From Eledone cirrhosa (Eukaryota), in the NCBI GenBank assembly GCA_964016885.1, contig OZ024740.1, positions 440,820,001 through 440,884,000 of the forward strand: a stretch of 64,000 bases of DNA, given 5' to 3'. Positions 1 through 64,000 of the stretch are shown piece by piece (position 1 is the first letter of the stretch; every line of letters begins with the position of its first letter). The notes under the pieces are model-generated. The model saw only the letters and a program-made list of their open reading frames with translations. It made no database searches and was not told the origin of the DNA. Position numbers and translations under genes: made by a program.

Positions 1-1468
1 CTTCCATCCAGCGTGCAACGACACAGTCGGAAGGCATGGGTTTGCCTCTCTATGTGCCGAGCTGCAAACCGACGGACTTGTTTGGGTTTTCTTGCTCCTG
101 TCAACATTTCGTATTCCTGTAATAGATTGCCGATTACGCCGATTACGCCGATGTCCGAGATTTTCGACACCATTACGGTTATGTCGTCGGCATAGGCCGA
201 CACAGCTTTCCGCAGTCCTGGTTCGATCGGGAGGCCCTGCAACAGCTCCAACTTCCGCAGTAATGGCTTGAGAGTCAGAACATACAGAATGGAGGAGAGA
301 GGGCACCCTTGACGGATGGAACGCATGATTTGGAATGGCTCCGATAGGTAGCCAATCACCTTGACTGCCGAGCATATGCTGATGTGCATGGCAGCGATCC
401 AGCCTCTGAAGACGGGACCGAAGCTGGCCGCCTTGAGAACCGCTTCCAAGTATTGATGGTCGGCCCTATCAAATGCCTTAGACTGATCTAAATTGATCAG
501 GGCCCCACCGAAGCTAGGTTTACACCCTACCCTCTCTATGATGTATCGCATGAGGTTGAGGTTGTCGAGTATGGACCTGGTCGGGATTGCACACGTTTGC
601 GCTTCCCCTACCAGATTCTCTATAAGCGCTAACCTCGCTGTTAACACTTTGGCCAAAATCTTTAACTCTGTGTTGAGCAGAGTTATGGGCCTGAAATTGC
701 TCATCCCTCTTGTTCTCATCTTTCCTGATCAGCGTTACTACGCCTCTGCCTACAGAACTGGGAATCCTCCCGTTCTGCAACCAGTTGCAGTAGACCGCTT
801 CGAGGACGCCAGAGAACAAGTCTAGCATGCCTATGTAAAACTCATAGGGTAGACCATCTAAACCGGGTGATTTGCGATTCTCACACGGCCTAGGGCATCT
901 TCTATTTCGCTCGCTGTGATCGGCCTTTCGCAGCTCTCTGCATCCGTGTTCGAGAGTCGTGGTACGCCGTCGAGGTAGCAGCTGAAGTCCATCACCTCCC
1001 TTGACGTACCGCTTTGCCCGAACAGTTGTGCAAAATGCTGCTAGAAGGCCGTACACATCTGCTTGGATTCAAGTAGAATGCGTCCATCATTGTCTTGCAA
1101 GGACCGAATTGTGGATTTGTTGCCACTTTTCGCCTCTGCCACTCGGGCCCAGCTAACAGCTTTGGCTCCCTCGTTTCTTAGAGCACATGTTCTACTTCTG
1201 ACAATACAACCTTCGTGTTTCACGTTGAAGAACTGGTCTAGTGCCGTTCTCGCCGCTAGCATGTCAGCTGTACTACCATTCCTAAGTGCCTCTTCTATTT
1301 TAGCTACCAATTCCTTTTCGGTTTTGTTTTTTTTCTAAAGCTACTTCCTTGCTAAATGCTATCGATTCTATTCTAATTGCTCTCTTGAGAGAGCTCCACC
1401 ACCTGTTGTTGACGATCGCCTCCGTCAACTGGCACTTAACTAAGGTGCTAATCAGTTTACTGTAGGCC
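1..1468 (-). pseudogene. Degraded Tx1/L1-clade non-LTR retrotransposon RT fragment (runs off window start)
   Basis: Minus-strand ORF pieces 1300-1470, 1041-1310 and 520-1056 include KSPGLDGLPYEFY. The reverse complement of 1-680 is colinear with 2050-2740 (LDxSKAFDR, RQGCPLS, AYADD). Frameshifts and stops present. Confidence 0.9.
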
Positions 1469-1652
1469 TTAGATAGATAGATAGATAGATAGATAGAAGA
1501 AGAAGAAGAAGAAGAAGAAGAAGAAGAAGAAGAAGAAGAAGAAGAAGAAGAAGAAGAAGAAGAAGAAGAAGAAGAAGAGCAATAAGAAAAGGAAAAGAAG
1601 AAGAATTTGGTGTGGGGAGGGAGGAGTTTGATAATGAAAATATAGAACATGA

Positions 1653-1725
<73 letters not shown>

Positions 1726-1830
1726 GGTGGTAGTAGTTACGACAGCGGCAACAAAATCGTATGTATGTATATATATATATGTATATATATATATATGTAT
1801 ATATATATATCTATGTATATATGTATGTAT
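1469..1830. repeat. Microsatellite cluster (GATA)n,(AGA)n,(TAG)n,(TA)n
   Basis: Direct inspection. Confidence 0.97.
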
Positions 1831-1845
1831 ATTTAATTGACGTAA

Positions 1846-1971
1846 TTCCTCTGATGATTGATTCGCGCCTCCCATAGCTTAACCAAAATTGATAGTTTAT
1901 GATCGATGATCAATTGATTAAATCTATTTTAACTTATGATCCTCCTCGAATCATAAAATGGCCCAAAGGAA
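1846..1971 (+). ncRNA. Degenerate hammerhead-like motif with long stem II
   Basis: ttcct-CTGATGA-t-tgattcg...cgaatca-taaaatggcccaa-aggaa. Stems I and II pair, but the GAAA and NUH boxes are mutated. Confidence 0.4.
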
Positions 1972-2048
1972 ATAGGAACTTTTTCCATCCGAAGTACGTA
2001 TTCTTCATAGGTATATGGCCCTGTGTCTCTCTCTCTATATATATATAC

Positions 2049-4190
2049 ATAACTCTGCTAAATACAGAGTTACAGATTTTGGCCAAGGTGCTAGCAAAGA
2101 GGTTGGCGCTTGTCGTGGGCAACCTGGTGGGAGATGCGCAGACATGTGCTATCCCGTCCAGGTCCATCCACGATAACCTCCACCTCATGCGATACATCAT
2201 AGAGAGGGTTGGGAACGAACCCGGCTTTGGTGGGGCCCTGATCAACTTGGATCAATCTAAGGCATTCGATAGGGTCGACCATGGTTACCTGGATGCGGTG
2301 CTATCGGCGGCAGGCTTCGGACCCGTTTTCAGGGGCTGGATCAATGCCATGCACAGCAGCCGCATCTGCTCTAGTGTCAAGGTGAACGGCTACCTCTTGG
2401 AGCCGTTCGAAATCGCGCGGTCCATCCGACAGGGGTGCCCTCTCTCCTCCCTTCTGTATGTAGTGACTCTAGAGCCACTGCTGCGGAAGTTGGAGTTGTT
2501 GCAGGGCATCCAGTTGGAACAGGGATTGCGGAAAGCGGTGTCAGCCTACGCCGATGACGTAACAGTAATGGTGTCGACGGCCTCGGAAATTGGGGCGATC
2601 GGCACCTTACTGGAGGAGTACGAAAGGTTTCCAGGGGCTAAGCTGAACCGGGACAAGTCGATCGGTCTGCAACTCGGCACGTGGAGGGGCAGATCGATGC
2701 CCTCCGATGGCGTCGTCGGGCGCTGGACGGAGGGCCCGGTGAAATTGCTCGGGGTCTGGTTCGGACCAGACCTCCAGGTGGAGAAGAACTGGGGTGAGGT
2801 GACGAGCAGGGTCTTTGCACTGACCCAGAAGTGGGCCGAGTGCAAACTGTCCCTGAAAGGTCGGGCGGAGGTGGCGAACACTTATATAGCGTCCGTCATC
2901 TACTACCGCCTGACCGTGGTGCCTTGCCCAAGGGAAACGCTCGCCAAAATGGAGCGCGCACTCTTCCAATTCCTTTGGAAGAAGCGGGCTCCTATGGTGA
3001 GGAGATCCATCTGCTGTCAACACCCTTCGAAAGGAGGGCTGGGGATGCCGTGGCTGATGATACGTAAACACGCATTAAGGCTACGGCACCTTCAGGTATT
3101 CCTCTCCGGTCAACCGGTGTGGGCCCCGTTTGTGAGGCGAGCCTTTCCCAGACTCGTCTCACTCACCGAGCTGCAATCCTGGGTCAAGCAAAGACCGAGA
3201 AAACTGGGCGCCTGGCACACCGAGTGTGCTCAGGCGCTCACGGCTCTCTGGCAGGCGGACCCGGCTGTCAGTGGAGAATCCACCTCGTCATTCTATAGAG
3301 GGCTGGTGGTTAGCAGGTGCGACGACGCCCTCGGAGAAGTCCTAGGCATGGAGGAAGACGAACTGGCCAACCTGTTCGGTAGGACATTCAGCCCGGGACC
3401 CATGGATAACTTCCAGAGGTCCCTGGCCTGGCAATGCTACAGAAGGGCTCTGCCCGTTCGAGAAAGGCTCTACAGACACGGGCGCCCGGGTAGGGACCCA
3501 TCGAAAAAGGTCTGTCCCAGATGCGTGTGCGACGAGGAAACCGTTGCACACGCATTGGTACACTGCTCTGGCATTGCCGATCTGTGGGGCTATGTCGAAC
3601 AACTGCTGTCAAGGGTGGGACCGATCCGGTTGACCGCCGAGTCTATTGTAACGATCAAGCCGCCTCCCCTCTTCAAAAACGAAGGAGAGGCGGTGTTTCT
3701 GTGCGTAATAGCCATGGCGAAAGAGGTTGTATGGTGGACGCGTCTGAAAGGACTGAGGTCAGACACCTTTCTCTCTGGCCAACAACTGGTCCGTTTCTTC
3801 CGATATCATTTCGGAAGAAGGATCAGGATGGAGAGAGAGGTGCTGCACCCCAGCCGTTTCTATGAAAGATGGGTGAAAGTGGCGAGAATGGCCCGTGTGA
3901 ATGGGCCTTCACTCTACATCAGACTATAGGTGAGGAAGATGAAAGACCAAGGGAGCACCCCTTCTCTGTGCTCCTGGGGAGAAGGGTTGCACACTTTTTT
4001 CGGGGGGGTGTGCGACCCCCCAAGGCGCCTCCTCTCTATTGAGGACTTTGTTATAAATTTTATTTTTTGTTATATTTTATTTTATTTTTATATATTGTTA
4101 TTGCCTCCTCCTTATTGAGGACGCCTTGTTTTGTAAACTCCCCCCATTGTACTTGTCCCACTTTTGATGCCCTGGTGGCAAATAAAAGAA
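2049..4190 (+). mobile_element. 5'-truncated Tx1/L1-clade LINE with 3' UTR, inserted in (TA)n
   Basis: RT homology begins abruptly at ITLLNTE after tatatatac. The 3' end AATAAAagaaac is followed by (AT)n. Confidence 0.9.
2050..3929 (+). CDS. Uninterrupted RT + C-terminal CCHC zinc-knuckle portion of LINE ORF2 (ORF-track start 1899 is spurious)
   Basis: LDQSKAFDRVDH, RQGCPLSS, YADD, KLLGV, GGLG and CPRC..EETVAHALVHC motifs. Confidence 0.9.
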
Positions 4191-4237
4191 ACATATATAT
4201 ATACATATATCTATAAATTTGAATTATATATATATAT

Positions 4238-4560
4238 GTCGCCTGGCGGACCGTTTCACCGAACACCTCTGGGATATTCGTCTCGGCGGGAGTTCCGGAC
4301 ATTCCTCCCACCACCTCACAGTCTGTGGCCTACTCCAATACCACGGAACACCTGCCACCCGCCTCACAACGCACCATCTTCACCCTACAGACCCACACTC
4401 CCCCGGCCTTAACTCCCTACCCCTATTCCTTTAGCCTTCGACCGCTCTGTTCCCCGCCCCACATACACACACACATATCCCCCACTAACACCACTAACAC
4501 ACTCCTCCTTTTAACCGCCCACCCCCTTGGCCCACCCCACAACTAACAATACTAACTAAT
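4238..4560 (+). pseudogene. Penelope-like GIY-YIG endonuclease C-terminal relic plus UTR
   Basis: RLADRFTEHLWDIR...PGLN motif typical of the PLE GIY-YIG end. Confidence 0.6.
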
Positions 4561-4578
4561 AAGTATATATATATATAT

Positions 4579-4792
4579 AGGAAAAGAGTCAGGACTCTGA
4601 CGGCAGAGCTCAAGCCGTTTCCACGGCTATTTCTAGACTCCAGAAATTTCTGAGTCCAGAAATACCCGTCAAAACGGCTTGAGCTCTGCTTTCGGGTTCC
4701 TGACTCTTTTTCTATTACCCACTCTACTACCCAAAGTATCAAGTATTCTGGTGCGTTATGGTCCACCTGGTTCCTTACCACACCTCCTTCGT
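4579..4792 (+). mobile_element. Short inverted PLE family A end (arm-arm-tail) in (TA)n
   Basis: 4579-4645 is inverted to ~4650-4712. Tail ctattacccactctactac...ccttcgt is shared with 21232-21310 and 60358-60439. Confidence 0.85.
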
Positions 4793-4810
4793 TATATATA
4801 TATATATATA

Positions 4811-5282
<472 letters not shown>

Positions 5283-5804
5283 TTATATAGATGTACTGAC
5301 ATAAAAAAATCTGAAAGTAAGTGAATATACTTATATAACAAGGTGTGTTGTGAATTGTAAAGGGGGCGATAGATATTTAGGGCTTCTATTGATGTGCTTT
5401 AATATAAATATGGCAGTAACCCTATATATAATGCTGTTGCCAATATTTGCTGCAAGGATAGGGGTGGCGGAGTAACGGCGAGTGTAACTTATAATCAAAA
5501 CAATAAAAATATAAAGCCTATAATTTGAATATTCTTTTATTCTTTTACTGGTTTCAATCATTAGACTGCGGCCATGATGGGGCACCCCGTATATTTCGAC
5601 AGCTTCCCCAAGAAAATCGAGATTAATTTGGGTGGCTTTTATTACACACCGAAGTTCAATGACGTTGTTAGTTCTATTCTGGAGTTTCTTTAATCAGTTG
5701 ACATGATCTGCATTGTTCTAGAACACAAGAGAACTGATATAGCAAATTAAGTGAGGTAACAATGAAACTGTAAGATGTCTCTTATTAATGCAAAAGCCAT
5801 AATA

Positions 5805-6005
5805 ATAGTTTCTGATTCGGGCACATGGCCAGCAATTTTGAACGAGGGGAAAGTCAATTAAATCGCCCTCAGTGTATTACTGGTACTTTCTTTTATCGAC
5901 CCCGTAAAGATGAAAGGCAAAGTTAACCTCGACGGAATTTTAACTCAGAACGTAGAGGACTGTAAATCTATGCTGCAAGACATTTTGCCCGGCGCTCTAC
6001 CGGTG
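5805..6005 (-). mobile_element. tRNA-derived SINE (Octopus-type)
   Basis: Reverse complement of the 6324-6545 family (gttctgagttaaattccgtcgaggttaactttgcctttcatc). Confidence 0.85.
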
Positions 6006-6323
6006 ATATGTATAGATAATAATATATATAATTCAGTCATTTGTGACTGGTTTTTAATAAGAGTGAAAATATTAAGTTGAGAGCATGATATCATTTTTAC
6101 CATCTTTCTTTTTATGTCAGTATAAAGCAATTTGGTGAAACATTTGCCACAAAAATAATTACAAACGTCTGGAATGTATAAATCTAGGAAATAAGATTTC
6201 TATTTCATTAAGAATTCTAATAAACTAGTATTAACTTCTAGAAACAACTGATATTTCCGAGGATGGAAACCATAAGTACTGAAAATGATTATTCACTTAT
6301 TTTTTTATTATTAGGTTAAACAA

Positions 6324-6761
6324 GTGGCGGTGGATTGGCAGAATCGGTAGAGCGTTGAGAACCATGCTTTGCAGCATAAAGTTATGGCCCTTTATGTTCT
6401 GAGTTCAAAACCCGCTGAGGTTAACTTTGCCTTTCATCCTTACGGGATCGATAAAATAAAGTACCAGACACGCATTGGGGTCGATTTAATCGACTTCCCC
6501 CTCCCCAAAATTGCTGGCCTTTTGCCTATATAAGAAACCATTATTTAAGGGCGGTGGATTGACAGTATCGGTAGAGAATCGGACACCATGTTTTTCAACA
6601 TAGAGTTACACCCCTTTACCGTCTGAGTTCAAATCCCGCCGAGGTTAACTTTGTCTTTCATCCTTACGGGGTCGATAAAATAAAGTACCAGTAACGTACT
6701 GAGGTCGATTTAATCGATTTTCTCCTCCCAAATTACTGGCCTTCTGCCTATATAAGAAATC
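6324..6761 (+). mobile_element. Tandem SINE dimer with 17-bp target-site duplication
   Basis: Two ~220 bp copies with A-box (tggcagaatcgg) and B-box (gagttcaaatcc). attattaggttaaacaa occurs at 6307-6323 and 6762-6778. Confidence 0.88.
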
Positions 6762-7330
6762 ATTATTAGGTTAAACAAAACGACGAGATTCAGTGCTGAA
6801 CCATTGTTTTACGATCGTTTCAAAGAGTGGAATAAATGATGATAATATCGATATATTGATTAGTCTATAGCAGTTATGTAACTCTATGTTATTAGACACG
6901 ACAAAATACATCCATCTCACCGCTCATCATCATAAACAATGGTTCAGGAAGTTTTATTAGAAAGATATATATAGTACAGACGAAATAGACATTTAGGGGA
7001 TTCCCAGATAACGAAATAAAGCCTTAACAGATAAATTGTATGTGAAATAAATAAATTAATTAGTAAATTAATTAATTAAAATCAATAAATCTTCATACCC
7101 ACATAGCAATTGTAGCCATACAATGACACATTCATTTCATTTGATTATATACAGACTACTTGTGTAATTAAGGGTGAAAGTGTCTGAGCATTCGATAGAC
7201 ATGTCTAACTTCAGCGAGACAAAATGAATTACAGGTAAAGTCAATCCAATGGGCTTCTAAAATGTTTCCGTCTAACAAATATCACTCACAAGAATTGGGT
7301 TCACATGAGGCTATGATAAGTAACAGCTGA

Positions 7331-7650
7331 GATATCCAGGCTGTGGTGTATAACACCTGTGTCTGTGGTATATGTCACTTACCTGGCATATCCAGGCTGT
7401 GGTGTATAACACCTGTGTCTGTGGTATATGTCACTTACCTGGGATATCACGACTGTGGTGTATAACACCTGTGTCTGTGGTATATGTCACTTACCTGGGA
7501 TATCCAGGCTGTCGTGTATAACACCTGAGTCTGTGGTATATGTCACTTACCTGAGATATCCAGGCTGTGGTACATAACACCTGGGTTATCACGACTGTGG
7601 TGTATAACACCTGAGTCTGTGGTATATGTCACCTGAGATATCATACCTGT
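7331..7650. repeat. 56-bp minisatellite (~5.5 copies)
   Basis: gatatccaggctgtggtgtataacacctgtgtctgtggtatatgtcacttacctg, period 56. Confidence 0.93.
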
Positions 7651-7819
7651 AGTACATGACCTTGCCAAAGGTATAACGCTCTGAGACTGAAATCGAGATG
7701 TTATTGCTTCATGAACTGTCCGGCCATGCTGTGACTATACACAATGTTATATACAAGGAGATAAACAATATTAAATGTGTTCAGCTTGTCATGACTCAAT
7801 ATTTTGACTTGGCTCCTCC

Positions 7820-8700
7820 ATAATAACTATAACAAGAACAACAACAACAACAACAACGCCGACAATAATAACAACAACAACAACAACAAGAACAACAACA
7901 ACAGCAGCAGCAACAACAATAACTACAATAATAACTACAACAATAACTACAACAATGCAACAACAACAACAATGACAATGACAACAATAACAACAACAAT
8001 AACAACAACAATGACAACAACAATAACAACAACAATAACCACAACAGCAATGACAACAATAAGAACAACAATAACAACAACAGCAATGACAACAATAACA
8101 ACAACAGCAATGACAACAATAACAACAATAACAACCACATTAACAAGGACTACTCTAGGAACAAAAACCAGCATCAAAAACAATAATAATAGTATAGCAA
8201 TAACAACGTCATTAATAACAACAACGACAACAATGACAACAACCACAACAACGACAACAACAACGACAGAACGATATTAATAACAACAATGACATTAACA
8301 ACAACATTAATAATCGCAACAGCAATATCACTAACAATAAGATAGAAACTATAAGAGCAATCATTGAGCCAGAGTATAGGCAGTAGAAGTGCAGTGGTAT
8401 CAGAAAATATAACCACTTTAGTAGAGAATGATAAAACTGTTAACTCTAGACATAGTAATAAACTCCCTGTAGTTCTCCAGATGAAGTTAATATCCATTGG
8501 TTTCGTCTAACATTCCGACATCTTCACATCTCTAGAGTCTATCATACTTAGTTATGTCTTCTATTTTGTTGTTTGTGGGCTTTTAGCGTCTTTTTTGTGT
8601 TTCTGTTTTCTCTATTTTCTTTTCTGTTTTATATTTAGTATTTTCTCTTCTTTCTCCCTTTCTTTTTCCTTTTTTTTCTCTCTTGCTTGCTTGATCACTA

Positions 8701-8743
<43 letters not shown>

Positions 8744-8760
8744 TGCTCTCTCTCGCTATC

Positions 8761-8798
<38 letters not shown>

Positions 8799-8801
8799 GC
8801 T

Positions 8802-8838
<37 letters not shown>

Positions 8839-8919
8839 AATATACACACACACACACTTGCTTGCTTTCTCACTCTCTCTCTCTCTTTCACTCTCTCACA
8901 CACACACACACACACACAC

Positions 8920-8993
<74 letters not shown>

Positions 8994-9880
8994 ACACACA
9001 CACACTTCAGCAACAGTAAAAAACAATCCTTTTTACAACATTAAACGAGTCCTGTTCTTCAGTAATTTTTTCAGTTCATGAATTGCGAAGTTAGGCGTGC
9101 AATGACAACACACATGTGCCTCGTTCAACTGAATTGTTCTTCTTGTTGCTGTATTTCTTGATATACTTGATAACATTGCTGATGTTGATGCTGATGATAC
9201 TGGTATTCCTGATGATGATGAGGCCGCTGGTATTGCTGCTGGTGTTGTTGATGTTGATGATGATGTTGCTCATGATGTTGTTGCTGCTGATGATGTTGCT
9301 GATGTTGCTGATGATGTTGATGTTGATGTTGCTACTGATGATGTTGATGTTGCAGTTGTTGTTGCTGCTGATGTTGCTGTTGTTGTTATTGTTTTATTGT
9401 TGTTGTTGTTGCTGTTGTTGTTGCTGTTATTGCTGTTGTTGTTGTTACTGTTGTTATTGTTGTTGCTGTTATTGCTGTTATTGTTCTAACTGTTGTTATT
9501 GTTGTTGCTGTTATTGCTGTTGTTGTTGTTGTTACTGTTGTTATTGTTGTTGCTGTTATTGTTGTTGTTACTGTTGTTATTGTTGTTGCTAGTATTGCTG
9601 TTGTTGTTGTTACTGTTTCATTATTGTTTCATTATTGTCATGTTATTGTTACAGTTTATGAAGGAGATCTGTTCCACAACAATAAAACCATTTGTTAAAC
9701 TATATGGTGGTGGTGGTGGTGGTGATGGTGGTGGTGGTGGTGGTGGTGGTGGGGAGAGTGGTGGTAGTGTTGATGGTGGTGGTGTTGATGGTGTTGTTGT
9801 TGATGGTGGTGGTGGTGGTGGTGTTGATGGTGGTGGTGGTGTTGATGGTGGTGGTGGTGGTGGTGTTGTTGATGATGTTG
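7820..9880. repeat. Low-complexity tracts (AAC)n,(CT)n,(CA)n,(TTG/TGA)n,(GGT)n
   Basis: Direct inspection. Confidence 0.95.
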
Positions 9881-10523
9881 CCCGCGGGGTGGGAGGTCGG
9901 AGGGCGCCATTTTAGTAACTTTTTACTACTTTTGAAGATGGATTCGGTATTTTGTATGTTTTTTTCTTTCCATTTTATTTTTGGTTTATGTCAAAGGTTC
10001 TTTTGCCCCTCGAAATCACGAAACGTCCCCCTACCTTATTTTTCCATTTTTTAATATACTACTGATTGTGAAACCAGTAGATTACTGGGCCAAATCAAAT
10101 TATGTTAGAATCTTTAAAAAATACTCGTACGAATTAAATACAGAAAGTTTCAGTCCAAAACAAAAGCAAGCTATTTCAAATTATATATTTTTGAAAAAAA
10201 AAAAGATTTGATCTCAGTCGAAAAAGCTTTTTTTTTTAAATTCTATATTTCACTGTTAGCTGTTGTAATATTTTGAGTGGATAGACAATTCTACAATTGA
10301 AACTGTAAAGTCAAAATATAAAAGATGCAAAATATGAAGAATTTCTTACCTTTCTCTGAAATCACAAACTCAGGGTGAAAATAGTACCTTGCAAAATAAA
10401 ATACCTCGTAGCAAAATAAAATAATTAGTAGCAAGCAATGAATTGAGAAGCTTGGTGACAGTGAGAAAGCCATATCTGTATCCCTTATATATATATACAT
10501 AGATACACACACACACACATAAA

Positions 10524-10636
<113 letters not shown>

Positions 10637-10726
10637 ATACACACACACAAACTTAGTTTTGGTACAGAAAGAATTTTGCCTCCAGTTTTTATTGTCAGGC
10701 CAAAGGCCACTGCTCTGTTCAACAAC

Positions 10727-10790
<64 letters not shown>

Positions 10791-10795
<5 letters not shown>

Positions 10796-10925
10796 AGTAT
10801 GTACACGTACATACATAAACGAGCAACGATGATTGCTGGACACTACGGCTTAATACGGGATGTTTGTTTACAAACAGACAGAGCATTACAATAAATGTTC
10901 GGTGAATCCATACGTACATATATAT
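10791..10925 (+). mobile_element. Family C retrozyme-like fragment with short 5' inversion
   Basis: tataagtatgtacacgtacatacat (inverted end) is fused to aaacgagcaacgatg...gaatccatacg, matching 40243-40340. Confidence 0.8.
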
Positions 10926-11559
10926 AAGTATGTAAGGATGTTGACATGATTATTTATGTTTCTGGTACGGAGAAAATTCTGTCTCCAGATTTTATTACCT
11001 AGGGAGATTAAATACCACAGCTCTGGCTGAAAGCTGACCAGGTTCTCAACCTCATCAAACACTAACGCAGGCCTGTGTGTGTATATATGTGTGTATGTAT
11101 GTACGTATGTCTGCATGTATGTATGTATGTACGTATGCATGTGTGTGTATGTTCGTATGTATGTATACACCCACACCTTTCATCACCATTGCTTCTTTTT
11201 GTTGTATTTCTGTTGAAGTTGTTCTTGTAACTGTTGTCAAAGTTGAAGTCCTTATATTCATTTTCTTTGATTTCTTTTGTTTTTCTTTTATCACCCTAGA
11301 GAATTCGTTGACAAGCTTCTTTTATTTATTTTCTTCGTTTTCTTCATTCAAATGCATTCACACTGGCTGTCTAAGAGACGTACAAATATGACTTGTAAAA
11401 TTTACCAAACTAAAGGGGCTTCCTACGCCCCAAAAAGCTTCAAACGCCCCTTAACACCCCTTGCTCCAAAACGCCTCCTGGAGCTCCGAAACGCCGCCCG
11501 TTGAGAACCTTTGGTTTATGTCATTATTTTGTTTAATTTATTTGTTGTTTCATATAATT

Positions 11560-13670
11560 ATATTTTAGACGACGATAAATATAATTCTGTTCTATATAAT
11601 ATATTCTGTTCTATATAATATATTCTGTTCTACATAATATATTTTGTTCTATATAATAATATATTCTGTTCTATATAATATATTTTAGACGACGATAAAT
11701 ATATTTTGTTCTATATAATATATTCTGTTCTATATAATATATTCTGTTCTACATAATATATTTTAGACGACGATAAATATATTTTGTTCTATATAATATA
11801 TTCTGTTCTATATAATATATTTTAGACGACGATAAATATATTTTGTTCTATATAATATATTCTGTTCTATATAATATATTTCTGTTCTATATAATATATT
11901 CTGTACTATATAATATATTATGTTCTATATAATATATTTTGTTCTATATAATACATTCTGTTCTATATAATATATTTTGTTCTATATAATATATTCTGTT
12001 CTATATAATATATTCTGTTCTATATAATATATTCTGTTCTATATAATATATTCTGTTATATATAATATATCTGTTATATATAATATATTCTGTTCTATAT
12101 AATATATTCTGTTCTATATAATATATTCTTTTCTATATAATATATTTTGTCCTATATAATATATTTGTTCTATATAATATATTCTGTTCTATACAATATA
12201 TTCTGTTCTATATAATACATTCTGTTCTATATAATATATTCTGTTATATATAATATATCTGTTATATATAATATATTCTGTTCTATATAATATATTCTGT
12301 TCTATATAATATATTCTGTTCTATATAATATATCTGTTATATATAATATATCTGTTCTATATCATATATTCTGTTCTATATAATATATTCTGTTCTATAT
12401 AATATATTCTGTTCTATATAATATATTCTGTTATATATAATATATCTGTTATATATAATATATTCTGTTCTATATAATATATTCTGTTCTATATAATATA
12501 TTCTTTTCTATATAATATATTTTGTTCTATATAATATATTTGTTCTATATAATATATTCTGTTCTATACAATATATTCTGTTCTATATAATACATTCTGT
12601 TCTATATAATATATTCTGTTATATATAATATATCTGTTATATATAATATATTCTGTTCTATATAATATATTCTGTTCTATATAATATATTATGTTCTATA
12701 TAATATATCTGTTATATATAATATATCTGTTCTATATAATATATTCTGTTCTATATATACTTTTCTATATAATATATTTTGTTCTTTATAATATATTCTG
12801 TTCTATATAATATATTCTGTTCTATATAATATATTCTGTTCTATATAATATATTTTGTTCTATATAATATATTGTGTTCTATATAATATATACTTTTCTT
12901 TATAATATATTCTGTTCTATATAATATATTCTGTTCTATATAATATATTCTGTTCTATATAATATATTTTGTTCTATATAATATATTTTGTTCTATATAA
13001 TATATTTTGTTCTATACAATATATTCTGTTCTATATAATATATACTGTTCTATATAATATATTCTGTTCTATATAATATATTTTGTTCTATATAATATAT
13101 TCTGTTCTATATAATATATTTTGTTCTATATAATATATTTTGTTCTATATAATATATTCTGTTCTATATAATATATTCTGTTCTATATAATATATTCTGT
13201 TCTATATAATATATTTTGTTCTATATAATATATTTTGTTCTATATAATATATTCTGTTCTATATAATATATTTTGTTCTATATAATATATTTTGTTCTAT
13301 ATAATATATTCTGTTCTATATAATATATTTTGTTCTATATAATATATTTTGTTCTATATAATATATTCTGTTCTATATAATATATTTTGTTCTATATAAT
13401 ATATTTTGTTCTATATAATATATTTTGTTCTATATAATATATTTTGTTCTATATAATATATTTTGTTCTATATAATATATTCTGTTCTATATAATATATT
13501 TTGTTCTATATAATATATTCTGTTCTATATAATATATTTTGTTCTATATAATATATTTTGTTCTATATAATATATTCTGTTCTATATAATATATTTTGTT
13601 CTATATAATATATTTTGTTCTATATAATATATTCTGTTCTATATAATATATTTTGTTCTATATAATAATA
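11560..13670. repeat. 19-bp AT-rich minisatellite (~110 copies)
   Basis: atatt(c/t)tgttctatataat, period 19. Confidence 0.97.
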
Positions 13671-14642
13671 GAAACAATGCCGACGTTAGTGTTGTTGTTT
13701 TTGAAACTAACTATAATAACTGATATGTTTCTATCTTATAAGATTCCAGCAAACTATACTCTATCACCAGGTGGTGCTTTTAAGTCAATACTGGCCGAAA
13801 CATATCAAAATTACCCAATTGTCATAAATTAGAAATGACCAGTACAGCTAAAAATAAAGGGATTAGAGTGACGCAGATTATGAATATTAACAGTCAGGCT
13901 GAATGAATGTACCTAAGGGGAACGTACTGGGTATACAATACACATAGAGCCCCTCTTACGTATAAAACCGTAAAACAAATTGATAATATGAAACTAAAAA
14001 GGTGGATTTTAAGCTCATGATTTTCATCACATAATAAGGTTCGTCATTTTTTTTTTTTTTTTTTGGCTAATAGCCAAGTTTTTCCTTATTTAATTTTACA
14101 AAGTTGTTTATACAAAGACAAAACACAATATTAAAGGGAACACAAAAAATAGGAAATGAAAAAATATATAAAGTCCCCGGGGACAATAACATAGTCACTC
14201 CATTCTAGGGTTAGGGTTAAGTGTGGAAGTTTTCTAAAGGCCACGAGATGTAGAGGGAAACTATCTGTTTGTACTATAGCAGTCTTATTGATGGGTGACT
14301 ATTTGAAGATTCTTTCGGTGGCCAGTGTGTATGTTTATGTGTGAGGGAGAAAGAGAGAGAGAGAGCATGTGTGTGTGTGTGTGAGACAGAGAGGGAGAAA
14401 GAGAGCATATGTGTGTATATGTGTGTAAAAGAGAGAGTGTATGTTTATGTGTGTGTGCGTGGGAGAGAGAGCATGTGTGAGAGTGTGTTTGTGGGCGTGT
14501 GTGCGTATGTAGAGCGAAGGAGAGAGAAAAAGAAGAAAGAAAGAAAGAAAGAGAAAGCATAAGTTAACAGTTTGCATCATCAATTATGTGTGTGTGAATT
14601 CACACACATACACACGCATATATATATGTGTGTGTGTGTATG

Positions 14643-14675
<33 letters not shown>

Positions 14676-14687
14676 ATGTGTGTATAA

Positions 14688-14721
<34 letters not shown>

Positions 14722-16049
14722 ATGTATGTGTGTGTGCGTGTATGTATATGTGAATGTGTGGATGTGTGTATGTGTGTGTGTGTATATATATATATGTATG
14801 TGTGTATATGTGGATGTGTGGATGTGTGTGTGTGTGTGTGTATATGTGGATGTGTGTGTGTGTGTGTATATATATAATATACAGTACAGTCTCACATGCT
14901 AAATATGGTGAGTTGGAAAATTTGAAGCAAATGAGAACTTCATGGAAATTTGAAGAGAAAAATTCCCTTTAGGAGTTTTGATGTATTGAAACAAGAACAC
15001 GAGGAGAGAACTCCGATAATATTAGTTGATCCAACATTTTTGGAATATTTTGAGACAGTGCAGTTGGGAGGGAATCTTATATTAATGCCTTGGAGAAAAC
15101 AACGGTCAAATTTCAGTTGTGTTAGATCTCTTTAGGGAGGTATATTCATTTAACAAGTTTAGCAAGATTTATGTCAAGTTGACCCTAATACAGAGAATAA
15201 TTAACATTTCTTCTAATAATCTAAAAATTAGATTAGATTATTAGATCAGTCTTCCTTTTTAATGCATATAAGTTATTTTATTTTACAAAACTATTTATAG
15301 AAAACAAAACACTTTTAAAGGGTGAAAGGGGGGAGAAATGCAAAGAAGAAAAAGAAAAAAGAATCAAGCAACGAAAGAAAGGCGGGGAAGGGGCAGACAC
15401 AATACTCCAGTCTCAGCCAGCCCCGCGGACATAATGACAAAGGTATTATCACGGAGAATGGTCACAGACACCAACTGCAACAGACACCTTATGTGGCTCC
15501 CTCCTCAAGCGGGCCACTCTCTTTCTTATAAGAGTTATTTAGTAAACTTTGATTAATATCTTCTAAAATATTTGAAGTTCACACATCCAACAAATTAAAC
15601 ACAGAAACATCATACAGTCACATTCTTTATTAGAACCTCATAAATCTATCATCCTTATACATAAAACTTAGCTGATTACCTCCTGTTTTATCTATGAAAT
15701 AAACTTTGCAGCTCGTTATGTCTCTTTAGAGATTCTTTGTTAGGATGGTGTAGTGTTCTAATTGTTATTTCATTATTATATTTATACATATCTTTATTAC
15801 CTTGTTAAAAATTAAAATATAACCCAGTGTCTGTTAATCCTGTGAATAGACGGCTGGAACTCCAGAGTAACGTCACACGTCAAGTAACCATAACAATATA
15901 TATATATATATAGTGGTGGAACACTGGAAAGTAATATCCGTAGTGGTAGTGTACTCAGTCCATGGGACGAGTTAGGTAGAAATGGTTACACAACAGTTAG
16001 TTCACCTTACCGAGAACAATATATATATACAATACAACAGGAGGATAAT

Positions 16050-16412
<363 letters not shown>

Positions 16413-16439
16413 TGTGTCTGTGTGTGTGTCTGTGTGTAT

Positions 16440-16665
16440 TGAAGTTTCCGTTGAAAATTGAAAAAGTCCGAGGAATAAAGAGTGCTCTATGTAAGTTACA
16501 GAGCTAAATATTTAATGTATAACAAACAATACAGTATAATTACCTCATTACCATGTTTTAAATTGCCTTGTCTGATGAACGAATGTGGCCGTTTCTTGTA
16601 TTCGTCTTATTCGGGAAAACTCTGGTAATGAGGTAATTATACTGTATTGTTTTTATACATTAAAT
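16440..16665. mobile_element. Short inverted element containing a degenerate hammerhead (16566-16633, +)
   Basis: Arms ~16510-16553 and 16623-16662; ccttgt-CTGATGA-acgaat...attcgg-GAAAa..GTA-atgagg. Confidence 0.65.
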
Positions 16666-16684
16666 ATATATATATATATATATA

Positions 16685-17463
16685 ACAATTTAAAAAATAT
16701 ATGATCAACACTACTGTGTTTTTTTGTGCAAAATGACAATAATTTTTTAGCCAGATAGAAATACCTTAATTCAAGTACATATAGTCCGTCTGTATCGATC
16801 TAGAGAATATTAAATATTAAATCTATACTTACAGACGTAAAATGGCAACTGCCTGGTGCCTAGACAAGTTTAAATTTCAAAATTCAAACCTTTTCAGCAG
16901 ATCGGGCGGAACTTCAAAACATAAACCTGTTTCACAAGGGATGGTATACTAATGAAATAATTAATTAATTACGGAACAACTATTTATAAAATAATTATTA
17001 GTAAAGCAATCAATTTTCTGTGATCTTCGGTAGACACCCAGAAATTAAAATCACTTCTCCTAAGATAATATCTTAAGACTGATCTGTCGCAAGCCTAATA
17101 CATGTGCTTTTGCACACGACCTTCTCAGCATTCTGGCTCATATCCATGGCGCTAGAAATAACAGCCGTGAATATGTGATTATGAATTCAGCTCAACCGGA
17201 GGAGCAGATTAATTTCAGTTTAGTAGTCAGTTACAAATATTAAGCTCTAAGAAAATACTTCTGAGCATTACATTACAATTTTAAAAAATATATGATTATA
17301 GATTTAAAAATATATACTTATAGATTTAATATTTAATATTCTCTAGATCGATACAGACGGACTATATGTACTTGAATTAAGGTATTTCTGTCTGGCTAAA
17401 AAATTATTGTCATTTTGCAAAAAAAAACACAGTAGTGTTGATCATATATTTTTTTAAATTGTA
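16685..17463. mobile_element. Non-coding element with ~145-bp inverted arms and internal direct repeat
   Basis: 16685-16826 is inverted to 17320-17463. acaattt(t)aaaaaatatatgat recurs at 16685 and ~17276. Flanked by (TA)n. Confidence 0.75.
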
Positions 17464-17533
17464 ATGTGTGTATATATATATACACACACACATATATATA
17501 TATATACACACACACACACAACCATCCGGTTAT

Positions 17534-17564
<31 letters not shown>

Positions 17565-17589
17565 GTTTGCGTGTGTGTGTGTGTGTGTG

Positions 17590-17947
17590 TAAAAGGTAAA
17601 CAAATAACAACACAATCGGTACAGTATATGGAAGGGATATATTAGGTTAACGCTTGATATAGCAGGAAGAGGGTCTTAACGTTTCGGACGCTAGTCCTTC
17701 GTCAGAAGAAAGAATGGGAAATAAGATATATTGAGGGGACGGGCGGGATGGAATTGGAAAACAAATGTCTTTAGATAAAAATAACAGGTCCATTCATGTT
17801 GACATCTCTTGCAAAACTGTTGGTGCTGGCGTTTTGTGTACGGTTTACTTTTTAGACAAGTGGATGATGGAGCACGTCTACCTGAAATAGAAAAAAAGAA
17901 AAAAAAACTGTTTTGTAAAGAGAGCTATACTTGAAAACGTGCGTAAG

Positions 17948-18004
<57 letters not shown>

Positions 18005-18330
18005 ATACGTCCGTACGAATCTAAGAAGAAATGTGTGTGTATATGTGAGCAAAAGAGTGTGTGTGCATGTAAGTACGAAGCTATGAGCAAAAGTATGTTA
18101 ATATAAGGGTCTGTATGTGTGTATACAGAGCAGTGAAGGGAAAAGTGGAGTGAGCATAAATAGTCGGCCTGTATTAGTTGTAAGAAAAGATGATAAAGAG
18201 AAAGCGATAGGAATCTAGGGGGTGATAATGGAGAAATTGGGGAGGTGAGTTGAGTTCAAGAGGGTAATAGGACCCAAGGCGGTGAATCAGACTTTTTTCA
18301 GTACTGGTGCACGAGGCCTGTGATCCATGA
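17590..18330 (-). mobile_element. PLE 3' fragment: GIY-YIG end + UTR + hammerhead
   Basis: Minus-strand translation [17 protein letters not shown]; homologous to 61743-62030 (+). Confidence 0.8.
17674..17709 (-). ncRNA. Minimal hammerhead ribozyme
   Basis: tctt-CTGACGA-aggac tagc gtcc-GAAACGTT-aaga. Confidence 0.75.
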
Positions 18331-18336
18331 TGTATA

Positions 18337-18423
<87 letters not shown>

Positions 18424-18936
18424 AATTAGTATATCTACCAACATATATATACAGATGCATACCTATGCTAGCAAATATATAGGTTTTGTCTTAGTAACTT
18501 TGTGGTTTAATGCAAGGGGATGCAGAACAATTATATGAAAGACGTAAAATAAGAAAATTATAAAAATTAACTTACTTACTATGGTTCGTAGTAATAGTCA
18601 GGCTCCTGTCTTATTACACCCCAATCCTCACTGATTAACCTCAATGTCACGTGATTGATTCTTTTGAATTTGCCACCGACCAAGTAGGCAGTGATTTTTT
18701 CAATGTCCTGGAATTTAGTCCTCGCTCGCTTTTTTCCATCCTCTGAATTATTTTTGTATAAGTTCCCTGTGTCCACGCATTGCCTGGGAACTTAGCTGAG
18801 AATAGACTTCCTGATGGCGATTGGATTTTCTCCGTGCTTCCAATCCGAAACCATGTTTATTCCGGTTCAGAAACTAATTAGTTGGAGTGAAATTTTAGTA
18901 AGTTAATTTTTATAATTTTCTTATTTTATGTCTTTC

Positions 18937-18995
<59 letters not shown>

Positions 18996-19019
18996 TGTGT
19001 GTGTGTGTGTGTGGGCGTG

Positions 19020-19175
19020 TGTCTGATCGTAGCTAACATGCTTCCATAGGCGGTATGCCGGTTGAGCACTCTATGCTCTTACAGAGCAGAGTATGTTAGA
19101 ATAGAAAACGAAAAATCAGTGATGCATCTAAACTCATTTTATTGTTTTATTGTGTGTTACAATTGTTTCCCCGGC
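19020..19175 (-). mobile_element. Family B 3' end/tail copy
   Basis: Reverse complement of 5010-5157. Confidence 0.85.
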
Positions 19176-19212
19176 AGGGTCATACTTGTTCCTATATATA
19201 TATATATATATA

Positions 19213-19756
19213 TATTTAAATTATTTTTTAATTTATTTAAAGGATTGTTTAATGTTAGTTTGTTCTGCTCATCAATTTTTATAGTTCTGGTATCTCGAAT
19301 TAGTACCATAGAACAACAATTATATTGTAGACACCCTATATATCTCAGTGTGTACTTAGTGCTCAATGAGATATTTACCTCATTTTTATATATTCTCCAA
19401 TCTATGTAGAGAAAAAATTCGTTGTTGCTTACTGCTATTTTTTTAGCAGCCAAGCCATCAACAAGTCTATAATATTCCCGCTTGCTCTAGTGGCCAGGTC
19501 ACGTACGGGTCACTTTAACGGCTATAGCCCATACGTGCTGGTAGTTAGCATTATATTTGCTGACCGTGGGACAAATGTCCTATAGAATGGAAATAGCTAT
19601 CTGAAGAAATCTACTTTCCGTTGGAAATTTTCCGAATTTCCAATCTTTTGTGGATGGAAACCGCCGGTAATAGCATTATTAATAGGTAGATATTTAAATT
19701 ATTTTTTAATTTATTTAAAGGATTGTTTAATGTTTGTTTGTTCTGCTCATCAATTT
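19213..19756 (+). mobile_element. Retrozyme-like non-coding unit (~478 bp) with ~65-bp terminal direct repeat, in (TA)n
   Basis: atttaaattatttttt...ctgctcatcaattt at both ends; no ORF; contains a hammerhead. Confidence 0.75.
19596..19674 (+). ncRNA. Type I hammerhead ribozyme
   Basis: gctat-CTGAAGA-aatctac..ttggaaatt/aatttccaa..gtggatg-GAAAC-cgccg-GTA-atagc. Confidence 0.8.
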
Positions 19757-19793
19757 ATATATATATATATATATATATATAGGAACAAGTAAG

Positions 19794-19887
19794 ACCCCGA
19801 CGGCTGAGCTCAAGCCGTTTCGACGGCTAATTCTGGACTGAATGAAAATTTATTCTGGTATTTAAATAGCCGAGCTTATCAAGGGGT
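19794..19887 (-). ncRNA. Hammerhead ribozyme, U3-A8 variant
   Basis: acccc-TTGATAA-gctcggcta...tagccgtc-GAAA-cggct tgagctc agccg-TC-ggggt. Confidence 0.8.
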
Positions 19888-20278
19888 AATTCCATATATG
19901 GTCAAAGAGATAATCACCAGGATTGGTCACATCACAAGTTAGTAGTAAATCTGTGATGGCAAATTGGTGGGGGAAAGGGTAGCTAAACCTGCCGGTAGGA
20001 GAAAAAGGGAGAGAGGGTGGAGTAGACCCATTCATGCGTTGGTAGTGCCGGCTACAGCTGGGCGTGAGGTCAAAGAGGATACTGGGGAGGGGGAGGAAGT
20101 CGAAACGGTAAGTAGAACAATGAAGGGTAAAACTATAAACAGTACTGAGAGAGAAAAAAAAAAAAAAAAAAAAAGCAAAGTCTGGTTACTAAGACTTAAG
20201 TCTCTCGCTATTGCTAGGCTAAAGAAATACATAAATAAATAAATAAACAAATAAGTGAATAAAAGAATAGATAAATAA

Positions 20279-20310
<32 letters not shown>

Positions 20311-21124
20311 ATGAAGAATAAAAAAGTAAATAATAATAATAAAAATAAACTAGGTGGGACGGAAATAAAGAGACCCTTATACGAGGTATAAGTGCATGTA
20401 TCGTACGGTGACGGGTCAACAAAGGAGGGGGGGGGGGGCAAAATACTAAAGAGACTACCACGAAATAATAAAGGTTTCTACCCCAATCACTGGGCCAGCA
20501 ACCACCCTGTGCAAGAAAGTAAACTAGTACGAGTATATAATTCAGGGTCCCGCAAAAAAATACTAGTGCTAACTCTAAGGGTACCGCCACGAAACAAAAA
20601 GTCTTATACAAGCTACATGAAAGATCGCACGAAGTAAAAGTAAAGAACGGAAAATTAATACAGAAACCCCCCCCCCCCCCCCACACACACACACACACCC
20701 CACCCCAAAAAGGGAAAAAGAAGAAAGAAATTTTTTTTTTAATTATATATCTATTCTTTTATTCACTTATTTGTTTATTTATTTATTTATGTATTTCTTT
20801 AGCCTAGCAATAGCGAGAGACTTATTCTTAGTAACCAGACTTTGCTTATTTTTTTTTTCTCTCTCAGTACTTTTTATAGTTTTACCCTCATTGTTCTACT
20901 TACCGTTTCGACTTCCTCACCCTCCCCAGTATCCTCTTTGACCTCACGCCCAGCTGTAGCCGGCACTACCAACGCATGAATGGGTCTACTCCACCCTCTC
21001 TCCCTTTTTTCTCCTACCTGCAGGTTTAGCTACGCCTTCCCCCACCAATTTGCTATCACAGATTTACTACTAACTTGTGATGTGACCAATCCTGGTGATT
21101 ATCTCTTTGACCATATATGGAATT

Positions 21125-21218
21125 ACCCCTTGATAAGCTCGGCTATTTAAATACCAGAATAAATTTTCATTCAGTCCAGAATTAGCCGTCGAAACGGCTT
21201 GAGCTCAGCCGTCGGCGT
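21125..21218 (+). ncRNA. Hammerhead ribozyme, U3-A8 variant (one stem I mismatch)
   Basis: Mirror copy of 19794-19887. Confidence 0.75.
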
Positions 21219-21385
21219 CTTACTTGTTCCTATTACCCACTCTACTACCCTAAGTATTGAGTACTTTGGTGCGTTATGGTCCACCTGGTTCCTTACCACA
21301 CTTCCTTCGTTATATATATATATATAGAGAGAGAGAATAAGGAAAAGCGAAGTAGTTTCAGATGTTCAAATCCTTTAATAATAAT

Positions 21386-21459
21386 GCTGTGATATATATT
21401 TCAGTGACGACACTGGCCACACTGTTTTGTGTGCGAGTGTCGTGTCATCATCAGACAGC
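21386..21459 (-). ncRNA. Type I hammerhead ribozyme
   Basis: gctgt-CTGATGA-tgacacgacact...agtgtcgtcact-GAAAT-atat-ATC-acagc. Confidence 0.8.
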
Positions 21460-21466
21460 TTGTTAC

Positions 21467-21546
<80 letters not shown>

Positions 21547-21551
<5 letters not shown>

Positions 21552-21779
21552 TACAGAATAATCAAAACTATGTTCAAAACATTTTATTGCTGACAATCGT
21601 TTCTTCCAAACTTTCTTCCAACACTAATATCTACGTATCTTTACAATTGTTCTGTGGAATAGGAGTTTAATTATGTCTAGACTTTGCTAGTGCTCCGATG
21701 ATTTCAAACGAAAGTTTGGAAGAAACGATTGTCAGCAATGAAATGTTTTGAACATAGTTTTGATTATTCTGTAATTTAT
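21547..21779. mobile_element. Short inverted element with hammerhead (21691-21737, +)
   Basis: Arms 21547-21614 and 21710-21779; tgct-CCGATGA-tttcaaac gaaa gtttggaa-GAAAC-gatt-GTC-agca. Confidence 0.78.
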
Positions 21780-21788
21780 ATATATATA

Positions 21789-21857
<69 letters not shown>

Positions 21858-22214
21858 TATATATATATAGTGTGTATATATAGTATATATATAGTGTATA
21901 TATAGTGTATATATAGTGTATATATATATATACTGCTAAATTCATATGTATCCATGTGCAAGGCCAATGTTTTAGTAGATATAACTGTTTATGTACTAAA
22001 CCATTTTGTGGAATTTTAATGTTGATTTAATGTAAATATCAGCCGTCGTTTGGCTTCTCTCTGCCATGTAATGATGTTATTGATCATTCTTTGTCATTTA
22101 ATTTAATTGCTTATGTAAATTGAAAGCCTTACAATAGTCATTTACTTCGCCGCATTTATTGCTCTTAATGACGTCTTTTTTATGTTTCTTTTGTACACGC
22201 TTTCCATATATGTA

Positions 22215-22289
<75 letters not shown>

Positions 22290-22799
22290 GTATATGTATG
22301 TATATCTATATGTATATATGTGCGCGTATATCTATATGTATATATGTGCGCGTGTATACATGTGTGTATATATATATATATTATTTTGGTTTTATTCCTC
22401 GTCAATGACAGATGAAAGAGATAAGCCGATCTAAGCAGTTTAAAAGCAATTTCATTCTTCTACAAATCTTTTTATTGTTTTTCTTAATTTTTTACACGTT
22501 CTTCATTTTCCTAATTGTTGTTGTTATTGTTATTGTTGTTGTTATTGTTATTGTTGTTCTTGTTCTTGTTGTTGTTATTGTTATTGTTGTTGTTGTTATT
22601 GTTGCTGTTATTGTTGTTGTTATTTGTGAAATTTTATGTTCATCTCTCAAATGATTAAATCACCAAGTAAATTATCTCCCCTGCCGCCCCCTAGCGACAG
22701 GGTTTCCTCTTGTTGAACCTTATTTTCTTTCTTTCTTTCTTCTTCATCACCAATCTCTCACAAATATCTCCCACTATATTTACTTTCCTACCAATGTGA

Positions 22800-23172
22800 C
22801 TTACACCTCCCCTCTGTTACCCTCCACCTCCACCTCCCTACTCCTCCACCACCTTACTCCACCCTCCACCACCTTACTCCACCCTACACCTCCACCACCC
22901 TACTCCACCTACACCGCCACCACCCTATTCCACCCTACACCTCCACCACCCTACTCCAGCTTCGACCTCTACCACCCTACACCCTACACCTCCACCACAC
23001 TACTCCACCCTACACCTCCACCACCCTTACTCCACCCTACAACTCCACCACCCTACTCCACCCTCGACCTACAACACCCTAGACCCTACACCACCCACAT
23101 CCCCCACCCTACACAATTCTTCCTCATACCCCAGTCCTCAATTTTTAATTTGTTTTAAAAATTTTATATTTC

Positions 23173-23219
<47 letters not shown>

Positions 23220-23227
23220 TTGGTGGA

Positions 23228-23264
<37 letters not shown>

Positions 23265-23265
23265 A

Positions 23266-23297
<32 letters not shown>

Positions 23298-23305
23298 TTG
23301 GTGGA

Positions 23306-23342
<37 letters not shown>

Positions 23343-23343
23343 A

Positions 23344-23403
<60 letters not shown>

Positions 23404-23455
23404 TGGTAGTAGTGGTGGTAGTGGTAGTAGTAGTAGTAGTGGTAGTAGTAGTGGC

Positions 23456-23502
<47 letters not shown>

Positions 23503-23600
23503 TGGTAGTAGTAGTAGTAGTGGTGGTAGTGGTAGTAGTGGTGGTAGTGGTAGTGGTAGTAGTAGTAGTAGTGGTGGTAGTGGTAGTAGTGGTAGGGTGA
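22800..23600. repeat. C-rich (ccaccctactcc-like) and (TAG/TGG)n low-complexity tracts
   Basis: Direct inspection. Confidence 0.92.
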
Positions 23601-23879
23601 TTAAGATCATGAGGATATTTTTCAATTATCAGAGTTCAATTATCGATTATTTTTACCAGTGGTAAAAAATTAGAAAAGGTCACAAAAAACTGACCTTCTG
23701 GGGTGGAGGGTGAGACAGAATGGGGGGTAGGGGAAGGAGGGACATGGGGAGACAGGAGGGGGAGACGGGGGAGACAGGAGGGGGGAAACAGGGGGGAGAC
23801 AGGGGGAGACAGGATGGAGAGACAGCAAAGTGTGACTGGGGAGATGTTCCGTAATAATATAGAGGGGGGGGGGGTCATA

Positions 23880-26110
23880 TATAGAGATATACACACACAA
23901 AGATACACACACAGATACACACACTGTCATATATACACAGAGATACACACACACAGAGATACACACACACAGATACACACACTGTCATATATACACAGAG
24001 ATACACACACACAGAGATACACACACACAGATACACACACTGTCATATATACACAGAGATACACACACAGAGATACACACACACAGAGACACACACTGTC
24101 ATATATACACAGAGATATACACACACAGAGATACACACAGAGATACACACACACACAGACATACACACACACAGAGATACACACACTGTCATATATACAC
24201 AGAGATACACACACGGTTACACACACTGTCATATATACACAGAGATATACACACACTGTCATATATACACAGAGATATACACACACTGTCATATATACAC
24301 AGAGATATACACACACAGACATACACACACACAGAGATACACACACTGTCATATATACACAGATATACACACACACAGAGATACACACACAGTCATATAT
24401 ACACAGAGATACACACACACACAGATACACACACACAGATATACACACACACAGAGATACACACACTATCATATATACACAGAGATACACACACAGACAT
24501 ACACACACACAGAGATACACACACACAGAGATACACACACAGTTACACTCACTGTCATATATACACAGAGATATACACACACACAGATACACACACTGTC
24601 ATATATACACAGAGATACACACACACAGAGATACACACACAGAGATACACACACTGTCATATATACACAGAGATACACACACAGAGATACACACACATAC
24701 AGATACACACACACAGATACACACACTGTCATATATACACAGAGATACACACACACAGACATACACACACACACAGATACACACACTGTCATATATACAC
24801 AGAGATACACACACGGTTACACACACACAGAGATACACACACACAGATACACACACTGTCATATATACACAGAGATATACACACACAGAGATACATACAC
24901 ACACAGATACACACACTGTTATATATACACAGAGATACACACACTGTCATATATACACAGAGATACACACACTGTCATATATACACAGAGATACACACAC
25001 TGTCATATATACACAGAGATACACACACTGTCATATATACACAGAGATACACACACTGTCATATATACACAGAGATACACACACTGTCATATATACACAG
25101 AGATACACACACTGTCATATATACACAGAGATATACACACACTGTCATATATACACAGAGATATACACACACAGACATACACACACACAGAGATACACAC
25201 ACTGTCATATATACACAGAGATACACACACAGACATACACACACACAGAGATACACACACACACACAGAGATACACACACAGTTACACACACTGTCATAT
25301 ATACACAGAGATATACACACACACAGATACACACACTGTCATATATACACAGAGATACACACACTGTCATATATACACAAAGATACACACACTGTCATAT
25401 ATACACAGAGATACACACACACACAGATACACACACTGTCATATATACACAGAGATATACATACACAGATACACACACTGTCATATATACACAGAGATAC
25501 ACACACAGAGATACACACACAGTCATATATACACAGAGATACACACACAGTCATATATACACAGAGATACACACACTGTCATATATACACAGAGATACAC
25601 ACACTGTCATATATACACAGAGATACACACACTGTCATATATACACAGAGATACACACACTGTCATATATACACAGAGATACACACACAGTTATATATAC
25701 ACAGAGATACACACACTGTCATATATACACAGAGATACACGCACTGTCATATATACACAGAGATACACACACTGTCATATATACACAGAGATACACACAC
25801 TGTCATATATACACAGAGATACACACACTGTCATATATACACAGATATACACACACACAGAGATACACACACAGTCATATATACACAAAGATACACAGGG
25901 ATACACACAGAGATACACACACAGATACACACAGATACACACACAGATACACACACAGATATACTCACACAGATATACACACACAGAGATGCACACACAC
26001 AGAGATACACACACAGATACACACACACAGAGATACACACACAGAGATACACACGCTAATACACACACACACACACACACAGATACACACAGAGATACAC
26101 ACACACAATT
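23880..26110. repeat. Compound CA-rich minisatellite, core 28-mer
   Basis: ctgtcatatatacacagagatacacaca, period 28, with variable agat(ac)n subunits. Confidence 0.95.
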
Positions 26111-26251
26111 ACATACACACACACACACAACTACACACTCACGTTGCTATATAACTTACACACACACAACAACTGTCTCACTTAAACACTCACAGTCTTA
26201 CTCATCACATGAATACATACATAATAAGTATTTTCACGATCACAGCAAATA

Positions 26252-26437
26252 CGAGGGTTAGCCGAAAAACTCATAGGCTGACTATGAAGGAGTGATGCTA
26301 GAGCTGTGAAATCTTGCATGTCATTAATTTCAACTCTTCCTATTAATAACTCTATATTTTTTCTTTTCAGAGACTATGTTGAAGAATAAACCTCATTTGG
26401 TCATTCCATGAGAGTATCTTGGTCAGCCTATAAACTC
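26252..26437. mobile_element. Truncated Tc1/mariner-type MITE
   Basis: Homologous to 26725-26922; right TIR incomplete. Confidence 0.75.
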
Positions 26438-26634
26438 TGTTGGTGTATGTGTGGCGGGGTGTAGAAGGGTGGTATGGGTGGTGTGGGTGTATGTGTGGCG
26501 GGGTGTGTGGGTGATGGTGGGTGTGGGTGTATGTGCGGTGGGGTGTAGGTGGAGGTGTGGGTGTGCGGAGGGGGGGGGGATATATGTGGGTGTGTATGTG
26601 TGTATGTGTGTGGGTGGGTGTATATATGCGTGTG

Positions 26635-26700
<66 letters not shown>

Positions 26701-26724
26701 TGTGTGTGTGTTTGTGTGTGTGTA

Positions 26725-26922
26725 CGAGAGTAGGCTGAAAGGTTCATAGGCTGACTATGAAGGATTGATGCTAGAGCTGTGAAATCTTGCATGTGTTAAT
26801 TTCAATTCAGTTTATTAAAAACTGCACTGTTTTTATCCAGGGACTATGTTGAAAAATAAAACTCGTTTGGTTATTCCATGAGAGTATCTTGGTCAGCCTA
26901 TGAATTATTCAGCCGACCCTCG
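26725..26922. mobile_element. Tc1/mariner-type MITE (198 bp)
   Basis: TA-cgagagtaggctgaaaggttcataggctgac ... gtcagcctatgaattattcagccgaccctcg-TA: ~30-bp TIRs and TA TSD. Confidence 0.85.
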
Positions 26923-27099
26923 TATAGTAGCACTATAAATATACAAACACCCTTGAATGCTCATACACACTCACACATAAACGGAAGCATCACAGATGTC
27001 TCTATGCAATACAAGACTAAGAAATCCCTACCTAATATCTGCTACACAATAGAGGCGGGCCATCAGTCGACAATAAATGTAGGCTTTGTAAAACAAAAC

Positions 27100-27550
27100 A
27101 TCTAAGATGTTAGCCACATTGTTGCCAACTGCGAAAGAATGTCGTCTCACTACTACCTCCATATGGCTACAGTCTGGCTGGATTACAGGAAAGCTTTTGA
27201 TTCTATTCCTCACTCTTGGATGATAGAGCCCCTCCGACTTGCTAAAGTCCCAGACATTATTATCAGAGCCATAGAGAAGCTGTCTTCTTCTTGGGTTACC
27301 ATCCTAAAGTTATAAACAGAGAAGGAGGACTCTATTTTCACTGATAAGATAGAATATCGTAGGGGTATATTTCAATGAGACAGTCTCTCTGTGATATCCA
27401 AACATACACATCCACTTATACAAACACATCCATTTCTGCACACACATGCATGCAGACATGCAGACATATCTATCAAGTTGATGTGTAAATTCCAATGAGA
27501 GAGCCTTGTATCTATGTTAGAAACCGACTCTCTCTCCTTCCCTCTCTCTC

Positions 27551-27590
<40 letters not shown>

Positions 27591-27633
27591 GGCAAAAATG
27601 GATAAAATTATAAAACCAGAAGAACTTACATAC
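27100..27633 (+). pseudogene. Mosaic relic of the two R4/Dong-like LINE families
   Basis: 27100-27160 matches 35600-35661; 27161-27396 matches 32305-32540; 27400-27633 matches the 3' UTR 34250-34445. Confidence 0.8.
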
Positions 27634-27806
27634 ATGAAGGTCGTGTGGTCCATACAAAGCTTGACCACTTCTTGCACTTTATGTCACTCCCTTCTTGGCA
27701 TGAGATCTCAAATGGCGTTTGAGTCCTGAACGCCTCTGAAACACCCGTCCAAAAATAATATGTCTCATTTCGTTCTTGTCTCCAATTTGGATTTGTTAAT
27801 TATATA

Positions 27807-28392
27807 CTAGCAGTGGTACTCGGCGTTGCATGGGATAAAGTATTGTGAAATATATAACCGCCCTAGCTAAGCTTAGTATTGCCACAACCACGGCTGGCGA
27901 AGAAGTAAGGGTCTGGTGGTACGTAAGTAAGCAACACTGTGGCTTAAAACGTGAGGGAGAAGTTGTGTGCACTTACCAACTGTTTGGGGAATGAGTGTGA
28001 GATTTGTCTTGAGCAAGGGTGGCGGAATAACCGGAGGCAGCAGACGGCCAGACATACCGACAGATATTATAAGGGCGTGTTCTGGATGCAGAGAGAATTG
28101 TAGGAAGTGACGTAATGCAGACAGCCAAATATACAGACAGATATTATAAGGGCGCGACGTTATATGTATGTATCTATCTAAAAAGAGAAAGACTAAGAAT
28201 TATAGAGTGAGGTCGCTAAATCGCCTAATGCGGTCCCTAGGGCATTAAAAATTCGAAATTGTTTTTGCTCAGAACACTCCCTGAAACATAAGTATTACAT
28301 TTGTAAAGTTTGAAAACAGTCGGTTGGGTGGTTCTCTAGTTTTAGGGATTCAAACGCACACAGACAGACATCCTCAGTTTTATATATATAGA
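27807..28392 (-). mobile_element. Non-autonomous Helitron-like element
   Basis: On the minus strand: 5' TCtatatatataaaa..gtctgtctgt, and 3' cccatgcaacgccgag..ctgCTAG. Confidence 0.7.
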
Positions 28393-28428
28393 CTAACAGA
28401 AAACCACACGCGGGCGGTTTTCTGCTAG

Positions 28429-28710
28429 TCTATATATCTAAAACAGAGAATGTCTGTCTGTCTGTCAGCTCACTAAAACTTGAGAACCATCCAACCGATT
28501 GTTTTCAAACTTTAGACATGTAATACTTATGGTCCTGTGAGTGTTTTGAGCAAAGATTATTTCAAATTTTCAATGCCCTAGGGACCGCATTAGGCGATTT
28601 AGCGTTCTCTCTATATAATTCTTAGTCTTTCTTTTTAGATAGATACATAGATATAACGTTGCGCCCTTATAATATCTGTCTGTATGTCTGGCTGTCTGCA
28701 TTACGTCATT
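28429..28710 (+). mobile_element. Helitron-like element 5' part, head-to-head with previous
   Basis: TCtatatatctaaaa..gtctgtctgtctgt; diverged inverted homology to 28108-28392. Confidence 0.65.
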
Positions 28711-29198
28711 ATGACACGCTCAGTGTGTGTGTGTATATATATATGTATCGTAATGCCGACAGCAAGACATAGCTTTCCTTCCCCTCTTCCAGCGTCTCTC
28801 TCTCCCTCCCGCTATCCCCCTCTTGTAGTCTGTCTCTTTCTTTCACTCTCACTCTCTCTCTAGACGTCGGACAGACAGACAGAGAAATTGCTGGTTATAT
28901 ATTATAAGGAGATAATAGATGTCGCTAGAATCCAGAACCTGATTTACAAATTTTCTGACAAACATGGCACTGGAACTGATTCTGTGTAACAAACTTTGTA
29001 TAGTCAACGTAGACTTCGACATCGTGTGCTCGTTGCTGTGACTACAAGCCTTCGAAAGGCACAACTTAGGGCACACAGGGATAACATGCATACACACATA
29101 GATAACATACATAAACAGATACATACACATAACATATATAAACACATAAATACTTACACACACACATATATACATACACAATATACATAAACACGTAC

Positions 29199-29231
<33 letters not shown>

Positions 29232-29372
29232 CACACATACATATATATATATATTAACATACATACATACACAAACATACATACATACAGATACATACAA
29301 AAGTTCAAATATGTAGCATATAAAACAAAAAAATCCTGGTTCTGTGTTTAAAAGATAAATAAATGTAATACA

Positions 29373-29454
29373 AAGCAGCGGCAGGATTTGAACCGACGCG
29401 GGTATTGCCCATTGGATTTCGAGCCCAACGCCTTAACCACTCGGCCACCACAAC
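29373..29454 (-). pseudogene. tRNA-Ser(CGA) pseudogene
   Basis: gttgtggtggccgagtggttaaggcgttgggctCGAaatccaatggg...ggttcaaatcctgcc; acceptor and T-stem mismatches. Confidence 0.8.
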
Positions 29455-29829
29455 AGTCACATTCAGCCATCTTTAAAGTAAACTTTAAAACTTCAGTATC
29501 AGGTGTCATGGTTCTCCAGTTAATATCAAAGATCCGACCAATGTACTTTTGGTGGAGCCTTTCAAGTATCTTGTGTGGTCCATGATTATCAACCATACAA
29601 CAAAACTGGAAACACACCTTTCCACTAATTTTCCAAATGAAGTACTTGACTTCTCTACTAAAACATATATTTCTGCATCTGAGCACCAGACCCTTGATAG
29701 AGTACTACCCTGATACACGAACACATCCACCACCACCAAACTAGTCACAATCACATAGATATCTAACACCACGTAAGGTTCTACTGGTGCTAGGGTGTAC
29801 ATCACCTTGGTCTTAGTTAAACTTACATA

Positions 29830-30320
29830 CATACATACATACATATATACATGGTGGCTGCCAACTCGTTTTCGAGTACGGCCACTACTTTATATCCATG
29901 TAGGAGAACCCCTACCGATGCGCTGAACGACTGAGACTTTTTAGTCCAGCCAGCGACTTGAAAACTCCGGTACAAACACTACACTTGTGACAATTATTGA
30001 CACATAGTGCAGGGCCCATGGTACCATGTGACGACAAATGCAGAGAGATCTCCAGATACAAAGCAATGCCTGTGCCGTGAAGCTTTTATAGTGAGCAAAT
30101 GCACTGCACAAAGCCAGTCCCACTCTCTTAACCAAGATGATATTTACCAAAAAGAAGAACAAGTCAACATCATTGGATACCATCAGGGTTGCAGGTGTTA
30201 TATCAGAGTCTTCCTTCTCCTAGAATTCTGCCTTGACAAAGGCTAAGGGGTCATCTCTCCCGTTGATTTTGGATGGCCATTGACTCTTAAGAGCTCCTTT
30301 GCCCTTTGACAGGTTTAGTT
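29830..30320 (-). pseudogene. RTE-like LINE 3' relic (paralog 52590-53080)
   Basis: C-terminal C2H2 motif CSVCTGVFKSLAGLKRH (clearest in the paralog), followed by an (ATGT)n tail. Confidence 0.5.
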
Positions 30321-30424
30321 TTTAGTCCTGCAGGATGTCCAAAGTCACCCTCCTCGCCAAGAAACCTTGGTGGGGTTGCCAGTTTAGTCGCCAACGACCC
30401 GACCTACATACATACATGCATACA

Positions 30425-33400
30425 GTCAACGCGATCAGTCGCATATTTTGGCGTGGGTGACTATTTATTAAATTTAAGATGAATACCATCTCCGACAGTA
30501 ATGCCACAACTACAGTCATGTTCAATAACTGGTTATCCTTCTAACTATATCTTCTGAAGACACCTTTTATTCGACTTCGTGGAGATATATCCGACTAAAT
30601 ACATAATTCATTTTACAAGGATTTGCTACAAACAGCATGGCTGAACACAACATCAACAACAAATTTAAGGAAGTACCGAAGACAAATAACAAGGAAGGTA
30701 AACAAACTTTATTCAGTTGTAGCTACAGAAGAAACCGAAATTATAAATCGCATTTCTCTTGGAGTTGCGAACTTAATAATGATTTATTTAATTGTTATAA
30801 AATGGCGAAAAACAATCCCTCCATTGGCTATATGAACAGAATGAAGCTACACTGGGACGAAATGCACCCAGAGCTAAATTATTTCACAGCAAAACAATTA
30901 CGCCAACAAGCGACGTTTGTTGAATGTAAAAATAAGATAAATATTATTAATTGTAAGTTCCCCACAACAAACATGTTATCAAATACACGTGCTACAGGTC
31001 ACCATGCTACTAGACTTCCTAGCAGCCAGGTCGAACAGCGCCTTGAAACAACTATGCCTGTAAAAATCTTGACACCACCTGTACCATCTAAGTCTACCTC
31101 AAATGCTGGGGAAAACACTATTGATAATAATAATAATCGAAGAAATTTGACACCACGTGTACCATCCGAGTCTACCTCGACTGTTGTGGAAAATACTATC
31201 GATAATGATAATCAAAAGTATAGACAATTGAAAATTTCCCTCAACGAAATCTTCCAGAGAGAAATTATTTCATGTATAAATATCTCTCTTGCTGAACGTA
31301 TTAAAACTACAATGTTTAATAAAAAACCAAATAATGAAATATTACGTGTTATTGACGAAATAGGGGATGAATATTTACGATGGATAAAAAACCCAACATT
31401 TTGGCAAATCAACGCCTGTTTATATACCCTAGCAACGACAGTGAAGCATTATCTTGGTGATAGCAGAGATATTAACAAGAACAGAACACCACCAAAAATA
31501 CCATCATATATAACTAAAATAGAAAAAAAGATTGCTGACATACGAAAAAACATAGGATATGTAACAATGCTCCTTACATGCAAACAAACACAAAAAAAAC
31601 CTCACTCCTCACCAACAAAGAGTGAAAAATAAAATAGAGACGATGTTTGGTAACAGTAGAAGCAGAACTCTCCAATATAAGCTGATCACCCTCAAACAAG
31701 AATTGAGAGCTGTCAGCGAAAAACGCCGATACCTGAAGAAGGTAGATGAGAGAAAAGTGCTTAATAAAAGATTCAGACGAAACCAAAAATCAGTCTATAG
31801 AGATATGAAGGGCAAAATAATAAGTGTCACTGAGGCCCCATCCCAGAAAGACATAGATTCCTTTTGGAGCAAAATATGGGGTGAAAAGAAGAATTTCAAC
31901 CAAGATGCAGTGTGGCTAAGAGAAATCCGAAAGAACTATTGCTCCTACACTACAACGAAAACATGCGAAATAAGTGAGGGTACCCTTGAAACTGTGATAG
32001 GAAAACTCCAAGATAAGAAAACACCAGGAAGAGACATGATTGTCGGCTACTGGTACAAAAAACTGATATTCTATCGGAGGTATCTTACTGACCTCTACCA
32101 ACAAAAAACTACCGACCCATTGCATGCCAGAACCTGATGTATAAGATGTATACAGCCTGCCTGAACCTATTCCTCCAAGATCACTGTGAAAATAATAACA
32201 TCATCACAGATGAACAAGCAGCTGGAAAGAAAGGGGTTTGGGATGTGCTGAACAACTCCTAATCAACAAAACTGCGATGTCGGAGGTGCGACAATTTAGG
32301 AGGAATATGGCTACAGTCTGGCTGGACTACAGGAAAGTGATCGATTCTGTTCCCCACTCTTGGATGATAGAGGCCCTCCAACTTGCTAAAGTCCCAGACA
32401 TTATTGTCAGAGCCATAGAGAGGCTGTCTTCTTCTTGGGCTACTATCCTAAGGTTAAAGACAGAGAGGGGGGACTCTATTTTCACTGATAAAATAAAATA
32501 TTGCAGGGGTATATTTCAAGGGGACAGTCTCTCTGTGATATAATTCATCTTGTCATTAAACCCCTTGTGCTTTCTGCTCAAGAAATGTGAGGGATACATC
32601 ATTGGCTCACAGGAGGACAGAAATACGAACCTAACCCATAATTTCTTTGTGAACGATCTGAAACTCTATGCCAAGAACATGGATGGGATGAAGAAAAATC
32701 TTGACCTGGTTATAACGTTTTCAAAGGATATAGGAATGGAGTTTGGCTAAGATAAATGCTCATACATGACTGTAAAGCGGGGGAAAACAACAACCCAATC
32801 TAGCAACATTGTCATCAATGGCCTAACTGTTTCACTGATATCTGATGAGGACTGCTACAGATACCTGGGGATAGATGAGAACATATCCTATAATGGTATC
32901 TGTAATAAAGAACGCGTAACCAGGGAATACTACACCCGATTAAGAAAGATCTGGTCATCGGAACTCTCTGCGCAAAACAAAACAGTGGCTCACAATGTGT
33001 TTGCTGTGCCTGTCCTATCAACAACGTTTGGAATACTCAATTGGGCGATAGACGAAATCCGAGCAGTTGATGTTGGAACTCGAAAAATACTATACAACAC
33101 CGGAAACTTCCACATCAACAGTGACATAGACCGCCTTTACTTGAAACGTAAGCAGGGAGGCAGAGGCCTAACATCAGTCCAGACAACATTTGAATGTCGC
33201 ATCATGTCGCTCCGACATCTACGAACGTCGAAGCGTAGGAGCCCGTTTCTCGAGCAAGTCTATCTGCATGAAACAGATAAGACCATGAGAGTTGGGAAGG
33301 AACTCCTTGAGAGATATTCCGTGTGATAATCAAAAACTCACGCCCAGGGATGTCGCTCAGCAGTATCGCAGTGAATCCATGGATGAAAAACTACATGGTT

Positions 33401-34444
33401 ATCAGCAAAAAATCATGCATGGATATGTTGCCAGGAAGCTCCAGAGTGAGAGTAATATAGATAAGGAAAGTAGTCTATCTTGGACCAACAACCGCTATAT
33501 TGGCTCCCACTTTGAAGGATACGCTTTTGCAATCCAAGAACAGGAGATTAACACGAAATACCTGATTCACAAAAGAGATAGGGATGCAGGCAAAACACCT
33601 AGATGTGATAACAAGTGCAGACTCTGCAGAACTAACATCGAGGATATCACCCATGTCATCAGCAGGTGTCCAAAGATGTGATCGCGGTACTATCTACCTA
33701 TGAGGCATGATGTAGTGGCCAAAACACTGTACAATGCAGTTCGTAAAAAATATAGCCCCGATAATAAACACATTAAAAGCTACAGCAATGTGGAAGACAT
33801 CCATGTACATAATATGAAAGAGTACTGGTCGAATGTTCCAGTAAAAACCCCAATAAAATGCAGGCATAACAGACCAGATATTATATGGGACAAGAAGAAA
33901 GCATGCACAGTAGTGGAAATTAGCTGCCCAGCAGATGCCAATATAATATCAAAGATTAGCGAAAAGAAGAATATTTATGTAGAACTGATGAGAAATCTGC
34001 AGATACTCCACCCTGATTACACCTTCAGATTTATGCATGTGATTATTCGGGCACTGGGATATGTTAGCAACTGCCTCAATACAAATCTTGAGAAGCTAGG
34101 CATCACAGGAACAGAAAGAACACAACTAGTTAGGAAATTACAAGTACAATCTATTAATGGAGCAGTAAAAATATGTAAAACATTCCAAAAATGTTGCATC
34201 TAGTAACTGCATATACACATCTACAGATACAAAGCATATACACATGTTCACATACAACTCAAAACATCCTCATCCACACATACAATAACATCCATATCTA
34301 CACATCCATGCATGCAGATATGCATACATATCTACCTAGTTGATGTTATGTAAATTCAAATGAGAGAGTCTTGTGTCTATGTTAGAAACCGAATCTCTCT
34401 CTCTCTATTGGCAAAAATTTGTGAAATTATAAAACCAGAAGAAC
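30425..34444 (+). mobile_element. Near full-length R4/Dong-like RLE non-LTR retrotransposon, frameshifted
   Basis: ORF pieces 30637-34203: KTPGRD, WLDYRK..DSVPH, GIFQGDSLS, FVNDLKLY, YRYLG, CRLC..HVISRC, RHD, RPD..EIS. (TACA)n at both ends. Confidence 0.9.
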
Positions 34445-34461
34445 ATACATACATACATACA

Positions 34462-34490
<29 letters not shown>

Positions 34491-34492
<2 letters not shown>

Positions 34493-36232
34493 CAGACAAG
34501 CTATCAGGGTGATAGCTTGTCAGTGCTACTCTTCGTTCTCTCACTGAATCCACTATCTTACCTACTCAGGAAACAAGGTGGACAAAGAAGTGGGCCCAGA
34601 AGTATCTCCCATCTTTTCTTTGTTGATGACCTGAAGTTGTATGGGCCAAATATCAATGACATCAAGAAACAATTGGACCTCATTACACAATTTTCAACCG
34701 ACATCAAAATGAAATTTGGTGAGTCCAAGTGTGCATATTTGGCAGTAAAACGTGGAAGAGCTGTGCCCTCCTCTAGAAATCTAGAGATGAACGGCCTGAC
34801 AATACAACCTTTGCAGTCAGGTGACAACTACAGATATCTTGGACAGGATGAGAATGTCAGATATGATGGACCCATAAATAAGGAGAGAACCAGAACTGAA
34901 TACCTCAGAAGAGTAAAGAAAATATGGTCATCAGAACTGTCAGCATACAACAAATACATTGCGCACAATACTTATGCTGTGCCAATTCTAACGCCAACAT
35001 TTGGCCTACTGAACTGGTCATTGCAAGAACTAAGTGAGATGGATGTTAGAACTCGAAAACTTCTCAGTGTTATTGGGAACTTTAACATCAATGGTGATGT
35101 GGATAGGCTATACTTCTCACGCAAGGAAGGTGGCCGGGGTCTAAAATCAATATTAACAACATATGAGACCCGGATAGTAACACTGAAGCAACACCTTCAA
35201 CAGAGGAAAAAGGTTGGCAACCATCTTGCCCACGTTTATGACCATGAAAAAAGAAATATCATTAGAATAGCGACTGATCTGGAGGAGAAATATGGAATAA
35301 AGCCTGATATAAATCTCTCACCCAGAGAAATCGGAAGATCCTATTCAATGTTCAAACAAGATAAAAAAATTGACCAATTTACAGAAAAAGTTGTGCATGG
35401 ATACTTGAGGCGTAAAACACAGACCATAGAGGGGATAAACCACTCAAAAAGCCTGGCATGGAGTTCCGACAAGTTTATGACATCACACCTTGAGGGATAT
35501 CTCTATGCAATACAGGAACAAGAACTCCCTACCAAATATATGCTGCACAAAAGAGGAGGGCCAGCAGCTGACAATAAATGTAGGCTATGTAAAACAAAGA
35601 TCGAGGATGTAAGCCACATTGTTGCCAGCTGCGAAAGAATGTCATCTCGCTACTATCTCCCCATGAGACACGATGGGATAGCTAGAACCATCTGGAACGC
35701 ACTTCGGAAAACAAAATTAACAACAAACGAGGAAGAATATATTGAGACAGATGGCACTAAGGAATACTGGTGGAACCTGAAAATAAAAACTGCCACCAAA
35801 TTAAAGCACAACCGGCCTGATATTGTAGTTTGGGACCACACATTGAAAACGTGTTCTGTTGTGGAGATCAGCTGCCCACTTGATGTAAACGTTGTCAGAA
35901 AAATACAGGAAAAGGAGGACATCTACGGACCATTGATGAGGAGTTTACAAATCCAGTATCCAAGATACACCTTTAGCTTCATACCCATCATTATTGGTGC
36001 TACGGGTTATATACCAACCCGCTTGGACCAAAGTATGACTGAACTTGGATTTGCGGACAAAAAGCGCAGCTCCCTAATTCATAGTCTACAAATGGCTGCG
36101 ATAGCTGGCACCTTCAAAATTTGCAAAACATTCTTGCGATTCAAGGGATGACAATTTCTTTTCTTTTACAACCTTGCCACCAGGAAGGTGGCCGGTCAAA
36201 AAAATATACTCGAAATTAAGAGAAAGAGAAAA
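34491..36232 (+). mobile_element. Second R4/Dong-like family, 5'-truncated, in (TACA)n
   Basis: Starts at YQGDSLS; ends gagaaagagaaaa-(catA)n. Confidence 0.9.
34517..36151 (+). CDS. Open RT C-half + CCHC + PD-(D/E)xK restriction-like endonuclease (544 aa)
   Basis: FVDDLKLY, YRYLG, GGRGL, CRLC..HIVASC, RHD, RPDIV..VEISCP, PIIIGATG. Confidence 0.9.
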   Translation: MSVLLFVLSLNPLSYLLRKQGGQRSGPRSISHLFFVDDLKLYGPNINDIKKQLDLITQFSTDIKMKFGESKCAYLAVKRGRAVPSSRNLEMNGLTIQPLQSGDNYRYLGQDENVRYDGPINKERTRTEYLRRVKKIWSSELSAYNKYIAHNTYAVPILTPTFGLLNWSLQELSEMDVRTRKLLSVIGNFNINGDVDRLYFSRKEGGRGLKSILTTYETRIVTLKQHLQQRKKVGNHLAHVYDHEKRNIIRIATDLEEKYGIKPDINLSPREIGRSYSMFKQDKKIDQFTEKVVHGYLRRKTQTIEGINHSKSLAWSSDKFMTSHLEGYLYAIQEQELPTKYMLHKRGGPAADNKCRLCKTKIEDVSHIVASCERMSSRYYLPMRHDGIARTIWNALRKTKLTTNEEEYIETDGTKEYWWNLKIKTATKLKHNRPDIVVWDHTLKTCSVVEISCPLDVNVVRKIQEKEDIYGPLMRSLQIQYPRYTFSFIPIIIGATGYIPTRLDQSMTELGFADKKRSSLIHSLQMAAIAGTFKICKTFLRFKG

Positions 36233-36524
36233 CATACATACATACATACATACATACATACATACATACATACATACATACATACATACATACAGTGGCG
36301 GAGTGGGTCTAAAAATATTGATTGCCAATAGATGAAGTGGGCCCACCTACATATAGAACGCTATCATTTAATTTCTATAATGAATAAAAAACATTTTCGA
36401 AAAATACATAAGCAGAAACAAAACAGTGCAATCAATTTTTTGCGGAAAAATATCTCACCTTCTCCAATAGAAAATATGTATTTTGCAAAATCAAGAGACT
36501 TTTAATAATGACCAGAAGTCGACC

Positions 36525-37350
36525 CTAAATCTAAACTATAATGACGCAAGGGCTGTGGGACTGCGTACGGTTTATTTCTTTTAATCCCGTTAGTAAAATG
36601 AGTTGGATTACTTTGAATAAATAATGAATGAATATTACATAATTTATGTACTAAATTTCGTAAACGAATAATTTCGTAAAAATAAATAATTTAAAATTGA
36701 CTTCTTTTCAAAGTTGCACTTCCTGTATATCATCGCCACCACCACCACTTCAACTATCAGATACATAGAAAGAGAGAGTGTGTGATGAGAGATATAGAGA
36801 TATTATGATTTTCTATACACTGACGCGTATGAGTGTTCACATACATACATCTATATGAACGAGTATATAACTATTATGAGTATATCTAAACTATAATAAA
36901 GGAAGGTCTGCGGGACTGCTACGGTTTATTTCTTTTAATCCAGTTAGTAAAATAAGTTGGATTACTTTGAATAAATAATTGTTTCTACTTTAGGCACACG
37001 GCCAGCAAATACCCAGTGCATTACTGGTACTTTATTTTATCGACCCTGTAAGGATGAAAGGCAAAGTTAACCTCGGCGGGATTTGAACTCATTTGAACTC
37101 ATTACTTTGAATAAATAATGAATGAATATTACATAATTTATGTACTAAATTTCGTAAACAAATAATTTCGTAAAAATAATGTCAAATACTTCTTTTCAAA
37201 GTTGCACTTCCGGTATATCGTCGCCACCACCACCACTTCAACTACCATATACATAGAAAGAGAGAGTGTGTGGTAAGAGATATAGAGAGATTATGATTTT
37301 CTACACCTGACGTGTATGAGTATATAACTATTATGAGTATATAACTATAA
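36525..37350. repeat. Tandem ~350-bp duplication; second copy carries a 5'-truncated SINE (36980-37100, -) with 19-bp TSD
   Basis: ctaaactataat..ggtttatttcttttaatc recurs at 36529 and 36886; attactttgaataaataat at 36961 and 37101. Confidence 0.8.
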
Positions 37351-37899
37351 TCGCGCAAACACAAACTTATAAAAATACACTCACACAGACATAATTCACA
37401 CAAATAAACATACATTCACACAAATATACATACTTTCACACAAATATACATACTTTCACACAAATATACATACTTTCACACAAATATACATACTTTCACA
37501 CAAATATACATACTTTCACACATACTTTCACACAAGCATACATACATTCACACATATACATTTACACAAACATACATACATTCACACAAACATACATACA
37601 TTCACACATATACATTTACACAAACACACACATACAGTCATGATAGCGTTCGGTGAAGTGGAAATGGGAGGGTAAAACAAGTATAACGTTTTATTTATTA
37701 ACTCTTTTTTTTTTTAACTCATTTAATATAATGGTTACAGAACGAAAACACTAACACATATAATATATAGAAAGGAAAGGGAAACTGGCCCCACGACCCT
37801 CTCAGAAATAAGTGGCTGAAGAAGATATTGTCAATTTACTTTTCAATTTGCATATATCTATATGCAATGTGTGAACGCATATATATTTAAGTCCGTGTA

Positions 37900-38401
37900 T
37901 ATGACCTAGAATATGGCATCCAAGCATCAAACCCATATCTCATCCGGGATATCTATCACTTAGAGAGAGTTCAACGACTAGCGACTCGAATGGTACAGGG
38001 TCTTCATGAGCTGCCCTACGAAAGCCGGCTGTAGAAGCTGAACCTCTTCTCCTTGGAGCGTCGACGGTTAAGAGGCGATCTCATTTTGGCCATTACGATC
38101 TCCCTCAATATCTCCTATTCACTCCGGCACTTGAAAGGGGTTTAGGTGGACATGACAAAAAGCTGTTTCACCGCCGCTTTCGCCTGAATAGACGGAAAGC
38201 TGCTTTCTCGATCCGCATCTCTGGACCCTGGAATCAGCTTCCAGAAGAAGTAGTCAACGCGTGAACCATACAACAATTCAAGGCGAGATTGGACCGGTGT
38301 TGGACCACTGTGTTTCCGACTGTGTAAATGTTGCCCCCATCCCCTCTTTACATGGCATCTGAAGCATCGATGTTTTATTTTCTGCCAAATATATTGAATT
38401 G

Positions 38402-38409
<8 letters not shown>
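37900..38409 (+). pseudogene. CR1-clade LINE 3' fragment
   Basis: LERVQRLATRMV..LPYESRL*KLNLFSLERRRLRGDLI...WNQLPEEVV; (attga)n tail. Confidence 0.85.
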
Positions 38410-38436
<27 letters not shown>

Positions 38437-38440
<4 letters not shown>

Positions 38441-38452
38441 GTTTAACAGCCC

Positions 38453-38501
<49 letters not shown>

Positions 38502-38815
38502 GTAAGAATATTTTCGAAACAGCGAGTGGGTTTGAAATTATTAGAAATGTAAGCTATCGCCGTATTTTGACTAAAGAAATTAAAGAAATTATTTAGCCTG
38601 ATAGTGGGGTTAAGAACCCTTGGAGAAATGGAAAAAGATGAGTATTGACGTACATGGGCGTCAATACTCATCTTTTTCCATTTCTCCGAGGGTTCTTAAC
38701 CCCACTATCAGGCTAAATAATTTCTTTAATTTCTTTAGTCAAAATACGGCGATAGCTTACATTTCTAATAATTTCAAACCCACTCGCTGTTTCGAAAATA
38801 TTCTTACCTGATATA

Positions 38816-38868
<53 letters not shown>

Positions 38869-38884
38869 GGGCTGTTAAACTGCA
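38437..38884. repeat. Near-perfect palindrome with 8-nt spacer
   Basis: 38437-38650 is inverted to 38659-38884; spacer tacatggg. Confidence 0.95.
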
Positions 38885-39144
38885 TATATATATATATGTA
38901 TGTATATGGGCTGTTAAACTGCACATTTCTGTGGCGAAACGAACTAGATTCGTATCAGCAAGCTTATAGTTATAAGGTTGGTAATTTAAAACTCTACTTC
39001 AGAGATTTGATTCTGACTTAGTTTTTTTCTATTTAATTGCTAACCTGTAGATATTGTTCTGTATACAGTAACGGTTAAACTCACTTGTAATAATTCTTTA
39101 CACACATCTCACTGTGTAACACACTTCTATTTGTGTAATATATT

Positions 39145-39205
<61 letters not shown>

Positions 39206-39871
39206 TACCCACCATTACTAATAAATAATAGAATAGAAAGGGCTAAAGCAATAGGCATTGATGAATTACGAAAACAGAAACAAATTCAAGGTACGTCCAA
39301 ATATTCTATCATATATCTCAACACACAACCCAAGAAATGCGGAAGCTTACAACACTATTCACAAGACATCCCACTACTGAAACAAGACCCAAGAATGAAA
39401 AAAGCCCTTGAAACACACAAAATAATCAAAAGTAAAAGACAACCGAAATCACTGAAAACATCACTCACTAATGCCAAATTACCTACCACAAACCCACAAC
39501 CAACTGTCAAAAAAATTTGGTCGCTCTAATTGTGGAACCTGCAATCACCTCATTGAAGGCAACACGTATACATTTAAATCAGGACAAAATTTTGCTGTAA
39601 AAAATCACTTAACTTGCTCATCAAAAAATCTACTTTATGCCATTAAATGTAAAGGATGCAAAGAAGATTATATAGGACAAACTAAACTCACACTCAGAAA
39701 CAGAATGACAGTTCATCGCCAACAATTACGAGATCCAACCACGAGACAGATACCACTAAGCGCATATCTAGACATATGCGCAAGTAATAAGGCACCCAAA
39801 TTTCAAGTCTTCCCATTTTACCTTTGCGCTGACAATACAACAGAACAAATACGAATAAATAAGGAAAATAT

Positions 39872-40907
39872 ATAAGTATGTACACGTACATACATATATG
39901 TATACAGACGTACAGTAGTATGTATATATATATATGTGTGCATGTATGTATATATATATACATATTACTGTACGTCTGTATACATATATGTATGTACGTG
40001 TGCATACTTATATTTAAGTAACAGCCGTACTAAGAGTGAGAAAGGAAATTTCGTTTCATTTTTCGTTTATCGTTTTCGGTGCACCCGGCCGATTAACCCA
40101 CTCGATATGCAAATTGGGCTACTCAGCCGTTAATATGCATAAGGTAAGTATATACGTTCAACAATCTGGCAGGAAGACATACGTTGCTGACGATAGCTAA
40201 TAAGCTTGAAACTAGTACAGCGTTCCCTTGTCAGTGTTGAACAAACGAGCAACGATGGTTGCTGGACACTACGGCTTAATACGGGATGTTTGTTTACAAA
40301 CACACCGAGCATTATAATAAATTTCGGTGAATCCATACGTGCATATATATATATGTGTGCATGTATGTATATATATATACATACTACTGTATGTCTGTAT
40401 ACATATATGTATGTACGTGTACATACTTATATTTAAATAACAGCCGTACTAAGAATGGGAAATGAAATTTCGTTTCATTTTTTCTGTTTATCGTTTTCGG
40501 TGCACCCGGCCGATTAACCCACTCGATATGCAAATTGGGCTACTCAGTCGTTAATATGCATAAGGTAAGTATATACGTCCAACAATCTGGCAGGGAGGTA
40601 TACGTTGCTGACGATAGCTAATAAGCTTTAAACTAGTACAGCGTTCCTTTGTCAGTGTTGAACAAACGAGCAACGATGGTTGCTGGAGACTACGGCTTAA
40701 TACGGGATGTTTGTTTACAAACACCCCGAGGATTATAATGAATTTTCGGTGAATCCATACGTGCATATATATATGTGTGCATGTATGTATATATGTATAA
40801 TACTACTGTACGTCTGTATACATATATGTATGTACGTGTACATACTTATATTTAAGTAACAGCCGTACTAAGAGTGGGAAATGAAATTTCGTTTCATTTT
40901 TTCCGTT
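39872..40907 (+). mobile_element. Family C retrozyme-like tandem (421-bp unit, ~2.3 copies) with 5' inversion and TSD
   Basis: Period 421; one hammerhead per unit; taaggaaaatat at 39860-39871 and 40908-40919. Confidence 0.85.
40182..40222 (+). ncRNA. Minimal hammerhead ribozyme (intact)
   Basis: cgttg-CTGACGA-tagct aata agctt-GAAAC-ta-GTA-cagcg; the copy at 40603-40643 has GAAA>TAAA. Confidence 0.82.
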
Positions 40908-41161
40908 TAAGGAAAATATGTTTATTCAAAAATATAGACCAGCATTAAATATGGTTTAATATACATTATGTCAACACCATAACATGCTAACCATCCAAAC
41001 AGACACATACACACACACACACATAACACCTTCTACTTTAGAAAATAAAAACCCGAACTAAATAAACCTTAACATACGTTTGCACTGACAATACAACAGA
41101 ACAAATACGAATAAGGAAAATATGTTCATTCAAAAATATTTCTACTCACGGAATCATTTTC

Positions 41162-41200
<39 letters not shown>

Positions 41201-41879
41201 ATATATATATATATATATATATTCTCTTCATCTTAACATGCTAACCATACTCCCACACACACATAACCCCCCCCACCACCACCACCACAGACACACACAA
41301 CTCCCTCCCCCATTTTTACTAATAGAATCATCTTCCTACACACACACACACACACAAGCACACAAATAAACATAAATATCTTTACTTTCTTTATTTCAAT
41401 AGAAAATCTGAATTCTGACACCCCCAGCGAACCAACCGTATTCACTGAACCAGAGCAATTCTCCCATCCCATGTCTCTTGACCATTATCTTTTGCTTGTC
41501 ATAAAATTCTCTAAAAGGCTACAAAATAAATTCCCAAATACGGGCGAGAATTTTAATGAACTTGTTCACGTGACAGTAATAATTTCATTTATAACCAATC
41601 AAATTATATTTATTAAAAAAAGCCTTCGTGAGCCCCTTTTTTTTAAGTAAAAAGAAATTCAAACACTCATATATGAAAAAGCAACCTGAGCCCCCCCCCC
41701 CCTGTTTGAATAACTTTGTAACGCGAACTGGCGCGAAATTTATTATACTTATTGACCAAATAATCAAATTACTTCTCTAAAAACCTGGCGTTTCGAGTCA
41801 CATTTTTCCATATAAAACAAGTAACATTCAAAGACCAACCAGATGTGAGGAAAACCTCAGACCCCCCATCTCAACTCTA

Positions 41880-41915
41880 CTTTTGAAAGGCAGAAGAACT
41901 GCGAAACCGGTAAAG
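41880..41915 (+). ncRNA. Minimal hammerhead, U3-A8 type (A9 mutated)
   Basis: ctt-TTGAAAG-gcag aagaa ctgc-GAAAC-cg-GTA-aag. Confidence 0.55.
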
Positions 41916-42045
41916 AAACCAAATAAATATATATATATTTTTTAAAATAAGACTCCAGGTACATTTTCGATTTCATCTTTTTTTCTTCATACTTTCACTC
42001 GTGTAGGACACCTCGGTTATTTTTCAATTTGTAAAAAAACCTCAC

Positions 42046-42088
<43 letters not shown>

Positions 42089-42089
<1 letters not shown>

Positions 42090-42153
42090 TTATCTGATGA
42101 AAACACAAATATTATTGCATGATGATGTTTGTTTTTGAAATGCGCATAATAAA
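42089..42153 (+). ncRNA. Type I hammerhead ribozyme in short TA-flanked insert
   Basis: tttat-CTGATGA-aaacacaaat...tgtttgttttt-GAAAT-gcgc-ATA-ataaa. Confidence 0.72.
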
Positions 42154-42174
42154 ATACATGGAACTCCTTTTGAT

Positions 42175-42231
<57 letters not shown>

Positions 42232-42401
42232 ATGTATATATATATATATTGTTATGCTTTGGGAGGTTCAGGTTGCCAATAAGAAACACACGCACCAATT
42301 GCTTTCACTTCAATTTATTATAAATTAAATTTATAAATTTAGGAATTTATAAATTTCCGGTTGGTTGGTTGGTTCCACAACCAGACGATTGTTCATATAT
42401 T

Positions 42402-42444
42402 GTCAAAGTTCTTTCGTCACACATTCTGTGACCTCTTCAGTGAC
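42402..42444 (-). ncRNA. Hammerhead-like motif in terminal repeat (mirror 46008-46050 has CCGAAGA)
   Basis: gtca-CTGAAGA-g-gtcaca gaatg tgtgac-GAAAgaactt-tgac. Confidence 0.6.
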
Positions 42445-42680
42445 TGCGGATTCTTTTCTTTGTTTTAGTGCCTCTCCTTTGTTCTGTCCTACGCCATCTT
42501 GTTTTTGTGTGTGTTGTGTGCTTAGTTTGCGCATGCGCCACATCCGGGTGTCTGTGTGTGTTTATATTTGTTTATTTATTTGTTTATTTACATGTTACCG
42601 GTTGGTTGTTTGTTCTATGTGTGTGTGTGTTTTCATGTTGTCCTTAATTGTAAGTTGTGATGTTGCTGTTCCATTCATGT

Positions 42681-43175
42681 TTAATTTTGTCGGAGTTTAT
42701 TTATGTTTATTGCCTCTGTGGTTTGTCTAAACATTGCGTCTTTTCTGTGTGTAGATTCTATTTTCATTTCTATGTTCTCTAATTTACCCTTATGCTCTAT
42801 TTTAGCTTGTTGGGGGAGTACAGATGATTCTTTACTATCTTGAAGCTCTCGCCAGTGTTCATTTATCCGTTCTCCTATACTATGAGCTGTCTCACCTATG
42901 TACACTATATTCTTATCTCTACAATATCCTTCAGTAAATCTTATGCTATATACTACATTTCTAGTGTTACAGTTAATATGGGGGCTTAGTTTACGGATTA
43001 TATATTTCTTATCTATACAGGGAGGTCTTTGAAAAGGGTATGTATGGCTAATAAGTGTTTTTATGGAGGTACTTGGTCTTTCTACTATCTTAATATTGAG
43101 TTTGAGTTTATGTTTAACTAGGTCCCTTCTAAATGTGTAAGCTAATTCACCTCTAGGGGTTGTATTGATGAACAT
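42681..43175 (-). pseudogene. PLE GIY-YIG endonuclease
   Basis: CNTRNVVYSI..YIGETAHSIGERINEH..RQTTEAINI. Confidence 0.88.
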
Positions 43176-43465
43176 TACACTCTGGTATTTATTGCTATCA
43201 TACCATGAGTTTATTCTATTAACCTTATTCCTAGTTCTTCTATTCTATTCCAAAATTTGCTCCTATGCTAGAGGCAGGTCCCATTTGTATCATTATTTAC
43301 CATTTTTTCAGAATTTGGTTCTGGCTCCTCTATAATCTCTGATTTTATCTCTCTGATAGTAACCAGAGAACTGCATACGGTGGATGAAGTGTTGTATGTG
43401 TCTCTATAGTTCTTTGGGGTTGCACATGCGGGACACGTTTCTCATCACCCGTACCAAATCCGCAA

Positions 43466-44623
43466 TCAGTATGTTGATTTTGGTATGGCCGAAACAGCTG
43501 AGTTTCGGTGGATCAGATATTTGGAAGCCATGGGTTTAGCATAATGGGAATGGAGGATTTGTTTTTTGTTATTAATGGTATCTAACCAGAGCTCTGTGTC
43601 TAGTACAGGTAATCGATGGTTGGGGTGTTTGCTTGGGTAGTCTATAGTAATTCTAATACTCTGGTGGATGGAGTTAGCTATTTTCTGGATGCTTTCCATG
43701 GTGTTTTTCTCTAATTCCTGACTGTTCTCTAGTGGGGGTGTCTTTACAACGTTGTTTATATCATCAACGTAGCGGGAATACATTATCAAGCTTAATAGGT
43801 TGCTGTCTTCTAATTGTTCTTTAAGTTTAAGTTTAAGTCTATTGTCCCACCATACCATGAATAGGTTAGCTATGTCACCTGCAATGCTAACACCAATGGC
43901 TGCTCCCTCCTCTTGGGCATATGTTTTTCCATTAAATTTAAACATATGTTCCATAAGGGTTAATTTTATACTGGCCCCCACCGCATGTGCAATCATTTTC
44001 TTTAGTTCATCGTGGTTTTCGGGGGTCCGTATGGCTCTGGTCCACCCGTTCCATCTATCTGTGTGGGTTTTCTTGGCCATTGAGGTAATGGTAGGTGGTC
44101 TGCCTCTCTCTTGCTGGTCTTGTAGGGCACAGGTTGTAAGGTCATATGTATCTAGATAATCATTACTGTAGGTAAGTTTAAGTAGGAGTCCCAGCTCACT
44201 GGTATCAATCCCACGGAATTCAACATTGCTCTCACTAATCACTTCTACGCATTTCTCCCCAGCAAAATACACGTCAATAGATGGATATAGGGACACAACA
44301 TCCATACTACCTATTATGAAGTTTGTTAGGTCCCTAGATCGGTTACTTTCGCCGATTCTGCTGAGGAGGTCCTCCGTGCTGTCACATATATCTGGGGACA
44401 TTTTAATGATGGGGCGTATGATCAGGGAGAGGAAGTAGGAAAGTCTGTAGTTACTAGCAATGTTAGCTCCACAGACTGGCCGTGTTGGTGGTCCTGTGAC
44501 AGGGTCACTGCTCGTTTTATGGTCTTTTCGAAGCCCATACAACGCTGGCACATCATTGTTCCAGGCCTGGAAGTTGTTGGCAGTCCTTTTGTTGGGCTGC
44601 ATTATGTTTGTCCACATCATCAT
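43466..44623 (-). pseudogene. PLE reverse transcriptase (frameshifted from flanking ORFs)
   Basis: PALYGLRKDHK, TRPV, SMDVVSLYPSI, GAAIG..IANLFM, RYVDDI, LPVLD. Confidence 0.92.
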
Positions 44624-46262
44624 ATGGCCATTGAGGGTTTTTTCCCTACCTCATGCTCTTGTGTTAGTGATGTGGGTTGCATTGCCTGGATGTAGTTTGA
44701 CAGACTGTAAACCGACATTCTGCCAGACTTGTCTGTTGGAAAGCATGAATATCTCCATTACGCGAGCGCTGCATGAGCTTACAAAAGCCATTTGCAGATT
44801 TTTTTCCCAGTTGCTGGGCCTCCATTCTATTTTTCTTTTTGATATACTGTTCTGTAATATTTCTAAGATTAGATCTAGCTATACTAAATTGTGCTTCCGT
44901 TTGTTCATCGACCTGCGACGGCAATTCCGTGCGTTTGTTAAAAGCTAAAGTCGTGGCGTGGACTCGTCGTAGGTCGAAGGACATATCGGAAGGATTATAA
45001 AACGTAGAGTTCCAGGCTGCTGCTTTATGAGTACTATTGCTATTGTTATTGTTAGTTGTGTTGTTTCTATTTCTATTTCCACCAACAGCCTCATGGTTGT
45101 TTCTATGTCTCTCATTATTACTCCTGTCTCTTTCCTCTGGCTCATTGTTATTATCTACTCTATTTTGTGTGTCTGTGTGTTCGTCCTGGTTATTTTCTCT
45201 GTCAGTATCGCTAGTCTCCCTTCTCCTTTCAATCCTATTACCTTCCCTTATTTCTGTGTTACTGTCATTACCTGTTTTCTGTGTCTGTGTGTTTGTTAAG
45301 ATTGTGGTGGTGGTGAGAGGCATAGAATATGTGTGTGTTGTTGTTGTTGTTGTGTGCTGTTGTTGATGTGTGTTGTTGTTGTCTCTGTGTATGTTATTAT
45401 TGTTGTGTTTGTTGTTATTGTTGTTTGTGTCTGTTGTTGTTGTTTCTGAGTATGTTATTATTGTTGATGTGTGTGTTGTTATCGTTGTTTGTGTCTGTGT
45501 CTGTTGTTGTTGGGATGTGTGTTGTATGTGTGTGTGTGCATATGCTGTTACTTTTGTTTTTGTTTTTGCTTTTGAGGCTCCAACGTAATTTTGTAAATGA
45601 TTTTTCTATTTCTGACAAGCATTTTATCATATTTACCTTATTATATGTGGCATATTTAGGTGGTAGCTGTAATATCGATAATTCATCACAGTCGACTGTA
45701 GTGTTGCCGTATATATTTGTGTTGTTGTTGTTGAATTCACCTGTTAATGAGATTTCGGCCATATTTATACCGTCAATTTTGTCGGGATACCTATCGATAT
45801 TCTCTAAAGTATCTTGATTTAGTTTCATCTGTTTGAGCCACCTTAGTTTCTTATTAAAGTGCTTGTCACATTCTTGAACAATGTACTTTTCTTCAAGACA
45901 TATAAGGTTTATAAATATTAATTATAATATAGCACACAACACACACAAAAACAAGATGGCGTAGGACAGAACAAAGGAGAGGCACAAAAACAAAGAAAAA
46001 ATCCCCAGTCACCGAAGAGGTCACAGAATGTGTGACGAAAGAACTTTGACAATATATGAACAATCGTCTGGTTGTGGAACCAACCAGCCAACCGGAAATT
46101 TATAAATTCCTAAATTTATAAATTTAATTTATAATAAATTGAAGTGAAAGCAACTGGTGCGTGTGTTTCTTATTGGCAACATGACTCTCCCAAAGCATAA
46201 CAATATCGGTTTCAACACACGTTTTCAGATAAAGAATCTTGCTAAACAAATTCAGAAACGAA

Positions 46263-47676
<1,414 letters not shown>

Positions 47677-47924
47677 GTATATATATATATGTATGTATAT
47701 ATGTATATATATATATATGTATGTATATATGTATATACGTATACATTTTTGTCTATATGTGTATATAATTATAATTATGGTTGTTTATATTATAAAGTTG
47801 TATGTATGTATATATGTGTGTGCGTGTTTATGTATATATACGAGTATTTTTAAGTGTGTACATATATATGTATGTGTCTGTCTCTCTCTCTTTATATATA
47901 TATATGTATGCGCATGTGGGTACG

Positions 47925-47999
<75 letters not shown>

Positions 48000-48493
48000 A
48001 ATATATTTCCCCCTTTCGTTGTCAACCCGTCCCTTTATGTCTTTTTTATATTTTGATTTTTTGATTTTATTTTTATTTTTATTTTTTGATTTTATTTATT
48101 TATATTTTTATTTATTTCCATATCTGTTCCCCTAGCTACCTCCCCAGTTAGATTTTATGCGTGTGTGTGCGCAGTGTTTTGTATATGTACGTATGTGATT
48201 TCATGCCTATACGTGTGTGTGCGATTATGTATCCGCATGCATGTGTGTATGTCTGTGTGTATATATATCTTTACGATTGCGTCTATGTGCACACTTAAGT
48301 GTAAGCGTGCGCGTGTGTATGAGCATATGTATGTCTGTGTATACGTGCGTGTATAGGCAGATGTGTGTATGTATACACATGTTTGTATGTGTTTGTGAGG
48401 TTATATATATGTGTATATATATATAAAGAAAAACAGATGAAATCGAAAATGCAACTGGAGTCTTATTTTTAAAAAAATATATATATTTGGTTC

Positions 48494-48529
48494 CTTTACC
48501 GGTTTCGCAGTTCTTCTGCTTTTCAAAAG
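48494..48529 (-). ncRNA. Minimal hammerhead, U3-A8 variant, within a copy of the 41860-41980 repeat
   Basis: ctt-TTGAAAA-gcag aagaa ctgc-GAAAC-cg-GTA-aag. Confidence 0.68.
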
Positions 48530-48564
48530 TAGAGTTGAGATGGAGAGTCTGTGGTTTTTCTCAC

Positions 48565-48612
<48 letters not shown>

Positions 48613-48978
48613 GTGTATATATATGTGTGTGTATGTGTAGATATATATATATATTTATATGTGTATGTATGGAGAGATGTGTGTATTTATACGTCAATAT
48701 TGAGTACGTGTGTGTTTGTGTGCCTGTGTGCGCGCATATGTGAGCAAAAGATCGCACGTATATGTGTATATTTGCATTGCCATGTAGACGCACATATACT
48801 TATGTGTGAATGTATAAGTTTACGTACTATTACGTATATGCGTGAGTTTGTGTATGTTTATGTATTTGGATATTTATATATTTTTTCTCCTCAATTTATG
48901 CCCGTAATTTTATTTCAATGTCACTTTCATTATCCTAAACTCTGTTTTCAAATCCATATCCCATTCAATAATAAACTT

Positions 48979-49036
48979 ATTCTGATGAATGAAGACAGAC
49001 TTAAGTGTCAAGCTCTTCAAGAAACCATTGGTAAAT
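48979..49036 (+). ncRNA. Type I hammerhead ribozyme
   Basis: att-CTGATGA-atgaaga..tcttcaa-GAAAC-cattg-GTA-aat. Confidence 0.7.
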
Positions 49037-50284
49037 TAATTAATTATCTTATGTTGTTTATTACATAACTATATATATATGCATATATATTTGCGTATAA
49101 TACCAATATGCACACTACATGTGCCACGAGAAAACCGCGGTTTTTCTACTAGTAACTATAATCACGCAAACACAAACTTATAAAAATACACACTCACGGA
49201 CATAATTCACATAAACATACATACATTCACAGAAATATACATACATTCTCACATACTTTCACACAAACATACATACATTCACACATATACATTTACACAA
49301 ACACACATATACAGTCATGATAGCGTTCGGTTTATTTGGAAATGGGAGGGTAAAACAAGTATAACGTTTTATTTATCTACTAACTCTTTATTTATTTATT
49401 TACTCTTTTTTTTAACTCATGTAATATAGCTAGCAGAAAAACCACCCTTCGAGTGGTTTCCTGCTAGCATGTGTAGTGTGTATATTGATATTATACGCAG
49501 GTATATATACATGTAGATATGATACATCAAATAAAACCGTAATTGACAATATACACAGAAATTGAACGAAGACTGCGTTACACTGTCTTATGTAATCAGT
49601 ATCGTAATCCATGATACATTAAAAAATGTCGATATTATCTATAAACTGCATTAGGTGAAAATTAGTGACAGAAATATATGAGTATTTATTTAAACAATCG
49701 CTAACCGGAAGTGTTGACATTTGAAAATTTTAAAGAAGTGAATCTTTAAATAAGTAGTAAAATATATTTAATGAACAGCCACGAAATTTAGTAGATAAAT
49801 TATGTAATATTCATTCATTATTTATTCAAAGTAATCCAACTTATTTTACTAAGGGAATAACAAATGATAAACCGTACGCAGTTCCGCGCTTCTTACTTTA
49901 TTATAGTTTAGATGGTTACAGAACGAAAACACTAATAAATATAATATATACAAAGGAAAGAGAAAGGAAGAAAAGGAAGAAAAGATACACAAGCAGGTAA
50001 TACATACATCTTAGACCACAGAACAATATGCCAGCGAAAGAGTGGGAAAACGAGCCGCTAACAGAGAAAAGATAGCAATATAGCGAGGAGCAGTGGGAAA
50101 CCTCTCTAATAATTTTTGAGGCAAGCCAGCACATTCGCAGCGTTACCTGGGGTGATGGCGAACCTGAGATGTTTCAAGATGCACACTACATATGCTAGCA
50201 GAAAACCGCCTGGGGGCGGTTTTTCTGCTAGTATTACTAATATCTCTAGGAAAGCCATGAACGACACATCTTTTTAACTTTGAC

Positions 50285-50810
50285 TTTGAAAGTAGGTTTA
50301 TAATTATCAATTTTCATTATACTTTTGTAGCTGTCACGGTGACCTAGTTGGAGGAATCATAGACCGATAGTGATTCTTATCTGAAGTTCGATCCTGGTCG
50401 GGAGTAGTGTTCCCAGTAAACCTTTTCAGTTTTTTCTCCATGGGTTGTGAAATAAAAACGGAAAAGGACTACATGTACTTCTTGACCAGGATTGAATCCA
50501 AGACCAGCATCTTCACTCTCTCTAGTACCTACCGCTACGGCACAGAGACAACTACGAAAGACTTATGCAAATTCATACTTATAAACCTATTTTCAAAATT
50601 TTCAAAATAAATTTTTTGTTTCGTTCATGTCTTTCTTAATGTTATCGCTCCTACTTAAGGTCGACTTCTAAATTATTTGGGTGTTCCATAAACTAAATCC
50701 TCGTTTTGATTCTGATCTATCTATACTATATTTTATCCTGTAATCTATGTTTCATTTCTGTTCCACCTAATTTCTTCCCCTCCATCATCACTAATTGATT
50801 TGACAGACGT
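50285..50810. repeat. Dispersed repeat containing convergent tRNA-like halves (paralog 53380-53907)
   Basis: tttgaaagtaggtttataa ... ttataaacctattttcaaaa inverted ends around tRNA-like A/B-box segments. Confidence 0.7.
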
Positions 50811-51018
50811 CTTTAACCAATTGATACCAAATATTATTTGGTCAGTAGTTTGTGTGTAGCCATTGGGCAACCTGGCAACCAGGCCAGTCCGCCACTACAT
50901 ACAGACATAAAACATCATATAACAATCTAGCTATTTACATTTCTCTCTTTCTAAACAAACAAATGAAAAGCTGTAGATAATTTTAAAAGATCAATTTAAA
51001 GACGGGTATTCTAAGTCT

Positions 51019-51100
51019 GCTGTGGTGGCCGAGTGGTTAAGGCGTTGGACTTGAAATCCAATGGGCGTTACCCGCGCAGTTTAGAATCCTGCCCCCAGCG
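51019..51100 (+). tRNA. tRNA-Ser(TGA), probably pseudogene
   Basis: gctgtggtggccgagtggttaaggcgttggactTGAaatccaatggg..cccgcgcagtttagaatcctgcccccagcg; T-loop TTCGA>TTAGA, one acceptor mismatch; downstream T-run. Confidence 0.8.
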
Positions 51101-52138
51101 AAATGTATTTTATTTTTCTTCTTTACAAATTAGATATTAACTTTCCAACTCAGATCTAGAATGTTGTTTTTCTTATCTTCTACAGTTTCTCTAAAGTTTA
51201 TAATTAAACATCCATCTTACCAAGTTATATAGAACATAATATTATGCTATTTAATTCTATTATCTACTACAGATATATATATTCGTTTCATTTCTTGAAT
51301 TTTGCACTGTTATCCCGTCTTCATTTTGTTTTTATAAAACAATAATTATAAAAATATAATTAGACAACATTAATCTTACCATTCTACTTAGTGAGATGTG
51401 TATAACAGAATATTGGAATTTCTGGATCTCTGGCAGACATTTCAGGAAGAAATTAAGAGCTCTACTAAGGAGAACAGTTATTTCTTAAGAAATAATAAGA
51501 CTCAGATAATACCATTACACCATCTTTTCTGGTGGCACCAATTGTCACATAGTTCGTTACCTGATGATTGTACATGCTACCTCCATTCTACCTCCATTCT
51601 ACCTCCATTCTCTATTATTTCTCTTCAGTGGTGGTCACATATGGTACTCTGTCATCTCCCACTTTTACTGACGTAGACAGATGGACAGAGAGAGAAGGTT
51701 TTACTATCGATTTCTTTCTGGGGTGAAAGAGAGAGAGAAAGAGAGGAGAACGAGGGAACGAAAGGGAAGGAAATAATCGACCACAGTAGTGGACTAATAC
51801 TTTATTTATCAACCAAGAAGAGATGAAAGGTAAAGTGATGAAAGGTAAATTGTAGCTCAGAGGGAAGTGGGCCGGACCAAATATCTAGATATTTTAATCC
51901 GGTGCTCAAACAACTCTGTCAAACAACTTCCACATTGTGGAGAGTAGAAAATGGAAGTCGGTAGAATTATGTAAAATGGAAGACATGAAACTAAGAGAAA
52001 ACTGTAGAAGAGAATTAATAAGAATTAAGGTTTTATATGTATTGGGTAGGTGGAAGGTTAATTGTCAAGATGATGAGAAACTGTAGAATATAAAACAAAA
52101 TATATAATTAAAATATATATAAAAGTAATACAAAGAAA

Positions 52139-52220
52139 AAGCAGCGGCAGGATTTGAACCTACGCGGGTATTGCTCATGGGATTTCGAGCCCAACGCCTT
52201 AACCACTCGGCCACCACAGC
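52139..52220 (-). pseudogene. tRNA-Ser(CGA) pseudogene
   Basis: Paralog of 29373-29454. Confidence 0.8.
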
Positions 52221-53086
52221 AGTCACATTCAGCTATCTTTAAAGTAAACTTTAAAACCTCAGTATCAGGTGTCATGGTTCTCCAGTTAATATCAAAGATC
52301 CGACCAATGTACTTTTGGTGGAACCTTTCAAGTATCTTGTGTGGTCCATGATTATCAACCATACAACAAAACTGGAAACACACCTTTCCACTAATTTTCC
52401 AAATGAAGTACTTGACTTCTCTACTAAAACATATATTTCTGCATCTGAGCACCAGACCCTTGATAGAGTACTACCCTGATACACGAACACATCCACCACC
52501 ACCAAACTAGTCACAATCACATAGATATCTAACACCACGTAAGGTTCTACTGGTGCTAGGGTGTACATCACCTTGGTCTTAGTTAAACTTACATATATAC
52601 ATACATACATATATACATGGTGGCTGCCAACTCGTTTACGAGTACGGCCACTACTTTATATCCATGTAGGAGAACCCCTACCGGTGCGCTGAACAAGTGT
52701 GTCTTTTTAGTCCAGCCAGCGACTTGAAAACTCCGGTACAAACACTACACTTGTGACAATTACTGACACAGTGCTGGGCCCATGGTACCATGTGACAAGT
52801 GCAGAGAGATCTCCGGATATAAAGCAATGCCTGTGCCGTGAAGCTTTTATAGTGAGCAAAGGCACTGCACAAAGCCAGTCCCACTCTCTTAACCAAGATG
52901 ATATTTACCAAAAAGAAGAACAAGTCAACATCATTGGATACCATCAGGGTTGCAGGTGTTATATCGGAGTTTTCCTTCTCCTAGAATTCTGCCTTGTCAA
53001 AGGCTAAGGAGTCATCTCTCCCGGTGATTTTGGATGGCCATTGACTCTTAAGAGCTCCTTTGCCCTTTGACAGGTTTTGTTTTTAG

Positions 53087-53162
53087 TCCTGCAGGATGTC
53101 CAAAGTCACCCTCCTCTCCAAGAAACCTTGGTGAGGAGGGTGACTTTGGACATCCTGCAGGA
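53087..53162. other. 36-bp-arm hairpin with 4-nt loop
   Basis: tcctgcaggatgtccaaagtcaccctcctctccaag-aaac-cttggtgaggagggtgactttggacatcctgcagga; one mismatch. Confidence 0.95.
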
Positions 53163-54020
53163 TATACATACATACATACATACATACATACATACATACA
53201 TACATACATACATACATACATACATACATACATACAAACATACACTGGCGGAGTGATCTAAAGATATTGATTCCCAGGAGATGAAGGGGGCCCACCTACA
53301 TATAGAATGCTATCATTTAATTTTTATAATGAATAAATAACATATCGAAAAATAAGTGGAAACAAAACAGTAACTTTGATTTTGAAAGTAGGTTTATAAT
53401 TATCAATTTTCATTATACTTTTGTAGCTCTCTCTGTGGCTTAGTCGGAGAAATCCTAGACGTTGGTGATCCTGGTCTGGCGTTCGAACCTGGTCGGGAGT
53501 AGGGTTCCCAGTAAACCTTTTCAGTTTTTTTTTCTATGGGTTGTAAAATAAAAACTGAAAAAAGAATACATGTAACTCTTGACCAGGATTGAACCCAAGG
53601 ACAGGATCTCTACGGGCTCTAGTACTTACCGCTAGGCCACAGAGACAACTACGAACATCTTACGAAAATTCATACTTATAAACCTACTTTTAAAATGTTC
53701 AAACCGAAGTGTTGTGGTTTCGTTCATGACTTTCTTAATGTTATTGCTTCTACTTAAAGTCGACCTCTAAATCATTTGGGTGTTCCAAAAACTACATCCT
53801 CGTTTTGTTTCTCATCTGTCTAGACTATATTTTAACCTGTAATCCATGTTTCATTTCTGTTCCACCTAATTTCTCCCCCTCCATCATTACTAATTGATTT
53901 GACAGATGTTAGATCACGTTGTGATATTTACCTCAGATGACGTATCACGTGATACATCAGGTTTATTTGTGATTGGCTGATATGTCTTTATATACCCCCA
54001 GTGATCCATATCGTATTGTG

Positions 54021-54272
54021 AAGGCGCGTGACGTTGTGGTCAGGTTATTTCATTTCCAGCGGCGCCTTGTGTCCTTGAGGGAAACATTTTATTTCACGTT
54101 TCTCTGAAGGGCCGGCCGTGTCACATTCTGTGTCACACTGTATCTCCCTGAGAACTTCTTTAATGGTACACGTGCATGTGGAATGCTCAGCCACTTCCAC
54201 GTTGACTCCACGAGCAAGCTGTTCCGTTGATTGTATCAACTGGAACACTCCTCGTCGTAACCGACGGAGTAT
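54021..54272 (+). mobile_element. Internally deleted tRNA-derived SINE
   Basis: aggcgcgtgacgttgtgg head followed by gtgtccttgaggg..atttcacgtt SINE-like core. Confidence 0.5.
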
Positions 54273-55407
54273 CATTTTATCGTCTAGTTCAAATGGTTCA
54301 AATGTTTTTATATTTCAGTAAGAATTTCATTGGTTCCTGCCTCAAACTAAAAACTTATTTCAATATTTTGTATTTCTTTGACTAGAATCGTAAAGAGGAT
54401 GAACGACACAACATCGCACATTCCCTGGTCTCATGTAAAGACAATCATATCTTACCAATAAAACTGTTCTAATATTTATGTAACGATTGCTATAAAGAAA
54501 CATGTAATATTACTGAAAGCTTACTCTGTGGTCTAATTTCCATTTATATTTCATGTCAGTGACATCGCTTGCGCGCTCTAGGACGGCAGAAACCTTACAC
54601 ATTCTCATTTTTCCTTCCTTTGCTGTATAAAGCTGTAAGAAAAATCAATAAGTTTTTTTTTCTTTTGATAATTTAGTTGTTTTCTTGGGATATGAGAACT
54701 TCCTTTTGGCCTCCTGTGGCGTTAGGAACATTGCAAGACCTGTGTTGTTTTCGAAAAAAAAACCAAAGATATTCATATTTTTTTTTCTTCAGCTGTGTAG
54801 AGGTAAAGAAATATATTTTAGAATTATCTTTCAAAACAATAAAAGATATCCCTCACCCCAGCGTCGATCAGTTAAAACACCAACCATTTCCTTGTGGAGA
54901 AAAGAAATATCGATAAATTCAAAATGTCATGAATCAGCAGCAATTTCTGACGGAATTCCACTAAGATTATTGTGAATGTTTGGGAAATGTTTTGTATTCT
55001 CGAGAAGTTTATGTTGTATACCACTTCTGGTGTCCCCGGATGTGGCAAATGTTTCTTCTAGTAAGAAAGAGAAACCTACTTTGATAACGATCTCGACTCT
55101 AAAGCCAACTATAATATAACGAAATGAAAAAAAATATATTCAGCTTTTCATTGTAGGGAATATATCAGCAAGTTGTATAAAATGTCGTAATTTTAATAGA
55201 TAAAATAGAAAGAATACATAAGTTTATCATGCCGCATTGTAGTTTCATACAAAATACAAACCATTCAAACAATGACTTTCTGTTCACGTCAGCTTTTCTA
55301 GTTTAAAATGGTGTTGTAATTTTACGCCAGTCATTTCCGACAAATGAATATACGTTTACACACTTACATCCACCCACACACCCATATATATATATGTATA
55401 TATATAT

Positions 55408-56362
<955 letters not shown>

Positions 56363-56370
56363 CCAGTAAG

Positions 56371-56464
56371 ACCCCGACAGCTGAGCTCAAGCCGTTTCGA
56401 CGGCTAATTCTGGACTAAATGAAAATTTATCCTGGTATTTAAATAGCCGATCTTCTCAAGGGGT
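56371..56464 (-). ncRNA. Hammerhead ribozyme, U3-A8 variant
   Basis: acccc-TTGAGAA-gatcggcta...tagccgtc-GAAA-cggcttgagctcagctg-TC-ggggt. Confidence 0.8.
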
Positions 56465-57563
56465 AATTCCATATATGGTCAAAGTGATTGTCAAAAATCA
56501 GTAGTAATTCTGTGGTTGCAAATTAGTAGGGGAGATGGTGGCTAAACCTGCCAGTAGGAGAAAGAGGGGAGGGGTGGAGTAGACCCAATCAAGCGTTGGT
56601 AGTGCCAGCTACAGCTGGGCATGAGGTCAAAGAAGATACAGGGGAGGGGGAGGGGGAGGAAGTCGGAACGGTAGGTAGAACAATGGGGGGTAGAAATATA
56701 TAGGAAAGAAAAAATACTGAGAGTGAAGAAAAGCAAATAAGTGTAAAGAAAAAAGTAAAGTAAATTAAATTCTACGACCTAGGTCTCTAGCTATTGTTAG
56801 GCTAGAATAAATAAATAAATAAAGAAAGAAAGAAGTAAAGAAAGAAATAAAGAAATAACGAAATAAGTAAAAGAACTAGGTGGGACGGATTAGGCAAGGA
56901 CCCTTTTAAGAGGTATAAGTACGTAAATGATACGGTGACGGGTCAACAAAAGGGGCCAAAATACTAAAGAGACTACCACGAAATAAACAATAAAGGTTTC
57001 CATCCCGGGCACAATGCCAGCAACCACCCAGTGCAGCAAAGTGAACTTGTACGAGATAATAATTCTGAGTCCCGAGAAAAATATATACTAATGCTAACTC
57101 TAAAAGATCTAAAACAAGCTACATGAAACTTCGTACGAAGCAAAGGTAGAATACGGAAAAATAAATTCAGAATCCACCCCGCCCAAAAGAAAGCGAAGAA
57201 AGAAATACTGAAACGAAAAAATAAGGCATAAGTGCCACTAAGAAATATAGAGGGCACAGAGAATAGTGGGAGCGGTCGGAAAAAGGGGACAAGTATCCGG
57301 GGTCTAAACCAACTGCTATAAAGGGCGGAGTCCGCCAAATCTATCATAGACTAGGGGAGGGGGTGGGGGTACTAAGGCTACAAGGGGCCAAAGGGCAGCC
57401 TCGGGTGGGCGAGAAAAGACGCCGACAAAGGAGAAGAGCTGGGGTAGAAGGACTAAGGAGAGAGGGGGGAAGGAAATAAAGGAAGCGATAAAAGAATACA
57501 AAGAAGATCTTACGTCTCCCTTGGTAAGCAGGGTTACCCATTGCAAAATCGGCAAGTGGGGTG

Positions 57564-58490
57564 TTATAGCCCTAGTCTACCCCCCCCCCCCCCCGGGTCA
57601 TTATGGGGTTTGAGGGCGAGGTAAGTCCTACGCAATCTATGTTTACATGCAGTAACCAGTTCATCTTTCTTGTTTAGGAGTTGGTCCGTCGAAAACAGCA
57701 TTTGTAAAGTTTCCTCCGAGCATAAATTGCACGGACGGCGTCCTCCCGTGTAAGAATTGGCTCTGGACAGTAATCTCCAAGTGAGATCATAGGTGATGTT
57801 GTTGTCCTTGAGGTCCCATATGTGGCCCGAAAGTGTAGTGGCGTGACGCCAGGCCGGGTTTCGGAAGGTATGTCTATGTTGGTATAGCCGGGTCTTGAAG
57901 TCACATGCGGTAAGTCCTATATATGCTTTGTTGGAGGTATCCGTCCTCACGTTGCACTGGTAGATCACATTACGGTCTCTGCATCTATTGTCGAGTGGGC
58001 AAATAGATCTATCCGGGCAGTTACACCTCCTGGTCGGTTCTCCACTATATTTAGGTTATTTCTGCCATCGGGGTTGAGTTTTTTGTTGTTAGAGGAGACG
58101 ATGTTTTGTGCGAAGTTTGGTGTAGTGCTGTAAGAGAGTTTGATGGTATTTTTGTTAATTATGTTGTGGTAGCGGTGTTGTAATGGGAAGTGTTTTTCAA
58201 TGAGCCTAAAGAATAGTTTCCCGATGGGAGTTGTCACCTCTGCGTTGTGGGGAGGATTGAACCATGTTACATTGCGTGAGCGGCGGTGTCTCCTGCTGGT
58301 TCCGCTAATGGGAGCTGGACAGTAGGATATTTCCTCCCGGAAACCACTCCGCTTGAGGGCCTGGTTGTAATAAGGCGCATGTTCATCGAATATCCGCTCA
58401 TTAGCTGACAAACGGGATATGCGGAGGGAGATGTTTTTGACCAGGTTGTTTGTGATGTTCCTAGGATGGTTTGATCGGCGGTGGATGTAG
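57564..58490 (-). pseudogene. PLE RT C-terminus + GIY-YIG (1-nt frameshift near 58047)
   Basis: YIHRRSNHP...LSANERIF..PYYNQALKRSGF..VTWFNPP..KLSYS; VIYQC..YIGLT..KTRLYQH. Confidence 0.88.
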
Positions 58491-58491
58491 T

Positions 58492-59151
58492 GGGAAACTA
58501 TTCTTTAGGCTCATTGAAAAACACTTCCCATTACAACACCGGTACCACAACATAATTAACAAAAATACCATCAAACTCTCTTACAGCACTACACCAAACT
58601 TCGCACAAAACATCATCTCCTCTAACAACAAAAAACTCAACCCCGATGGCAGAAATAACCTAAATAGCAGTGGAGAACCGACCAGGAGGTGTAACTGCCC
58701 GGATAGATCTATTTGCCCACTCGACAATAGATGCAGAGACCGTAATGTGATCTACCAGTGCAACGTGAGGACGGATACCTCCAACAAAGCCTATATAGGA
58801 CTTACCGCATGTGACTTCAAGACCCGGCTATACCAACATAGACATACCTTCCGAAACCCGGCCCGGCGTCACGCCACTACACTTTCGGGCCACATATGGG
58901 ACCTCAAGGACAACAACATCACCTATGATCTCACTTGGAGATTACTGTCCAGAGCCAATTCTTACACGGGAGGACGCCGTCCGTGCAATTTATGCTCGGA
59001 GGAAACTTTACAAATGCTGTTTTCGACGGACCAACTCCTAAACCAGAAAGATGAACTGGTTACTGCATGTAAACATAGATTGCGTAGGACTTACCTCGCC
59101 CTCATACCCCATAATGACCCGGGGGGGGGGGGGGGTAGACTAGGGCTATAA
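58492..59151 (+). CDS. PLE GIY-YIG endonuclease, in frame, 5'-truncated
   Basis: RRCNC..CPLDNRCRDRNVIYQC..AYIGLT..FKTRLYQH..TTLSGHIW..CNLCSEE..LLN..ACKH. Confidence 0.88.
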   Translation, partial: GKLFFRLIEKHFPLQHRYHNIINKNTIKLSYSTTPNFAQNIISSNNKKLNPDGRNNLNSSGEPTRRCNCPDRSICPLDNRCRDRNVIYQCNVRTDTSNKAYIGLTACDFKTRLYQHRHTFRNPARRHATTLSGHIWDLKDNNITYDLTWRLLSRANSYTGGRRPCNLCSEETLQMLFSTDQLLNQKDELVTACKHRLRRTYLALIPHNDPGGGGGRLGL

Positions 59152-60253
59152 CACCCCACTTGCCGATTTTGCAATGGGTAACCCCTGCTTGCCAAGGGAG
59201 ACGTAAGATCTTCTTTGTATTCTTTTATCGCTTCCTTTATTTCCTTCCCCCCTCTCTCCTTAGTCCTTCTACCCCAGCTCTTCTCCTTTGTCGGCGTCTT
59301 TTCTCGCCCACCCGAGGCTGCCCTTTGGCCCCTTGTAGCCTTAGTACCCCCACCCCCTCCCCTAGTCTATGATAGATTTGGCGGACTCCGCCCTTTATAG
59401 CAGTTGGTTTAGACCCCGGATACTTGTCCCCTTTTTCCGACCGCTCCCACTATTCTCTGTGCCCTCTATATTTCTTAGTGGCACTTATGCCTTATTTTTT
59501 CGTTTCAGTATTTCTTTCTTCGCTTTTCTTTTGGGCGGGGTGGATTCTGAATTTATTTTTCCGTATTCTACCTTTGCTTCGTACGAAGTTTCATGTAGCT
59601 TGTTTTAAATCTTTTAGAGTTAGCATTAGTATATATTTTTCTCGGGACTCAGAATTATTATCTCGTACAAGTTCACTTTGCTGCACTGGGTGGTTGCTGG
59701 CATTGTGCCCGGGATGGAAACCTTTATTGTTTATTTCGTGGTAGTCTCTTTAGTATTTTGGCCCCTTTTGTTGACCCGTCACCGTATCATTTACGTACTT
59801 ATACCTCTTAAAAGGGTCCTTGCCTAATTCGTCCCACCTAGTTCTTTTACTTATTTCGTTATTTCTTTATTTCTTTCTTTACTTCTTTCTTTCTTTATTT
59901 ATTTATTTATTCTAGCCTAACAATAGCTAGAGACCTAGGTCGTAGAATTTAATTTACTTTACTTTTTTCTTTACACTTATTTGCTTTTCTTCACTCTCAG
60001 TATTTTTTCTTTCCTATATATTTCTACCCCCCATTGTTCTACCTACCGTTCCGACTTCCTCCCCCTCCCCCTCCCCTGTATCTTCTTTGACCTCATGCCC
60101 AGCTGTAGCTGGCACTACCAACGCTTGATTGGGTCTACTCCAGCCCCTCCCCTCTTTCTCCTACTGGCAGGTTTAGCCACCATCTCCCCTACTAATTTGC
60201 AACCACAGAATTACTACTGATTTTTGACAATCACTTTGACCATATATGGAATT

Positions 60254-60347
60254 ACCCCTTGAGAAGATCGGCTATTTAAATACCAGGATAAATTTTCATT
60301 TAGTCCAGAATTAGCCGTCGAAACGGCTTGAGCTCAGCTGTCGGGGT
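60254..60347 (+). ncRNA. Hammerhead ribozyme, U3-A8 variant
   Basis: Mirror of 56371-56464. Confidence 0.8.
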
Positions 60348-60457
60348 CTTACTGGTTCCTATTACCCACTCTACTACCTCAAGTATTGAGTACTTTGGTG
60401 CGTTATGGTCCACCTGGTTCCTTACCACATTTCCTTCGTTATATATATATATATATA

Positions 60458-61190
60458 GTTCAAAAGGACAAACAAACGCAGGAGTCAATAATACATAGTG
60501 CTATTAGCTTCACGCTTGGTAAGAGTTGAGAGGTTATGACGTTTCGGACATAAGTCCTTCGCCAGAAAAGTAGGAAGGAACTCTGAGAGGGAGTGAGGAG
60601 GGTAGTAAGGGGGAAGTTAACAGGAGGAACACGAAAGGAAGGGGGAAATTGAAATTAAAATTAAAATGAAAATAGAATTTAAAAAAAATGAAAATGAAGG
60701 GGCTGGAAGGGGTGTAGGGGTCCGGGATGGGAAGGGCGTGGTATAGGGATTGGGGGAGAGAAGGGGTGTGGGAAAGAAGGGTGGGGGAAGGGAAGGTGTT
60801 GTATAGGGGGAGCAGGGGGCAAGGTAAGGTGCATATGTATAGGGGGAAGGGGGGATAGTGTGTATAGGGGAGGGTGAGAGAAGGAGTGGGGGAAGGTAAG
60901 GTGTGTGTGTATAGGGGAGGGGGAGAGAAGGAGTGGGGGAAGTAAATAAATCTGAGTCCGAGGGGGAGGGAGGAAGGTAAGGTGTGTGTGTATGTGTAGA
61001 TGTAAGTGTCAGAGTCTGGAAGGAAGCGAGTGTATGTGAATGTGGGTTTTGAAAAAGCATTGTGTGTCTGTTGGAGTGGAGTGTATGTCTGTATGTGTAT
61101 AGTCCTTGTTTGGGTGTTGGTGTGTATATGTGTGTGTGTGGATGGAGGTGGTGGGTTTTATGAGTTGAGATCCTGTCAAATCCGGAGGCA
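60458..61190 (-). mobile_element. PLE-type 3' UTR relic with mutated minimal hammerhead (~60535-60570)
   Basis: CTGGCGA-aggac ttat gtcc-GAAACGTC on the minus strand. Confidence 0.55.
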
Positions 61191-61268
61191 TATATATATA
61201 TATATTAAATTCAAAGGGGTATATATATAGTCACAAATACATATATCGGGACTAGACTCTGTCTCTCC

Positions 61269-61375
<107 letters not shown>

Positions 61376-61742
61376 CTCTCATGAAGCTCCGACTAGGCCT
61401 GAAAATCGATTGAAGGTGTTTATCATTTTTTTTTCAACTTACATGAAAATCTTTTTTCTCGTTCGTTCCAGTCAGAACCTACTTAGTGGTTAATTGTATC
61501 CAGCATGATCAAAACCTGAATGATGGTGTTGAAATATATAGTGGTAAGGAACTCTCGGGTGTACTGGACAGCAGGAGGTCTTCGGAGAAGAATCCCCACC
61601 CTCTCAAGCAAGTGTTTCGATCTTACTCTCTTAAGGAGGCCGGGCTGCATCCAAGTCATGACTCCTGGGTCCCCTTCTGCTGACATTTAACGACTTCGAT
61701 ATCAGAGACTTGTTGTGCGTATATATGTATATATATATATAC

Positions 61743-62030
61743 ATGCTCCATCATCCACTTTTCTAAAAACCAAATCATACACAAAACGCCAGCACTAACA
61801 GTTTTCCAAGAGATGTCAACATGAATGGACCTGTTATTTTTATCTAAAGACATTTGTTTTCCAATTCCATCCCGCCCGCCCCCTCAATCCATCTTATTTC
61901 TCATTCTTTCTTCTGATGAAGGACTAGCGTCCGAAACGTTAAGACCCTCTTCCTGCTATATCAAGCGTTAACCTAATATATACCTTCCAGATACTGTACC
62001 GATTGTGTTGTTATTTATGTTTACCTTTTA
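61743..62030 (+). mobile_element. PLE 3' repeat with minimal hammerhead (61909-61944)
   Basis: tctt-CTGATGA-aggac tagc gtcc-GAAACGTT-aaga; homolog of 17590-17870. Confidence 0.8.
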
Positions 62031-62367
62031 CATACATACATATATATATATACACACACACATACACACATTTTTTCCTTCTTTATTTCTCCATGTAATA
62101 TCAAAAGTGAGTTCTAAGATTTAAATTAAGGATTTTAGAGAGAGAGAGGGGAGAGAGAAAGAAAGAATTAACCCTAGTAGTAGTACTTTATTTATCAACC
62201 ACGAAAGGATGAAAGGCAAATTTGACTTTAGCGAGATCTGAACTCCGAACGCAAAGAACCAGAAAGAATACAGCATTCTCTCCAACTTTATAACGACTCT
62301 CTTAATTTTCCGCCATACAACAAATATACGTATGACATTCATGGTCCTGTACCTCCCGAGGGAGTCG

Positions 62368-62766
62368 TAGGGTCACCATATTGACATATGGTTTATGGTG
62401 CTGTACCACCTGTAGGGTCACCATATTGACATATGGTGTATGGTGCTGTATCACCTGTAGGGTCAACATATTGACATATGGTGTATGGTGCTGTACCACC
62501 TGTAGGGTCACCATATTGACATATGGTGTATGGTGCTGTACCACCTGTAGGGTCACCATGTTGACATATGGTGTATCGTCCTGTACCACCTGTAGGGTCA
62601 CCATGTTGACACATGGTGTATGGTGCTGTACCACCTGTAGGGTCACCATGTTGACATATGGTGTATCGTCCTGTACCACCTGTAGGGTCACCATGTTGAC
62701 ATATGGTGTATCGTCCTGTACCATCTGTAGGGTCACCATGTTGACATATGGTGTATGGTGCTGTAC
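62368..62766. repeat. 45-bp minisatellite (~9 copies)
   Basis: gtagggtcaccat(a/g)ttgacatatggtgtat(g/c)gt(g/c)ctgtaccacct. Confidence 0.95.
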
Positions 62767-62934
62767 TTCTTGAGGGAGTCGTGGGGCAACCTACGTTACT
62801 TGGGCATTTTAAAAACTGGTGGAGCCCATCTCATCTCCAGGTGTGAATACAGCAGATTTCTTCCAGAGAAGAATAGAGAGAGTGAGAGAATGGAAGTGGG
62901 AAAGAGATATAAAGAAAGAATCGACCACAGTAAT

Positions 62935-63060
62935 AGACTGGTACTTTTTAACGATCTTGAAAATATGAAAGCAAAGTTGACTTCGGCGGTATTTGAACTC
63001 AGAGCAGAGAGCCGGAACAAATATCACAAAGCATTATACCCGACGTTCTAACCGCTCTAC
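62935..63060 (-). mobile_element. tRNA-derived SINE (other relics ~51790-51900 and 62180-62260)
   Basis: ctggtac..tgaaagcaaagttgacttcggcggtatttgaactcaga is the reverse complement of the 6324 family. Confidence 0.75.
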
Positions 63061-64000
63061 CATTCTATCTGACATTCTAACCACACTACCATTCTACCTG
63101 ACGGTCAAACAACTCTACCATTCTACCAGAGATCCTATCCATCTACCATTCTACCCGACATCCTAGCAATTCTACCATTCTATCTGACGTTCTAACCACT
63201 CTACCATTCTACCAGACGTGCTGACCACTCTACCATTCTATATGACGTTCTAACCATTCTACCATCCTATATGACCTTCTAACCACTCTACCATTCTATC
63301 TGACGTTCTAACAACCTTACAATTCTACCAGACATTCTAACCACTCTACCGTTCTATCTGACGTTTTAACCACTCTACCATTATATCTGACGTTCTAACC
63401 ACTCTACCATTCTACCCGACGTTCTAAACACTCTACCATTCTACCAGACGTTCTAACCACTCTACCATTCTACCTGACGTTCTAACCACTCTACCATTCT
63501 ATCTTACGTTCTAACCACTCTACCCATTCTACCCGAGGTTCTAACCACTCTACCATTCTACCAGACGTTCTAACCACTCTACAATTCTGACAGACGTTCT
63601 AACCACTCTACCATTCTACCTGACGTTCTAACCACTCTACCATTCTATCTGACGTTCTAACCACTCTACTATACTATCTTACGTTCTAACCACTCTACCA
63701 TTCTACCCAAGGTTCTAACCCCTCTACCATTCTACCTGACGTTCTACCCACTCTTCCATTCTACCCGGCGTTCTAACCACTTTACCATTCCACCTGACGT
63801 TCTAACCACTCTACCATTCTACCTGACGTTGTAACCACTCTACCATTCTACCCGACGTTCTAACCACTCTACCATTCTATCTGACGTTCTAACCACTCCA
63901 TCATTCTATCTGACGTTCTAACCACTCCACCATTATATCTGACGTTCCAACCACTCTACCATTCTACCCGACGTTCTAACCACTCTACCATTCTATCTGA
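63040..64000. repeat. 29-bp satellite running off window end
   Basis: ctgacgttctaaccactctaccattcta(c/t), period 29. Confidence 0.96.

Follow-up and report, generated by a model that had tools for sequence, protein, structure and literature searches.

How a short DNA unit that encodes no protein can spread through a genome and come to lie, as a tandem, inside the endonuclease gene of another mobile element is the question raised by this locus. The insert lies in the window, a term used here for the whole 64,000-nucleotide stretch of Eledone cirrhosa DNA that was analysed. By its anatomy, as read from the letters, the insert is a non-LTR retrozyme. It carries the insertion signature of Penelope-like elements (PLEs) and was likely made, with a probability of roughly 0.68, by a borrowed pair of PLE enzymes copying one circular 421-nt RNA.

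Architecture of the insert and of its family

The tandem repeat occupies positions 39924-40909, with a period of 421, 2.3 copies and 94% matches, and neighbouring 421-bp units are 94.6% identical. Examination of reading frames and architecture gave neither a protein-coding frame nor an LTR in the unit; the longest ATG-to-stop frames, of 63 and 71 aa, consist of low-complexity sequence. The description given in an initial sequence-only reading, an ORF-less 421-bp unit repeated about 2.3 times, therefore holds. The two arms of the insert meet in a TA run. The short inverted arm is 64 nt long and has 2 nt of microhomology with the target, and the 3' end of the direct arm, located ~272-274 nt past the cleavage site, has a 2-nt TA microhomology with it.

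The characters of a non-LTR retrozyme are present: the period falls within ~150-450 bp, each unit has one hammerhead motif, the family is dispersed and of high copy number, and the target duplication, at 12 bp, is longer than 4 bp. Exact matches to the 31-nt ribozyme core number 10,046 genome-wide and those to a downstream 24-mer 12,470, against 0 for the reversed control of each, which supplies the copy number that the sequence-only reading had left to be counted. This number, together with the lack of pLTR homology in the sampled PLE families, supports the class proposed there. Multi-unit arrays of the 421-bp family occur genome-wide. Further copies had been reported in the window at 10791 and 55408, and both are confirmed, with refined limits (Table 1); the second consists of a minus-strand arm with the T end described below and an intact ribozyme core, and a plus-strand arm with the S end. 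A description of such a family in cephalopods was not found in the literature search.

Table 1. Features of the insert, its host and other family copies, in positions of the window
Feature	Positions	Strand	Remark
Family stub, without ribozyme	10791..10941		Inverted S end (short) and ~120 nt in direct orientation
Host, left part: 5'-truncated Neptune-type PLE, frameshifted	39204..39871	+	Thumb/linker and GIY-YIG to insertion
Target-site duplication, left copy, TAAGGAAAATAT	39860..39871	+	12 bp
Short inverted arm	39872..39935	-	Starts at family S end, ~214-222 nt past cleavage site
Direct arm	39924..40907	+	2.3 units of 421 bp; stops at T end
Putative 5' splice-site-like AAG/GTAAGT	40141..40149	+	~40 nt upstream of ribozyme
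Hammerhead motif 1, type I, intact core	40181..40223	+	CTGACGA at 40187
Hammerhead motif 2, broken core	40602..40644	+	CTGACGA at 40608; GAAA>TAAA at 40629
Tail between S and T ends	40852..40907	+	~52 nt
Host, right part: last codons, 3'UTR, pLTR	40908..42058	+	Ends at host tailed end before TA tract
Target-site duplication, right copy, TAAGGAAAATAT	40908..40919	+	12 bp
Duplication of endonuclease C-terminal codons in host 3'UTR	41075..41139	+	~69 nt; self-match
Second family insertion, head-to-head	55413..56279		Between TA tracts

The 421-bp unit bears a predicted type I hammerhead, and cleavage of motif 1 would occur after position 40217. Stem I comprises 6 bp and an extension, stem II comprises 4 bp with a U-U at its base and a tetraloop, and stem III comprises 2 bp inside the palindrome ACUAGU. 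One such motif per unit, the second altered from GAAA to TAAA, had been claimed, and both were found. Across 218 copies, a sample partly chosen on the core, the core is intact in 192 and the stems are 92-100% paired, save for the U-U and one extension pair. The stem I pair 388:3 is kept paired in 96% of these copies through five pair types, a covariation that reflects a few subfamily events and not 218 independent ones. No hammerhead family was among the 135 matches of an Rfam scan; consequently, the motif call relies on anatomy and covariation. Rfam microRNA matches were rejected as AT-repeat hairpins below threshold. With z of -0.6 to -0.9, the isolated ribozyme folds no better than its shuffles, and the structure of lowest energy predicted for it differs from the catalytic junction; the whole unit reaches z -4.7, much of it from repeat hairpins. 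AG/GTA motifs precede the hammerhead in two PLE pLTRs from the same genome, as the splice-site-like motif does in the unit.

The host element and the target site

The interrupted host is about 96% identical, in its left part, to intact 775-aa copies of its family. Many such intact frames occur, with the linker CGRSNCGTC, and the RT and GIY-YIG Pfam domains were found in host relatives. The succession of RT, CX2-5CxxC linker and C-terminal GIY-YIG is that of Neptune-type elements. Since the same linker also occurs in the Nematis clade (PMC8557442) and the assignment was made without a tree, the name Neptune is provisional. The host pLTR is unrelated to the 421-bp unit and has a hammerhead motif of its own, which differs from that of the unit. 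The left flank matches the Pfam GIY-YIG profile PF01541 above the cut-off, and the host reading frame at the insertion is RINKEN / KENMFIQKYRPALN, in agreement with the earlier claim that a GIY-YIG gene is split.

The 12-mer TAAGGAAAATAT stands on both sides of the insert. It is present once, in matching context, in nearly all host copies examined, with a point change in two. In contigs from three public runs, 39859 is joined to 40908 or else 39861 to 40910, and 10-12 letters at the join agree with both flanks. Because the 12-mer is single in the host copies and the contigs join across the insert, the 12-bp target duplication noted in the sequence-only reading is real. That reading had also taken positions 41080-41139 for an uninterrupted copy of the target, which proved to be mistaken. 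The stretch belongs to the duplication within the host 3'UTR, seen as a self-match in 14 of 17 ORF-bearing host copies and in older copies too, and was rejected as an independent empty site because the duplication recurs across the host family.

The junction of endonuclease and insert is found at only two places, the window and a locus on chromosome 2 (L068), and most family copies lie within (TA)n tracts. Targeting of PLE genes was rejected on these grounds. Since the genome abounds in copies of PLE endonuclease genes, chance best accounts for the landing of the insert in one of them.

Fixed ends and the insertion signature

Copies of the 421 family have scattered 5' ends and two 3' limits, located ~214-222 nt (S) or 272-274 nt (T) from the cleavage site. 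The ends were surveyed at 103 chromosome-1 loci along one arm, which were chosen by pattern and not by architecture and comprise 114 elements. Among the 37 head-to-head elements with both ends callable, 36 combine S with T, one combines T with T, and none combines S with S; 16 head-to-head elements with an uncallable end, 4 complex elements and 2 that were cut off are outside this count. With one local duplicate counted once, the pairing becomes 35+1, for which a hand calculation gives ~4e-10 under independence. The 55 single arms divide into 27 with a T end, 22 with an S end and 6 others. Arms that exceed one unit run on into another unit, and the flanks are mostly TA tracts, as judged by eye and uncounted.

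In the autonomous host family, the same S/T rule holds for 9 of the 10 inverted copies in which both ends are visible, and the tenth is unclassified; these loci had been selected for intact frames. The two ends of the host family are 68 nt apart. The accessible text of PMC8557442 and PMC3846280 names (TA)n targets, inverted arms and a tail on one side as marks of PLEs. In work with a purified PLE protein, predicted to be dimeric, both strands were cut and then extended, starting from two internal sites (PMC11167929). As the end rule is common to autonomous PLEs, the 421 family is tied to PLE machinery by mechanism and not by co-occurrence. The fixed, paired ends thus support the earlier proposal, and the family is very probably mobilised by this machinery.

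This insert has two features that are hallmarks of LINEs, namely a target duplication and a 5' piece in inverted orientation. It could consequently be regarded as a SINE-like passenger of a LINE, with an inversion produced by L1-type twin priming. However, twin priming leads to variable inverted ends, whereas both arms here start at fixed sites, one each, and the pairing of ends matches that of the genome's own PLEs. The pairing counts largely refute the LINE reading, whose probability is close to nil. Of the ~65-nt 5' inversion claimed in the sequence-only reading, the inverted piece itself stands (39872-~39935), but its L1-type character was rejected: it is a second arm beginning at a fixed family end.

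The second copy of the junction lies at L068:3122-7973 on chromosome 2. The endonuclease-insert junction with 2.1 units is followed there by an empty version of the window locus, which includes ~940 bp of the window's upstream flank, and the whole lies between TA tracts. On derived characters, the empty piece groups with the 5' part of the window locus and the insert-bearing piece with its 3' part, and the two copies have unit-specific mutations in common, including the broken second ribozyme. These relationships suggest a PLE-mediated transduction with template switches, in which one later copy may have been assembled from two alleles, one empty and one filled, and from a third copy. A possible alternative is gene conversion. 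The L068 copy further suggests that linear RNA, too, can serve a PLE enzyme as template, with synthesis passing through an intact hammerhead.

The template: uniformity of arrays and reading through the cleavage site

In 100 consecutive copies of the stretch directly following the cleavage site, 97 were scored as reading through the site and one more was added on inspection; 2 stop within ~4 nt of it. With 98 of 100 reading through, cleaved linear RNA is not the usual template. This direct test did not confirm the 5' ends that had seemed to lie at the cleavage site, and they were rejected. The columns of the cleavage junction are 97-100% conserved.

Units within one insertion differ by 3.5-3.9%, compared with 7.1% between loci. 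Subfamily markers agree in 85% of comparisons on the same arm and in 91% on opposite arms, so that 9-15% disagree within an insertion. Rare variants are shared in 14% of cases on the same arm, in 11% on the opposite arm at the same index and in 14% on the opposite arm at a different index, which indicates no register effect, although the numbers are small; an excess of rare-variant sharing between opposite arms was rejected, as it was gone once alignment edges had been masked. The young insertion L208, with 10 pieces in two arms, has 38G, 252A and 405C in nearly every covering unit and 316T in 8 of 9 units. A few insertions are mosaics (L104, L151). The long arrays L069, L070 and L101 contain chimeric units and period-2/3 patterns, which are best explained, on their sequence, by later local duplication. 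These long, old arrays were accordingly rejected as proof of rolling-circle copying.

A very young non-coding hammerhead tandem family with a 310-bp unit was observed at L371-L390 (e.g. L374:658-9485 and L378:1060-6634). It has 3,513 exact core matches, is less than 1% diverged and is probably still active. This sister family is related to the 421 family only around the ribozyme, which has the same topology in both. Across 19 loci, the S/T pairing is found in 15 of 15 independent head-to-head elements; one more is cut off and 4 are single arms. Arms reach up to 27 units, or 9 on each side. In L378, L379, L381, L385 and L388, variants specific to the locus are fixed over both arms. Private variants are scattered without a period, and the cleavage junctions are seamless. 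The fixation of a new mutation throughout an array at its birth needs a template of one unit, for which a ligated circle is the simplest reading. The strongest evidence of homogeneity comes from this sister family and not from the older 421 family.

A cleaved linear monomer would impose the same bottleneck, provided that the enzyme, on reaching the 5' end of a monomer, jumped each time to the 3' end of another, and the mosaics and the chimeric L068 copy show that jumps occur. Such jumps, however, predict stops or scars at the cleavage site, where only 2 of 100 copies stop; the conserved junction columns of the 421 family and the seamless junctions over 27 units in the sister family do not agree with them either. 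Moreover, a mixed pool of monomers would not keep locus-specific variants fixed. Jumping between monomers is consequently a very improbable source of the tandems.

The other linear template is an uncleaved multimer. It would be transcribed from master arrays that concerted evolution keeps uniform and copied by PLE machinery, with the hammerhead largely a passenger. In vitro, a PLE used uncleaved RNA and did not need the hammerhead (PMC11167929). Against a circle also stands that, of 9 Xenopus retrozyme dimers, 8 failed to cleave (bioRxiv 10.64898/2026.07.22.740005, accessible text). Reading through the cleavage site fits this template equally well, local duplication does lengthen arrays, and L068 looks reverse-transcribed from linear RNA across hammerhead 1. 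On the other hand, a separate long, uniform master would be needed for each haplotype, and the haplotypes are many in a family less than 1% diverged. Private variants in the sister-family arrays remain unhomogenised, same-index units of the two arms lack excess sharing (11% versus 14%, on small numbers), and stem I covaries across subfamilies. On this balance, a linear multimer is an unlikely template.

The template is therefore probably a monomer RNA circle, as judged from reading through the cleavage site and from the homogeneity of young arrays; both indirectly support the earlier proposal that copying went more than once round such a circle. Under the circular reading, tandem loci would be transcribed, their hammerheads would cut the RNA into unit lengths, probably as dimers via the ACUAGU palindrome, and a ligase would close the monomers. 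The target, usually (TA)n, would be cut on both strands with a stagger, which is visible here as 12 nt. Priming would then occur over ~2 nt of TA microhomology, with one strand starting at S and its partner at T, 52 nt on. Both enzymes would circle the same RNA for variable distances, here presumably 0.15 and 2.3 turns, and the two cDNAs would be joined head to head at a microhomology, a join that can be seen in the insert. If one arm failed, a single S- or T-ended arm would remain. Unequal crossing-over would later lengthen some old arrays.

Relation to pLTRs and the search for a partner

The sequence-only reading had raised the possibility that the unit is only the pLTR of an autonomous PLE. 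The survey of pLTRs covered about nine PLE families, represented by 30 GIY-YIG loci, 40 longer stretches and a second clade in the window. No ends homologous to the 421-bp unit were found in these families; matches of the unit within them are nested insertions or matches of 14-23 nt. No PLE protein match lies within 900 nt upstream of any of the 55 single-arm copies, which also have no upstream flank in common. Among the families sampled, none has the unit as its pLTR.

The pLTR of an unsampled PLE, with tandems formed by satellite-like local amplification of pLTR stubs, would explain the pLTR-like anatomy (splice-donor-like motif, hammerhead, S and T ends). In Xenopus, a resemblance of retrozymes to pLTRs has been described (bioRxiv 10.64898/2026.07.22.740005), and a survey of about nine families is not exhaustive. 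This origin is nevertheless highly improbable in view of the absent homology and of the 0 of 55 upstream proteins. It also fits poorly with arms that run from one unit into another and with young arrays that are dispersed and have multi-unit arms on either side of the inversion.

At L301-L304, intact 784-aa frames that are 99.5-100% identical define a second Neptune-type family, which is apparently active. This family is a candidate partner of the retrozyme. A likeness, seen by eye, between the T end and an end of the 784-aa family was rejected, since the best p values of 0.015-0.023, over 28 comparisons against shuffles, are not significant. A partner search with a distant relative as the query mostly returned the host family.

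Two further observations concern PLEs. A second PLE clade lies on the minus strand at 42246-46206 of the window and is abundant genome-wide; it is ~25% identical to the host protein, its N-terminal region is rich in asparagine and threonine, and it has inverted terminal repeats as well as a hammerhead motif of its own. In several Neptune-type pLTR hammerheads, a U3-A8 core (UUGANAA) replaces C3-G8, with the stem III palindrome ACCGGU; the loci are 41880-41910 in the window, L303:5715-5762, L313:2079-2110 and L338.

Comparison with known elements and significance

Non-LTR retrozymes are known, while their mobilising machinery and the origin of genomic tandems from circles have so far only been proposed; mobilisation by PLEs and multimeric cDNA from circles were put forward in PMC7229834. 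The 421 family resembles the metazoan elements described there in its short non-coding tandem units, one type I hammerhead per unit, low GC, thousands of copies and a target duplication of more than 4 bp. Axolotl HHR_Amex2 likewise has a U-U mismatch at the base of helix II, and the unit size is near that of a mussel family (350-390 bp; PMC7229834). For those retrozymes, circular RNA and cleavage were demonstrated, whereas both are predictions for the 421 family. Conversely, fixed paired ends and head-to-head arms characterise the 421 family and are not described in the accessible text of PMC7229834. According to a 2020 review (PMC7761336, available part), retrozyme repeats have no motif indicating a partner. 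The literature search, which left most subscription papers outside its reach, gave no report of retrozymes whose S and T ends are paired or whose two-armed arrays are uniform.

A study of Xenopus retrozymes by Li, Clavereau and Pollet (bioRxiv 10.64898/2026.07.22.740005) likewise concludes on PLE dependence and defines the elements by tandem plus hammerhead. In its accessible text, the PLE link is based on co-occurrence and pLTR homology, and local amplification is favoured for the tandems. In contrast, the 421 family has no pLTR homologue among the sampled families, its link to PLEs is the insertion signature, and its young arrays look born long. With EN+ Neptune-type PLEs (PMC8557442, PMC3846280, PMC11167929, in the parts available), it has in common partial tandems, a head-to-head inverted copy, a one-sided tail, (TA)n targets, two internal starts and a hammerhead upstream of the ends. 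Unlike these elements, it has no ORF, and the whole element is one pLTR-like unit repeated. Tails measure ~52 nt in the 421 family, about 30 nt in the sister family and 68 nt in the host family, compared with 30-40 in described PLEs.

The genomic evidence on the retrozyme mechanism is unusually direct. The 421 family carries a countable PLE signature that is common to autonomous elements of its own genome, and young arrays of the 421 and sister families look born long and uniform on both arms, which makes the rolling-circle model directly testable. Two apparently active PLE families, with intact 775-aa and 784-aa frames at least 99.5% identical, are available, along with short RNA substrates whose starts are known. 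The 421 family also bears on how PLEs build tandem and inverted structures and on what PLE hammerheads serve for. A more tentative extension, for which the odds are well short of even, is that a dimeric Penelope enzyme performing two simultaneous rolling-circle reverse transcriptions on one ribozyme-made circle, each begun by one of the cut strands at its own fixed site, represents the general PLE mechanism, with retrozymes as its minimal parasites. If true, this two-start mechanism would explain pseudo-LTRs, partial tandems, inverted arms and the one-sided tail. Circle making would be the job of the pLTR hammerhead, and the genome would contain at least two generations of retrozyme parasites.

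Other repeats in the window

A third hammerhead-bearing repeat occurs in two copies, 88% alike and with TA-rich flanks, at 17547-17880 and 61738-62071. A palindromic repeat with 198-nt arms (98%) lies between TA tracts at 38408-38907 and is present in several other loci too. Instead of a canonical hammerhead core, it has a CTGATAG motif before a hairpin; it may represent one more head-to-head stub of PLE type. Directly past the TA tract of the second family copy, an inverted repeat of ~4 kb, near-perfect at 98-100%, extends over 56361-60357. A tRNA match above the Rfam threshold was found at 51019-51100, and weaker tRNA-like matches lie at 52140-52220 and 29380-29448.
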